Assembly: GCA_017462615.1 (NCBI GenBank)
Contig: JAFTQT010000078.1
Location: 1 to 46,621, forward strand
Length of the DNA: 46,621 bases
Reading direction: 5' to 3'
Source of the DNA: Clostridia bacterium
GTDB taxonomy: Bacteria; Bacillota; Clostridia; Oscillospirales; CAG-272
Shown: positions 1 to 46,621 of the stretch, one piece after another
Layout of the letters: every line of letters begins with the position of its first letter
Position numbering within the stretch: position 1 is the stretch's first letter
Translations under genes and position numbers: made by a program
Notes under the pieces: model-generated
What the model saw: only the letters and a program-made list of their open reading frames with translations
The model's database searches: none
Told to the model about the DNA's origin: nothing

Positions 1-1
1 C

Positions 2-3000
2 TTCAAGGCAGCAGTCGCAGCTGGCGGCGAAATCACCCTGACGGATAATATCACGCTTGACGCGGGCATTATCATCGACAAGGACGTTACCATCAACGGT
101 AACGGCAACACCATCACCTTTACGGCGGGTACCGCGCTGGAGACTCCCATTTGCAATAGTGCAGATGCTTCTCCCGCTGTACGCACAGTAGAGAGTTATG
201 CCTTCAACCTGGTAGGCGGCACCGTTGTGTTCAACAATGTGACCGTTTCCGTGCCTGTTTACACGGCACCTGCCGAGGGCGAGGAGGAAGTTCCCGCCGT
301 CAAGACCGGTATCTTCGTGTTCACCGGTGCGGCTGACGTGACCTTCAATACGGTTGTGACCGATCAAGGTTACATCACCGTGATGTTTGGCGCACCCGGC
401 AAGCTGACCGTAAACGAGGGCACCAGCTTGGGCGCCAGCGGCTACCTCAATTATGCACTGGGCTCCTCTAAGGACGCTCAGAACGCCGAGACCGGCGTCG
501 CTCCCACCGTTGTGATCACCGGTGGTACCATCTCTAACGAGACCACCGTTTTATCCGGTGACTTGGCTCGCTTTGACTCGAGCGTCAATATGACTATCTC
601 CGGCGGTACTTTTGTCTCCCGCAGTGACGCTATTTACATTAGCGGCGCTGCAACGACTGCCGCTTCCATCAAGATGACGGCCGGTACTGTTGACGCTGCT
701 GCTTCCGCTTTCAACATGTACGGTCCCGTTTCTTTGGAAATCACCGGCGGTACCGTGACAAAGAACATCAAGTACCAGGGCACCGCCACGGCAAAGATCG
801 AGAACCTGACTATGGAGTCCGGTGCTTTGGTCACCATCGGCGGTACCGGCAACGTTACTGTCAAGAATCTGATCATGGTGTCTCAGACCTGCTTTAGCAT
901 CAGCGGCTCTGGTGCCATCGTCATTGATGATTGTACCATGACAGGTAACGGCTCCGGCGGCGCGATCTATATTGCCAGCGCCAATGCCAAGAACGTTACC
1001 GTCAAGAACTCCAGAATCTACAGCTTCCGTGGTCTGCGCTTTTCCGCAGCGGTTACCGGTGGTACTTACACCATTGAGAACTGTACCTACCGCCCCCAGT
1101 ATACCGGCACTGTAGATACGATTAGCGACTACTGCACCGCCGGTTTGCTGATTGGTTACTCTAGCGACATTACATCTGCCAACTGTACCTTTAATGTTAT
1201 TGGTTGTAATATCAGCAACCTCGAGTACGGTACCGGTGAGACCCTTGCTTCTGTGAGCAAGACGGGTGCATCGTATGTTTTTGTTGACTTTGCCAGCTCC
1301 GGCAACGCTTGGAAGTTTGATGGCTGCAACATCAATTGGAACAACAGCACCTACACCTTCTGTGCTTACAAGAACGTTAATCTGACGCTGATCGACTGCA
1401 CCGTAACCGCCACCTCTACCCTGTCTGCCAGCACTGGCACGGGCGGTATGTTCCAGAACAACCAGGCCGGCGTTCTGACCATCACCGGCGGTACCTACAC
1501 CTACACCGGTAACCGTCCCCTGCTGCGTGTTTCCGACAGTAACCTTACCGTCAACATTGACGGCGCTACCTTCATCAACAACGGTCCCAGCTACCTGTTC
1601 ATGCTGAACAACGGTAAGTTGAATATCCAGAACGCTACTCTGACCCAGAAAGGCGAGGCCATCGCAATCATGCTGGTCGACGCAACCAGCGGTCCCCTTA
1701 ACCTTAAGGATTCCTCCGTTGAGGCCTGCGAGGGTTATGTGGCTATGGATATTTGGGGCACGCACGATGTTATTGCTAACAATGTAGTGGTTGAGGGTAC
1801 TATCCAAATTGCAGAGACCCGCACCACGGTTGTAACGCTCGTCGACGTTGTTTATGACGAGTTGATTGACACCAACGGCATTGCTGAGATCACCACCACC
1901 AAGGTGACGTATTTCGAGATCGGCGGTGTGAAGTATACCTGGGATGAGGTTGTGGCCAACCTCAAGACGGGTGACACCGTTACCATTGTCGGTGCTGTTG
2001 ACTGGCCGCTTGACCTTAGTACCGAGGTTGTTTTCACCATTGATTTCAACGGCTACGTCGTTCCCGCTCCCGTCTTCTACGCACACACCAACGTTACCTT
2101 TAAGAACTTTAACCTCACCGTTGCCTCCGGCCATACCCTGACCATTCCCGCAGGTGCCACCCTCACCCTTGGAGAGGGGTGTGTGGTTACCAACACTAAC
2201 TTTGGTGTACTGGCAGCTGCCGGTACCAGTGCTACCTCCGCAGGTGGCTGTGCCATCAATAATAGCGGTAATTTGACAATCAACGACGGTGCTACCATCA
2301 ACGGTACCATCTACGCCGGCGGCGTAGTCGTCATCAACGGCGGTACCTTCCGCAACGGCTCTTACACTCACCACCGCGCCGACAAGTCTCTGGTATTCAT
2401 GAACGGTACCGGTGATCTGACCATCAACGGCGGTGACTTTGAAGCTACCTTTGATGCATATCAGGGTGACGGCGAGGCCAACAGCTTGATCTGCAACAAC
2501 GACGGTAATGCGAACGTTACCATCACCGGCGGTACCTTTACTGCCCACGGCGGTCACGCTGCTTACCTCTATTCCAACAGCTCTGTTATCATCACCGGCG
2601 GTACCTTCACCACCGATATGACCGACAAGGCTCCTCTTTACATCGGTGCGATGCACGGCAAACGCTATGATGCTTCCAGAGCCACCGAGCTGAAGAACTT
2701 CACCACCAACGGCGGCTCCTGCGGCGTGCAGTTCACAATCCTCTACGAGTGGCACTTTACCGTTGAGAACGTAACTGTGAACAACGCTGCTAAGTACGTG
2801 TTTATGGTTGACAATGCCGCAAGTGCCAGCGCTTCCACCGTTACCTTCAAGGGCGGCCGTTACACCCTCACCGGTGAGACTGCCGACGCTGCTGTGCTCT
2901 ACGTTGGTGCCAATGCTAACGTCACTCTGAACGGCGTTATGTTCATCAACGACAACGCTACCAGCACTGCTGCGATCCTTGCCTCCGGCGAGACTGCAAA

Positions 3001-3745
3001 CGTCACGCTTACCAACGTGATCGTGCTTGCCAACAACGGTGCCGCTTACAAGACTGATACCGAGACCGTTAACTTCGGCTCCGCTTCTGTGAAGTATGGC
3101 GGCGACTCCTACAAGCTCTGGATGTCCAACGCTGGTGATACCACCGACGAGGCTCTGAAGCTCGACAACGGCGCATCCGTTCGCGTTGACGCAACTGCAG
3201 AGATGACCGGTATCCGCTTCACCGGCTCCGCTACCAAGGTTGAGGGTGCTGTTTACGGCATCATCATCGCTCCCGCTGACTACGTGGCTGCTGCCGGCGC
3301 CTTCACCAAGGAGGCTCTGGACACTTGGGCTGCTGCCAAGAGCATTGCTGTTCCTTACGTCATGGCTGAGGCTCAGAAGAGCTTGCACGACAATGGTGAC
3401 GGCACTGTGTCCTTCAGCGTGGCTCTCGTAGATATCCAGTCCGGCAACTACGACCGCAGCTTCGCAGCTGTTCCTTACGTTACCGTTAACGACGAGACTA
3501 CCTACGGCGATTACGATTCTACCAACAACGCCCGCTCCATGAAGAGCGTTGCAACCGAGGCTCTGGCTGACCTGCTGACCGATGCGGAGCATTCCGAGTT
3601 GGGTAACACGGATGCGGATAAGGCTGCAAAGTACATTCGCACTATCACTATCGCTGCAGGCGAGGTTGAAGGTAAGGAAGCAGGGACCTACCACTCCCAG
3701 TACTCTGCTGATCAGCGCACTGCTCTGAAGGCTTATATTGGCTGA
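2..3745 (+). CDS. Large cell-surface protein with beta-helix-like repeats, 5'-truncated by the window
   Basis: The frame is open from position 2 (FKAAVAAGGEITLTDNITLD...), so the ORF-track start at 227 is internal. The protein is T/G/A/N/V-rich with recurrent 'ITGGTF'/'INGGTF' units. It has a distinct C-terminal domain (GASVR..GIRF..YGIIIAP..FAAVPYV..RSMKSVA) and strong codon bias (GGT/GCT/ACC/AAC). Confidence 0.85.
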   Translation, partial: FKAAVAAGGEITLTDNITLDAGIIIDKDVTINGNGNTITFTAGTALETPICNSADASPAVRTVESYAFNLVGGTVVFNNVTVSVPVYTAPAEGEEEVPAVKTGIFVFTGAADVTFNTVVTDQGYITVMFGAPGKLTVNEGTSLGASGYLNYALGSSKDAQNAETGVAPTVVITGGTISNETTVLSGDLARFDSSVNMTISGGTFVSRSDAIYISGAATTAASIKMTAGTVDAAASAFNMYGPVSLEITGGTVTKNIKYQGTATAKIENLTMESGALVTIGGTGNVTVKNLIMVSQTCFSISGSGAIVIDDCTMTGNGSGGAIYIASANAKNVTVKNSRIYSFRGLRFSAAVTGGTYTIENCTYRPQYTGTVDTISDYCTAGLLIGYSSDITSANCTFNVIGCNISNLEYGTGETLASVSKTGASYVFVDFASSGNAWKFDGCNINWNNSTYTFCAYKNVNLTLIDCTVTATSTLSASTGTGGMFQNNQAGVLTITGGTYTYTGNRPLLRVSDSNLTVNIDGATFINNGPSYLFMLNNGKLNIQNATLTQKGEAIAIMLVDATSGPLNLKDSSVEACEGYVAMDIWGTHDVIANNVVVEGTIQIAETRTTVVTLVDVVYDELIDTNGIAEITTTKVTYFEIGGVKYTWDEVVANLKTGDTVTIVGAVDWPLDLSTEVVFTIDFNGYVVPAPVFYAHTNVTFKNFNLTVASGHTLTIPAGATLTLGEGCVVTNTNFGVLAAAGTSATSAGGCAINNSGNLTINDGATINGTIYAGGVVVINGGTFRNGSYTHHRADKSLVFMNGTGDLTINGGDFEATFDAYQGDGEANSLICNNDGNANVTITGGTFTAHGGHAAYLYSNSSVIITGGTFTTDMTDKAPLYIGAMHGKRYDASRATELKNFTTNGGSCGVQFTILYEWHFTVENVTVNNAAKYVFMVDNAASASASTVTFKGGRYTLTGETADAAVLYVGANANVTLNGVMFINDNATSTAAILASGETANVTLTNVIVLANNGAAYKTDTETVNFGSASVKYGGDSYKLWMSNAGDTTDEALKLDNGASVRVDATAEMTGIRFTGSATKVEGAVYGIIIAPADYVAAAGAFTKEALDTWAAAKSIAVPYVMAEAQKSLHDNGDGTVSFSVALVDIQSGNYDRSFAAVPYVTVNDETTYGDYDSTNNARSMKSVATEALADLLTDAEHSELGNTDADKAAKYIRTITIAAGEVEGKEAGTYHSQYSADQRTALKAYIG

Positions 3746-3769
3746 GCCTTAGTTGATCGATTCAATACC

Positions 3770-3798
3770 CCTGCCGCGCTGCTGCGCAGCGCGGCGGG
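3770..3798 (+). other. GC-rich intergenic stem-loop without a U-tract (possible mRNA-stabilising hairpin)
   Basis: cctgccgcgctgc-tgc-gcagcgcggcggg, a 13-bp stem with one G-U pair, lying between the surface-protein stop and the small-peptide RBS. Confidence 0.5.
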
Positions 3799-3836
3799 TT
3801 CCCGAGCCCCTTAATTCTTAAAGGAGGATATTTTTG

Positions 3837-3965
3837 ATGAAAATGAATTATGAAGCGCCTGTCATGGAGCTGATCTATTTCCGCTCGGAGGACATTTTGG
3901 TAGCTTCGGATTTGGATGATGTTATCAGTGGCAGAAACTTTACTGATGAGATGGCCGAGATGTAA
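3837..3965 (+). CDS. 42-aa small peptide with a YxxP leader-like motif (MKMNYEAPVMELIYFRSEDILVASDLDDVISGRNFTDEMAEM)
   Basis: Strong RBS AAAGGAGG at 3820-3827, ATG at 3837, TAA at 3963-3965, followed by a terminator. It is below the ORF-track length cut-off. Confidence 0.8.
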   Translation: MKMNYEAPVMELIYFRSEDILVASDLDDVISGRNFTDEMAEM

Positions 3966-4005
3966 TCCTGTTAAGGCTTTTACACCCTTCCAACGAAGCG
4001 ACAAT

Positions 4006-4037
4006 AAAAAGAACCGCACATCGTGCGGTTCTTTTTT
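4006..4037. terminator. Intrinsic terminator (potentially bidirectional)
   Basis: aaaaagaaccgcac-atc-gtgcggttctttttt. Confidence 0.85.
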
Positions 4038-4064
4038 GTCTTGGGTGTTTTGGCTTCGCCACGG

Positions 4065-4313
4065 GTGCGCCGCCGGGGGTGGGGCGTGTGGCGGGCGCTT
4101 CGTGAAGCGCCCCTACAGGTCATAATAAAATTTTATGCGTAGCGGGTGTGCGTCGTGGATGCGGGAGGAGCAAGCCCCTCCCCTACCGGCGAGATATCGT
4201 TTTGTGCGCCGCCGGGGGTGGGTCGCGGATACACCTCATCCGTCACCTGCGGTGACACCTTCCCCTCAAGGGGAAGGCTATGTTAGATGGCGAGACACTG
4301 TGCGCCGCCGGGG
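4065..4313. repeat. Composite REP-like palindromic repeat cluster
   Basis: Three copies of gtgcgccgccgggg (4065, 4204, 4300). Two hairpins end in CTAC, i.e. GTAG on the minus strand (4092-4116, 4162-4186). A double hairpin gtcacc-tgc-ggtgac / ccttcccct-ca-aggggaagg lies at about 4242-4277. Confidence 0.7.
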
Positions 4314-4364
4314 AAAATAAAAAAGCCTCTCCGTGTGAAGGGGTAGAAAATTTCAGCAAAGGTA

Positions 4365-4394
4365 TTGACATTATGATGCAATGCGTGATATAAT
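4365..4394 (+). promoter_or_regulatory. Sigma-A promoter of the putative antitoxin RNA
   Basis: TTGACA (4365-4370), 18-nt spacer, extended -10 TGaTATAAT (4386-4394). Confidence 0.8.
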
Positions 4395-4400
4395 AATAAC

Positions 4401-4485
4401 GCAGGGCACCGATGACGGTTGCTTCCTCTGCAGCAATTAAAAGATAACCGCTATGTTTGGGAAGGCAGGGCGGTTATCTTTTTTT
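4401..4485 (+). ncRNA. Putative type I antitoxin sRNA (about 85 nt; ends approximate)
   Basis: A consensus promoter is followed by a short stretch with no evident RBS/ORF that ends in a terminator. It is convergent with, and overlaps the 3' end of, the 29-aa hydrophobic peptide gene. Confidence 0.65.
4439..4485. terminator. Bidirectional terminator shared by the sRNA and the toxin gene
   Basis: aaaagataaccgc (4439-4451) pairs with gcggttatctttt (4470-4482), with A/T tracts on both sides. Confidence 0.75.
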
Positions 4486-4563
4486 GTTTTGTATAAAACA
4501 AGATATAATGGCAACTACAAGCATAGCAATTTGGATCAAATTGCTCCAAGTAACATACTCCAT
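4474..4563 (-). CDS. Putative type I toxin, 29-aa single-TM peptide (MEYVTWSNLIQIAMLVVAIISCFIQNKKR)
   Basis: RBS GGAGGTGA before ATG 4563. Hydrophobic core plus basic KKR tail, own consensus promoter, and a structured 5' UTR of about 100 nt. Not in the ORF track. Confidence 0.8.
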   Translation of the reverse strand: MEYVTWSNLIQIAMLVVAIISCFIQNKKR

Positions 4564-4671
4564 TCTATCACCTCCCTCCAGCGAGGAAGGCAAAAGATCT
4601 GACTTCCTCGTGATCGGGGAAGCAACCGCCACCATTCAATGGTGCTCTGCGGGTACCGTAGTACCGGGAGT

Positions 4672-4700
4672 ATTATACCATAATTGGCGGATGTTGTCAA
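4672..4700 (-). promoter_or_regulatory. Sigma-A promoter of the putative toxin mRNA
   Basis: Minus strand: TTGACA (4700-4695), 17-nt spacer, TGgTATAAT (4680-4672). Confidence 0.8.
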
Positions 4701-4714
4701 GAGTGGGGAGAGGG

Positions 4715-4795
4715 GAATGCAGAATGAGGTTGCAACGCACATTGTGCGCCGTCGCCTCATTCTGCATTCTACATTCTGCATTCTGCATTCTGCAT
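4715..4795. repeat. Heptamer tandem repeat (CATTCTG x5) with an inverted partner
   Basis: cattctg-cattcta-cattctg-cattctg-cattctg at 4758-4792. The upstream gaatgcagaatgagg (4715-4729) is complementary to cctcattctgcattc. Confidence 0.8.
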
Positions 4796-4825
4796 CGTTC
4801 AAAGGTTTTGGTGAGGGTTGGTGAA

Positions 4826-4896
4826 TTCTTTTTTCGCGTAGGCGAAAAAAGAAGAGGAAGGGAGCCCCTTTTGCAAAAGGGGCTCCCTTCCTTTTT
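4826..4896. terminator. Two tandem hairpins downstream of ppa (likely terminator)
   Basis: ttcttttttcgc-gtag-gcgaaaaaagaa (4826-4853) and aggaagggagcccctttt-gc-aaaaggggctcccttcct (4855-4892). Confidence 0.65.
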
Positions 4897-4905
4897 CAAT
4901 TTTCC

Positions 4906-5439
4906 TTACTCCTTAACAAACTTTTCGTTATAGGCGTCGATACATTCGGCAATGATGCGCTCGGCCTCCTCGCGGTCAAACAGAGTCTTGACGGCGGTCT
5001 GCTTGTTTTCCAGCTGCTTGTAAACCGAGAAAAAGTGCATGATCTCGTCAAAAATGTGAGGGGGCATTTCATCAATGGAGCGGATGTGATTGTAGGTGGG
5101 ATCGGAGAAGGGGATGCAAATGATCTTATCGTCTACGTGGCCGTCATCCAGCATACGCATGACGCCGATGGGGTACACGCGTACCAGCGTCAGAGGCTGA
5201 ATGGGGCGGTTGCAGAGCACCAGCACATCCAGAGGGTCGCCGTCATCGGCATAAGTACGGGGGATGAAGCCGTAGTTGGCAGGGTAGTGGGTGGAGGTGT
5301 ACAGCACGCGGTCAAGGCGCAGGAGACCGGTGTATTTGTCCAGCTCGTACTTGCATTGGCTGTCCTTGGAGATCTCAATGACGCAGGAAAAATCGTTGGG
5401 GGTGATCTGCGCGGGGTCCATATCGTGCCAGATGTTCAT
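4906..5439 (-). CDS. ppa: Family I soluble inorganic pyrophosphatase
   Basis: KYELDK, YPANYGFIPRT, DGDPLDVLV and DDKII motifs; RBS AGGAGG. Confidence 0.95.
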   Translation of the reverse strand: MNIWHDMDPAQITPNDFSCVIEISKDSQCKYELDKYTGLLRLDRVLYTSTHYPANYGFIPRTYADDGDPLDVLVLCNRPIQPLTLVRVYPIGVMRMLDDGHVDDKIICIPFSDPTYNHIRSIDEMPPHIFDEIMHFFSVYKQLENKQTAVKTLFDREEAERIIAECIDAYNEKFVKE

Positions 5440-5451
5440 AATAAATCCTCC

Positions 5452-6741
5452 TTATTTAATAAACTCAAATTCAAAATCGTAAATGTTGACGGTATGGCCG
5501 TCGGTGCAGCCCTTGTCCTCCAGCAGCTTGATGACGCCGTGGCGGATCAGCGCCCGCTGGAAGTAGGTGAGGGACTCGTAATTGTCGAAATTGGTGCGCC
5601 CCATCAGGTCGATGAGCCACTTGCCCTCCACAAAGAAGGTGTTGTTCTCCCGGCGTACGGTGGTCTCCAGCACGGCGGCGGGGTCGATATCCTCCTCGGC
5701 CACCTCGCTTTCAAATACGGTGAGGGGCGGCAGATCGCGGAGACGCTCGGCCACGGTTTTCACCAGGGTATCGAGATTTTCGCCCGTGACGGCGGAAACG
5801 TACAGCAGCTCCCAGCCGTTTTCACGCACGAAGGCCTCGAAGGCGGGGATATCCACCAGCTCCTCGTCGATGGAGTCGCATTTGTTGGCTACGATGATCT
5901 GGGGGCGGGTGGCCAGCTGCTCGCTGTAGCGGGCAAGCTCGTGATTGATGGCACGGATGTCCTCCTTGGGGTCGCGCCCCTCGGCGGCGGAGATATCCAC
6001 CACGTGCAGCAGCAGCCGACAGCGCTCCACATGCCGCAGGAAGGCGTGACCGAGGCCCGCGCCGTCTGCCGCACCCTCAATGAGGCCGGGAATATCGGCG
6101 GCAACGAACCCTGCCTCGCCGCCGGTACGCACCACACCCAGATTGGGAGAAAGGGTGGTGAAGTGGTAGGCGGCGATCTTCGGGCGCGCCGAGCTGATGC
6201 GGGAAAGAATGGAGGATTTGCCCACGCTGGGCATACCGATAAGGCCCACGTCGGCCAGCATCTTCAGCTCCAATATCAGTTCTCGCTCCTCGCCCTTGGT
6301 GCCGTTTTTGGCGAACATGGGCACTTGACGGGTGGGGGTGGCAAAGTGCTTGTTGCCCCAGCCGCCGCGTCCGCCGCGGCAGCAGATGAAGGGCTCTTCG
6401 TCGGACATATCCTTGATGATCTTGCCCGTTTCTGCATCGCGGATCAGCGTGCCTGCGGGCACCAGGATCACCACGTCCTCGGCGGTGGCGCCGTGGAATT
6501 TCTCGCCGCTGCCGTTGCCGCCGTTTTTGGCCACGAATTTGCGGTGGTCGCGGAAAAAGAGCAGCGTGGTGGCACCGGGATCGACCTTGAAGACGATGTT
6601 ACCGCCGTGGCCGCCGTCGCCGCCGGAGGGGCCGCCCTTGGAAACGTATTTCTCGCGGTGGAAGGCTACGGCACCGTCGCCGCCGTCACCGGCCTTGACG
6701 TAAATTTTGGTTTTGTCTATGATTCTCTCGGCATCACGCAT
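5452..6741 (-). CDS. obg: GTPase ObgE/CgtA
   Basis: Gly-rich Obg fold (KAGDGGDG, GGPSGGDGG), GMPSVGKS, FTTL, DIPG, NKCD, and a Firmicutes-type C-terminal domain. The start overlaps the der stop. Confidence 0.96.
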   Translation of the reverse strand: MRDAERIIDKTKIYVKAGDGGDGAVAFHREKYVSKGGPSGGDGGHGGNIVFKVDPGATTLLFFRDHRKFVAKNGGNGSGEKFHGATAEDVVILVPAGTLIRDAETGKIIKDMSDEEPFICCRGGRGGWGNKHFATPTRQVPMFAKNGTKGEERELILELKMLADVGLIGMPSVGKSSILSRISSARPKIAAYHFTTLSPNLGVVRTGGEAGFVAADIPGLIEGAADGAGLGHAFLRHVERCRLLLHVVDISAAEGRDPKEDIRAINHELARYSEQLATRPQIIVANKCDSIDEELVDIPAFEAFVRENGWELLYVSAVTGENLDTLVKTVAERLRDLPPLTVFESEVAEEDIDPAAVLETTVRRENNTFFVEGKWLIDLMGRTNFDNYESLTYFQRALIRHGVIKLLEDKGCTDGHTVNIYDFEFEFIK

Positions 6742-8071
6742 CGGGTACCTCCTCGCCTTTCTGGCGGATGATCAGCTTAATGGGCGTGCCCCGGAAGCCA
6801 AAGGTCTCCCGCAGGCAGTTTTCGATATAGCGCTGGTAGGAGAAGTGGAACAGCTCCGCATTGTTGCAGAAAATGACGAAGGTGGGGGGCGCGACCTTGA
6901 TCTGGGTCATGTAGTAGACCTTCAGGCGGCGACCCTTGTCAGAGGGGGGCTGCACCTTGGTGGTGGCGTCGCCCAGCACGTCGTTGAGCATGCCGGTGGA
7001 AACGCGCATGCGAGACTGATTGTAAACGTATAGAATGTGCTCGAAAATATTGGGGATGCGCTGACCGGTTTTGGCGGAGACGAAAAGGAGGGGGGCGTAC
7101 TGCATATAGCCAAGGGCTTCATAGACCCGTTTGGTGTATTCGTTGACGGTGCTGTTGTCCTTTTCCACTGTGTCCCATTTGTTGACCAGGATGATGCAGG
7201 CCTTGCCCGCCTCGTGCGCAATGCCCGCAATGCGCTCGTCCTGCTCGGTGACGCCCTCGGCGGCATCGATCATAATGAGGCACACGTCGGCGCGCTCCAC
7301 CGCCATGTGGGCGCGCAGCACGCTGTATTTCTCAATGGCGTCGTTCACCTTGGACTGGCGGCGGATGCCGGCGGTGTCGATGAAGGTAAACTTGCCGTAT
7401 TCGTTTTCCATCTGGGTGTCAACGGCATCGCGGGTGGTGCCGGCAATGTCGGATACGATGACGCGCTGGCTGCCCACAAAGCGGTTGATGATAGAGGACT
7501 TGCCCGCGTTGGGCTTGCCGATGACGGCCACCTTGATGCTGTCGTCCTCCTCCTCGTCATTCACTTCGCCGGGGAGCAGCTCCAGCACGGCGTCCAGCAC
7601 GTCGCCGGTGCCGCTGCCGTGGACCGAGGAAACGGCGATGGGGTCGGTATCCAGTCCCAGCTCGTAGAACTCATAAAATTCAAAAGGCAGCGCACCCACG
7701 CGGTCGCACTTGTTGATGGCAAGCACGATGGGCTTGCCGCTTTTTTTCAGCATGACGGCCACGTCGCGGTCGGCGGCGGTGACGCCGGTGCGGATATCGC
7801 AAAGGAAGATGATGACGTCGGCGCTCTCGATGGCCAGCTCTGCCTGGAATTTCATCTGGGAGAGGATCACATCGTTGGTTTTCGGCTCAATGCCGCCGGT
7901 GTCGATAAGGGTCAGCTTTTTGCCGCACCACTCACACTCGCCGTAGATGCGGTCTCGGGTCACGCCGGGGGTGTCCTCCACAATGGAGCGGCGCTCACCG
8001 ATCAGCTTATTGAAAAACGTGCTTTTGCCCACGTTGGGGCGGCCCACGATGGCCACAATGGGTTTTGACAT
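6734..8071 (-). CDS. der: Ribosome biogenesis GTPase Der (EngA)
   Basis: Two G-domains (GRPNVGKS, GKPNAGKS, DTGG/DTAG, NKCD/NKWD) and a KH-like tail (FGFRGTPI). Start moved to MSKPIVAIVG at 8071 (RBS GAGGTG). Confidence 0.96.
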   Translation of the reverse strand: MSKPIVAIVGRPNVGKSTFFNKLIGERRSIVEDTPGVTRDRIYGECEWCGKKLTLIDTGGIEPKTNDVILSQMKFQAELAIESADVIIFLCDIRTGVTAADRDVAVMLKKSGKPIVLAINKCDRVGALPFEFYEFYELGLDTDPIAVSSVHGSGTGDVLDAVLELLPGEVNDEEEDDSIKVAVIGKPNAGKSSIINRFVGSQRVIVSDIAGTTRDAVDTQMENEYGKFTFIDTAGIRRQSKVNDAIEKYSVLRAHMAVERADVCLIMIDAAEGVTEQDERIAGIAHEAGKACIILVNKWDTVEKDNSTVNEYTKRVYEALGYMQYAPLLFVSAKTGQRIPNIFEHILYVYNQSRMRVSTGMLNDVLGDATTKVQPPSDKGRRLKVYYMTQIKVAPPTFVIFCNNAELFHFSYQRYIENCLRETFGFRGTPIKLIIRQKGEEVPDA

Positions 8072-8093
8072 AGGAAGCACCTCGATTCTGTGG

Positions 8094-9419
8094 TTAGTAG
8101 GGAGCGGGCACGCCAAGGAGGGCGGCCAGCAGAGCGGCACCGTCGTTTTTCACGGTTTGGAGGGGGACGGAAAGTTGGGTGGAAAGCTCCTGTGGCGTCA
8201 TGCCGCACAGGAAAAGATCCCGCTCGGCGCGCAGGGTGTTTTCGGAAATGAGCAGCGCGTCACCAAGGGTCTTGCCCTGTAGCTGCTCAGCCATATCCTT
8301 GCCCGTCAGCAGCCCCGCCACGGTGATCTCGGGGCCGAAGAAGTTGTTTTCAATTTCAAATACCTGCACGGAAAGCCACGACACGCGGGCGGTGAGCATT
8401 TCGGAAAGCAGGCGGAGCGTGGGTGCGGCCGCTTTGCCGGTGGCGATCGATACCGTGCGGTGCGTGGGAGGATTTTGGGGGAGATAATCGGTCAGATATT
8501 CCAGCTCCGCGGCGAATTCCGCCATCAAGGAGCGAAGCAATCCCACGCCGTTTTCGATCTGCTCGTAGTCGCCGTAGTAGCTTTCCTCGGGCAAGGGAAG
8601 CCCCGCCTTGAGGTAAAACTCGTCCGCGCAGCAAAAGAGGCGGTTGCCGGTTTCCTGCTCCAAGCGGTCGCCCACGGCGTTGACCTGTGCGATGACGGCA
8701 CGACATTCCTCCGGGGTGAAGGGGGTGAGGGGATAAAGCCCCTCGCGATAGCGGGTAAGTCCCGCCGGCACCACGGAAACGCTGGAGAGGGCAGGGGAGT
8801 GCGCGGCGAGATCGGTCATGGTGCTGTCAAGCTCCGCGCCGTCGTTGACGCCGCGGCAGAGCACGATCTGTCCGCAAAGGCGGATGCCCGCCTCCGCCAG
8901 ACGGGTGAGGTAGGAGAGCACCTCGCCGGCGCGGCGATTTTTCATCATGTCGCACCGCAGCGTGGGATTGGTGGTGTGCACCGATACGTTGACGGGGGAA
9001 ATGTGCATTTTGATGATGCGGTCGATATCCTTGTCCCGCAGGTTGGTGAGGGTGATATAATTGCCGTGGAGGAAGGAAAGGCGAGCGTCGTCGTCCTTGA
9101 AATAGAGGGTCTCACGCAGACCCTTCGGAAGCTGGTCGATAAAGCAGAAGATGCATTTGTTTTGGCAGCGCTGCTTTTTGTCCATCAGGGGTGTTTCGAA
9201 ATCGAGACCGATATCGTCGTATTCCGCCTTGCGGATGGCGAGGGAAAGGGTGGCCCCTCCCCGCCGGAGAGTGAGGGTGACGGCTTTTTCGGCCAGATAA
9301 AAGCGGTAATCCAGCACGTCCTCAATTTCGCTTCCGTTGATGGCGATCAGTACGTCGCCGGGCAGCACGCCGGCCTTTTCCGCGAGACTCCGGGGCTCTA
9401 CCGCGCAAATTTTGACCAT
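8094..9419 (-). CDS. DUF512-family PDZ plus radical-SAM-like Fe-S protein
   Basis: N-terminal PDZ-like segment, CQNKCIFC (CxxxCxxC), YFKDDD, QIENGVG. Start moved to MVKICAVE at 9419 behind a purine-rich RBS. Confidence 0.88.
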   Translation of the reverse strand: MVKICAVEPRSLAEKAGVLPGDVLIAINGSEIEDVLDYRFYLAEKAVTLTLRRGGATLSLAIRKAEYDDIGLDFETPLMDKKQRCQNKCIFCFIDQLPKGLRETLYFKDDDARLSFLHGNYITLTNLRDKDIDRIIKMHISPVNVSVHTTNPTLRCDMMKNRRAGEVLSYLTRLAEAGIRLCGQIVLCRGVNDGAELDSTMTDLAAHSPALSSVSVVPAGLTRYREGLYPLTPFTPEECRAVIAQVNAVGDRLEQETGNRLFCCADEFYLKAGLPLPEESYYGDYEQIENGVGLLRSLMAEFAAELEYLTDYLPQNPPTHRTVSIATGKAAAPTLRLLSEMLTARVSWLSVQVFEIENNFFGPEITVAGLLTGKDMAEQLQGKTLGDALLISENTLRAERDLFLCGMTPQELSTQLSVPLQTVKNDGAALLAALLGVPAPY

Positions 9420-9461
9420 ATCCTCGCCTCCTTCTCGTTGCAAAATATCCTTAACTAATCT

Positions 9462-9490
9462 ATTATATCACATTTTTGCCGATTTGTCAA
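9462..9490 (-). promoter_or_regulatory. Sigma-A promoter of the DUF512-der-obg-ppa operon
   Basis: Minus strand TTGACA (9490-9485), 17 nt, TGaTATAAT. Confidence 0.8.
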
Positions 9491-9658
9491 AGGGCGCGGC
9501 GGGATTTTTCAAAAGTCACACTTTGGCAATGGTTGTTTGCAAAATATTAACAAAATGCCCATATGCAGTTCATCAATTTTCCGTATTCTGTGTATAGAAT
9601 CACCAAAGGGAACGAGCGGAATTCACATTTATCTTGATATTATTGTAAGGAGGACGCT

Positions 9659-10468
9659 ATGAAAAGAATTTTTTCGCTGTTGCTTGCTATTTTGCTATGC
9701 GCCCTGCCGCTTGTGGGGTGCGGACTCGCCGAGGAGGGCGGGGAGGAGCGGCCCGGTGTGGAAAATGGAAAAGAAAACTCCGCCGCGAAGGATGAGGGAA
9801 AGCTGCCGGATATAGATCTGATTGGCGGCGTATCTCTTGTGGGCTTCAAGCAGGTGCTGGATGAGGAGAATATGGTGCCGGGCATCGGGCAGGGAGATTT
9901 CATTCAGCAAATGGGAGAGTATAAATATGCCGAGTGGGACGAGTCGGTTTCCCTTTCCGGTGTTTTTTATGACGGTTACGATGGATGCGGCTACCACAGC
10001 ACCGGCCCGTATTTTGGGGTTCAAAACGATGTGTTCAGACCGCAGCCGGATTTGGTATCGAAATATTGCTACACCAATTCCTTCTATGCCAGGATGGAAA
10101 TGATCGGTCTTTCGATGCCCTACGGCATCGGCTTTGCGGACACGATGACGGATGCCTTGACCAAAATCGGCATTGATGAGGGACGGCGCAACGTCATTCT
10201 TGGCGATCTCGAAAAGATCAAGGCGGAGGAGACCTTGGCGCTTTATCAAAAGGAGAACGTATCGCTATGGTTGAAAAAAGACGTGGTTACAGTTCAAGCC
10301 GACGGCGTCGTTCATAAAAAGGATGGCTACGCTCTCACCTACCGGGAGACCTCTCCCATCGTCCGTGGCGACGGTGAGCCGGGAACGGTTATCCGCGAGG
10401 TGCGCTTGCGCTTCCTTGCCGGCGGTGCACTGAATGAGATCTATTTTTCGGTGCAGGAGAATTACTGA
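9659..10468 (+). CDS. Lipoprotein of unknown function, paralog 1
   Basis: RBS AGGAGG, signal peptide with lipobox LVGC, clearly homologous to the next gene. Confidence 0.85.
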   Translation: MKRIFSLLLAILLCALPLVGCGLAEEGGEERPGVENGKENSAAKDEGKLPDIDLIGGVSLVGFKQVLDEENMVPGIGQGDFIQQMGEYKYAEWDESVSLSGVFYDGYDGCGYHSTGPYFGVQNDVFRPQPDLVSKYCYTNSFYARMEMIGLSMPYGIGFADTMTDALTKIGIDEGRRNVILGDLEKIKAEETLALYQKENVSLWLKKDVVTVQADGVVHKKDGYALTYRETSPIVRGDGEPGTVIREVRLRFLAGGALNEIYFSVQENY

Positions 10469-10560
10469 GCAAAAGGGTGTGCGGCAGGCTTTCCTGCGAC
10501 GGCATGGACACAGGATGCATTTGTGTGTAGATGAAGCAATTTGCTTGAAAGGAGGACGCT

Positions 10561-11427
10561 ATGAAAAGAATTTTTTCGCTGTTGCTTGCTATTTTGCTAT
10601 GCGCCCTGCCGCTCGTAGGGTGCGGACTCGCCGAGGAGGGCGGGGTGAAACCTCCTAACGAGGGTGGAAACGAGCCTTCTGCCGAGGAGAACGGCGACGA
10701 GCCTTCTGTTGAGGAGGATGGAGGGGATCAGGTTGAAATCGACCGCATTGGCGGCGTGTCGCTTGCGGCCTTCAGCGCGGTTTTGGATGCGGAAAATATG
10801 ACTCCAGGTATCGGGCAGGGAGATTTTATTAAGCAAATGGGAAAATACAAATATCCTGCGGAGATCCAAGCCGAATTGGATGCCGGCCCTGCTTCCATTG
10901 GAGGTGTTCATCGCGATGGCTTCGACCAAAACACCAACTGCTTTACCTACGGTTATCATCATAACGGTTTGTATTTCGGGTATGAAAACGATGGCCGCTG
11001 GGCTTTGGGGTCGGAGGAATCTCACCGTACCAACTCTTTCTATGCAAGGGTGGTAATGAACGGTCTGACGATGCCCTACAGTGTTGATTTTGATGACACG
11101 TTGAACGATGTTTTTTGCAAAATAGGCATCGATGAGGCGCGGTATGCCGATATTCTTTCCGATTTTGAAAAGCTTGAGCAGACGGAGTCCTTGACGCTTT
11201 ACCAAAAGGATCACGTATCGTTGCAGTTACATAAAGGCGTGATCACGGTGGCAAAGGACGGCGAAAAAAGCCGCGAGGACGGCTATCTTCTCATCTATAG
11301 CGAGACCTCCCCTTTCACTTCACAGGGCGGGGAAGTCGGCACGGCCACGCGCAGTGTGCACTTGCGCTTCCTTGCCGGCGGTGCACTGAGCGAAATATAT
11401 TTTTCCGTGCAGGAGGATTATGTCTGA
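10561..11427 (+). CDS. Lipoprotein of unknown function, paralog 2
   Basis: First 28 aa identical to paralog 1, lipobox LVGC, shared PGIGQGDFI, TNSFYAR and LRFLAGGAL motifs. Confidence 0.85.
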   Translation: MKRIFSLLLAILLCALPLVGCGLAEEGGVKPPNEGGNEPSAEENGDEPSVEEDGGDQVEIDRIGGVSLAAFSAVLDAENMTPGIGQGDFIKQMGKYKYPAEIQAELDAGPASIGGVHRDGFDQNTNCFTYGYHHNGLYFGYENDGRWALGSEESHRTNSFYARVVMNGLTMPYSVDFDDTLNDVFCKIGIDEARYADILSDFEKLEQTESLTLYQKDHVSLQLHKGVITVAKDGEKSREDGYLLIYSETSPFTSQGGEVGTATRSVHLRFLAGGALSEIYFSVQEDYV

Positions 11428-11591
11428 ACGTGGAAGTATTGTGGCAAGCGTTGGCTTAATGGTATAACGGCACTTGCATTTTTATCCATTCCGCGCCGCA
11501 TTTTTATGAAAAAACAATGCCTCCGCCGCCGGCGGGGGCGGAAAGCGCAGATCTTTTTGTGATTTTTATGCAAAAAAATCGCGAAAAAGTA

Positions 11592-11620
11592 TTGACAAGC
11601 AAAACCGAGTGTGCTATACT
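11592..11620 (+). promoter_or_regulatory. Sigma-A promoter of the ilv-leu operon
   Basis: TTGACA (11592-11597), 17 nt, TGcTATACT. Confidence 0.85.
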
Positions 11621-11651
11621 ATTTACAATCTTTTTTTAGAGGTGCAGAAAA

Positions 11652-11792
11652 ATGGCCTTTGCATGTGCAAATATCATCGTCGCCATTCTAAGCGCTATTC
11701 TAATTCTAATCGTACGAGTCGTACGCGAGAATGAGGATAGTGCTGAAAGTTGCGCCTTGATTTGCAAAGCAGAGGAGCATCCCGCCGTATAA
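11652..11792 (+). CDS. Putative ilv-leu attenuator leader peptide, 46 aa (MAFACANIIVAILSAILILIVRVVRENEDSAESCALICKAEEHPAV)
   Basis: RBS GAGGTG, ATG at 11652. 13 of codons 8-24 are Ile/Leu/Val and all three Leu codons there are CTA. It lies between the promoter and a terminator upstream of ilvB. Confidence 0.8.
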   Translation: MAFACANIIVAILSAILILIVRVVRENEDSAESCALICKAEEHPAV

Positions 11793-11850
11793 GTGTCGTG
11801 TATTTTATCATACCACACTCGGCCGGATGAATAGTCTTTCGTTGATTGCA

Positions 11851-11892
11851 AGCCTTACGGTCTCACTTTCAGACCGTAAGGCTATTATTTTT
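11851..11892 (+). terminator. Attenuator terminator upstream of ilvB
   Basis: agccttacggtct-cactttc-agaccgtaaggct followed by attattttt. Confidence 0.8.
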
Positions 11893-11933
11893 GAAATCCA
11901 AAATGCTCATTCCCTGTAAAGGAGGATATGAAA

Positions 11934-13643
11934 ATGAAATTAACCGGCGCGCAAATTCTGATGGAGTGCTTGCTGGAGCAAGAGGTGGACACCATCTTCG
12001 GCTACCCCGGCGGCACCATTCTCAACGTTTACGACGCTTTGTACCGCTACAGCGACAAGATCAAGCACGTGCTGACCGCCCACGAGCAGGGCGCGGCGCA
12101 CGCCGCTGACGGCTACGCCAGAAGCACCGGCAAGGTGGGCGTATGCTTCGCCACCTCCGGCCCCGGCGCCACCAATCTGACTACCGGTATCGCCACCGCC
12201 CATATGGATTCTTCCCCCGTGGTGTTCATTTCCTGTAACGTGCCCCGCGGCCTCATTGGAAAGGATTCCTTCCAGGAGGTGGATATTACGGGTATCACCA
12301 TGCCTATTACCAAATGCAACTACATCGTGGATGACGTGACGAAGCTGGCCGATACCGTCAGAGCCGCCTTTGCCATCGCCAAAAGCGGCAGACCCGGCCC
12401 TGTATTCATCGATATTCTGAAGGATGCCACCGGTGCCAAGTGCGAGTTTGAGCCTTTGCCCCGTGATCAGCATTACAGCCAGGGCAAGCTTGGCTCCATG
12501 ATGCGTCGCTCCTCTCAGAATTTCAAAGCACCCGAGGTCAATGTGAAGGATATCGAGACCTTAGCGGAGATGATCAAGAAATCCGAAAAGCCCCTGCTGA
12601 TCTGCGGCGGCGGCGTGGTGCGTGGCCGTGCTCACAAGGAGTTTTTGGAATTTGCCGAGAAGATCGACTCCCCTGTTGCCATTACCCTGATGGGTGCGGG
12701 CGGCATTTGCGGCAGAAATCCTCTTGCCACGGGCATGATCGGCATGCACGGCACCCAGGCCTCCAATATGGCCTGCGACGCTTGCGACCTGCTGATCTCC
12801 GTGGGCTGCCGCTTCTCGGATCGCGTGGCGCTGGCCCCCAAGACCTTTGCCAAGCAAGCCAAGGTGGTGCAGATCGACATTGACCGTGCCGAGATCAACA
12901 AAAACGTGAAGACCGATCATCATATCGTAGGTGATGCCAAGCGTGTGCTTGCCATGCTGAACGAAATGGTAGAGCCGGCAGATCACAGCGAGTGGAAGAA
13001 ATACGTCTTCTCCTTCAAGACCGAGACCGAGTACGACGAGGGCGGCGAGACCCTGACGCCCAAGCAGATCCTGACCTCCATCGCTAAGCTCCTGCCCCAG
13101 AATACGGTGGTGGCAACCGACGTGGGTCAGCATCAGATGTGGGCCATTCAGCACTTCCGCTTTGATTATCCCGGTCAGCTCCTCACCTCCGGCGGCTTTG
13201 GTACCATGGGCTTCGGTCTCGGTGCCGCCATCGGTGCCAAGATGGGCAATCCCGATAAGACGGTTATCCACATCACCGGCGACGGTAGCTTTCGCATGAA
13301 CTGCAACGAGCTTGCCACCGTGCAGGATTACGGCGTGCCGATCATTACCTTTGTATTTAACAACAACACCCTCGGCATGGTGCGCCAGTGGCAGACCCTC
13401 ATTTACGACAAGCGGTATTCCGAGACCACCCTCAAGCACCGCGGCCCCGACTTTGTGGCGCTGGCCAAGTCCTACGGCCTCGGCGGTGCCCACGTGACCA
13501 ACGTGGCGGAGCTGGAGGCGGCCATTCATGAGGCCATGGCTTGCGGTCACGGCTACGTGATCGACTGTGCCATTGATATGGATGAGAAGGTGCGGCCCAT
13601 GGTAGGCGGTGGCTCTCATATCACCGACTTTATGCTTTCCTGA
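11934..13643 (+). CDS. ilvB: Acetolactate synthase large subunit
   Basis: FGYPGG, HEQGAAHAADGYAR, TSGPGATN, DVGQHQMW, GDGSF...NN TPP motif. RBS spacing favours ATG 11934 over 11928. Confidence 0.96.
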   Translation: MKLTGAQILMECLLEQEVDTIFGYPGGTILNVYDALYRYSDKIKHVLTAHEQGAAHAADGYARSTGKVGVCFATSGPGATNLTTGIATAHMDSSPVVFISCNVPRGLIGKDSFQEVDITGITMPITKCNYIVDDVTKLADTVRAAFAIAKSGRPGPVFIDILKDATGAKCEFEPLPRDQHYSQGKLGSMMRRSSQNFKAPEVNVKDIETLAEMIKKSEKPLLICGGGVVRGRAHKEFLEFAEKIDSPVAITLMGAGGICGRNPLATGMIGMHGTQASNMACDACDLLISVGCRFSDRVALAPKTFAKQAKVVQIDIDRAEINKNVKTDHHIVGDAKRVLAMLNEMVEPADHSEWKKYVFSFKTETEYDEGGETLTPKQILTSIAKLLPQNTVVATDVGQHQMWAIQHFRFDYPGQLLTSGGFGTMGFGLGAAIGAKMGNPDKTVIHITGDGSFRMNCNELATVQDYGVPIITFVFNNNTLGMVRQWQTLIYDKRYSETTLKHRGPDFVALAKSYGLGGAHVTNVAELEAAIHEAMACGHGYVIDCAIDMDEKVRPMVGGGSHITDFMLS

Positions 13644-13656
13644 AAGGAGATGCAGT

Positions 13657-15208
<1,552 letters not shown>

Positions 15209-15218
15209 GAAACCGATT

Positions 15219-15249
15219 TTTTCCACGGCGGCAACGCCGCCGTGGAAAA
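15219..15249. other. Intra-operon stem-loop after ilvC
   Basis: Perfect 14-bp stem ttttccacggcggc-aac-gccgccgtggaaaa. Confidence 0.6.
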
Positions 15250-15325
15250 GTAAATTCTTTTTCGATGAGGCACGTGGCAACGTACCCCATCCAAAGAAAA
15301 TTTGCACCCTCACGGAGGTAAGAAT

Positions 15326-16987
15326 ATGTTTTCCGATCAAATCAAAAAGGGCGTAGAGCGCACGCCCAACAGAAGCCTTTTGTATGCCCTGGGTCTCACC
15401 GATGAGGAGCTTTCCCGTCCCATTGTCGGCATCGTTTCCTCCCACAACGAGATCGTGCCCGGCCATATGCACCTGGACAAGATCGCCGAGGCGGTCAAGG
15501 CGGGTGTCCGCGCCGCAGGCGGCACACCCATTATGTTCCCTGCCATTGCCGTTTGCGACGGTATTGCCATGGGTCACGTGGGCATGAAGTATTCTCTGGT
15601 GACCCGCGACCTGATCGCCGACTCCACCGAGGCTATGGTGATGGCGCATCAGTTTGACGGCCTCGTCATGATTCCCAACTGCGATAAGAACGTGCCCGGC
15701 CTTCTGATGGCGGCGGCACGTCTCAATATCCCCACGATTTTCTGCTCCGGTGGCCCCATGCTGGCCGGACGTCTGCAGGATGGCAGACGTACCTGCCTTT
15801 CTCATATGTTTGAGGCGGTGGGTGCCTACCACGCAGGCACGCTGGACGAGGCGGGTGTTTCGGATTATACCGAAAACGCTTGCCCCAGTTGCGGCTCCTG
15901 CTCCGGTATGTATACCGCAAATTCCATGAACTGCCTCACCGAGGCCATCGGCATGGCGCTGGCCGGAAACGGCACCGTGCCCGCACCCTTTTCTGCCCGT
16001 ATCCGGCTTGCCAAGCACGCCGGTATGCAGATCATGGAGCTGATTCACAAGAACATCCGTCCGCGCGATATCATGACCGAGGCCGCCTTCCACAACGCGG
16101 AGACCGTGGATATGGCGCTGGGCTGTTCCACCAATACCATGCTGCACCTGCCCGCCATTGCCCACGAGGCCGGTGTGGAGATCAGCCTGGATATGTCCAA
16201 TCAGATCAGCGCCAACACCCCCAACCTCTGCCATCTGGCACCGGCCGGTGATACCTTTATGGAGGATCTTGACCGTGCAGGCGGCGTTTCGGCGGTGATG
16301 AAGGAGCTTTGCAAAAAGAATCTGCTGCACACCTCGGTGATGACCGTGACCGGCAAGACGTTGGCCGAGAATCTGGAAAGTGTGCAGAACCGTGATCCCG
16401 AGATCATCCGCCCCATCGAGAATCCCTATTCCCAGAGCGGCGGCATCGCCGTGCTGAAGGGCAATCTCGCCCCCGATGGCTGTGTGGTGAAGCAGTCTGC
16501 CGTTGCCCCCGAAATGATGCAGCACGAGGGCCCCACCCGGGTGTTCGATTCCGAGGAGGAGGCCATCAAGTCCATCTATGCCGGTGAGATCAAGGCCGGT
16601 GACGTGGTGGTGATCCGCTATGAGGGCCCGAAGGGCGGCCCCGGTATGCGGGAAATGCTGAACCCCACCTCTGCCATTTGCGGCATGGGGCTTGGTGAGA
16701 GCGTCGCGCTCATCACCGACGGTCGCTTCTCCGGTGCCACACGTGGCGCGGCCATTGGTCACGTCAGCCCCGAGGCTGCTGCCGGTGGCAACATCGCACT
16801 GGTACAGGAGGGCGATATCATTTCCATTGACATTAAGGCCTGCCGTGTAGAGCTGAAGGTCTCCGACGAGGAGCTGGCCGCTCGCCGCGCCGCTTGGGTC
16901 TGCCCCGAGCCCAAGGTGAAGACCGGATATCTCGCCCGCTACGCCAAGCTGGTCTCCTCTGCCGATAAGGGCGCCATTCTCAACTGA
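15326..16987 (+). CDS. ilvD: Dihydroxy-acid dehydratase
   Basis: [55 protein letters not shown] before ATG 15326. Confidence 0.97.
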
Positions 16988-17001
16988 CAGGAGCTTTTGA
17001 C

Positions 17002-18546
17002 ATGAGTGACAGAGTAAAAATATTTGATACCACCCTGCGTGACGGTGAGCAGTCCCCCGGCTGCAGCATGAATCTTTCGGAAAAGATCGAGGTTGCCCGT
17101 CAGCTGGAGAAAATGAAGGTGGACGTCATCGAGGCGGGCTTTGCTATCTCCTCCCCCGGTGATTTTGAGTCGGTGAGTACCATCGCCAAAACCGTCAAGG
17201 ATTGCTCGGTAGCGTCTCTTGCCCGTTCTACCGTCAAGGATATTGACGCTGCGTGGGAGGCCGTGAAGGTAGCTGCCGATCCCCCTATCCATCTGTTTAT
17301 TGCTACCTCGCCCCTGCATATGGAGTACAAGCTCCGTATGACCCCGGAGCAGGTGCTCTGCAAGACCGCCGAAATGGTGGCGTATGCGAAAAAGTACTGC
17401 TCCAATATTGAATTTTCCGCCGAGGATGCTACCCGCAGTGATTGGGAGTTCCTGGCCAAGGTGGTGAACGTGGCCATCGCCAACGGTGCCACCGTCATCA
17501 ACCTGCCCGATACCGTGGGCTACACCACTCCCAATGAGATGCGTGAGCTGATCGAATATATGGTGAAGAACACCGATCACGCCGGCAGAGCCGAGTTCTC
17601 GGTGCATTGCCACAACGACCTGGGTATGGCTGTTGCAAACTCTCTTGCAGGCGTGCTGGGCGGTGCCCGTCAGATCGAATGTACCGTCAACGGCCTCGGC
17701 GAGCGTGCCGGCAACACCGCCCTTGAGGAGGTGGTTATGGCCATGCACACCCGTCCCGATCTCTTCGGCGATCTGCATACCGGCATTGAGACCACCCGTA
17801 TTTATCGCGCCAGCCGTGCCGTTTACAACATCATTGGTCAAAGCGCACCTCTCAATAAGCCCATCGTGGGCAAAAATGCGTTCCTGCACGAGTCGGGTAT
17901 TCACCAGCACGGCGTTCTCGCCAACAAAAAGACCTATGAGATCCTCACTCCCGAGTCGGTGGGTATCGTGGCCAACAATCTGGTGCTGGGCAAGCACTCC
18001 GGCAAGCACGCCTTTGAAAGCCGCCTCAACGAGCTTGGCTATCACCTCTCTCCCGAGGATCTGATCGCCTGCTTTGAGGAATTCAAGACCCTCTGCGACA
18101 AGAAAAAGACCATCAGCGATGAGGATATCGAGGCCATTGTGCTCCATAAGACCACCCTGGAGGGGATGTCCGAGGAGGAAGGCTACCACCTGGATCGCTT
18201 TGTGGTACATACCAGTAACTACACCACCTCCACCAGCACCGTCAGCCTCAAAAAGGGCGATGAGTTGTTTGAGGAGGTCAGCCTCGGTGACGGTCCCATC
18301 GATGCCTCCTTTAAGGCCATCGACAAGATCGTGAACCCGGAGGCGCATACCTTTAAGACCTACACCATCAACTCCATTTCGGAGGGCAAGGATACCCTTG
18401 GCGACGTTACCGTGCGGCTGGCCGCAGGCGGTCGCACCTTTACGGGCAAGGGACTTTCCACGGATATTATCGAGGCGAGTATCCTCGCCTACATCAACGC
18501 CATCAATAAGATGCAATTTGCCATGGCAAAGGCAAAGGAGGACTAA
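17002..18546 (+). CDS. leuA: 2-isopropylmalate synthase
   Basis: FDTTLRDGEQSPG, HCHNDLG, GLGERAGN, HESGIHQHG, C-terminal regulatory domain. Confidence 0.96.
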   Translation: MSDRVKIFDTTLRDGEQSPGCSMNLSEKIEVARQLEKMKVDVIEAGFAISSPGDFESVSTIAKTVKDCSVASLARSTVKDIDAAWEAVKVAADPPIHLFIATSPLHMEYKLRMTPEQVLCKTAEMVAYAKKYCSNIEFSAEDATRSDWEFLAKVVNVAIANGATVINLPDTVGYTTPNEMRELIEYMVKNTDHAGRAEFSVHCHNDLGMAVANSLAGVLGGARQIECTVNGLGERAGNTALEEVVMAMHTRPDLFGDLHTGIETTRIYRASRAVYNIIGQSAPLNKPIVGKNAFLHESGIHQHGVLANKKTYEILTPESVGIVANNLVLGKHSGKHAFESRLNELGYHLSPEDLIACFEEFKTLCDKKKTISDEDIEAIVLHKTTLEGMSEEEGYHLDRFVVHTSNYTTSTSTVSLKKGDELFEEVSLGDGPIDASFKAIDKIVNPEAHTFKTYTINSISEGKDTLGDVTVRLAAGGRTFTGKGLSTDIIEASILAYINAINKMQFAMAKAKED

Positions 18547-18549
18547 AAG

Positions 18550-19818
18550 ATGGGCATGACCATGACACAAAAGATTCTCGCCGCCCACGCGGGGCTCACC
18601 GAGGTAAAGGCGGGAGATCTGATCGAAGCAAAGCTGGATATTGTGCTCGGCAACGACGTTACCACCCCCGTGGCGGTGGACGTGTTCGACAAGGCAGGCT
18701 TTCAAAGGGTGTTTGACAAGGACAAGATCGCCATCGTGCTGGACCACTACACTCCCTGCAAGGATATCAAATCCGCAGAGCTTTGCGCCACCGCGAGAAA
18801 TTTCGCCAAGCGCTTTGATATCACCCACTTCTATGACGTGGGTAACGTAGGCATCGAGCATGCACTCCTGCCCGAAAAGGGCATTGTGGGCCCCGGCGAT
18901 ATGATCATCGGCGCGGATTCTCACACCTGCACCTACGGTGCCCTGGGTGCCTTTTCCACCGGTGTGGGCTCCACCGACATGGCCGCCGGTATGGCAACGG
19001 GCGAGAACTGGTTCAAGGTTCCCTCCGCCATCAAGGTGACGCTTGTGGGCAAATTTCGCCCCCACGTCAGCGGCAAGGATGTGATCCTGCACCTCATCGG
19101 TCTCATTGGTGTGGACGGCGCGCTGTATAAGTCCCTCGAATTCGTGGGAGAGGGCGTGGCGGAGCTGACGATGGACGACCGTTTCACCATTGCCAACATG
19201 GCCATTGAGGCCGGTGCCAAAAACGGCATTTTCCCCGTGGACGACAAGACCCTTGATTACGTAAAGGGACGCTTTACCCGTGAGATCAAAATTTATGAGG
19301 CCGATGCCGACGCGGTTTACGAGCAGGAGGTCGTCATTGACCTGAACACCCTGAAGCCCACGGTTTCTCTGCCCCATCTGCCCTCCAACACCAAGACGGT
19401 GGACGAGGTCAGCGGTCTTGCCATCGACCAGGTGGTGATCGGCTCCTGCACCAACGGACGCATTTCCGATATGCGGATCGCCGCCGAGATCCTGAAGGGT
19501 CGGAAGGTAGCAAAGAACGTGCGTTGCATCGTCATCCCCGCTACCCAAGAGGTCTATATGCAGTGCGTGAAGGAGGGGCTTGCCGAAATCTTCATTGAGG
19601 CCGGCTGTGCACTTTCCACCCCCACCTGCGGTCCTTGTCTTGGCGGACATATGGGCTGTATGGCCGCAGGCGAGCGCGCCGTTGCCACCACCAACCGTAA
19701 TTTCGTAGGTCGTATGGGTCACGTGAAGAGTGAGGTCATTCTCGCCTCTCCCGCCGTTGCCGCCGCTTCCGCCGTGAAGGGCGCGGTCGCTTGCCCCTGC
19801 GAGCTTGAGGAGGTATAA
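18550..19818 (+). CDS. leuC: 3-isopropylmalate dehydratase large subunit (short LeuC/HacA type)
   Basis: [33 protein letters not shown]; operon context. Confidence 0.94.
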
Positions 19819-19820
19819 CG

Positions 19821-20498
19821 ATGTATCAAGGAAAAGCTTTTCAATACGGTGATAACGTAGATACCGACGTGATCATCCCCGCCCGTTATCTGAACGCTCC
19901 CTCCGCCGAGGAGCTGGCCAAGCACTGCATGGAGGATATTGACGTCAACTTCGTCAAGGAGGTTGAGACGGGCGATATTATGGTGGGCGGTGAGAACTTC
20001 GGCTGCGGCTCCTCTCGTGAGCACGCGCCCATCGCTATCCGCGCCAGCGGCATTTCCTGTGTGATCGCCGCCAGCTTTGCCCGCATCTTCTACCGCAACG
20101 CCATCAACATCGGCTTCCCGATTCTGGAATGTCCCGAGGCTGCCGCCCGTATCAAGAAGGGCGACACCGTTACCGTGGATGCCGAAAGCGGTGTGATCAC
20201 CAACGTTACCACCGGCGAGGTCTTCCACGCCACCCCCTTCCCCGCCTTCATCAACCGTATCATTGAAAACGGCGGCCTGTTGCCCTACCTTGTGAAAAAG
20301 CAGGAGGGTGAAGCAAAATTAACTTCAATATTGCACTTGTCAAGGGAGACGGCATCGGCCCCGAAATCGTGGAGAGTGCCGTTCGTGTTCTCGAAAAGGT
20401 GGGCGAAAAGTATGGCCACACCTTCCATTTCACCTCGTATCTTGCCGGTGGTTGTGCCATCGATGCTTGCGGAAAGCCTCTGCCGGAGGAGACCGTAG
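19821..20498 (+). CDS. leuD: 3-isopropylmalate dehydratase small subunit (expected end 20321; reads through as sequenced)
   Basis: [37 protein letters not shown]. LeuD-like sequence ends near GGLLPYL..EAK, and the codon at 20319-20321 is TTA where TGA is expected. Confidence 0.9.
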
Positions 20499-21391
20499 AG
20501 GGCTGCAAGAATAGTGACAGCGTGCTGCTGGGCGCCGTAGGCGGCCCCAAGTGGGACACGCTCCCCGGCAACATCCGTCCCGAAAAGGCTCTGCTTGGGC
20601 TGCGCGCCGCCCTTGGTCTTTATACCAATCTGCGCCCTGCCCGTATTTTCCCCGCGTTGAAATCCGCTTGCGCCCTGCGCCCCGATATCATCGACCGTGG
20701 CTTTGATCTGGTCATCGTCCGCGAGCTGACTGGCGGCATCTACTTTGGTGAGCGTGGTCGCCGCGAGGGTAAATACGGCCCCGAGGCTTACGATACCGAG
20801 GCCTACAGCGTCATGGAGGTGGAGCGCATTGCCCGCGTGGCATTCGAGACTGCCCGCAAGCGTCGTTGTAACGTAGTCAGCATCGACAAGGCCAACGTGC
20901 TGGAAACCTCTCGCCTCTGGCGAGAGACGGTACACCGTATTGCCGCCGAGTACCCCGACGTGGAGGTTTCGGATATGCTGGTGGACAACGCCGCTATGCA
21001 GCTCATTCGCGACCCCTCCCGCTTTGACGTGGTGGTGACCTCCAATATGTTCGGTGATATTCTCTCCGACGAGGCCTCGCAGATCACCGGCTCTATCGGT
21101 CTTCTCGCCTCCGCCTCCCTCGGCGCGGGCAAATGCGGCCTCTACGAGCCCATTCACGGCTCTGCTCCCGATATCGAGGGGCAGAACAAGGCTAACCCCA
21201 TTGCCACCATTCTTTCCGCCGCTATGATGCTGCGGTATTCCCTTGACCTGCCCGTTGAGGCCGATGCCATCGAGAATGCCGTTGCGGGCGTGATTGAGGA
21301 TGGCTACCGCACGGCGGACATTCTGACCGATCCCACGAAGGAACCGCTCACCTGCACCGCCATGACAGAAAAGATCATGGAAAGGATTTGA
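20318..21391 (+). CDS. leuB: 3-isopropylmalate dehydrogenase (start codon reads ATT as sequenced)
   Basis: The conserved N-terminus [14 protein letters not shown] is in frame upstream of the ORF-track GTG at 20369, with RBS GGAGGG at 20303-20308. Also [29 protein letters not shown]. Confidence 0.92.
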
Positions 21392-21395
21392 AAAA

Positions 21396-22457
21396 ATGCT
21401 GGATATCAAGGTTACCAAAACGACAACGCCCAAGGAGAAGCCTCAGGGCCCCCTTGGCTTCGGTAAGATCTTTACCGACCATATGTTCATGATGAATTAT
21501 ACCGAGGGAATGGGCTGGCACGATCCCCGTGTTGTACCCTTCCAGGATATCTCTCTTTCTCCCGCCTGCGTGGTATTCCACTACGGTCAGGAGATGTTTG
21601 AGGGCATGAAGGCCTATCGCGGTGAGAACGGCGAGACCTATCTCTTCCGTCCCTTCAAAAATGCCGCCCGTGCCAATCAGTCCAACAAGCGTCTTTGCAT
21701 TCCGGAGTTGCCCGAGGATATTTTCGTAGAGGGCGTCAAGGCTGTGGTGGAGGTGGATAAGGATTGGATCCCCACCGAGCCCGGCACCTCCCTGTACATC
21801 CGCCCCTTCATCATCGCCACCGATGCTTTCCTTGGCGTCGCACCCTCCAAAACCTATCTTTACATGGTCATTCTTTCTCCCAGCGGTGCTTACTACAGCG
21901 AGGGCCTTGCCCCTGTGGGTATCTGGATCGAGGATGACTACGTGCGCGCCGTCAAGGGCGGCATTGGCTTCACCAAGACCGGCGGCAACTACGTGGCAAG
22001 CCTTGCGGCACAGGTAAAGGCTCACGACGGCGGCTTTTCTCAGGTGCTGTGGCTGGACGGCGTAGAGCGTCGCTATATCGAAGAGGTAGGCGCCATGAAC
22101 ATCTTCTTCAAGATCGACGGCAAGGTGGTCACCCCCATGCTCAACGGCAGTATTCTGCCCGGCGTGACTCGTGACTCTGTGCTGACCCTCCTGAAGTCTT
22201 GGGGCATTCCCTGCGAGGAGCGTCGCATTTCCGTAGACGAGCTGCTGGAGGCGCAGAAGAACGGCAAGCTGGAGGAGGTTTTCGGCACGGGTACCGCCGC
22301 CGTCATCTCTCCCGTGGGCAAGCTCCGCTATAAGGACGAGATCATGACCATCGGCGACGGTGGCATCGGTCCCGTCAGCCAAAAGCTGTATGATACCATC
22401 ACCGGCATCCAGACCGGTAAGCTGGCCGATCCCTTCGATTGGCGTGTGGAGGTATAA
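21396..22457 (+). CDS. ilvE: Branched-chain amino acid aminotransferase
   Basis: FHYGQEMFEGMKAY, LYIRPF, KTGGNY, EEVGAMN, ILPGVTR, GTAAVISP. Confidence 0.96.
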   Translation: MLDIKVTKTTTPKEKPQGPLGFGKIFTDHMFMMNYTEGMGWHDPRVVPFQDISLSPACVVFHYGQEMFEGMKAYRGENGETYLFRPFKNAARANQSNKRLCIPELPEDIFVEGVKAVVEVDKDWIPTEPGTSLYIRPFIIATDAFLGVAPSKTYLYMVILSPSGAYYSEGLAPVGIWIEDDYVRAVKGGIGFTKTGGNYVASLAAQVKAHDGGFSQVLWLDGVERRYIEEVGAMNIFFKIDGKVVTPMLNGSILPGVTRDSVLTLLKSWGIPCEERRISVDELLEAQKNGKLEEVFGTGTAAVISPVGKLRYKDEIMTIGDGGIGPVSQKLYDTITGIQTGKLADPFDWRVEV

Positions 22458-22459
22458 CG

Positions 22460-23656
22460 GTGCTGACTCTCGATAAGATCTATCAAGCCGCCTTCACCCT
22501 TAAGGACGTGGCTAGAAAAACCGATCTCATCCGCGCTCAAAATATGTGCCCCGATTGCAAGCTGTATCTCAAAACCGAGAACCTGCAGGTAACGGGCAGC
22601 TTTAAGGTGCGAGGCGCGTATTATAAGATCAGCCAGCTCTCCGCGGAGGAGAAATCCAAGGGTATTATTGCCTGTAGCGCAGGCAACCACGCTCAGGGTG
22701 TTGCCCTGGCGGCCAAAAAAATGGGCATCAAGAGCGTGATCTGTATGCCCGACGGCGCCCCCATCAGCAAGGTGGAGGCAACCAAGGCCTTTGGCGCAGA
22801 GGCTTGCCTGGTGCCCGGTGCTTACGACGATGCCTACGCCAAGGCGCTGCAGCTTTGCGATGAGACCGGTGCCACCCTCATTCACCCCTTTGACGATGAG
22901 GACGTGATCGCGGGACAGGGCACCATCGGTCTTGAAATTCTCGATCAGCTTTCCGACGCCGACGCGGTGGTGGTTCCCATCGGCGGCGGCGGTCTGATCG
23001 CAGGCGTAGCCTACGCCATCAAGCATCTGAATCCGAGCATCAAGGTGTACGGCGTGCAGGCAGAGCGCGCGCCTGCCATGGCCGAGAGCCGTGCGGCAGG
23101 TCACGTGGTGACCCTTGACAGCGTCTCCACCTTTGCCGACGGTATTGCGGTGAAGCATCCCGGTGACAACACCTTTGCCATAATTAAGGACTACGTGGAC
23201 GATATTGTCACCGTCAGCGAGGACGAGATCGCCACCGCCATTCTCACGCTGATGGAAAAGCAGAAGCTGGTCGCCGAGGGCGCAGGTGCCGTGGGCGTTG
23301 CTGCCATTATGTTCGGTAAGCTGCCCGTTGCCGGCAAAAAGGTCGTAGCCGTGATTTCCGGTGGCAATATCGACGTGAATATCCTCTCCCGCGTGGTCAC
23401 AAGAGGTCTTGTCACCACCGGACGTAATGCCACCCTGCAGATCGCGCTGGAGGACAAGCCCGGTCAGCTGCTGGGCGTCAGCAGTATCATTTCGCAATGC
23501 GGCGGCAACGTGGTCAGTGTGCATCACGAGCGTTCCGACGCCAATATGGCCGTGGCCAGCTGCTTCCTCAAGATCGGTATGGAGACCCGCGATTTCAAGC
23601 AGATCGAGGAGATCCGTGCGGCTTTGACTGCTGCGGGCTTCAAGATCGTTTCTTAA
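22460..23656 (+). CDS. ilvA: Threonine ammonia-lyase with C-terminal ACT domain
   Basis: LKTENLQVTGSFKVRGA, SAGNHAQG, GGGGL, SGGNID, ACT domain LEDKPGQL. GTG start at 22460 with RBS GGAGGT. Confidence 0.93.
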   Translation: MLTLDKIYQAAFTLKDVARKTDLIRAQNMCPDCKLYLKTENLQVTGSFKVRGAYYKISQLSAEEKSKGIIACSAGNHAQGVALAAKKMGIKSVICMPDGAPISKVEATKAFGAEACLVPGAYDDAYAKALQLCDETGATLIHPFDDEDVIAGQGTIGLEILDQLSDADAVVVPIGGGGLIAGVAYAIKHLNPSIKVYGVQAERAPAMAESRAAGHVVTLDSVSTFADGIAVKHPGDNTFAIIKDYVDDIVTVSEDEIATAILTLMEKQKLVAEGAGAVGVAAIMFGKLPVAGKKVVAVISGGNIDVNILSRVVTRGLVTTGRNATLQIALEDKPGQLLGVSSIISQCGGNVVSVHHERSDANMAVASCFLKIGMETRDFKQIEEIRAALTAAGFKIVS

Positions 23657-23668
23657 AGGAGAATCAAA

Positions 23669-24046
23669 ATGATCAAGCAAATTGCAACCGATAAGGCTCC
23701 TGCCGCCATCGGCCCGTATTCTCAGGGGCTCGATCTCGGCAATATGGTGTTTGTTTCCGGTCAGATCCCTGTGGATCCCGCCACCGGCACCATTCCCGCA
23801 GACGTGGAGGCGCAGGCCGTGCAGTCTCTCACCAATCTGAAAAACGTGCTGGCTGCCGCAGGTCTCGGTATGGAGAACGTGGTGAAAACTGTGGTGTTCC
23901 TCTCCGATCTTGCGGATTTTGCCGTGGTAAACAAGATCTACGAGAGCTTTTTCAAGGCACCCTTCCCTGCGCGCAGCTGCGTGCAGGTTGCGGCCATTCC
24001 CAAGGGCTGCAAGCTGGAGATCGAGTGCATCGCCGTGAGAGCATAA
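23669..24046 (+). CDS. ridA: RidA family enamine/imine deaminase
   Basis: APAAIGPYSQ, VSGQIP, PARSCV (catalytic Arg), LEIECIA. Confidence 0.93.
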   Translation: MIKQIATDKAPAAIGPYSQGLDLGNMVFVSGQIPVDPATGTIPADVEAQAVQSLTNLKNVLAAAGLGMENVVKTVVFLSDLADFAVVNKIYESFFKAPFPARSCVQVAAIPKGCKLEIECIAVRA

Positions 24047-24050
24047 CGCA

Positions 24051-24140
24051 AAAAGGATCTATGGCTTTGCCACAGATCCTTTTAATTTTGGAAAAAAACA
24101 CCCCGAAAAGAGGATGTTATGGCTCTTTTCGGGGTGTTTT
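24051..24140. terminator. Two terminator hairpins between convergent genes
   Basis: aaaaggatct...agatcctttt (24051-24083) and aaaacaccccgaaaagag...ctcttttcggggtgtttt (24095-24140). Confidence 0.8.
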
Positions 24141-24208
24141 ACGCTTATTTTGGAAAATGCAAAATAGAAATTTGGAATTTTAAGATTGCAAATTTAGAAC
24201 AAACTTCC

Positions 24209-25645
24209 TTATTTCGTCAGCTCGTAGGAGATGTTATCCACTGTGACCTCGTAGTAGTACACGTACGCACTGCCGCGGCGGTAGATCCAAATGGTGGCCA
24301 TGTAGGAGTAGGAAACCATCTTGCCGTCCTTTACCTCCACGTCCAGCATAGAGGAGGTGCGACGGATCTTGTCAACGCCGGAGCCAACGGCCTCCAGACG
24401 GGAGGCGTAGGCATCAATGTCCACAGATTTGAACTTAAAGCGGCTCTGGCCGTCAACAAGCTCAGAGGTGGTGAGGTCGCACTCATCAAAGAAGGCGGTA
24501 TCAAACCAATCGTAGACCTTGGCGCGGGCAGCTGCATCGGTCATGGTCTTGGCGGGATTCTGTCCGGCCTTGTCCTCGGTGCGGAATTTGCCGTTCGCGT
24601 ATTTATAGGTGGTCACGTCCTCGCCGGAGGTTATGGTGGCGTTAAAGGTGTAGCCGTTCTCGCTCTCGGTTTGGGAGACCTCGTAGTCGTGGCGCTCCAG
24701 CTGGTTCTTTTTGCCGCTTTCCGTATCGGGCTTGAGGAAGTATTTTTCGGTTTTGGTGAAGGAAAGGGAAGAGGCGCACTCAATTTCACGGAAGAGGGCG
24801 GCAGCGGCCTCCGCAAGCCGCAGGTCCTTGGTTTCCTGGCAATCGGAGATGTCCAAGGCAGGCGCGGTGGCGTTGTTGTATTCCTCATAGGCGCGGGTGT
24901 AGGAAAGCGCTGCGTCTACGTTGCGGGAATCCGCAAAGCGAACCTCCAGCTTCAGCTCCAGAGGGCGGAAATCCTCGGTGGTGCGGAAGGACAGTGTTGC
25001 GTTTTCAATGGTGGCGTACAGCAGCTGATCGGCGGCCTCAAAGTGATTGCAGAGCTGTTTTAGCCCCAGAGCGCTGAAATCGGTAAACGTGGCGATCCAC
25101 TCGCCTGCGTCGTTCTTTTCACATGTAATGTGACCTGCCTCGCTTTCCGCAATGGCAGCAAGGGCGCCGTTGCCGGTCTCACGCAGATGGGCGAGATATT
25201 CCGGACCCGTGAGGGGAGAGACAAGGGTAACGGGCTCGCCCGCGCCTACGGCGCGGCGGGTAAACATCTGGCCGCCCGTGAAGCCGCTTTCCAGCACGTA
25301 GGTCTCCTCGGGAGCGATGACGTTCGCATAGGAATAAAGGGAGGTGGCCTTTTGATAGTAGAAGAGGCTATCGGGGGCTTCCAGACCCGTAACGGTCAAA
25401 AGCTCCGTGGTGGAAATATCCCAGCGCTCGCCGCCCTCGGTGCCGCTCATTTTGAGCTCACCCTTGACGCGATAGGACTGAACACCCTCGCTTTGGTTGA
25501 CGTCGGTTTTCAAGAGGCGGATGGCGCGCCGCTCCTTTCCCAGCAGAGCAAAGGGGAGGCTATCTGCGCTGCAGGATGCGAGCAGGGGAACGAATAATGC
25601 CAGCAATAGGATGGTGGCAATACATTTTTTTGCAAGATGCTTCAT
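24209..25645 (-). CDS. Lipoprotein of unknown function
   Basis: RBS AAGGAG, start MKHLAKK at 25645, hydrophobic signal with lipobox LASC. Confidence 0.8.
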   Translation of the reverse strand: MKHLAKKCIATILLLALFVPLLASCSADSLPFALLGKERRAIRLLKTDVNQSEGVQSYRVKGELKMSGTEGGERWDISTTELLTVTGLEAPDSLFYYQKATSLYSYANVIAPEETYVLESGFTGGQMFTRRAVGAGEPVTLVSPLTGPEYLAHLRETGNGALAAIAESEAGHITCEKNDAGEWIATFTDFSALGLKQLCNHFEAADQLLYATIENATLSFRTTEDFRPLELKLEVRFADSRNVDAALSYTRAYEEYNNATAPALDISDCQETKDLRLAEAAAALFREIECASSLSFTKTEKYFLKPDTESGKKNQLERHDYEVSQTESENGYTFNATITSGEDVTTYKYANGKFRTEDKAGQNPAKTMTDAAARAKVYDWFDTAFFDECDLTTSELVDGQSRFKFKSVDIDAYASRLEAVGSGVDKIRRTSSMLDVEVKDGKMVSYSYMATIWIYRRGSAYVYYYEVTVDNISYELTK

Positions 25646-25691
25646 GACAGGGCTCCTTCGGGGAATAAAATAGTCAACTTGACTGATTTTC

Positions 25692-25720
25692 AGTATAGCA
25701 CACCCCCCAAATGATGTCAA
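25692..25720 (-). promoter_or_regulatory. Sigma-A promoter
   Basis: Minus strand TTGACA (25720-25715), 17 nt, TGcTATACT. Confidence 0.75.
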
Positions 25721-25841
25721 GCGAAAAAAAGTGAACTTTTTTTGAACAAAAGAGGTAGCGGAGCCGACGGAGGGAGAGATATTCTTTATTTGAACATCCT
25801 CACAATCCCAATTTAGCGTTCAAATTTTGATTTATCGGTGG

Positions 25842-26022
25842 GTGAAGTGCCGCCAAGGGCGGCGTGATGTTGCCCTTTGGGGCAATGACGTTGTGCGGCT
25901 TCGCCACACAGTGCTGTTCTGTTCGCCTTCTGTAGGCTTCACTTGCGCTCGTTTCGAGTGCAAGCATCATGCGGCGTATGCCGCGCATCACAAGCGTAGC
26001 GTCATCACTCGCCGAGGGCGAA
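25842..26022. repeat. Hairpin-rich modular intergenic element
   Basis: A series of short hairpins (gccgcc-aag-ggcggc, ttgccc..gggcaa, gcggc-gtat-gccgc, tcgcc-gag-ggcga). They are joined by GTGATGT-like spacers on the left and complementary CATCAC-like spacers on the right. Confidence 0.5.
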
Positions 26023-26078
26023 CAGAGTGGTGTCCTTCGGGCACCTCCTCTCCCTGCTCCCGCTTTCCCCGGCGAGCA

Positions 26079-27452
26079 TCATTCCCGAATGGCAGCAGAG
26101 TCTCCCTCGGAGATGCTTCGAGAGAGCAAGAAGAGGAAGAGCGCAAGATAGAGCTGCCGGATGAGAGCAATGCCATCCCGGATCAGAAGAAGGGTGTTGC
26201 CGTGGAGCTGCGTGTAGAGGAAAATCTCCACCCCAAGCGCTACCGCCGTGAGAAGTGTGGCCGGAATCAGATGCTTTTTCCCGACAAGCGCGCGGCGCAC
26301 GGGGCCCGCGATCAGCAGCACGAAGCCCGCAAGAAAAACGAGATAGGTGAAGGCTGCGAGCCATCCGTTGATTTTGCCAAACAGGAGATTTTGCTCGATA
26401 TTTTCAATGATACTGCGATGAAAGATCATTTGGAAAACCGAAAGCAGAAAATCCAGAGCGCCGCCCGGAACCTCCGCGCCAAGTACCAGCAAAAAGCCCA
26501 CGCGTGCAAGGCGGTCACGGCCGGTTTCCCGGTATTCGTGATAGAAGTAAATGAGAAACAGCACAAACCAAAAGCCGGCGGCAAGAGGCAGCCACGCAAA
26601 GTAATTGAGAGCGATCAGCTGCTCCACCATGGTGGCGCCGCTATTCAATAGAAGCGCCTCTACCGCGGTGTAAGCTGCGCGCAGCAGGATCACCAGCAGG
26701 AGCGTGGCGAAGGTGGCGCCCGAAAGCACTCGCCGCTTTTCGTAAGAGAGTCTTTCCAGAACCGAAAGCATGGTATAGGTGATGGCCAATATGATGAAAA
26801 TGAGAAGCCAGAGCAGCAGCGAGGCGAGGAGCATTTCCGGTATGCGGGTGTGCTGTAGCCACAGCGCGCCCAGCGCGGTGCTGCGGCAGGAGATGCCGAG
26901 GCCACAGAGCGTGAGAATACCCAGCTTGCCCAGATTTTTCAGCACCGCAAGGCCGTAGCGCGGTGACTCCAGTGCGGCGTAATTGAAGTAGATATCTCGC
27001 TCCTTGAAGGCAAAGGCCACGTAGGCGGCCAACAGCAAAAACAGGTTGACGGCTACCTGCATCGTATCCACGGCGGCGTAGTTGATATTTGTCTGCACCA
27101 GTAGCGATAGGGGATAAAAGAGTGCCAGCGCCGCGAGGGAAACGAAAAGCTGCAGCGTCCCTGCCCGACGCCAATAGGCGGCGCACTCGGCTGTCAGTCG
27201 CTCGTCCTTGGGGCGACCGAGGCTAAAGAATAGCCCTACGGCAAGGCAAACGAGCCCCGTGACGGCTACGGCGATCTCAAACCACACCGGCAAATAGTAA
27301 TAGCTTTTGGGGTAGGTGTGGCTGCCGTCCATGTTCAAAAGCACGTTCATCCAGCGCAGCATGCCGCAAAGCAGCGCGTAAAGGGTGGCCAGCAGTATGC
27401 CGTTCCGGGCAATTTTGCCCCGCTCCAATTCAATGCGTTCGTCGTAAAACAT
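26079..27452 (-). CDS. Polytopic membrane protein of unknown function
   Basis: Many hydrophobic segments. Start moved to MFYDERIE at 27452, 2 nt after the XRE stop, with RBS GGAGG. Confidence 0.8.
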   Translation of the reverse strand: MFYDERIELERGKIARNGILLATLYALLCGMLRWMNVLLNMDGSHTYPKSYYYLPVWFEIAVAVTGLVCLAVGLFFSLGRPKDERLTAECAAYWRRAGTLQLFVSLAALALFYPLSLLVQTNINYAAVDTMQVAVNLFLLLAAYVAFAFKERDIYFNYAALESPRYGLAVLKNLGKLGILTLCGLGISCRSTALGALWLQHTRIPEMLLASLLLWLLIFIILAITYTMLSVLERLSYEKRRVLSGATFATLLLVILLRAAYTAVEALLLNSGATMVEQLIALNYFAWLPLAAGFWFVLFLIYFYHEYRETGRDRLARVGFLLVLGAEVPGGALDFLLSVFQMIFHRSIIENIEQNLLFGKINGWLAAFTYLVFLAGFVLLIAGPVRRALVGKKHLIPATLLTAVALGVEIFLYTQLHGNTLLLIRDGIALIRQLYLALFLFLLSRSISEGDSAAIRE

Positions 27453-27454
27453 CG

Positions 27455-27649
27455 TTATTCCTCCCAGAAAAGATCGTTCAGCGTTAGCCCCAACGCCCGA
27501 CAAATGCGGATGCAGAGCTCGATGGTGGGGTTGTAGCCGCCGTTCTCGATCATATTGATGGTCTGCCGAGAGACTCCGATCTGTCGGGCCAGCTCTCCTT
27601 GTGATAGATGCAGCTTGGTGCGTGCTTCGCGCATACGGTTGTTTTCCAT
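27455..27649 (-). CDS. XRE/Cro-C1 family HTH transcriptional regulator (64 aa)
   Basis: LSQGELARQIGVSRQTINMIENGGYNPT; RBS GGAGG before ATG 27649. Confidence 0.93.
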   Translation of the reverse strand: MENNRMREARTKLHLSQGELARQIGVSRQTINMIENGGYNPTIELCIRICRALGLTLNDLFWEE

Positions 27650-27658
27650 GCAGCCTCC

Positions 27659-27719
27659 TGTCAATTATATTTGACATTATGATAGCATGCCTCGCGGGAA
27701 ATGTCAAGTATATTTGACA
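27659..27719. promoter_or_regulatory. Minus-strand promoter with two palindromic operators (TGTCAA-N6-TTGACA)
   Basis: TGTCAAttatatTTGACA (27659-27676) and TGTCAAgtatatTTGACA (27702-27719). Minus-strand -35 TTGACA at 27707-27702, 17 nt, TGcTATCAT. Confidence 0.75.
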
Positions 27720-27816
27720 AACTTTTTTGATTTTTTTGCGCAGCGCAGCGCCGCCGCGAGCGTTGTATAAAAAAATGTTTTTTTTGTATGGTTTTGTATT
27801 TCATGACGAGGAGGGC

Positions 27817-27845
27817 TTGACACCGGATTTATTTTTTATTAAAAT
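27817..27845 (+). promoter_or_regulatory. Sigma-A promoter of the hydrolase cluster
   Basis: TTGACA (27817-27822), 17 nt, TAAAAT (27840-27845). Confidence 0.65.
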
Positions 27846-27918
27846 GAAGAGAGAGGATCATCGCTGTGCGCCCGGAGGGGCGTGACGGACGATCCCACTT
27901 GAAAAAAGGAGAAGATAA

Positions 27919-29286
27919 ATGCTGAAGGCAGGTTTTATGGAGGTAGATTATACCCCCGAAGAGGGCTGGATGCCCGGACAGATCGAAAGACATTACGCCA
28001 AGGGCGCGCGCACGCCTATTATGGCGCACGCAGCGGTGATCGAAAGTGGCGCGAATATGGCCGTGCTGATCTCGCTGGATATTTTGTTCGTTTCTCAGAA
28101 TTTTACGGACGGCTTGCGCCGTCGGATATCGGAGCGTATCGGCATTCCTGCCGAGAACGTATTCGTTGCCGCTACCCATACCCACACGGGCTGCGGCACG
28201 GACGTGGATTGCTGGGGCACGCCCGCCGATGCGGAAATGGCCTCCAGAGTGCAGGAGGCTGCCTTTGACGCTGCCGTTATCGCGTGGGAAAATCGCGTTG
28301 TTTGCCGTATGGGCGTTGGCACGGGCTTTGACGCACGCTTCAATTTCTGCCGTGACTGGTTTACCACCGACGGTACTATCAAATTCAACCCGAGCATGAA
28401 AAACCCCGAAAAGCTGGTGCGCCCCTATGCGGCGGTGGATCATACCGTCAACGTGATCCGCTTTGACGACATGGCAGGGAACCCCCTTTGCTTTGTGGTC
28501 AATTACGCCAATCATCTGGACACCAACAACCGCCGCGACGCCTTTTCCGCCGACTATGCGGGCTTTATGCGCCTGGCGCTGCGCCGTGAATATGGCGACG
28601 TTGCGGTGCTGTTCCTCAACGGTTGCTGCGGCAACGTGAACCACTATGATTTTGCCACCGGCAGCCACCTCACCGGCCATTGTCGCGAGGGTGTTCTGCC
28701 CTCGGAAGAGATCGGTAACGGTCTTGCCGAAACGGTAGAGGGCATCACCCCTGCCATCCTCACCGAGACAAAGACTGTGCATATTCAGAGCCGTATCAGA
28801 TCCTACATGACCTCTCGGCGTCTGGCCACGGAAAAGAACAAGGCCTGGGCAAGAGAATGGCAGGCTACCCGCGAGGCACGCCTTGCCGCAGGCGAAAAGC
28901 AGGATCTGCGAAAGGATATCCTGGCGGAGCTTTACCTCTGCGATGAGTCGAAGCTGGCAAAGACCGTGGATCTGGACATTCAGGTAATGCAGCTGGGGCC
29001 CATTGTGCTGGTGGGTCTGCCTGGCGAGGTCTATTCCGACGTAGGCTTGAAGATCAAGGCGCTTTCTCCCTTCCCTAACACCGTGGTTGTAGAGCTGGTA
29101 GGCGGTCATAAGGGCTATATCACCCCTGAGATCATTCAGCGCTCCGGATGCTATGAGGGCACCTACAGCAACATTGCCTTTGCAGGTCCCGAGGCCCCCG
29201 ACGTGCTGGTGGAGGGCGCCGTGCAGATGCTGAAGGCCCTGTATGAAGTGGATAACCACACCGTGATCGGTGACTTTGCGTTCTGA
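27919..29286 (+). CDS. Neutral/alkaline ceramidase-like metallohydrolase, paralog 1
   Basis: AATHTHT, NYANH, SADY, NGCCG, LPGEVY motifs; no signal peptide; RBS AAGGAG. Confidence 0.75.
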   Translation: MLKAGFMEVDYTPEEGWMPGQIERHYAKGARTPIMAHAAVIESGANMAVLISLDILFVSQNFTDGLRRRISERIGIPAENVFVAATHTHTGCGTDVDCWGTPADAEMASRVQEAAFDAAVIAWENRVVCRMGVGTGFDARFNFCRDWFTTDGTIKFNPSMKNPEKLVRPYAAVDHTVNVIRFDDMAGNPLCFVVNYANHLDTNNRRDAFSADYAGFMRLALRREYGDVAVLFLNGCCGNVNHYDFATGSHLTGHCREGVLPSEEIGNGLAETVEGITPAILTETKTVHIQSRIRSYMTSRRLATEKNKAWAREWQATREARLAAGEKQDLRKDILAELYLCDESKLAKTVDLDIQVMQLGPIVLVGLPGEVYSDVGLKIKALSPFPNTVVVELVGGHKGYITPEIIQRSGCYEGTYSNIAFAGPEAPDVLVEGAVQMLKALYEVDNHTVIGDFAF

Positions 29287-29336
29287 TCAGAAATTCCAAA
29301 AAAACGCTCAAAAATTCCAAAAAGGAGTATTTGCTT

Positions 29337-30650
29337 ATGAAAGCAGGATTTGCACAGGTCGATTTTACCCCTCCCTACGGTTACATGCCCGGGGAATTTG
29401 ACGGCTATTACGCCTTTAGCGCACATTTGCCCCTTTGTGCCAATGCTGGTGCCTTTGGCGAGGGCGAGGATACCGTGATCCTCATTTCCGCCGATTATAT
29501 GCAGTTCCCCACCCATTATGCCGATACCATCCGTAAAATGACCTCTGAAGCTACCGGCGTGCCGGTAGACCACATCACGCTGGCCGCTACCCACACGCAC
29601 ATGAGCTGCTCCTCCCCCGATAATTGCTGGAAATGCCCCGGCGAGCCCGAGATCGCTGCCGTGGTGGCCAAGCGTATCGCACAATCCGCCGTGGAGGCTC
29701 TTGCTGACCGCAGGGAGGCTACCCTTTCCGCCGGTATCACCGAGGAGCGGCGCTTCAGCTTCTGCCGCGACTGGGTGCTGAAGGACGGCACCGTCAAGTG
29801 CAACCCCGGCTACACCCGTGATGACCTCGATCACACCTGCGCTACCCCCGATTATCGCGTCAATGTGATGAAGGTGGAGCGCGAGGGCAAGCTTGCCGCT
29901 ATCATGGTGAATTACGCCAACCACCCCGATACGCACTGGGGCAAGGATCGCATGAAGTTCAGCCCCGAGTGGCCCGGCTTTATGCGCAAGGCTCTGCAGG
30001 AAAAGTACGGCGAGGACGTGAAGGTGCTGTTCTTCAACGGTGCCTGCGGCGATGTCAATGACCGCGATTTCGGTTTCAAGACCGATATCAACGGCGGCCA
30101 CCGCGATCCCTCCGCCAATCCCCCCGAGGTCATCGGCAACGGCCTTGCCGATACGGTCTCCAAGCTGCTGGATACCCTGCCTGCCGGCACGGCCGATGGT
30201 GAGGTCAAGGCCTTTGCCCGCGGCATCACCGTCAACCGTCGCCAGATCTCCAATAGAGAACGGAAATGGGCGGAGGACACGCTGAAAAGAGCCGAAAACG
30301 AGTACTTGAAGAGCTGGGAGTACGGCACGGCAAAGGCCTTTATGGAGCGTAGCCGGAACGTGCCCGAAACCGAGGAGTTTGTGGTGCAGGTGGTCAAGGT
30401 CGGCCCTTGGGCCATTGCTGCTATGCCTGGTGAGATCTACACCGAGCTGGGGCTTTTGGTCAAGGAGGGCTCTCCCTTTGAGCACACCGTAATTTCCGAG
30501 CTGACCAACGGCTCTCACGGCTACGTGATCCCCGATCGCGTGCGCGAGAACGGCTCCTACGAGGGTCGCTTCAGCTCCGGCACCACCGGCTTCGGCGCCT
30601 GCGATGCCATTGTAAAGGGCACGCTGGAAATGTTGAAGGAACTGAAATAA
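29337..30650 (+). CDS. Neutral/alkaline ceramidase-like metallohydrolase, paralog 2
   Basis: AATHTHM, NYANH, NGACGD, MPGEIY. Colinear with paralog 1 (FCRDW...GT.K.NP, YEG). Confidence 0.75.
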   Translation: MKAGFAQVDFTPPYGYMPGEFDGYYAFSAHLPLCANAGAFGEGEDTVILISADYMQFPTHYADTIRKMTSEATGVPVDHITLAATHTHMSCSSPDNCWKCPGEPEIAAVVAKRIAQSAVEALADRREATLSAGITEERRFSFCRDWVLKDGTVKCNPGYTRDDLDHTCATPDYRVNVMKVEREGKLAAIMVNYANHPDTHWGKDRMKFSPEWPGFMRKALQEKYGEDVKVLFFNGACGDVNDRDFGFKTDINGGHRDPSANPPEVIGNGLADTVSKLLDTLPAGTADGEVKAFARGITVNRRQISNRERKWAEDTLKRAENEYLKSWEYGTAKAFMERSRNVPETEEFVVQVVKVGPWAIAAMPGEIYTELGLLVKEGSPFEHTVISELTNGSHGYVIPDRVRENGSYEGRFSSGTTGFGACDAIVKGTLEMLKELK

Positions 30651-30668
30651 AATAAAAGGAGAAAAAAT

Positions 30669-32612
30669 ATGTTTCGTATCTACAAAGTGATCTCCCACCC
30701 CACCGTGGATTTTGCAGCCGAGGAGCTGCGTAAGTATCTCTGGATGATGATGCCCGAGTGCGGCGGCATCTCCGTGGAATACAAGCCCGACGCCACCGAT
30801 GGCTTCCGCCTTGGTCTGATGTCGGATTTCGGTCTGGATACCTCCGAGGCCGAGGATCTGTTCCTTGATGATATCCTGCACATCGATACCGACGAGCAGG
30901 GCGGCATCATCGCCGGCAGCAACCACCGCTCGGTGCTGCTTGCAGTCTATCGTTTCTTCCGCGAAAACGGCTGTCGCTGGCTCTTTCCCGGTGTGGACGG
31001 CGAGCTGATCCCCTTGCAGGATATCGTACCCGTTAAGTATCACAAGATGGCGGATTGCCGCTACCGCGGTCAGTGCAACGAGGGCGCGGAGTATCAGCCC
31101 AACATGATGGAGGTCATCGACTTCCAGCCCAAGATCGGCATGAACGTGTTTATGATCGAGTTCGATAACCCCAAGGTTTATTACGATTATTATTACAACG
31201 CGCAGCATAACACCGCCAACCGTGATCCCGAGCCCGTTACCGCCGATACCGTCAAGCAGTGGAAGCGTCAGTGTGAGGCGGAGCTGGCCAAGCGCAGCCT
31301 GCAGTTCCACGATATGGGTCACGGCTGGACGGCAGAGCCCTTCGGCATTTCCTCTACCAACGGCTGGGTGAAGGAGTTTGATAACCCCGTACCCGAGGAA
31401 TCCCGTGAGTTGTTGGCATTGGTCAACGGTAAGCGCGAGCTGCACGAGGGCGTGGCGCTGAACACCCAGTTCTGTATGTCCAGCTCCAAGGCGCGCACCA
31501 TCGTGGCCAAGTATATTGCCAATTACGCCGAGACCCATCAGAACGCGGATTACATCCACGTGTGGCTGGCAGACGCCACCCGCAACCATTGCGAGTGCGA
31601 CGAGTGCCGCAAGAAGATCCCCTCCGATTGGTACGTCATGCTCCTGAACGAGATCGACGAGTGCCTTACCGAAAAGGGACTCGCTACCCGTATCGTCTTC
31701 ATCTGCTACACCGACACCACCTGGGCGCCCACGGTAGAGAAGCTGCATAACACCAAGCGCTTCTCCTTCATGCTGGCGGCCATTACCCGTGTTTACACCA
31801 TTCCCGTGCCCATGCTGGTAGAGGAAAGACCCCTGCCCCCCTATCAGCTCAATAAGCCCGAGACCTTCCCCCTGACGGTGGAGGAATACATCCGTCACGC
31901 CAAGGCTTGGCGTGCTGCCGGCGAGTGCCCCTCTATGGTGTATGAGTACCATTTCTGGCTCCACCAGTACCGCGACCCCGGCGTGCTGACCTTCGCCAAG
32001 ATGATCTACGATGACATCCGCGGCTACCGCGCCAACGGCTTTGACGGTCTCATTGAGGACGGCAGCCAGCGCAGCTACTTCCCCAATGGGTTCCTCTTCT
32101 ACGTATATGCCGAGACGCTCTTCGATACCAACGTGAGCTTTGAGGCGTTGGTGAAGGATTATTTTGAAAGCGCCTACGGTGAGATTGCCGATGACGTGCG
32201 GAATTACCTTGCTGAGATCTCCGATGCCTTCAGCATGGAGTACATCATGAGCAACGACCGGGAGAGCAAGGGCTACTTCGATCCCAAGCGCGCCAAACAG
32301 ATTCGCGGGGTGAAGGATATCATTGCCAAGTATCAGCCCCTCTTTGCCGAGCATCGCGTCAGCTCCTACCGTGCCCGCACGGTGGCCATGCGCCTGCTGA
32401 AGTACCATATGGAATTCTGTGCCGGCCTTGCCGAGGCCTGGGTGCTGAAGGCCATGGGTGCAGATCCCGAGGCGATCGCTCGCTTCTATCAGCTGCAGGA
32501 TAGCTTCGGCCGTCTGGAGTATGAGATCGGCACGTACTTTGATCAGAGAATGTGCTTCTCGTCTTTGAAGCGACTGATCGATTCTCCCAAGACCTTCTAC
32601 GAGGCGGACTGA
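30669..32612 (+). CDS. DUF4838-like putative glycoside-hydrolase-fold protein
   Basis: N-terminal FAAEEL...IAGSN.RSVL.AVY....GCRW..PG segment, CECDEC motif, ICY; cytoplasmic. Confidence 0.65.
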   Translation: MFRIYKVISHPTVDFAAEELRKYLWMMMPECGGISVEYKPDATDGFRLGLMSDFGLDTSEAEDLFLDDILHIDTDEQGGIIAGSNHRSVLLAVYRFFRENGCRWLFPGVDGELIPLQDIVPVKYHKMADCRYRGQCNEGAEYQPNMMEVIDFQPKIGMNVFMIEFDNPKVYYDYYYNAQHNTANRDPEPVTADTVKQWKRQCEAELAKRSLQFHDMGHGWTAEPFGISSTNGWVKEFDNPVPEESRELLALVNGKRELHEGVALNTQFCMSSSKARTIVAKYIANYAETHQNADYIHVWLADATRNHCECDECRKKIPSDWYVMLLNEIDECLTEKGLATRIVFICYTDTTWAPTVEKLHNTKRFSFMLAAITRVYTIPVPMLVEERPLPPYQLNKPETFPLTVEEYIRHAKAWRAAGECPSMVYEYHFWLHQYRDPGVLTFAKMIYDDIRGYRANGFDGLIEDGSQRSYFPNGFLFYVYAETLFDTNVSFEALVKDYFESAYGEIADDVRNYLAEISDAFSMEYIMSNDRESKGYFDPKRAKQIRGVKDIIAKYQPLFAEHRVSSYRARTVAMRLLKYHMEFCAGLAEAWVLKAMGADPEAIARFYQLQDSFGRLEYEIGTYFDQRMCFSSLKRLIDSPKTFYEAD

Positions 32613-32624
32613 TCCATAAAGCCC

Positions 32625-32664
32625 CGCCCACGGTAGTGTAAATGCTGCCGTGGGCGTTTTTTTT
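32625..32664 (+). terminator. Intrinsic terminator
   Basis: cgcccacggtagtgt-aa-atgctgccgtgggcg followed by T8. Confidence 0.85.
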
Positions 32665-32711
32665 GAAAAGCTTATACATTTGTTGTTTACAGAATGTTTA
32701 CGGAATATTAA

Positions 32712-32740
32712 TTGAAACGGTTGGGTAAATATGCTATACT
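32712..32740 (+). promoter_or_regulatory. Sigma-A promoter
   Basis: TTGAAA, 17 nt, TGcTATACT. Confidence 0.65.
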
Positions 32741-32836
32741 GAAATTGAAAATCCTATTAAAAAAAGTGCAAGATAACTAATTATGCCGGGGTTTTATGCT
32801 TATGTGACACCATATGATGAAAGGGAGGGTGCTGAT

Positions 32837-33739
32837 ATGAAAAAGATGCTTTGCTTGATACTGATCGTTTTGCTGATCTTTCTCACCGCTTGTGCGTCGG
32901 GGCCGTCGTACAAAAAGGCTCAAAAGCTGTTATCCTCCTATGAGGGGGATGTGATCATTCGGACATATTGTGCGGAATTCCTGCAAGGCACTATGTTTTT
33001 CGTTTCCTCCGGATGTATAGACCGTGCTGTGGACGATGCCGCGACGCGCATTGTAAAGGGGCTTGCGGAATTAGAACTCACGGGAGAGGTGGAAGAGAAG
33101 ATCTCCGATGAAATTTTGAAGTTTGATATCGTTCAGAACGATCTCCACTTGAAAAAACACGAGGCGCTCGTATTGCCCGTGCCGATCGGCACGTACTGGA
33201 TAGAGGTGGATGACTTGATCTACCGCGTGACGGAGGAGCGTATTTGCTTGGTTGATACGCATCTCGGAGAGGGCAGGGTGCTGAAATATGACGAGACATT
33301 TATGCGCTATCTCAGAGCCGTTCGCGACTTCTGGCCGAATAATGGTTCTTCTGTTATGTATGATTGCAAAAGCGTGCAGACCGATGAGAACGGGTACGCT
33401 TTGCCCGCATATTCCTACAAGGCAGAGTCTGCGGTGGATATATATGTGACGGGCTTTACGCCTAATATCCCCCACGATACTCTTTTTTCGACATACCATG
33501 AGGTGCGCTTTACTATCGTGGCGCGTGAGGACTTTGAAGGTGAAGTGCACATCACGAGCAGAAAAGGCGATGCGGGCGACGAAGAGTCGTTTCACGTAGA
33601 TTTGAAAGCGGGCGAAACGGTGGAAATAAAAGCGGATACCTGGGGCTGGACTTCTGACTTCGTCACAGAGGCCTCCGCATCCAACACGTATGTAACTGTG
33701 CATTTTGTCAATATTCCTCAAGGCGATGCGTCTGCGTGA
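32837..33739 (+). CDS. Lipoprotein of unknown function
   Basis: RBS GGAGGG, MKKMLCLILIVLLIFLTAC signal with lipobox LTAC. Confidence 0.82.
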   Translation: MKKMLCLILIVLLIFLTACASGPSYKKAQKLLSSYEGDVIIRTYCAEFLQGTMFFVSSGCIDRAVDDAATRIVKGLAELELTGEVEEKISDEILKFDIVQNDLHLKKHEALVLPVPIGTYWIEVDDLIYRVTEERICLVDTHLGEGRVLKYDETFMRYLRAVRDFWPNNGSSVMYDCKSVQTDENGYALPAYSYKAESAVDIYVTGFTPNIPHDTLFSTYHEVRFTIVAREDFEGEVHITSRKGDAGDEESFHVDLKAGETVEIKADTWGWTSDFVTEASASNTYVTVHFVNIPQGDASA

Positions 33740-33743
33740 ATCA

Positions 33744-33789
33744 AGCAAAACGCCCGACAGATATTTCTGTCGGGCGTTTTGCTGTTTTT
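33744..33789. terminator. Bidirectional terminator
   Basis: agcaaaacgcccgacaga-tatt-tctgtcgggcgttttgct between convergent genes. Confidence 0.85.
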
Positions 33790-33812
33790 CTCACCCCGTT
33801 TGCGGGGATTTT

Positions 33813-35147
33813 TTATTTTTTCCGTTTTTGAACGTTGCCCTTTCCCTCGATTTCGGCAACTGTCGTCACGTGCTTGTGCTCAATGGGGCGCCATTCTACG
33901 TGACTGAAAAGCGCGGCAAGAGAAATGGGAATATAGGTCATCATAAAGATGGGGAATGAAAAAAGATACACCACGGCGCGCCACTTTTTACAATGGATGC
34001 TGTGCCATTCCGTTGCCAGCGTTATCGCCCCCACCACCAGCAGCAACGCATAAGCAAAGGTAAAAAAGGAGGCGATACACCCCAAAAGGGGGCCGGAAAA
34101 CCAGCCGTAGAGGATCAGATGCGCCACATAAAGGCCGGTGAGCGTGACCAACTGAATGAGAGAGAGCAAAAAGGCCGGCAGGATACTGAGCAACAGGTCG
34201 ATGCAGGGCCATCGCAGGCGTAGTGCGCCCTGTAAGAGTTTGCCGCCGTAATGGTAGCATACCTGGAAGAAGCCCTTGGCCCAGCGTTTTCTTTGCCAGT
34301 AGGATTGGCGGAAGGTTTCAGGCTGCTCGTCAAACAGCTCCGCGCCGTGGCAATAGCCCACCCGCTCTCCGTGGAGGACACTGTCAACGGTGAATTCGAT
34401 ATCCTCCGTCAGCAGAAAGTGCGCCCAGCCGCCGTTCCGTTCAATGATCTCCGCATCCACCAGGAACCCCGTGCCGGAAATGGCGGCGCTGGCCCCCAGC
34501 AGCGCCCGGGGATTGTTCAGATGGCGGGATTCCCGCAGAAACCACAGCCCGTAGCCCGCGCTGATCCAGTTGGTGCCGTAGTTTTTGGAATTGCGATAGC
34601 AGGTGAGGATCCGGTTTCCCGCCACGTGTGCCTTGTCCATTTCCGTGATGAATTGCGGGCGTAGGACGTTGTCGGCGTCAAAAAAGAGATAGGCGCTGTA
34701 GGCGCGAAAGCCCTCGGTGCGCTGAATGTGCGAAAGCAGAAATTGCAGCGCGTGTCCCTTTCCGCGAGGGCCGTCGCCATCCCGCTCCAGCACCGTTGCA
34801 CCGTGCTGCCGTGCCACGGCGGCGGTGCTGTCGGTGCAATGATCCGCCACTACGAATACCCGAAAGCGCTCCTGCGGATAGTCCTGTGCCGCAAGGCTCT
34901 TCAAAAGCTCCGGCAGCACCGCCTCCTCGTTGCGGGCGGCGATCAGTACCGCATAACGGCTGGTCTGATCAGTAGGCGGATAGCGTCTGGGGCGCTTGAT
35001 CAACGATACGAATATATACACGAATTGATAGGCGTACAGCACGGCCAGCAGAATACCGACGCCGAGGCTGAAGCCGAATCCGAAGCGCTCCACGGTGGTG
35101 AGCTTATGACCGTGGAGCAAAAAATCTCTTAAAAGCTCAAAAAACAC
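33813..35147 (-). CDS. GT2 processive-type membrane glycosyltransferase
   Basis: IAARNEE, FFDADN (DxD), LTEDI and QRKRW (QxxRW) motifs; N- and C-terminal TM helices; GTG start. Confidence 0.9.
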   Translation of the reverse strand: MFFELLRDFLLHGHKLTTVERFGFGFSLGVGILLAVLYAYQFVYIFVSLIKRPRRYPPTDQTSRYAVLIAARNEEAVLPELLKSLAAQDYPQERFRVFVVADHCTDSTAAVARQHGATVLERDGDGPRGKGHALQFLLSHIQRTEGFRAYSAYLFFDADNVLRPQFITEMDKAHVAGNRILTCYRNSKNYGTNWISAGYGLWFLRESRHLNNPRALLGASAAISGTGFLVDAEIIERNGGWAHFLLTEDIEFTVDSVLHGERVGYCHGAELFDEQPETFRQSYWQRKRWAKGFFQVCYHYGGKLLQGALRLRWPCIDLLLSILPAFLLSLIQLVTLTGLYVAHLILYGWFSGPLLGCIASFFTFAYALLLVVGAITLATEWHSIHCKKWRAVVYLFSFPIFMMTYIPISLAALFSHVEWRPIEHKHVTTVAEIEGKGNVQKRKK

Positions 35148-35157
35148 GTTTTTTTCC

Positions 35158-35937
35158 TCAATTCTCTGGGTGGGCTTGGGTTACGCGCCTGCCGCCTGTA
35201 AGGCGGGCGACGAGCAGCACCAGCAAAAAGGGGCCGAAGGCCTGGATCACCCACATCAAAAGGGTGAAGAGCGGACGGGGCAGTCGATACAGAAGCGAGA
35301 TGGGTGTGCCGGGAAAATCTCTTGAGAGAAACATCAGATTAGCGATCTCGGTGCCGGTGACAAGGTCGTAGACATGGTTCACAAGCAACGCCGCCGCGGC
35401 GGTGATGGAAATGGGGAGCGCAGCCAGAGGAAGGTCCGCTGTTTTGATGCGATAAAGACCGCTCAAATGAAGGGCAAGTCCCATATACACCATGGCCCCG
35501 TGCAGAAGAAAGCTATATAGAGAGAGGAAATGCAGCGCGGGGTAGCTTGGCAGGGACGTGGCGGGCACCAGTAAAAATACAATGCCTCCCACAAGACCGC
35601 CCGTAGCAAGGAAAATATCGCCGCAGAGGCGGAGGCGTCCGCGCCCTGCACCGCTGAAGAGCCCTGCCGCCAGCGTGATGCTGCAAAAATACAGCGGCAC
35701 GAATTCGTTGGGGTTTCGGGTGCCGATGCGCAAGAGGGCAAAAAGGATCTTGCCCACCTCCAGCAAAAGCAGAAAAAGCGTAAGATATAAAAAGATGCGG
35801 CGGAGCTTTTTTTCTGTAAACAGGCGGGTGACCCGGAGTGCCGCTGCCATCACCAGCAGCGTGCCAAGCAGCAGCAGCCCGTGGGCGGCGGTGAAAAGCC
35901 CTGCCGGCGGCAGCGTATTGGGCAGCGCAAAAAACAA
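35158..35937 (-). CDS. YwaF/TMEM164-like integral membrane protein
   Basis: F...H, PLYFCSI, F..HG and ANLMFL motifs, multiple TMs. Probable TTG start at 35937 after RBS GGAGGG. Confidence 0.7.
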   Translation of the reverse strand: MFFALPNTLPPAGLFTAAHGLLLLGTLLVMAAALRVTRLFTEKKLRRIFLYLTLFLLLLEVGKILFALLRIGTRNPNEFVPLYFCSITLAAGLFSGAGRGRLRLCGDIFLATGGLVGGIVFLLVPATSLPSYPALHFLSLYSFLLHGAMVYMGLALHLSGLYRIKTADLPLAALPISITAAAALLVNHVYDLVTGTEIANLMFLSRDFPGTPISLLYRLPRPLFTLLMWVIQAFGPFLLVLLVARLTGGRRVTQAHPEN

Positions 35938-36045
35938 AGCACGTTTCCCTCCCTTCGGATGATGTAGAAACGTGCAAAGCACCGCCGGGGAAAGCGTGCC
36001 GCAGCGTAGCGGCGAGATCCTCGGCGGTGTCGGTATGTGTATGTG

Positions 36046-37254
36046 TTATTTCTTTGCGCTGAAAAAGAGAAGTGCAACGGCGGTGCTCCAACGCAGCCCC
36101 CCGGCAATGACGGCAGCCACGGCAAAGCCCCAGACGTCAAAAAGAAGGGTGGCGGGGATGCCGAGGCCGATGAAGCAGAGGGCGAAAAGACCGTTGGTGT
36201 AGATCTGATAGCGCTTTTTGCCGAAGCGCACCAGCAGCGCGGTCAGAACGGTGGTGGTGAAGTACAGCACCTCGGAAAGGCTTCCGAGAATCAGATAGGG
36301 GGCAACGGCCGCGCGCTCCGCGGGATACAGCAGCAGGAGCGCCAAATACCCGCCCAGCGCCGCAGCGCCCGTGCAAAGCAGAATGACACAGAGGCTGACG
36401 GGAACGAGCCACCCCAGCGTCCGACGGCGCAGCCCGCCCTCGTAGCGGGCGAGATGGCCAAGCAAAACGCCGGAAAGGGGCGTAGAGACCAGGGACATGG
36501 TCTTGCCCACCAAGGTGGAGAGATAATAGACCGTAACGGCGGCAGGGCCCACCAGCAGCTTCAGCATCAGTCGGTCGGCGTTGAGAATGAGGTTGCCCAC
36601 GCCCTCGGAAAGACAAAGCAGCAGTAGCGCCCGCAGGGTGCTTTTTTCAAGATGCACGGCGGATGCTCCACCGCCCCGCAGCTCCTTTTCTGTGAGGTAT
36701 GCCATCAGCACGCCCGCAAGCTCGCCCGTGAGGATGGCAAGGGGCCAGATGCCGGTGCGGCAAAAGAGCAGTGCGCCCAGCACGTAGCCAACGCCGATGG
36801 TAAAGTAATAGAGAAAATAGCGGCGGTAGCAGAGCGTGATCTTATAGATCACGTCGGCGTAATACCGAAAGGCCATGGCCACGAACACCAGATAATAGGT
36901 GACGGTGGTGGGGAGATCCATGGAAACGCCACCAAAGCGGCGGATAAGAAGGCAGAAGGGAAGCCCCAGCAGGGAAACGGTCAGCAAAAAGCGGTTGTAG
37001 GAGCCCCCCGCGCCTTCTCGCTCCCTTTGGGGTGCGGTGATGCGGGAGAGATTGGCCGCTGTGCCGATGGAGACCGTTCCCACGTTGACGAAGGCCATCA
37101 GATATTGCAGCTCACCGTAGCGTACCTCGCCCATCATACGCGCCAGCAGCGGATAAAGCAGCAGCTGCGCCGCCGCTTGCATCAGCACAAGCCCCAGAAT
37201 ACTGTAGGTTGTGTCCCGCAGCTTATCCTTGTTGGCCTTCAGGTGCTCGATCAT
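36046..37254 (-). CDS. Wzx-like polysaccharide flippase / MOP-superfamily membrane protein
   Basis: About 12 TM segments, YP.LAR.MG...YG start, NADRLML..L.G..AV..YY motif. ATGA overlap with the upstream gene. Confidence 0.7.
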   Translation of the reverse strand: MIEHLKANKDKLRDTTYSILGLVLMQAAAQLLLYPLLARMMGEVRYGELQYLMAFVNVGTVSIGTAANLSRITAPQREREGAGGSYNRFLLTVSLLGLPFCLLIRRFGGVSMDLPTTVTYYLVFVAMAFRYYADVIYKITLCYRRYFLYYFTIGVGYVLGALLFCRTGIWPLAILTGELAGVLMAYLTEKELRGGGASAVHLEKSTLRALLLLCLSEGVGNLILNADRLMLKLLVGPAAVTVYYLSTLVGKTMSLVSTPLSGVLLGHLARYEGGLRRRTLGWLVPVSLCVILLCTGAAALGGYLALLLLYPAERAAVAPYLILGSLSEVLYFTTTVLTALLVRFGKKRYQIYTNGLFALCFIGLGIPATLLFDVWGFAVAAVIAGGLRWSTAVALLFFSAKK

Positions 37255-38423
37255 GCCAGTGCCTCCAGGATCGTGGCTGCCGTTCGAGCAAGCGTCTCGT
37301 CGGTGATGCCAAGGGGGAGCGGAATCAGCAGGGTGTCGGTGAGAATGCGACGGGTAACGGGCAGATCACCTACCGGGCGGCAGCTACCGCTTGCGCAAAC
37401 CGATGCCAGCAGGCTTGCCTCCTCGGCAGAAAGGAAGGGATAGCAGGGAATGCCCCGCTGACGGAGCTTTTCCAGCACCGCCCCTGCATTCACCCCCTCC
37501 TTACAGGCGAGGGGAAACGCCAGCGGCGCGGGATGGGTGTTGGGCAGGGCTTCGGGCAAAGCAAGGCGGTTGGCCACGGGCTGCAACGCCTCCCACAGCC
37601 GAGCGGTAGCCCTGCGGCGGGCATCTCCCACCTGGGGTAGTGCCGCCAGGCGTGCCGCGTCAAGATCCGCTTGCAGGGGAGTGGGTGCGAGGGAAAGCGT
37701 GCTCTCCAAAAGCTCCTGCGCAACGGTAGAAAGTGCATCGTCACGGGTGTAAAGTAGCCCACAGCCGCCCCCGTGGGGTGAGAGGGGCGAAAGGCTGCCG
37801 ACGCCGAGATCCCCCACGGTGCCGGTCTCGTATCGTGTGCCGTCAAAATCAAAGGCGGCGCCCAGCGCGCGGCCGCTGTCCTCTATGAGCCAAAGCTCGT
37901 AATCATTGCAAAAATTCCGCACCGTTTTCAGGTTAAATGGATAACCGAGGGTGTGAGAGAGCATTACCGCCCGGGTGTTGGGAGAGAGCGCCCGATCCAG
38001 CTCCTTGGTATCGATATTGTAATGTGGCAGCGTCACGTCCACCAGCACCGGCACGGCGCCAAAGTCTTTGATCGCCGCAATATCGGTGGCATCCAGACCC
38101 ACGGTAATGATCTCATCACCTTGGCGCAGCGACCTCTCCCCCAAAATCGGTGAGGCGAGCGTGAGAAGTGTCAGCCGCACAGCGTCGGCGTGGCTTGCCG
38201 TTTTGTGCGCGTGGGCGACGCGCAGGTGGCGCGTCAACGCCTCCTCCAGCCGCTCACTTGCTTCCGCCTCGGTCGCCTTGGTCGCGTCAACAGAAGGGGG
38301 GAGTGTGGAAAAACACATACCGTTATGGCACTTTTTCGCACTTTCTTGCACTTTTTCATAGGCTTCCTTCAGCAGAAGAAGGGAAGTGTCGTTATTGGAT
38401 GTGGCTTGGTTGTTATCATACAT
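37251..38423 (-). CDS. DegT/DnrJ (RfbH-like) PLP-fold protein with a degenerate active site
   Basis: L..GDEIIT, GAVPVLVDV, HTLG.PF, LWLIED...LGA, TGT.GD motifs. The lysine/histidine loop is not recognisable. Start MYDNNQ at 38423 with RBS GGAGGG. Confidence 0.7.
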   Translation of the reverse strand: MYDNNQATSNNDTSLLLLKEAYEKVQESAKKCHNGMCFSTLPPSVDATKATEAEASERLEEALTRHLRVAHAHKTASHADAVRLTLLTLASPILGERSLRQGDEIITVGLDATDIAAIKDFGAVPVLVDVTLPHYNIDTKELDRALSPNTRAVMLSHTLGYPFNLKTVRNFCNDYELWLIEDSGRALGAAFDFDGTRYETGTVGDLGVGSLSPLSPHGGGCGLLYTRDDALSTVAQELLESTLSLAPTPLQADLDAARLAALPQVGDARRRATARLWEALQPVANRLALPEALPNTHPAPLAFPLACKEGVNAGAVLEKLRQRGIPCYPFLSAEEASLLASVCASGSCRPVGDLPVTRRILTDTLLIPLPLGITDETLARTAATILEALA

Positions 38424-38519
38424 GAGAGTCCCTCCGCAGCATGCCGTGTCCACACAGCATATTTTCCCTCTTTTTTGCGGTTCCATACGCGGTGTGAGCG
38501 GCTTCCAAATTCTGTCAAG

Positions 38520-38548
38520 ATTATAGCATATTTTTCATCAAAAAGCAA
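38520..38548 (-). promoter_or_regulatory. Sigma-A promoter of the glycan operon
   Basis: Minus strand TTGCTT, 17 nt, TGcTATAAT. Confidence 0.6.
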
Positions 38549-38618
38549 GTCTTCCCCTGTTTTTTGTACCCCACGGCAGTATGCGGTGGCGCATAAGGCC
38601 GATCCGGGGGCGGGATTC

Positions 38619-38647
38619 TTGACATTTGGCCCTCCATATGGTATAAT
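38619..38647 (+). promoter_or_regulatory. Sigma-A promoter of the aldehyde dehydrogenase gene
   Basis: TTGACA (38619-38624), 17 nt, TGgTATAAT. Confidence 0.82.
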
Positions 38648-38696
38648 CCTTGCAGTCCAATAGATGCAAAAAGCCTTGAAACGATGGAGGTGGCGC

Positions 38697-40079
38697 ATGA
38701 CAAATCAAGAAATACAGCGCCTGTTGGAGGCGCAGCGCGCTTATTACAGAGCCGGTACGACATTGCCCGTCAGCTTTCGGGTGGCACAGCTGAAAAAGCT
38801 GTACGCAGCAATCGAAAAATATCAGGAAGAAATCAGCGCAGCGCTGAAAGAAGACCTTGGAAAAAGCCGCTTTGAAGGCTTTATGTGCGAATCGGGCATG
38901 GCGTTGTCCGAGATCTCCTATATGATCGGGCACGTGAGGAAATGGGCGCGAAAAAAGCGGGTGTCAACACCCCTTGCCCAGTTTCCTGCCCGAAGCTACA
39001 GGCAGCCCGTGCCCTATGGCAACGTGCTGATCATGAGCCCGTGGAATTACCCACTCCTTTTGACCTTCGACCCGCTGGCCAATGCCATTGCCGCGGGTAA
39101 TACGGCTATTGTAAAGCCCAGCGCCTATGCGCCTGCCACCGGTCGGGTGGTTGAAAAAATCATCAAGGAATGCTTTACGCCCGAATACGTGGCGGTGGTC
39201 ACGGGTGGGCGCGCCGAGAACGCAGCACTGCTTGACCAGAAATTTGATTTCGTATTTTTCACAGGTAGCCAGGCGGTAGGAAAGGAAGTGCTGCGGCATA
39301 CGGCGGAGCATCTGACCCCCGTAGTTCTGGAGCTGGGGGGCAAGAGCCCCTGCATCGTGGATGCCAGTGCCAATATCCAATTAGCCGCCAAACGGGTCGT
39401 ATTTGGCAAGTATCTCAACTGCGGCCAGACCTGCGTGGCACCCGATTATGTTCTCTGCGAGGGCTCGGTGAAGGAGGCCTTTGTGGCGGCCGTGAGGGAG
39501 GCGATCAGAAGGCAGTACGGAGAGGCGCCGCTGGCCAATGCGGATTACGGCAAGATCATCAACCAAAAGCACTTTGCCCGCCTTTGCGGCCTTATCGATG
39601 CGAAAAAGGTGGTGGCAGGCGGTGAGGTCGACGCCGATACCTGCAGGATCGCGCCCACGGTGATGGATAACGTGACCTTCGAGGATGCGGTGATGGGGGA
39701 GGAGATCTTCGGCCCCGTTCTGCCCGTTTTGACCTTTGAGAATTTCGATGCGGTAGTGGACGTGCTCAAGACGAGAGACAAGCCCCTGGCGCTCTATCTT
39801 TTTACCGAAAACAAAAAGCGCGTCAGGCGCGTCACCACTGAGTTATCCTATGGCGGCGGCTGTATCAACGACGTGATCATTCACCTGGCCACCAGCGCCA
39901 TGGGCTTTGGCGGCGTTGGCGAAAGCGGCATGGGCAGCTACCACGGCAAGGCAGGCTTTGACGCCTTCACCCACTATAAATCTATTGTGGATAAAAAAAC
40001 CTGGCTGGATCTGCCTATGCGCTATCAGCCCTACAGGAGCAAATTTTATGAGAAGTTGTTGCATATTTTCTTGCGATAA
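38697..40079 (+). CDS. NAD(P)-dependent aldehyde dehydrogenase (ALDH3/YwdH-like)
   Basis: SPWNYP, FTGS, LELGGKSP, GQTCVAPDY, EEIFGP, FGGVGESGMGSYHG. RBS GGAGGT before ATG 38697. Confidence 0.93.
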   Translation: MTNQEIQRLLEAQRAYYRAGTTLPVSFRVAQLKKLYAAIEKYQEEISAALKEDLGKSRFEGFMCESGMALSEISYMIGHVRKWARKKRVSTPLAQFPARSYRQPVPYGNVLIMSPWNYPLLLTFDPLANAIAAGNTAIVKPSAYAPATGRVVEKIIKECFTPEYVAVVTGGRAENAALLDQKFDFVFFTGSQAVGKEVLRHTAEHLTPVVLELGGKSPCIVDASANIQLAAKRVVFGKYLNCGQTCVAPDYVLCEGSVKEAFVAAVREAIRRQYGEAPLANADYGKIINQKHFARLCGLIDAKKVVAGGEVDADTCRIAPTVMDNVTFEDAVMGEEIFGPVLPVLTFENFDAVVDVLKTRDKPLALYLFTENKKRVRRVTTELSYGGGCINDVIIHLATSAMGFGGVGESGMGSYHGKAGFDAFTHYKSIVDKKTWLDLPMRYQPYRSKFYEKLLHIFLR

Positions 40080-40173
40080 GTGATGGGAATACGAGGAAAA
40101 ACTTGCGGTGCTGATTGTGGGGATTAAGGCGGAGAAGGAAAGAGGAACGCAGGCAGCGAGTGCGTAACGAAAG

Positions 40174-40388
40174 AGGGGCTGCGTCATTTGATGCAGAAGG
40201 CGTGATCCCGGCACGATAGGCGTATTCCATACGTTGAATGCGAGAGCGCACCTAAAAAACGCGCATTAAAATCGAAATTCGTAAGGATTTCTACCTTAAA
40301 AACCGCTTTGCCATCGTTTGGGATAGCAAAGCGGCTTTTGTTATGGACATTTCGTGTGCTTTTGTTCTGCGTGAATGAAGCAGCCCCT
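40174..40388. mobile_element. Putative MITE / IS remnant with imperfect terminal inverted repeats of about 25 bp
   Basis: aggggctgcgtcatttgatgcagaa (40174-40198) versus ttctgcgtgaatgaagcagcccct (40365-40388). Internal hairpin ccgctttgc..gcaaagcgg; no transposase ORF. Confidence 0.45.
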
Positions 40389-40440
40389 TGACGCTTTTGT
40401 AAATAAAATAAGCAGCGTATGGGCCGCGAGACATAAAATA

Positions 40441-40692
40441 TTACGACGTTGAAGTCATAGCAAGCATTTCGCATGCCATAATATTACATAATTCTGCGTC
40501 AAGTGAATCATTGAACATTTGGAGAAATATCGCGTGGATGATCTCTGCAATCTCTTGATTTGTCATATCATTGCGTATGCGAGAAAAAATCATCTCGATT
40601 TCGGGATCGTATTCGTCATCGGGGCAACCGGCCCTTAAAAGCCACTCGGGATCGTGCTTATCTACAACGGCTTTGATGATGTCTTTAGTCAT
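40441..40692 (-). CDS. Small DUF1871/YugE-like protein
   Basis: DP..L....PDDEYDPEI motif, helical 83-aa protein, RBS AAGGAG. Confidence 0.7.
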   Translation of the reverse strand: MTKDIIKAVVDKHDPEWLLRAGCPDDEYDPEIEMIFSRIRNDMTNQEIAEIIHAIFLQMFNDSLDAELCNIMACEMLAMTSTS

Positions 40693-40843
40693 GCTTTGGG
40701 TCTCCTTAAAATGTGTGTTAGGTGAATGTCTTCATGTCTTGTTAGTTGCCGTATCTTTTCATTTCTTATTGAATGTCTTGGCTTTCGAAAAAGATTTGTC
40801 ATTAACAAAGGATAAAACGGCTTGGATTTTCACCCAAACCGAC

Positions 40844-43429
40844 TCAAGCCTTGCTTTCCGAAAGCTTGCGGACGAATTCGGTGATCTCGTTACCGATGCG
40901 CGTCAGCTCCTCCAGGAATTCCTTGGCGGTCATGCGGGAGATGCCCTCGTGGACTGCGGAGAATTGCAGAAGCTTGTCGTTTGTCACCGTGCGAATGCTG
41001 TAATCGGGGCCAAGCTCATGCATCATGCGCTCGATATACGCATCAGCAGTCTGATCGGCCTTGGTATATACGATTTTATAGCCGTCGTGCTTAAGCTCCG
41101 AGCCCTCGCCATCCTTCACGAGATATGCGTCAAACACCAGCACCAGCTCTGTCTTGGTATAGGAAACGTAGCTGCTGAGCAGATCCATCAGCTCCTCTCT
41201 GGCCTTTTCCAGACTGAACTGAGCGGTCTCCTTCAAGTGATCGTCGGTATAGATCAGGTTGTAGCCGTCAACGATCACCATGTTTCTCTTCGGGCGTGCC
41301 GTCTTTTGCTTGTGGGGCTTTCCTTGCCCGTCTCCGGAGATCACCTTGGGGTCGCTATATTGCTTGCGCTTGATGGGGCCGAATAGGCGGAGCATGATGG
41401 TCTCCAGCTCCTCGTCGCTGATGTGATAGTTTCGCGCCAGGGTGGTTGCCTTCGGCATGATGGTCGCGCTTGCGGAGGCATCCTTGAGGTCGACCTCCAG
41501 ATGCTTGTAGCTGTCAACCTCGCTCCAATGCACGGTAAAGCCTGCGCCGTGGGCGCAAAATACGGAATGGGGCGGGTTGTCAAGGTCGCCCTCGGGATCG
41601 TATCCCGTTTGGGCGACGATGTCCTCCTGATCGTGACAGGGCTCGTATCCATCCGAGGTGCAAAAGAGCCGCCCCTCGCCTCGGGTATATGCAATGACCT
41701 CCTTGGTGTAATCAAACAGCGTAGATACCGGTGCTCTGCCGCATATGGCGGTGCGCTCCGTGTCCGAGCCCTCCAGCTCGAAATCCGCGAAGCGCGCCTG
41801 CAGGTCGGACATGGCTCTCCCCACCGAGGCGGTTGGGATCTCCAGTCTGAAGTGGTAGTAGGGCTCCAGCAGCGTGCATCCCGCCTTCATCAGCCCGTGC
41901 CGTACCGCCCGGTAGGTGGCCTCACGGAAGTCGCCGCCCTCGGTGTGCTTCAAATGCGCCTTGCCCGCTACCAGCGTGATCTTGGTATCCGTCAGCAGAG
42001 CGCCCGTCAGCGTGCCGCGATGGTCCTTTTCGTACAGATGCGTGAGGATCAGCCTTTGCCAATTCAGATCCAGGGTGTTTTCGGGCAGACGTACGTCAAA
42101 GATCACTCCCGTGCCCTTGGGCTGCGGCTCGATCAGCAGCTGTACCTCTGCATAATGGCGCAGCGGCTCAAAGTGCCCGACGCCGATCGCCCTTCCCGCC
42201 GCCTTTTCTTTATAGAGTATTTTTCCTGCGCCAAGGGTGCAATCAATGGAGAATCTATCGTGGATCAGCCGTTTGATCAGCTCGGTCTGTACCTCACCCA
42301 TGAGTCGTGCCTCAATTTGCGAAAGCTCCTCGTTCCACATCAGATGGAGGGAGGGCTCTTCCTCCTCCAGCTCCTTCAGCTTCGGGAAGTAGACCCGCGT
42401 ATCGCATTCGGGAGGTAGATGAATGGCATAGGAGAGCACGGGCTCCAGCAGCGGCTTTTGCGTGTCCTGCTCAAGGCCGAGGCCCTGGCCGACGTAAGAG
42501 GCGGAAAGGCCGATCACCGCGCAGATCTCTCCGGCAGCAGCCGTATCGATCTGCTCAAATTTATCACCGGAGTAGAGCCTGATCTGGCTGATCTTTTCCG
42601 TGATGCGCGTCCCCTCCGGAGAAAGGTAGCTGATCTCATCCCGCGCGGATAAGGTGCCACCGGTGATCTTCATATAGGTCAGTCGCGACGTTCCTGTGCG
42701 CGATATTTTATAGACCCTTGCGCCAAAGCCCTCCTGGTCATAGATGGGGGAGAGGGTATATTTGTCCAGCGTATCCAGTAAATACTCTATGCCTTGCATC
42801 CGCAGGGCGGAGCCAAAGAGGCAAGGGAACAGCTTGCGGTGGCTGATCAGATCAGCGATATCGCCGTCGTCAACGCCCTCACCCGCAAGAAAGCTGTCCA
42901 TAAAATCCTCGTGCACAAAGGCGAGCTTTTCCTCCAGCTCCTCGCGCTGCTCCGCCTCCAAAAAGCCGACGCACAACGGGGACAGAACGGCCGCAAGCTC
43001 TTTTCCGAGCTCCTCCTTCCGTTTGATGGAGAGGTCGCATTTATTCACAAAAAGAAAGGTCGGCACGCCGTAATGCTCCAGCAGCTGCCAAAGCGTTCGC
43101 GTATGATTCTGTATTCCCTCCGAGGCGCTGATTACAAGCACGGCGTAGTCAAGAAGCGCCAGCGTGCGTTCGGTCTCTGCGGAAAAATCCACGTGGCCGG
43201 GCGTATCCAGGAGGATGAAGTCGCAATTCTCACTTGAAAATCTGGCCTGCTTGGAAAAAATGGTGATGCCGCGCTCACGTTCGATAGCATTGGTGTCAAG
43301 ATAGGTGTTTTTATGATCTACCCGCCCCAGGGTGCGGATCCTGCCCGAAACGTAGAGCAGCGCCTCGCTGAGGGTGGTTTTGCCCGCATCCACGTGAGCG
43401 AGAATACCAATGGTTATTTTCTTTTTCAA
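40844..43429 (-). CDS. TetM/EF-G-like translational GTPase fused to a C-terminal NYN (YacP/Rae1-like) RNase domain
   Basis: GILAHVDAGKTT, RGITI, DTPGH, NKCD, LLEPY. C-terminal IVDGYN, VFDA, TADAYIE, VTND motifs. TTG start with RBS AAGGAGG. Confidence 0.9.
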   Translation of the reverse strand: MKKKITIGILAHVDAGKTTLSEALLYVSGRIRTLGRVDHKNTYLDTNAIERERGITIFSKQARFSSENCDFILLDTPGHVDFSAETERTLALLDYAVLVISASEGIQNHTRTLWQLLEHYGVPTFLFVNKCDLSIKRKEELGKELAAVLSPLCVGFLEAEQREELEEKLAFVHEDFMDSFLAGEGVDDGDIADLISHRKLFPCLFGSALRMQGIEYLLDTLDKYTLSPIYDQEGFGARVYKISRTGTSRLTYMKITGGTLSARDEISYLSPEGTRITEKISQIRLYSGDKFEQIDTAAAGEICAVIGLSASYVGQGLGLEQDTQKPLLEPVLSYAIHLPPECDTRVYFPKLKELEEEEPSLHLMWNEELSQIEARLMGEVQTELIKRLIHDRFSIDCTLGAGKILYKEKAAGRAIGVGHFEPLRHYAEVQLLIEPQPKGTGVIFDVRLPENTLDLNWQRLILTHLYEKDHRGTLTGALLTDTKITLVAGKAHLKHTEGGDFREATYRAVRHGLMKAGCTLLEPYYHFRLEIPTASVGRAMSDLQARFADFELEGSDTERTAICGRAPVSTLFDYTKEVIAYTRGEGRLFCTSDGYEPCHDQEDIVAQTGYDPEGDLDNPPHSVFCAHGAGFTVHWSEVDSYKHLEVDLKDASASATIMPKATTLARNYHISDEELETIMLRLFGPIKRKQYSDPKVISGDGQGKPHKQKTARPKRNMVIVDGYNLIYTDDHLKETAQFSLEKAREELMDLLSSYVSYTKTELVLVFDAYLVKDGEGSELKHDGYKIVYTKADQTADAYIERMMHELGPDYSIRTVTNDKLLQFSAVHEGISRMTAKEFLEELTRIGNEITEFVRKLSESKA

Positions 43430-43462
43430 AGCGCGCCCTCCTTTCCATCAAAGCCTTTGATG

Positions 43463-43491
43463 ATTATATCACATTTCCGGCGGTTTTTCAA
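43463..43491 (-). promoter_or_regulatory. Sigma-A promoter of the GTPase-NYN gene
   Basis: Minus strand TTGAAA, 17 nt, TGaTATAAT. Confidence 0.75.
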
Positions 43492-43643
43492 TATCGTATC
43501 GGATATATCTTCGAATATGTCTTCCGCCTCGGAGCGCGACTCGCGATGGAGGTACAATCGGACGCAACCGAATAATGAGTCAGGCATCGGTGAAATTACC
43601 GATGCCCAAATTACATAAATATCGTGGAAAGCCGCAAATATAG

Positions 43644-43672
43644 TTGAAATATTCATAATAGTATGATATAAT
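43644..43672 (+). promoter_or_regulatory. Sigma-A promoter upstream of the ECF sigma leader
   Basis: TTGAAA (43644-43649), 17 nt, TGaTATAAT. Confidence 0.7.
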
Positions 43673-43732
43673 TATTTTATAAAAATACGTTCCACATAAG
43701 GTTGTGGGAAATTAATCTATCTAAGAACGACG

Positions 43733-43777
43733 ATGCGCCCATAGCTTTGGATAAGTTATGGGCGCATTTCGTTTATT
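43733..43777 (+). terminator. Terminator-like hairpin in the ECF sigma leader
   Basis: atgcgcccatagctt-tggat-aagttatgggcgcat followed by ttcgtttatt. Confidence 0.55.
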
Positions 43778-43868
43778 CAAGAAAGTATCAAAAATATTTG
43801 GAAAATTATGTGACATTCTTTTTCAAAACCGTAGTATATAGGTGAGGCACACAAAGGAAGGTGATGAT

Positions 43869-44426
43869 ATGGACGATAGTAAGATAATTGAATTGTTCTA
43901 CGAGCGCTCGGAACAAGCAATCGTTGAGCTATCGAAAAAGTATGGAGATACTTGTCATAAAATCGCCGTCAATATTCTGAAAAACGATCCCGATGCCGAG
44001 GAATGTGTCAACGATACCTACTTAGGGGCTTGGAACTCTATACCGCCTCAAAATCCTAATCCTCTACTTACCTATATTTGTCGCATTGTTCGGAACATAT
44101 CTATCAAGCGTTATCATCAAAACACCGCAAAGAAGCGAAACAGCTACTACGACGTGGCTCTTGACGAGCTTGAAAACTGTTTGCCCTCTGCCACAAACGT
44201 GCAGGACGAGGTTAACGCCAAAGAGCTTACCGAGTTATTCGATGATTTCCTTGACGGCTTGGATAAAACCAATCGCATTATGTTCGTAAGGCGTTATTGG
44301 TTTTCAGATTCCATTTCAGATATTGCGGCAATGTTCAAAATGAACAACCACGCTGTAACTGTCCGTCTTTCTCGCACAAGAGAAAAGCTCAGGCAGTACC
44401 TAATTGAAAAAGGAGTCACAATATGA
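43869..44426 (+). CDS. ECF RNA polymerase sigma factor
   Basis: DAEECVNDTYL (region 2), MFVRRYW...ISDIA......V.VRLSR.R.KL (region 4). Start MDDSKII with RBS AAGGTGA. Confidence 0.92.
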   Translation: MDDSKIIELFYERSEQAIVELSKKYGDTCHKIAVNILKNDPDAEECVNDTYLGAWNSIPPQNPNPLLTYICRIVRNISIKRYHQNTAKKRNSYYDVALDELENCLPSATNVQDEVNAKELTELFDDFLDGLDKTNRIMFVRRYWFSDSISDIAAMFKMNNHAVTVRLSRTREKLRQYLIEKGVTI

Positions 44427-45667
44427 AAAGAGAAAAAATTTCTGAAGCTATGGGAAATATTAGTTCCCGACACATCAAAGAAGCGGCAGAGTTTAAGGCA
44501 GACGAAAAACCTCACCGAAACAAGAACGCTTGGATGAAGTGGGTGTCAATTGCTGCTTGCTTTTGCTTGATAATTACGGGCGTATTTGCTGCCTTTCAAA
44601 TGGGATTGTTTGATAACAACGAGTTGGGTGATTATGATCCCGAAATTATACCCGGTAATGACGGTAACACAAATCCCGATATTGACGACAATGAATATAA
44701 CAACATATTCAGTATCGCCAATGGTTCGCTTTACTTGGAAATCTATGATGCTTATACAATCCCAAATGAAGCAGACGTCATTACGATTTATCTGAGTGAA
44801 TGTAAAGGAAATAACGAAGTATTCTTCCGTTCATCGAATAAAATTGCTGATCAAGTTATCCGACGTATCGAATCCACGGACGGCAAGCAAGTAGCAACTA
44901 ATAATAACGGTATATTTACACTCGATTTATTTGAAGATCAAGATTTTGTTGCACTTAACCTATACTTTGATGCCGGAACGTTCCAAAAAAGTGTAGAAAT
45001 TAACGGCGGCACGGGTGGAAACGAGAATGTTGACTACGATCCTAACGCCCCCGTAGATGAAGATGTATATGATGACCACGCTTCCTCTACTACTGCAATC
45101 CCTGCAACCGTATATTTTGAATGTTCTGCAATACTTCCCGATCGTGGATACGATGAAATACACTTCTCTCGTGTTTTGTCTGCGATTTCCAATGAGCCTA
45201 AAGTGAACATTTTTGGAACTACCGACAACCTCGAAGAAGCTATAAACGCAGTAGGATTGCAAGCACTAATTTTGTTTGAAGAATATACCCCCACAAACAT
45301 TAGCTATAAAAAAACAAACGAAAATGCACTTGTGACATATCAATATGGCGCAAACGCTACCGTTACTGTGCGCATCTATGAGTATTACAACATTGACTAT
45401 ACGCTTGAAACCTTTGTGTATTCAACCAATGTAATTGATTATGATCTGTACCCATGGGCTACCGAAACAGCAAGAGAAAAAGACGGACTTCCGTACAGCC
45501 TCCACGTTTGCTACAAGAATGATGATGAGTGGAAATCCGAAATAGCCGTGCTCAATTACACAGGAGATGGTAACAACATCTTTTTCGTGGTTCAATTCGA
45601 TCTTTCGGGTGAAAACATAGAGCAAGATGTTAAGCTCCTTTTGGAACAGATGACATTCGTTAAATAA
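44423..45667 (+). CDS. Putative anti-sigma factor (single TM, large extracytoplasmic domain)
   Basis: ATGA overlap with the sigma gene. N-terminal 'ISEAMGNISSRHIKEAA' segment, TM helix WVSIAACFCLIITGVF, acidic C-terminal region. Confidence 0.75.
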   Translation: MKREKISEAMGNISSRHIKEAAEFKADEKPHRNKNAWMKWVSIAACFCLIITGVFAAFQMGLFDNNELGDYDPEIIPGNDGNTNPDIDDNEYNNIFSIANGSLYLEIYDAYTIPNEADVITIYLSECKGNNEVFFRSSNKIADQVIRRIESTDGKQVATNNNGIFTLDLFEDQDFVALNLYFDAGTFQKSVEINGGTGGNENVDYDPNAPVDEDVYDDHASSTTAIPATVYFECSAILPDRGYDEIHFSRVLSAISNEPKVNIFGTTDNLEEAINAVGLQALILFEEYTPTNISYKKTNENALVTYQYGANATVTVRIYEYYNIDYTLETFVYSTNVIDYDLYPWATETAREKDGLPYSLHVCYKNDDEWKSEIAVLNYTGDGNNIFFVVQFDLSGENIEQDVKLLLEQMTFVK

Positions 45668-45690
45668 TAAAAAAGAACAGGAGGTTGTTT

Positions 45691-46314
45691 ATGAGAAAAA
45701 TTGTATTAAGAATTGTATCGGCAATATGTATGGTGTTGCTCTGTTTTTCTATGGCTTCCTGTTCTTCGTACAAAGTTGAGGAAGGATATTATTATTTTAG
45801 CAGAGTGCCCTCAATGTTTCTTGGAATAAGAACCAATCAAACAGAATATCCGTTAGATGATGTTTCTTTAGAAATCGCTTATGGATGGGCAGAAGGATAC
45901 CTTGATGAAACAGGACACGAGGGATATGAACCTTACTCTGTATTGATAGTTGCTTACGATTGGACTTTGAACGGAGAGTTGCCATATCGCGAGCCTACCG
46001 AAAATTATGATGCTTATTTTTCTACGGATAGCCTCTGCGTATTAAAAGAGATTAAAGAAGATTTTTCTAACGACAAATACGTAGTGACAACAAGCGGTTC
46101 TTTGGGAGCAAAGGTTGAGTATAACACAAAGGAAACTTTCCGCATACCCGAAGAACTCTTTGAGAATTTAACAAGCAGCCGAAGCTCGATTTACTTTGAG
46201 ATTGTTTTGATAGGCTACTCCGAAAGCGATAACACCTATTTAGCTACTTATACTGACGAAATAACAATTAATTTTGAGGTTGACGATAACAATACTGTTA
46301 AAATTATAGATTAG
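45691..46314 (+). CDS. Lipoprotein of unknown function
   Basis: RBS GGAGGT, MRKIVLR signal with lipobox MASC. Confidence 0.8.
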   Translation: MRKIVLRIVSAICMVLLCFSMASCSSYKVEEGYYYFSRVPSMFLGIRTNQTEYPLDDVSLEIAYGWAEGYLDETGHEGYEPYSVLIVAYDWTLNGELPYREPTENYDAYFSTDSLCVLKEIKEDFSNDKYVVTTSGSLGAKVEYNTKETFRIPEELFENLTSSRSSIYFEIVLIGYSESDNTYLATYTDEITINFEVDDNNTVKIID

Positions 46315-46326
46315 GAGGTTAACACA

Positions 46327-46621
46327 ATGAAGAAAATAATAGCTTTCACTTTAGCCGTGGTAGCACTTCTGTGTTGCCTTGTCGGATGCAACCAAGATGA
46401 TATTGACGATTTTAGCCAACCGCTATCCAACCTTGAATTCTGGATAGCTGAAAATGTTGATGATGTGGATTTTTCAAAATATCAAATCAAATATGGTATG
46501 ATGGGTGGAACTGAATATTACGGAACGGGATATGTACCTACAATAGATGAAAACGGTCAGCAAGTTGATCCCGAACATTGCGTTCTCTTTACGGTTACTT
46601 CCTATCCCGATTATTCGAGCA
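46327..46621 (+). CDS. Lipoprotein, 3'-truncated by the window (not in the ORF track)
   Basis: RBS AGGAGG, MKKIIAFTLAVVALLCCLVGCNQDD... with lipobox LVGC; the frame is open to the window end. Confidence 0.8.
   Translation, partial: MKKIIAFTLAVVALLCCLVGCNQDDIDDFSQPLSNLEFWIAENVDDVDFSKYQIKYGMMGGTEYYGTGYVPTIDENGQQVDPEHCVLFTVTSYPDYSS

Follow-up and report, generated by a model that had tools for sequence, protein, structure and literature searches.

[quoted passage not shown] As at this locus, txpA/RatA-type systems carry a convergent antisense RNA on the 3′ side that covers the end of the toxin ORF, according to the T1TAdb paper (PMC8594479), which also mentions 5′-3′ interactions in toxin mRNAs in a general statement. 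TxpA has been classed among the "holin-like toxins", and relatives of it were reported from Clostridiales (Fozo et al. 2010, PMC2887945). Two further features shared with the present locus are described in the cited sources, namely an unusually strong Shine-Dalgarno sequence (SD) in TxpA (PMC3531473) and SD sequestration in the toxin leader of bsrG (PMC8309996).

The window, that is, the whole 46,621-nucleotide stretch of Clostridia bacterium DNA that was analyzed, contains a module of ~340 bases that is absent from the protein annotation. Its neighbors are housekeeping genes, a large surface-type protein and ppa/obg, with no obvious mobile element. Promoters, peptide, repeats and hairpins were re-read, and all elements of the original prediction lie where it had placed them (Table 1). 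The two promoters converge, and both are consensus extended −10 promoters with 12 of 12 matches. The exact arrangement TTGACA-N16-18-TATAAT occurs four times in the 46.6-kb window compared with 0.01 expected (100 shuffles); two occurrences are at the module and the remaining two head ordinary protein genes. Judged by the predicted promoters and terminator, the antisense gene is convergent and overlaps the toxin 3′ end, including part of the ORF, and this TxpA/RatA-type layout is kept in homologues. The convergent promoter accompanies the homologous peptides: it matches the consensus at no fewer than 11 of 12 positions in 46 of 54 homologous loci, which favors a module. The toxin promoter is usually weaker in relatives (at least 9 of 12 in 18 of 54 loci, with 130 nt of leader examined). 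Chance was excluded mainly because the layout is conserved in relatives and because the covariance model R1, built from 21 relatives with the window excluded, recovered positions 4397-4489 (+) at 60.1 bits (E 7.4e-12). We consider it probable (about 75%) that the locus is a chromosomal type I toxin-antitoxin module made up of a membrane peptide of the TxpA/SprG kind and a convergent sRNA, and the earlier claim of a type I-like module with convergent 3′ overlap is supported.

Table 1. Features of the module, in window coordinates
Feature	Position	Strand	Basis or remark
Second terminator-like site, CCCCUUCACACGGAGAGG then CUUUUUUAUUUU	4310..4343	-	Just past the sRNA promoter; found by script and read directly
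Antitoxin sRNA promoter	4365..4394	+	TTGACA, 18 nt, TG-n-TATAAT; 12/12 match
Predicted antitoxin sRNA, ~90 nt	4400..4488	+	Start from the -10 box, end from the terminator (both inferred)
sRNA 5′ hairpin, CGCAGGGCACCG-AUGA-CGGUUGCUUCCUCUGCAG	4401..4434	+	MFE structure; copy of the toxin mRNA 5′ domain
Shared bidirectional terminator, stem AAAAGAUAACCGC / GCGGUUAUCUUUU	4439..4482	both	Stem 4439-4451 / 4470-4482, 13 bp, perfect
Toxin ORF, 29 aa + stop, MEYVTWSNLIQIAMLVVAIISCFIQNKKR	4474..4563	-	Codons 4563..4477, stop 4474-4476
Extended Shine-Dalgarno, GGAGGGAGGUGAU	4567..4579	-	Read directly; precedes the ORF
Leader hairpin "B:C", CGAGGAAG...CUUCCUCG	4582..4610	-	Inverted repeat 4582-4592 / 4600-4610, 11 nt, 91%
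Toxin mRNA 5′ domain, CGCAGAGCACC-AUUGAAUGGUG-GCGGUUGCUUCC	4618..4651	-	Holds anti-SD CUUCC; inverted-repeat partner of 4401-4434
Predicted 5′-terminal hairpin of toxin mRNA, GGUACUACGGUACC	4652..4665	-	MFE structures
Toxin promoter	4672..4700 (read 4700-4672)	-	TTGACA, 17 nt, TG-n-TATAAT; 12/12 match

The peptide, its family and its distribution

The window peptide has the form MEYVTWSNL-hydrophobic core-NKKR and resembles Hol_Tox peptides in being short, with a polar N-terminus, a single predicted helix and a basic C-terminus ending in KKR. We aligned 56 distinct homologous peptides, which are 23-38 aa long, are 12-45% identical to the window peptide and share the hydrophobic core and a KKK/KKR end. 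An N-terminal M-x-T-[YWL]-E-x-L pattern is kept among them (the wording M-x-T-Y-E-x-L is a by-eye reading of the family alignment and the HMM consensus line), and an SD is found 5-9 nt upstream. Twenty of the 56 matched the Pfam family Hol_Tox (PF16935; E ≤ 0.01). The window peptide itself scored 13.4 bits against Hol_Tox (E 0.075), below the Pfam gathering cut-off of 23.3 bits; its clade and close kin reached 13-17 bits and the relative L012 32 bits, above the cut-off, so that the window peptide is linked to the superfamily only through its relatives and the family profile. When this profile was compared with all PDB sequences, the sole match was 7ns1_A (SprG1, 31 aa), which aligned end to end with an E of 2.8e-5; the identity of 7NS1 as SprG1 is confirmed by the literature (PMC8309996). 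Judged by sequence, the peptide belongs to the TxpA / Hol_Tox / SprG superfamily. The suggestion of a possibly uncharacterised family was therefore too strong, and Clostridiales TxpA-like sequences were already included in Fozo et al. 2010 (PMC2887945).

Other searches returned little. Pfam scans at E up to 10 and at 0.01 gave Hol_Tox only, with no match to the Fst family, and NCBIfam gave nothing for the peptide but a meaningless YoaJ row of 12.7 bits. The exact peptide was not found in a collection of 15 billion proteins, in agreement with the claim that it is missing from protein annotation; three relatives are present there, none of them named. A word-indexed protein search with the 53-aa window ORF that contains the peptide (exact 5-residue words; lengths of 29-93 aa only) yielded no match. 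Likewise, tblastn with a 28-aa family peptide against phage and plasmid records gave no match at E ≤ 1, a weak search with a short query and the low-complexity filter on.

We regard it as highly improbable that no peptide is made and that the locus holds only convergent non-coding RNAs, or two strong promoters around a terminator, with a fortuitous ORF. Although the ORF is short, the exact peptide is absent from the protein collection and the KKK/KKR codons double as the sRNA U-tract, so that their conservation is perhaps partly RNA-driven, the ORF, the strong SD, the N-terminal pattern and the hydrophobic core persist over the 56 distinct sequences at 12-45% identity, and 20 of these match a curated peptide family.

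At E ≤ 1e-5, the R1 model matched 178 copies (111 + 67) in the 168 sources searched (100 + 68). Of 401 genomes of the order, 28 contained the exact terminator pattern, as did 41 viral contigs, and the whole layout was recovered by DNA search in 5 of 60 relatives. Among 131 terminator-pattern matches examined, 58 loci had an SD and a 23-38-aa ORF. Because the search pattern with which the homologues were collected fixes the terminator, terminator invariance in this set is by design, and the set misses divergent members, e.g., the second copy in the window's genome. Among the carriers are uncultured Clostridia from gut and rumen, two Sporomusa genomes and viral contigs; isolates with such a locus come from Anaerotruncus sp. 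G3(2012) and Sporomusa. The distribution is patchy, multi-copy (up to six copies per genome) and phage-borne, and patchy multi-copy spread with phage carriage is typical of type I toxin modules. As far as sequences tell, the module is widespread, occurring in many gut Clostridia and their phages. The covariance model found a second copy in the window's genome where a DNA self-search had found none, and the notion of a single copy there was dropped. Additionally, R1 matches in this genome at C50, C20 and C23 and at window positions 3931-4044 and 33738-33813 were discarded as ordinary terminators with AACCGC/GCGGTT stems and no peptide.

This patchy multi-copy distribution and the viral contigs fit type I toxins. 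The peptide family holds the proven toxins TxpA and SprG1 (7NS1, the only PDB match), and a sequestered SD combined with a near-consensus antisense promoter is the layered silencing typical of type I toxins. All three points stand against a quite unlikely alternative, in which a conserved small membrane protein is controlled by a cis-antisense regulator with no killing or addiction, e.g., as a membrane or envelope modulator dosed by the sRNA. In its favor, the toxin role of the window peptide is a prediction, the locus sits among housekeeping genes with no obvious mobile element, and neither TxpA in Escherichia coli nor YhzE-2 in B. subtilis was toxic (Fozo et al., PMC2887945). The sRNA covariance model and the peptide alignment can be used to annotate such modules, for which the TxpA/SprG family link supplies a ready functional hypothesis.

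Toxin leader, shared terminator and antitoxin RNA

The toxin mRNA would be ~235 nt long and run on the minus strand from ~4665, a start inferred from the −10 box only, to ~4432, encoding the 29-aa single-helix peptide with its KKR tail. Its very strong SD would be locked by a CUUCC in the 5′ domain of the same mRNA, with a small hairpin enclosed between the two, so that the primary toxin transcript is expected to be translationally inert. All 13 window-type leaders keep GGAGGT unchanged, and the consensus fold of these leaders pairs the 5′ anti-SD CUUCC with the SD. In the window, the SD has a predicted P(unpaired) of 0.003, and none of 30 shuffled upstream controls was equally closed. Over the family, the mean P(unpaired) of the SD was 0.082, compared with 0.245 in shuffled controls, with values below 0.1 in 37 of 54 loci; opening of the SD cost a ddG of 6.8-14.6 kcal/mol in 10 of 10 leaders. 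The hairpin that had been noted upstream of the ribosome binding site is kept in relatives with compensatory changes, and it appears in the 13-leader consensus structure, with both-side changes in four of five pairs. GGCGG was found in 44 of 54 leaders, and the fold of the toxin transcript had a z of −5.2.

From its consensus promoter, the plus strand would make a ~90-nt sRNA, whose predicted 90-nt fold has an energy of −39.2 kcal/mol (z −6.0). The toxin stop codon lies inside the stem of the shared terminator, the KKR codons encode the sRNA terminator U-tract, and a U-rich tail is present on the toxin strand as well. The terminator stem AUAACCGC/GCGGUUAU, which was part of the search pattern, recurs in the family; the G that precedes GCGGTTAT was not fixed by this pattern and was found in 57 of 58 loci. 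The two predicted RNAs are perfectly complementary over ~55 nt, from the fourth-to-last codon through the stop codon and the 3′ UTR. By analogy with txpA/RatA, bsrG/SR4 and sprG/SprF, this 3′-end duplex would mark the toxin mRNA for RNase III decay and keep it untranslated.

The search against Rfam gave no match at the gathering score in the whole window, and the rows at E ≤ 10 over 4360-4700 were far below threshold and at chance level. RNAalifold, applied to a 42-sequence sRNA alignment, recovered the terminator and nothing else, because differences in loop length shift the 5′ arms; a model-based alignment then served to test the hairpin. Among 110 distinct homologues, eight of the nine helix pairs of the sRNA 5′ hairpin change on both sides, as counted on an alignment fitted to the covariance model; 0 of 500 shuffles reached this value, and slid-partner controls were far lower. 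Moreover, the two arms of the hairpin are complementary in a cognate-specific manner (0/5000).

RNA libraries contained contigs of 183-190 nt that are 95-99% identical to the locus and cover 4424-4636 (three libraries from three studies; unstranded and without transcript ends, with DNA carry-over possible). Since these metatranscriptome contigs carry neither strand nor transcript ends, they document presence only and cannot decide terminator read-through. The three RNA runs contain about one-fifth of the sampled words, and the uncovered stretches 4300-4411 and 4636-4760 are uninformative on expression. In run X1, a contig of 98 nt with a depth of 106 looks like a relative's sRNA, with the 5′ domain and the terminator; it was rejected as not being this locus (<90% alike).

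The copied 5′ domain

The sRNA 5′ hairpin reproduces the 5′ domain of the toxin mRNA from the same locus, which is a new observation. In the window, the inverted repeat 4413-4426 / 4618-4631 spans 14 nt at 93% complementarity, with more matches in its flanks. The sRNA 5′ domain resembles the cognate toxin leader with a score of 562, compared with 402 ± 12.8 under permutation (0/10,000). The 5′/3′ complementarity in the original prediction is real and co-varies locus by locus: the potential 5′-3′ duplex has an energy of −44.3 kcal/mol for cognate and −28.3 kcal/mol for non-cognate pairs, and the cognate partner ranks third or better in 38 of 42 loci. Regarding the direction of substitution between the two copies, the changes are mostly transversions at the edges.

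To explain the copied domain, we lean, at somewhat below even odds, toward a hok-like fold-back of a read-through toxin mRNA. A fraction of toxin transcripts would pass the shared terminator and end at the second terminator by the sRNA promoter, in the window at about 4318, which would make them roughly 345 nt long. The 3′ tail of this long form, which is the complement of the sRNA 5′ domain, would pair with the transcript's own 5′ domain, and the likeness of sRNA and toxin mRNA would be a by-product of this 5′-3′ pairing. Because a second terminator-like site lies at the sRNA promoter, a read-through toxin mRNA could fold 5′ to 3′; a stricter terminator scan did not report this site. Such a site on the toxin strand was present in 30 of 52 loci, compared with 15 of 52 in the opposite orientation (Fisher p 0.005, with kin not independent). 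The modelled read-through RNA folds with a 5′-3′ helix of ~26 bp in the window (z −8.0), and in these models hok-type pairing would be possible only in the read-through form of the toxin mRNA. To our knowledge, a hok-like fold-back has not been described for TxpA-type toxins of Firmicutes. Should such a form prove real, the hok paradigm would come to include TxpA-type toxins of Gram-positive bacteria.

However, several observations weigh against the fold-back. The shared terminator is U-rich on the toxin strand too, and 22 of 52 loci lack the second terminator. An insert of 5-7 nt, GGU(A/G)G, is a constant feature of the mRNA copy, and the differences between the copies are mostly transversions (5′ arm, 41 of 61; 3′ arm, 33 of 67). 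Additionally, the structure counts of the sRNA 5′ hairpin rest on a model-fitted alignment.

Alternatively, within the same module the copied 5′ domain may act in trans, in the manner of par (Fst/RNA II) and SprA1/SprA1AS, which we consider possible but doubtful. After docking at the complementary terminator loops, the sRNA hairpin would pair through its 3′ arm with the arm at the extreme 5′ end of the toxin mRNA, or through its CUUCC with the SD, and the leader would be held closed. The mRNA 5′ arm complements the sRNA 3′ arm of its own locus better than those of other loci (−6.03 vs −4.85 kcal/mol; 0/5000 permutations), but the reciprocal pair of sRNA 5′ arm and mRNA 3′ arm shows no such cognate preference (812/5000), and whole-domain duplex energies are alike for cognate (−25.0) and non-cognate (−24.0) pairs. 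For this, the sRNA hairpin would need to open; the trans duplex equals or exceeds the stem of the sRNA itself in stability in 25 of 42 loci, and in the window GCAGAG of the mRNA pairs with CUCUGC of the sRNA fully by Watson-Crick pairs, while pairing with the GCAGGG of the sRNA itself involves a G-U pair. An anti-SD-like pyrimidine motif follows the hairpin core in 30 of 42 sRNAs but is absent in 12, and the likeness of the 3′ arms of both RNAs is left unexplained by action in trans. Precedents come from par, with its 5′ repeats and shared bidirectional terminator, and from the SprA antitoxins, which act via their 5′ ends despite a 3′ overlap, both as described in one source (PMC8167048).

A further-reaching reading, which we hold to be possible but less likely than not, is that the antitoxin gene of this module derives from the toxin leader in inverted form and that one repeat serves three ends. 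The repeat would close the long read-through toxin mRNA on itself, and it would give the antitoxin a protective 5′ hairpin. The antitoxin would also mimic the anti-SD module of the toxin and replace it or compete with it in trans. If this is true, co-variation of the repeat in each locus would amount to a built-in cognate specificity among up to six copies per genome. The leader copy in the antitoxin offers a testable case of co-evolving RNA elements and might account for the coexistence of many paralogous modules that do not cross-talk.

Comparison with known systems

Compared with the txpA/RatA group, the predicted antitoxin of ~90 nt with its ~55-nt overlap is compact, the RatA overlap of ~120 nt being much longer (PMC3531473). 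In contrast to that group, toxin and antitoxin RNA of the window have a single bidirectional terminator in common, inside which the stop codon lies, and the toxin 5′ domain recurs at the start of the antitoxin, a feature not found in the available text of the sources cited for this group. A further difference is that no Rfam family matches the window sRNA.

As in hok/Sok and aapA/IsoA, the full-length toxin mRNA of the window could, in the models, close by 5′-3′ pairing and stay inert. However, the pairing would require terminator read-through and is hypothetical, and the antisense RNA overlaps the 3′ end and not the 5′ region. The hok and aapA peptides are proteobacterial and belong to families unrelated to the window peptide.

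The par locus of pAD1 (Fst / RNA I - RNA II, Enterococcus faecalis) is likewise convergent with a common bidirectional terminator, and a 5′ repeat in both transcripts together with the terminator provides two contact regions, as in the layout of the window (PMC8167048, in its account of par). On the DNA, the par repeats lie in direct orientation, and their RNAs are complementary, whereas the window repeat is inverted and the RNAs look alike; unlike par, these look-alike RNAs are complementary only via their hairpin arms or in a read-through transcript. Moreover, the window peptide is not Fst-like, having no Pfam Fst match.

The sprA1/SprA1AS and sprA2/SprA2AS pairs of S. aureus overlap at their 3′ ends, yet a 5′-end contact blocks the ribosome binding site, as this source describes them (PMC8167048). 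Their peptides are Fst-related, in contrast to that of the window, and their 5′ contact is an ordinary partial complementarity to the translation start rather than a leader copy. Notwithstanding these differences, the sprA antitoxins are a precedent for an antitoxin 5′ domain with a role of its own.

Architecture of the module

The original prediction placed two promoters, a small peptide, inverted repeats and a leader hairpin within 4365-4700, and all of these elements were found as described. Exact TTGACA-N16-18-TATAAT matches occur four times in the window, compared with 0.01 expected from 100 shuffles; two are those of this module and two lie upstream of ordinary protein genes. The toxin stop codon (4474-4476) sits within the terminator stem, and on reading the sequence, the U-tract of the antitoxin sRNA is the complement of the KKR codons. 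Both predicted transcripts fold far better than their shuffles (z -6.0 and -5.2).

Features of the module and of related sites (window positions unless a contig is named)
Feature	Position	Strand	Details
sRNA promoter	4365-4394	+	TTGACA/TATAAT match 12/12, TG extension
Toxin promoter	4700-4672	-	TTGACA/TATAAT match 12/12, TG extension
Toxin peptide MEYVTWSNLIQIAMLVVAIISCFIQNKKR	4474-4563	-	29 aa; preceded by GGAGGGAGGUGAU
Terminator stem	4439-4451/4470-4482		13-bp perfect (repeat search)
Leader hairpin	4582-4592/4600-4610		repeat search
Inverted repeat	4413-4426/4618-4631		repeat search
Second toxin-strand terminator-like site	4310-4343	-
Second copy in the window's genome, sRNA-like match	G000:C110:2376-2466 (L176:1501-1591)	-	45.6 bits

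The intergenic gap that holds the module spans 1.16 kb and contains other repeats (3746-4365 and 4700-4905): GTGCGCCGCCG recurs in GC-rich copies (4300-4310 and 4744-4754, with another spotted by eye near 4205), the heptamer CATTCTG is reiterated around 4757-4795, and a long inverted repeat at roughly 4716-4767 lies on the upstream side of the toxin promoter. Upstream of the module, an open frame of more than 1247 aa (2-3745, plus strand) is cut off where the window begins; it abounds in T/G/N/A repeats and has the look of a beta-helix surface protein. Downstream, ppa-like and obg-like genes lie on the minus strand.

Conservation and spread among relatives

A DNA search of 60 relatives returned five loci, and in each the parts follow one another identically, from the sRNA promoter through the sRNA 5' segment, the terminator, a convergent small ORF and a strong Shine-Dalgarno sequence (SD) to the leader hairpin. 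The conservation of this layout argues that it did not arise by chance. The terminator together with the KKK codons was found in at least 120 stretches among 185,579 species genomes; the matches listed come mostly from MAGs labelled Oscillospiraceae, Ruminococcus, Acutalibacteraceae, Lachnospiraceae, Peptostreptococcaceae or just Clostridia, and also from two Sporomusa genomes. A strict filter, demanding an SD and a 20-45-aa ORF whose stop sits in the terminator stem, was passed by 58 of the 131 pattern matches examined (peptides of 23-38 aa). In such modules, the antitoxin promoter is usually strong and the toxin promoter weaker. Accordingly, the sRNA promoter matched at least 11/12 positions in 46 of 54 loci, while the toxin promoter reached at least 9/12 in only 18 of 54 (130 nt of leader inspected). 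In the window, where both promoters are perfect, this difference in strength is missing.

Twenty-one relatives, with the window left out, supplied a covariance model of the sRNA, which recovered 4397-4489 (plus strand) at 60.1 bits (E 7.4e-12) and gave 111 and 67 matches at E<=1e-5 in 100 and 68 sources searched. In the model-based alignment, the sRNA 5' hairpin shows two-sided changes in 8 of 9 pairs with 80% of cells paired, values that none of 500 shuffles reached and that sliding the partner halved for pairing, although an alignment fitted to the sRNA model favours structure. Independent agreement came from the arms themselves, which are more complementary to their own partner than to the arms of other loci (0/5000 permutations).

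Some matches deviate. At L012:1465-1602 (plus strand), the toxin frame of a relative passes the usual stop to give 45 aa (...DITKKEITAP...), and the near-identical L075 ends in ...DITKKK; the two part at the homopolymer stretch encoding KKK, where either a sequencing error or a genuine frameshift may lie behind the difference. Six MAG contigs labelled Haemophilus (L048, L084, L090, L107, L115, L126) match the terminator pattern with the frame STDLEF..KSIKHKKK and lack a toxin-like ORF; L048 and L126 gave only weak sRNA-model matches (about 39 bits). These contigs may carry a different element or be mis-binned.

Within the order of the window's genome, the exact pattern was present in 28 of 401 genomes (22 of 324 of good quality) and in 12 of 30 families, and a reversed control pattern gave no match in the order's genomes. 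A genome may carry as many as six copies, and one holds four in tandem, spaced 330-660 bp (G223:C1:291028-292414). Several loci (L125, L122, L060) each contain 4-5 sRNA-model matches. The pattern also occurs on 41 IMG/VR viral contigs (L134-L174), most with strong sRNA-model matches, three of the loci being from a single contig. A different contig of the genome to which the window belongs (a MAG, 78% complete) bears a second copy that is more divergent, with the peptide MYVTWELLFIFAGFVLSLLAYVDNHNKKD (the convergent ORF there reads MPMYVTWELLFIFAGFVLSLLAYVDNHNKKD); its terminator stem is the variant AUUAACCG, and pattern scans therefore miss it. A clear sRNA promoter is not visible at this copy. 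Type I modules are patchy in spread, multi-copy and phage-associated, and the distribution of this module fits that habit.

Contigs 95-99% identical to the locus were present in three RNA libraries from three studies (190 nt over 4424-4612; 183 nt over 4455-4624 plus 12 more matching letters); as unstranded assemblies, they attest presence in the libraries, neither strand nor ends, and DNA carry-over is possible. In X1, a bovine gut metatranscriptome, an sRNA-like 5' domain and the family terminator make up a 98-nt contig (depth 106). This contig is less than 90% alike to the window and looks like an abundant antitoxin sRNA of a related module.

The toxin leader and its copy in the sRNA

The toxin leader bears an extended SD of the GGAGGUGAU type, with GGAGGT invariant in 13 of 13 window-type leaders; it recalls the SD of TxpA, which the accessible text of PMC3531473 ranks among the strongest of B. 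subtilis. This SD is predicted to be paired: the mean P(unpaired) is 0.082, against 0.245 with the upstream part shuffled, and falls below 0.1 in 37 of 54 loci (0.003 in the window). Opening it would cost 6.8-14.6 kcal/mol in all ten leaders folded. In the consensus fold of the 13 most window-like leaders, the SD is paired with the pyrimidine stretch CUUCC from the 5' domain. Between them lies the small hairpin noted originally, 4 of whose 5 pairs have compensatory changes. Single-sequence folds also show another register (5' CUUCC with GGAAG, hairpin CUUCCUC with the SD); the SD is closed in either predicted register.

At almost all loci, a shared domain of some 35 nt opens both the sRNA and the toxin mRNA. 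The sRNA form is an X-CCG-loop-CGG-U-X' hairpin, and the mRNA form, X-CC-loop-CGGU(A/G)G-GCGGUU-X', is the same with a 5-7-nt insert; GGCGG is found in 44 of 54 leaders. X and X' vary between loci and agree within a locus (identity 6.9/9 and 6.5/10 for cognate pairs, 4.9 and 4.6 for non-cognate ones). The summed cognate score of 562 compares with 402+-12.8 and was reached in 0 of 10,000 permutations, a test that kinship among the loci makes conservative. In addition, GGCGGUUA (mRNA 5' domain) and UAACCGCC (stop codon and terminator 5' arm) of the same mRNA are complementary; a base extending this pairing to 8 bp, not imposed by the pattern, is present in 57 of 58 loci.

We favor, at a probability of roughly 0.4, the explanation originally proposed for the copied domain, in which the toxin mRNA closes on itself. 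Were a toxin transcript to pass the shared terminator, it would acquire a tail that is complementary to the sRNA 5' domain and would pair with the mRNA 5' domain. The potential duplex is specific (cognate -44.3 versus non-cognate -28.3 kcal/mol; 0/5000 permutations; cognate rank 3 or better in 38 of 42), and in the predicted fold of the window's read-through RNA (z -8.0), the helix comprises some 26 bp and the SD is still closed. Moreover, 30 of 52 loci have a toxin-strand terminator-like hairpin with a U-tract at or just past the sRNA promoter, compared with 15 of 52 in the opposite orientation. However, the shared terminator has a U-rich tail on the toxin side, the insert in the mRNA copy is constant, and the copies differ by many transversions.

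Pairing in trans, by analogy with par and SprA1, seems a somewhat less likely role for the domain. Between the mRNA 5' arm and the sRNA 3' arm, complementarity is specific to cognate partners (0/5000 permutations), and in 25 of 42 loci the resulting trans duplex matches or exceeds the stability of the sRNA stem, but neither the reciprocal arm pair nor the whole-domain energies show specificity. Fold-back and trans pairing are compatible rather than exclusive. A spare anti-SD copy on the sRNA is a plausible reading for the window clade, all 13 of whose sRNAs contain CUUCC/CUCCC, although 12 of 42 sRNAs lack such a motif.

In many relatives, the -35 hexamer of the sRNA promoter lies in an inverted repeat, such as GCGG-TTGACAAAA-CCGC, GTATTGACAAATAC or CTCTTGACAAATCAAGAG. 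Since this repeat resembles a terminator on the toxin strand, sRNA promoter activity and toxin-strand termination may be physically coupled.

Relation to known type I systems

The window peptide is without annotation and scored 13.4 bits against Pfam Hol_Tox, below the threshold of 23.3; a relative from another family of the order passed with 32 bits. Hol_Tox was matched at E<=0.01 by 20 of 56 distinct family peptides, whose matches included no other Pfam family. Of seven peptides tried, a 15-billion-protein collection lacked four, the window's among them, and listed the other three without a name. Across the whole PDB, a profile of the 56 peptides matched one sequence alone, the 31-aa SprG1 toxin of S. 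aureus, over its full length (7NS1, E 2.8e-5). According to the accessible text of the review reporting that structure, sprG1/SprF1 was identified via homology to txpA/RatA (PMC8309996), and TxpA-like sequences in Clostridiales were detected by Fozo et al. (PMC2887945, likewise in part). The Hol_Tox matches, the SprG1 profile match and this homology link place the peptide, on sequence grounds, as a divergent member of a known toxin superfamily and not a new family; with these TxpA/SprG ties, "uncharacterised family" was an overstatement for the peptide.

As far as the accessible literature goes, this clostridial RNA family is undescribed, although Table S5 of Fozo 2010 and T1TAdb may list members; supplementary tables aside, we found no description of an antitoxin that copies its toxin's leader. 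On that literature, what is known is the peptide superfamily, and what is new is the sRNA's copy of the toxin leader. In its peptide and its 3' overlap into the ORF, the module resembles txpA/RatA, bsrG/SR4 and sprG/SprF. It shares with par, as described in the accessible part of PMC8167048, a bidirectional terminator and a repeated 5' element, but its repeat is inverted rather than direct and its peptide is not Fst-like. A likeness to hok would arise from the fold-back form. Therefore, the part of the original prediction that called the module a hybrid is fair for the RNA layout, which joins a txpA-type peptide and 3' overlap to a par-like terminator and repeat and, possibly, a hok-like form.

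Follow-up and report, generated by a model that had tools for sequence, protein, structure and literature searches.

In the leu leader of Salmonella and E. coli, rare CUA codons for Leu at the control positions raise sensitivity to the supply of Leu-tRNA. The leader of E. coli ilvGMEDA encodes a peptide of 32 amino acids, 15 of them branched-chain amino acids (BCAAs), as outlined in PMC6123439. BCAA-rich attenuator peptides have also been described upstream of the first gene of the ilv-leu operons of Staphylococcus aureus and Listeria monocytogenes (outlined in PMC5794164 and PMC6123439). Furthermore, the ilvB-OMG, ilvB and ilvB-II motifs of the Breaker laboratory are conserved leaders of ilvB that combine a short BCAA-rich ORF with a terminator, and attenuation has been proposed or shown for them in the account given in PMC10272879.

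Here, we analyzed the leader of an ilv-leu operon in a stretch of 46,621 nucleotides (contig JAFTQT010000078.1; hereafter the window). An earlier note on this DNA had proposed leader-peptide attenuation of a clostridial ilv-leu operon and set it against control by T-boxes and CodY. The host designation was narrowed to an uncultured gut lineage labelled Oscillospiraceae/Eubacteriales. The contrast had to be softened as well; it is less sharp because other Firmicutes, namely S. aureus and Listeria, are already known to control ilv-leu by ribosome-mediated attenuation, according to the outlines in PMC6123439 and PMC5794164. The attenuator itself held up. With a probability of roughly 0.85, judged from sequence comparison and RNA folding, the leader acts as a ribosome-mediated transcription attenuator that would set read-through into ilvBNCD-leuACDB-ilvEA-ridA according to charged tRNA-Ile, tRNA-Leu and tRNA-Val. 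The in silico basis of this reading consists of the anatomy of the leader, the conservation and covariation of its three competing helices, the conservation of the leader ORF (uORF) and its Ile, Leu and Val (ILV) codons, and codon rarity.

Organization of the leader and its operon

The leader precedes 11 genes, ilvB, ilvN, ilvC, ilvD, leuA, leuC, leuD, leuB, ilvE, ilvA and ridA, and its features are collected in Table 1. The promoter has 11 of 12 consensus matches, carries in addition the TG of the extended -10, and predicts a transcription start at about 11627. Its TTGACA and its -10 hexamer are kept in 14/14 leaders of the genus, in which the Shine-Dalgarno (SD) sequence GAGGTG of the uORF is invariant and its ATG is always present. 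At the far end of the leader, translation of ilvB likely starts at ATG 11934 rather than at ATG 11928, since the latter lies too near the SD; alignments of IlvB relatives begin at residue 3 of the 11928 ORF. The ilvA of the operon encodes a threonine dehydratase with an ACT domain. No CodY domain (PF06018) turned up in the genome; at 78% completeness, this is no proof of absence.

Table 1. Predicted features of the ilvB leader and the downstream operon, in window coordinates
Feature	Coordinates	Strand	Details
Sigma-70-type promoter	11592..11620	+	-35 TTGACA 11592-11597, 17-nt spacer, extended -10 TGcTATACT (hexamer 11615-11620)
Shine-Dalgarno GAGGTG of the leader ORF	11639..11644	+	7 nt ahead of ATG
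Leader ORF (uORF)	11652..11792	+	MAFACANIIVAILSAILILIVRVVRENEDSAESCALICKAEEHPAV; 46 codons + stop; 16 Ile/Leu/Val in total
Regions 1:2, long interrupted hairpin (anti-antiterminator)	11656..11775	+	5' half 11656-11716 (uORF codons 2-22) : 3' half 11720-11775
Regulatory codon stretch, codons 8-24	11673..11723	+	6 Ile (ATC/ATT), 4 Val (GTC/GTA), 3 Leu (all CTA); most of region 1
Region 2, antiterminator 5' strand	11743..11767 (to 11775 in the proposed events)	+	CUGAAAGU 11743-11750, GCC 11754-11756, UUUGCAA 11761-11767
Variable hairpin over the uORF stop, capping the antiterminator	11778..11829	+	stop TAA 11790-11792; sequence not conserved; hairpin predicted there in genus leaders
Region 3, antiterminator 3' strand	11846..11872 (from 11835 in the proposed events)	+	UUGCAAG 11846-11852, GGU 11859-11861, ACUUUCAG 11865-11872; terminator flank, left arm, loop
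Intrinsic terminator, regions 3:4	11851..11892	+	13-bp stem 11851-11863:11871-11883, 7-nt loop, tail ATTATTTTT to 11892; -21.3 kcal/mol
ilvB and its SD AGGAGG (11920-11925)	11920..13643	+	acetolactate synthase large subunit
ilvN, ilvC, ilvD, leuA, leuC, leuD, leuB, ilvE, ilvA, ridA	13609..24046	+	Pfam; one strand, short gaps

All elements that the earlier note had described, namely promoter, RBS, 46-aa ORF, alternative fold and 13-bp terminator, were recovered at the coordinates it gave. This includes the alternative pairing, in which ctgaaagt (11743-11750) is complementary to actttcag (11865-11872) and ttgcaa (11762-11767) to ttgcaa (11846-11851), enclosing the hairpin at 11778-11829. A recount of codons 8-24 returned the amino-acid content given there, so that 13 of the 17 codons are ILV codons, and the impression that CTA is scarce in the downstream genes proved right: it accounts for 0/263 Leu codons in the 8 operon genes counted and for 1.3% of those in 1213 long genomic ORFs, against 3 of the 4 Leu codons of the uORF. 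One gene for tRNA-Leu(UAG) was found in the genome.

Assembled metatranscriptomes offer weak hints of the transcript. A 257-nt contig of a bovine-gut library (run X1) matches the window with 0 differences and spans exactly 11636-11892, which corresponds to the predicted terminated leader, and another contig (run X3) starts at 11627. Such contigs show presence only; where they end does not mark the end of an RNA, and stretches that they leave uncovered carry no evidence. The same runs also contain contigs that cross the promoter (X1 record 1, X2 record 8), and DNA carry-over or upstream read-through is therefore possible.

Three competing helices

The 269-nt leader folds at -100.3 kcal/mol, compared with -65.9 +/- 4.9 kcal/mol for 200 shuffled sequences (z = -6.97), none of which folds as well. 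In the unconstrained fold, the region 2 strand is buried within the 1:2 hairpin, whose conserved core helix joins 11691-11701 with 11734-11744. When a ribosome mask is placed over 11676-11726 and the transcript is cut at 11875, region 3 is instead paired as listed in Table 1. The antiterminator 3' strand and the terminator right arm are separated by 0 to 4 nt, and antiterminator and terminator therefore presumably cannot coexist. As a whole, the folds and the comparative data below support a classical four-region layout, with a 1:2 hairpin, a 2:3 antiterminator and a 3:4 terminator.

To assess these helices, pairing was counted across 38 aligned leaders. The antiterminator helix 11743-11751:11864-11872 is paired in 94.7% of cases, with 7 of its 9 pairs changed on both sides; these are the compensatory changes that the earlier note had suggested seeking in the ilvB upstream regions of relatives. 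For the whole antiterminator, 0/500 shuffles reach any of five measures, and slid controls are 17-57% paired. Similar values were obtained for the terminator stem (94.9% paired, 8/10 pairs changed on both sides) and for the 1:2 core helix together with the next outer helix (94.2% paired, 7/14 pairs changed on both sides), the latter with 0/500 shuffles matching its percentage paired or its covariation score. Some of the changes lie in the terminator loop, for example CUAAAAGUU:AACUUUUAG in the leader of genome G092, and the terminator alone therefore cannot account for them. Outer-helix counts from alignment A3, fitted to model R1, were dropped, as several of its rows carry within-ORF sequence on the SD strand.

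A pairing of the SD was considered as a further element. On the genus alignment, RNAalifold proposed GGUGCAAC:GUUGCGCC, where GUUGCGCC covers 11749-11757 and its partner is the SD GAGGTG, and two species of the genus show a compensatory change from CG to UA in this pairing. As a general anti-antiterminator, SD sequestration was rejected: four or more SD nucleotides pair with region 2 in only 12/41 leaders, and the mean duplex z is -0.63. The SD:region 2 pairing is a lineage feature and not the core mechanism.

The dependence of the fold on ribosome position was examined in 41 leaders, using minimum-free-energy folds of nascent transcripts cut right after the terminator loop. Without a ribosome, 3/41 leaders form the antiterminator; 24/41 do so with the ILV codons masked and 2/41 with the stop codon masked. 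The same holds for the window, where 0, 8 and 0 of the AT1 nucleotides are paired in the respective folds; its loss of the antiterminator under the stop-codon mask comes from refolding of the 1:2 hairpin, not from masking. In 30/41 unconstrained folds, the main partner of the antiterminator 5' strand is the part of the uORF ahead of the core helix. In 17/41 leaders under the stalled-ribosome mask, the antiterminator is not the minimum-energy fold. These 17 include 6/9 other members of the genus, where pairing of the 5'UTR and SD wins unless this part is masked too.

Proposed sequence of events

According to this model, transcription would begin near 11627 and a ribosome would load onto the uORF. 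When the amino acids are scarce, the ribosome would stall at codons 8-24, including the three rare CUA Leu codons, and occupy region 1, so that the freed region 2 could pair with the emerging region 3 and the antiterminator would form. Because the 3' strand of the antiterminator includes the left arm and loop of the terminator, no terminator would arise and RNA polymerase is proposed to enter ilvB. When the amino acids are plentiful, the ribosome would pass region 2 and reach the stop at 11790, region 2 would be either covered by the ribosome or recaptured by region 1 behind it, and the terminator at 11851-11883 would form, ending transcription at about 11892. Without translation, the 1:2 hairpin would form and termination would likewise follow. 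Ribosome stalling, its amino-acid specificity, how it is timed against RNA polymerase and how strongly it would change expression are inferred. The leader would sense three amino acids and control all 11 genes.

The stop codon of the window lies about 40 nt past the main antiterminator strand. A terminating ribosome would therefore leave this strand uncovered, and the plentiful state would have to rely on refolding of the 1:2 hairpin. The earlier note had full translation melting the antiterminator. As a refinement, the element that blocks it, both under free translation and without any, would be the long 1:2 hairpin, the 5' half of which is the ILV codon stretch itself.

Conservation and distribution of the leader

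In the genus, the leader was found in 14/40 genomes, each with SD, ATG and ILV stretch, and indels within the uORF of these 14 leaders are multiples of 3. Across the wider set, a uORF of 26-48 aa with 11-17 ILV codons is present in 41/41 leaders, always in one frame with respect to the conserved helix, and the other two frames are closed in all of them; the ILV fraction is 0.37 in the uORF frame versus 0.28 and 0.12 in the others. The conservation of the ORF and its ILV codons upstream of orthologous operons, which had been predicted from the window sequence, is thus borne out.

With regard to T-boxes, their absence from this leader had also been predicted, and the covariance model (RF00230) indeed gave no match at E <= 10 in 11000-12400. 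The same model has 5 matches elsewhere in the genome. Moreover, a T-box at or above gathering score occupies this position in 8/80 of the closest IlvB relatives, which marks it as a known site of amino-acid-responsive attenuation. The leader described here lies upstream of 51/80 of these relatives. Rfam 15, with its families of amino-acid leaders, ilvB-associated RNAs and the ppGpp (ykkC-type) riboswitch, yielded only chance-level matches to unrelated families in the window (E ~1 to 8), no match at E <= 0.1 at 14 leader-type loci among 18 scanned, and no gathering-level match besides T-box and tRNA at the further loci scanned. A targeted literature search found no description of this leader family; ilvB-OMG, which Rfam 15 presumably holds, was compared by its published description.

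Beyond these relatives, model R1 matched 1/150 other genomes sampled evenly from the order, and model R2, run with stricter filters, matched 0/150 genomes sampled evenly from the class. A weak member of the family (L154; 30.6 bits with R2) precedes ilvB in Clostridium viride DSM 6836, a cultured bacterium. The leader family is not common across Clostridia as sampled. Exact-pattern scans gave 11, 9 and 40 stretches; in the last set, at least two stretches, labelled Flavobacterium and Prevotellaceae, probably match by chance. A further 16 genomes of the genus carry another IlvB type, about 51% identical. At 13 of these 16 loci, no ILV-rich uORF, T-box-like motif or free intergenic leader was found; two of the loci left out are cut at a contig end (L080, L090) and one is short (L087). 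An Rfam scan of four loci of this type gave no matches. These loci carry no information on the leader-peptide finding.

Alternative explanations

A riboswitch-like or factor-binding switch, in which a metabolite, uncharged tRNA or a protein recognized by the core helix and junction decides between antiterminator and terminator and the uORF is incidental or auxiliary, would fit the strong conservation of primary sequence. The blocks GC(A/G)(U/C)UAUUCU and AUAGUGCU(G/A)AAAGUU are near-invariant across leaders whose IlvB proteins are 72-80% identical, and conservation extends to the internal loop UGAAA of 5 nt. Other motifs associated with ilvB were initially filed as riboswitch candidates, as recounted in PMC10272879 and PMC8632094. 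However, an in-frame uORF with its start codon is kept in 41/41 leaders despite changes in sequence and length, its variable part remains rich in Leu, Val and Ile though the nucleotides differ, the three competing helices account for all invariant blocks, and no Rfam family matches. We consider such a switch distinctly improbable as a replacement for attenuation. The strong nucleotide-level conservation of core helix and junction might also reflect a factor that binds in trans. In an unlikely but slightly less improbable extension, the leader would be a hybrid sensor that combines stalling with binding of uncharged tRNA, a BCAA-binding protein or an alarmone by the core helix and UGAAA loop, and the SD:region 2 pairing of the genus would limit leader translation to one round. 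If true, the operon would integrate two signals through one RNA. As a separate speculation, the leader may move with the ilv-leu cassette between gut Clostridia, replacing a T-box at the same site or being replaced by one.

Attenuation by translation might also be insensitive to the identity of the amino acid. The mechanism needs just a slow ribosome on region 1, the peptide is long, and the stalling positions are not tandem runs of one codon, all of which would suit a leader that reports ribosome-RNA polymerase coupling, for example during a translation slowdown or the stringent response. Against this, region 1 is precisely where the ILV codons cluster in all leaders, the window uses rare CTA Leu codons, the controlled genes are those of the ILV pathway, and orthologous positions carry T-boxes, which are amino-acid specific; we therefore hold a nonspecific leader to be very unlikely. 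Least credible of all is a reading in which the ORF is a gene in its own right, for a functional small membrane peptide and closed by its own terminator, and in which control of the ilv-leu operon does not depend on translation of this ORF. The peptide does have the look of a small transmembrane helix, in that a hydrophobic stretch of 20 residues precedes a polar tail, and it has a sub-threshold Pfam match to the small Cys-rich membrane protein family FeoB_associated (PF12669; 14.5 bits with a cut-off of 27; E = 0.043). Its N-terminus is nevertheless variable among leaders, and its C-terminal half is not conserved as protein: measured from the 3' arm of the core helix, the stop codon falls between +2 and +62 nt in the 41 leaders (+55 in the window), and it precedes the conserved 'NSA(E/K)S' codons in two of them (L140 and L116). 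Because the stop shifts by 60 nt, the C-terminal "NSAESCA" is conserved as RNA, not as protein. Furthermore, covariation links the terminator loop to a segment within the ORF, which would be needless for a simple gene-end terminator, no promoter-like site was found between the terminator and ilvB, and the element always lies directly upstream of ilvB (51/51 R2 matches on loci of IlvB relatives, at 100-290 nt). The preferred reading remains amino-acid-specific attenuation by the translating ribosome.

Comparison with known systems

The mechanism is classical, while the RNA family has no match in Rfam 15. The leader adds a well-supported cis-regulatory RNA family with more than 50 species-level examples, from a group of mostly uncultured gut and rumen Clostridia, that features three covarying, mutually exclusive helices. 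Among close ilvB orthologues, one and the same position holds a leader peptide in some and a T-box in others, in what would be a natural instance of exchange between two tRNA-charge sensors. On the practical side, annotators could drop the label "hypothetical membrane protein" for this uORF, and the ratio between reads upstream and downstream of about 11892 is predicted to provide a read-out of BCAA limitation in gut metatranscriptomes.

Among the described systems, the E. coli ilvGMEDA and ilvBN leaders (ilvL, ivbL) share with the window an ILV-rich uORF ahead of BCAA genes, the 1:2, 2:3 and 3:4 helices and an intrinsic terminator. In contrast, no sequence or structure homology to them is detectable (no match to an Rfam leader family at E <= 10), the peptide is longer, with 46 aa in the window and 26-48 in the family, and the host is a Gram-positive anaerobe. 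The predicted antiterminator also differs in that it pairs with the terminator loop and left flank, and a single leader stands before a fused 11-gene ilv-leu operon. As in the leu leader of Salmonella and E. coli, rare CUA Leu codons occupy control positions, but in the window they are interspersed with Ile and Val codons and lie within a conserved helix; RNA pairing may therefore contribute to their conservation.

The attenuators of S. aureus and Listeria monocytogenes resemble the window in combining a Firmicutes ilv-leu operon with a BCAA-rich leader peptide, yet they belong to the class Bacilli and, as far as their published outlines go, act jointly with CodY. Of the Breaker laboratory motifs, ilvB-II is described from Corynebacterium and ilvB from Leptospira, whereas the ilvB-OMG peptides are described as also Thr-rich and as spread over several phyla; on these descriptions, the present leader is set apart from them. 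The T-box leaders of orthologous ilvB genes share with the leader of the window the position, the terminator/antiterminator output and the kind of signal, tRNA charging. A T-box, however, senses uncharged tRNA directly and without translation, and the T-box model finds no match in the leader of the window.

Architecture of the leader and its operon

Where testable, the features that define a classical leader-peptide attenuator are present in the leader ahead of ilvB, and we put the probability that its predicted mechanism is leader-peptide attenuation at roughly 85%. This reading, proposed in the earlier note, is supported by the computed features: a leader ORF (uORF), its Ile, Leu and Val (ILV) codons, competing helices and a terminator. 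The uORF encodes MAFACANIIVAILSAILILIVRVVRENEDSAESCALICKAEEHPAV, and re-reading of the window returned the previously claimed 6 Ile, 4 Val and 3 Leu in codons 8-24. Downstream, Pfam assignments (ilvB, ilvN, ilvC, ilvD, leuA, leuC, leuD, leuB, ilvE, ilvA and a RidA-family gene) likewise give the 11 genes claimed, all on a single strand. For ilvB, ATG 11934 matches the Shine-Dalgarno sequence (SD) better than ATG 11928, and alignments of relatives begin at residue 3.

Features of the leader region, and T-box matches elsewhere in the window's own genome
Feature	Position	Strand	Detail	Basis
Promoter -35	11592-11597	+	TTGACA	reading of 11300-12200 and consensus scan
Promoter spacer and -10	11615-11620 (-10 hexamer)	+	17 nt, then TGcTATACT	same scan
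uORF SD	11639-11644	+	GAGGTG	sequence reading
uORF	ATG 11652 to TAA 11790-11792	+	46 codons	sequence reading
Terminator	11851-11883	+	13-bp hairpin, then ATTATTTTT	consensus scan
ilvB SD	11920-11925	+	AGGAGG	sequence reading
T-box match	C115:2538-2794			T-box model
T-box match	C110:1092-1335			T-box model
T-box match	C125:8147-8380			T-box model
T-box match	C20:25447-25672			T-box model
T-box match	C150:9109-9327			T-box model

Between ilvC (end 15208) and ilvD (start ~15302) lies a perfect 15-bp hairpin, TTTTTCCACGGCGGC AAC GCCGCCGTGGAAAAG (15218-15250, +), with a weak T tract, TAAATTCTTT, behind it. This hairpin may set ilvBNC apart from the later genes, either as a partial terminator within the operon or by stabilising or processing the RNA. 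The operon's last gene, of the RidA (Endoribonuclease L-PSP) family (23669-24046, +), directly follows ilvA, in agreement with the known role of RidA in clearing the reactive enamine/imine produced by threonine dehydratase. On the minus strand, a promoter-like site (25720-25692; TTGACA, 17 nt, TATACT) whose hexamers and TG are identical to those of the leader promoter stands at the start of a 503-aa ORF (24209-25720).

A bovine-gut metatranscriptome study has the stretch as contigs in four of its runs. In run X1, a 257-nt contig without differences covers 11636-11892, the predicted terminated leader, and ends at the end of the T tract; in run X3, a contig (11627-11777) begins at the predicted transcription start. 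Further RNA-library contigs run across the promoter. This hint of expression is weak, since contig ends do not prove RNA ends and a single study is involved.

Codon choice and conservation of the uORF

Codon usage was derived from 1213 long ORFs of the genome and from 8 operon genes. Genome-wide, CTA makes up 1.3% of Leu, GTA 16.9% of Val and ATT 28.9% of Ile codons. Of the 4 Leu codons in the uORF, 3 are CTA, and every Val is encoded by GTA or GTC; the claimed scarcity of CTA downstream is borne out, with 0 of 263 Leu codons in the 8 operon genes. The genome has one tRNA-Leu(UAG) gene. Control by rare CUA codons is known from the enterobacterial leu leader. The conservation of CTA may in part be due to base pairing.

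Across 41 leaders (the window's and 40 others), the conserved core helix AGC AUU AUU CUN served to set the reading frame. In every one of the 41, an ORF runs in frame from ATG to stop over 26-48 codons, 11-17 of them for Ile, Leu or Val, as expected if the ORF and its codons are conserved upstream of orthologous operons, and in all 41 the remaining two frames are closed. Between the helix arms, nucleotides vary while richness in Leu, Val and Ile is kept.

Competing RNA folds

The 269-nt leader has a minimum free energy of -100.3 kcal/mol, against -65.9 ± 4.9 kcal/mol for shuffles (z = -6.97). Folded without constraints (11627-11892), uORF codons 2-22 (11656-11716) pair with 11720-11775 in a long interrupted hairpin with core helix 11691-11701 : 11734-11744, accompanied by a stop-codon hairpin (11778-11829) and the terminator. 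To represent a stalled ribosome, 11676-11726 was masked and the transcript ended at 11875, that is, without the terminator's right arm. Antiterminator helices then form at 11743-11750 : 11865-11872, 11754-11756 : 11859-11861 and 11761-11767 : 11846-11852, the last continuing as 11768-11775 : 11835-11843, and surround hairpin 11778-11829. The alternative fold of the earlier note is reproduced exactly under this mask. By duplex energy, the antiterminator (-19.9 kcal/mol) is near the terminator hairpin (-21.3 kcal/mol).

For the nascent state, each of the 41 leaders was cut just past the terminator loop, and the antiterminator was scored as present once the loop region was paired with at least 6 antiterminator nucleotides. 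It formed in 3 of 41 leaders with no ribosome, in 24 of 41 with a mask on the ILV codons, and in 2 of 41 with a mask at the stop codon. In full-length unconstrained folds, the antiterminator strand was mostly paired to the uORF part preceding the core helix (30 of 41 leaders). Of the 17 leaders that did not switch in this crude mask test, 6 are among the 9 other genus members; there, a long pairing of the 5' UTR and SD with the antiterminator 5' strand (region 2) prevails if it is left unmasked. This pairing is genus-specific (12 of 41 leaders overall); it may limit leader translation or make a queued ribosome necessary.

Covariation was counted on MAFFT alignments fitted to no structure, with 38 sequences per helix; the rows of loci L113 and L130, shifted by 2 columns in the terminator loop, were kept and scored as mismatches. 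The main antiterminator helix is 94.7% paired, and 7 of its 9 pairs changed on both sides, so the compensatory changes anticipated in relatives' ilvB upstream regions are found; one pair, for example, is A-U in 17, G-C in 13 and G-U in 2 of the 38. None of 500 shuffles reached the whole antiterminator at any of five measures, and slid pairings were 17-57% paired. The terminator stem is 94.9% paired with 8 of 10 pairs changed on both sides (0/500 shuffles for four of five measures, 3/500 for further pair types; slid 27-50%). For the anti-antiterminator hairpin between the ILV-codon stretch and region 2 (1:2), the core and next outer helix are 94.2% paired with 7 of 14 pairs changed on both sides (0/500 for percentage paired and covariation score; slid 28-54%).

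The 1:2 outer helix reads CAUAAU:GUUAUG in most leaders and CGUAGC:GUUGCG in the genus. It takes the last 3 nt of the antiterminator strand, and the core helix takes its first, so that the strand is trapped as an internal loop of 5 nt inside the 1:2 hairpin. Only 0-4 nt separate the antiterminator 3' strand from the terminator right arm, a spacing too short for the two structures to coexist, we infer. Among the 14 genus leaders, the helices of the unconstrained fold are 93.3% and the antiterminator 93.7% paired; a compensatory change from G-C to A-U, seen at one pair in two species, affects the antiterminator alone.

Alternative explanations

A functional small protein would account for the C-terminal motif NSA(E/K)S(C/Y)A. 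The stop codon, however, varies in position between +2 and +62 nt relative to the core-helix 3' arm, and in two leaders (L140 and L116) it precedes the motif codons; the motif is therefore explained as conservation of an RNA strand, AUAGUGCU(G/A)AAAGUU(A/G)(U/C)GCC, which argues against such a protein. Compared with Pfam, the peptide gave a sole similarity, below threshold. Judged from these alignments, the uORF is real and its C-terminus no protein motif.

Control by a T-box is a further alternative. Consistent with the earlier claim that none is present, scanning 11000-12400 permissively against Rfam 15 returned no T-box, and only chance-level matches to unrelated families (E ~1 to 8). In the rest of the genome the T-box model has 5 matches, of which 3 exceed the gathering score, so the organism uses T-boxes, but not at the ilv-leu leader. 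Among the closest IlvB relatives, Rfam scanning covered 53 of 80 loci. At the leader position, 8 (L118, L121, L124, L128, L132, L135, L138, L149) bear a T-box that reaches the gathering score, L126 is a further T-box locus (83 bits), and L125 and L146 have the T-box core sequence only; leader-type loci among the 53 matched no Rfam family. The T-box-bearing orthologues, 73-77% identical in IlvB, belong to other uncultured Clostridia and carry the T-box ~70-330 nt upstream of ilvB. Because it sits exactly where the window's lineage has the leader peptide, two different tRNA-charge sensors serve one locus in different lineages.

Distribution among relatives

The window's assembly spans 2.13 Mb and is 78% complete. 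By DNA search, the leader core is found in 13 of 61 related genomes including the window's own, and public records that contain near-identical leaders bear the labels uncultured Oscillospiraceae, Eubacteriales or Clostridia, from animal and human guts. A covariance model of the 5' domain (R1) finds one leader each in 14 of 40 genus genomes, exactly those whose IlvB shares 88% or more identity with the window's; 16 others have IlvB ~51% identical, and the remaining ten returned no match. Loci of the first type (L061-L074) always have the leader, and those of the second (L075-L090) lie inside a gene cluster with no free leader. The two IlvB types point to gain or replacement of the entire cassette. 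In all 14 genus leaders the promoter hexamers are identical, GAGGTG and the ATG are present, and the ORF is 43-48 codons long, with indels in multiples of three.

A diverged leader in a genome of another family of the order (G092) encodes MFFGFAIINVIILSVILIVVLKTMDDAKSYVLNCKTEKF and keeps the antiterminator through a double change, CUAAAAGUU with AACUUUUAG. The 80 IlvB relatives closest to the window's, at 72-92% identity, were drawn from 185,579 species genomes; R1 matches 39 of these loci, and a broader model built on 38 leaders (R2) matches 51 at E <= 0.01, all 51 on the ilvB strand and 100-290 nt ahead of its start. Overall the family is uncommon: when genomes were sampled evenly, R1 hit 1 of 150 others from the order and R2, with stricter filters, 0 of 150 from the class. 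A weak member is seen in the cultured Clostridium viride DSM 6836 (L154; R2 30.6 bits), ~130-260 nt upstream of ilvB, with the uORF MVRLIHMILVLVVGTGIVQLVIPAKGCKA and a terminator-like hairpin with a poor T tract.

Comparison with known systems

No published ilv-leu leader peptide in Clostridia was found in the literature covered, mostly that outside subscription journals and supplements. Regular leader peptides in place of T-boxes were noted for Firmicutes in 2010 (PMC2965389), His leader peptides are predicted in relatives of C. difficile (PMC9413887), and ribosome-mediated ilv-leu attenuation is documented for S. aureus and Listeria (PMC5794164; PMC6123439). PMC10272879 describes uORF-type ilvB motifs (ilvB-II in Corynebacterium, ilvB-OMG in several phyla, ilvB in Leptospira) and cites ppGpp riboswitches at Firmicutes ilvB. 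E. coli is a classical case of multivalent ILV leader peptides; its ilvGMEDA leader has 32 aa with 15 branched-chain residues (PMC6123439). Beside these systems, the leader described here is, as predicted from its sequence, a new, uncatalogued example of a leader-peptide attenuator, from a lineage in which a T-box is the alternative among close orthologues.
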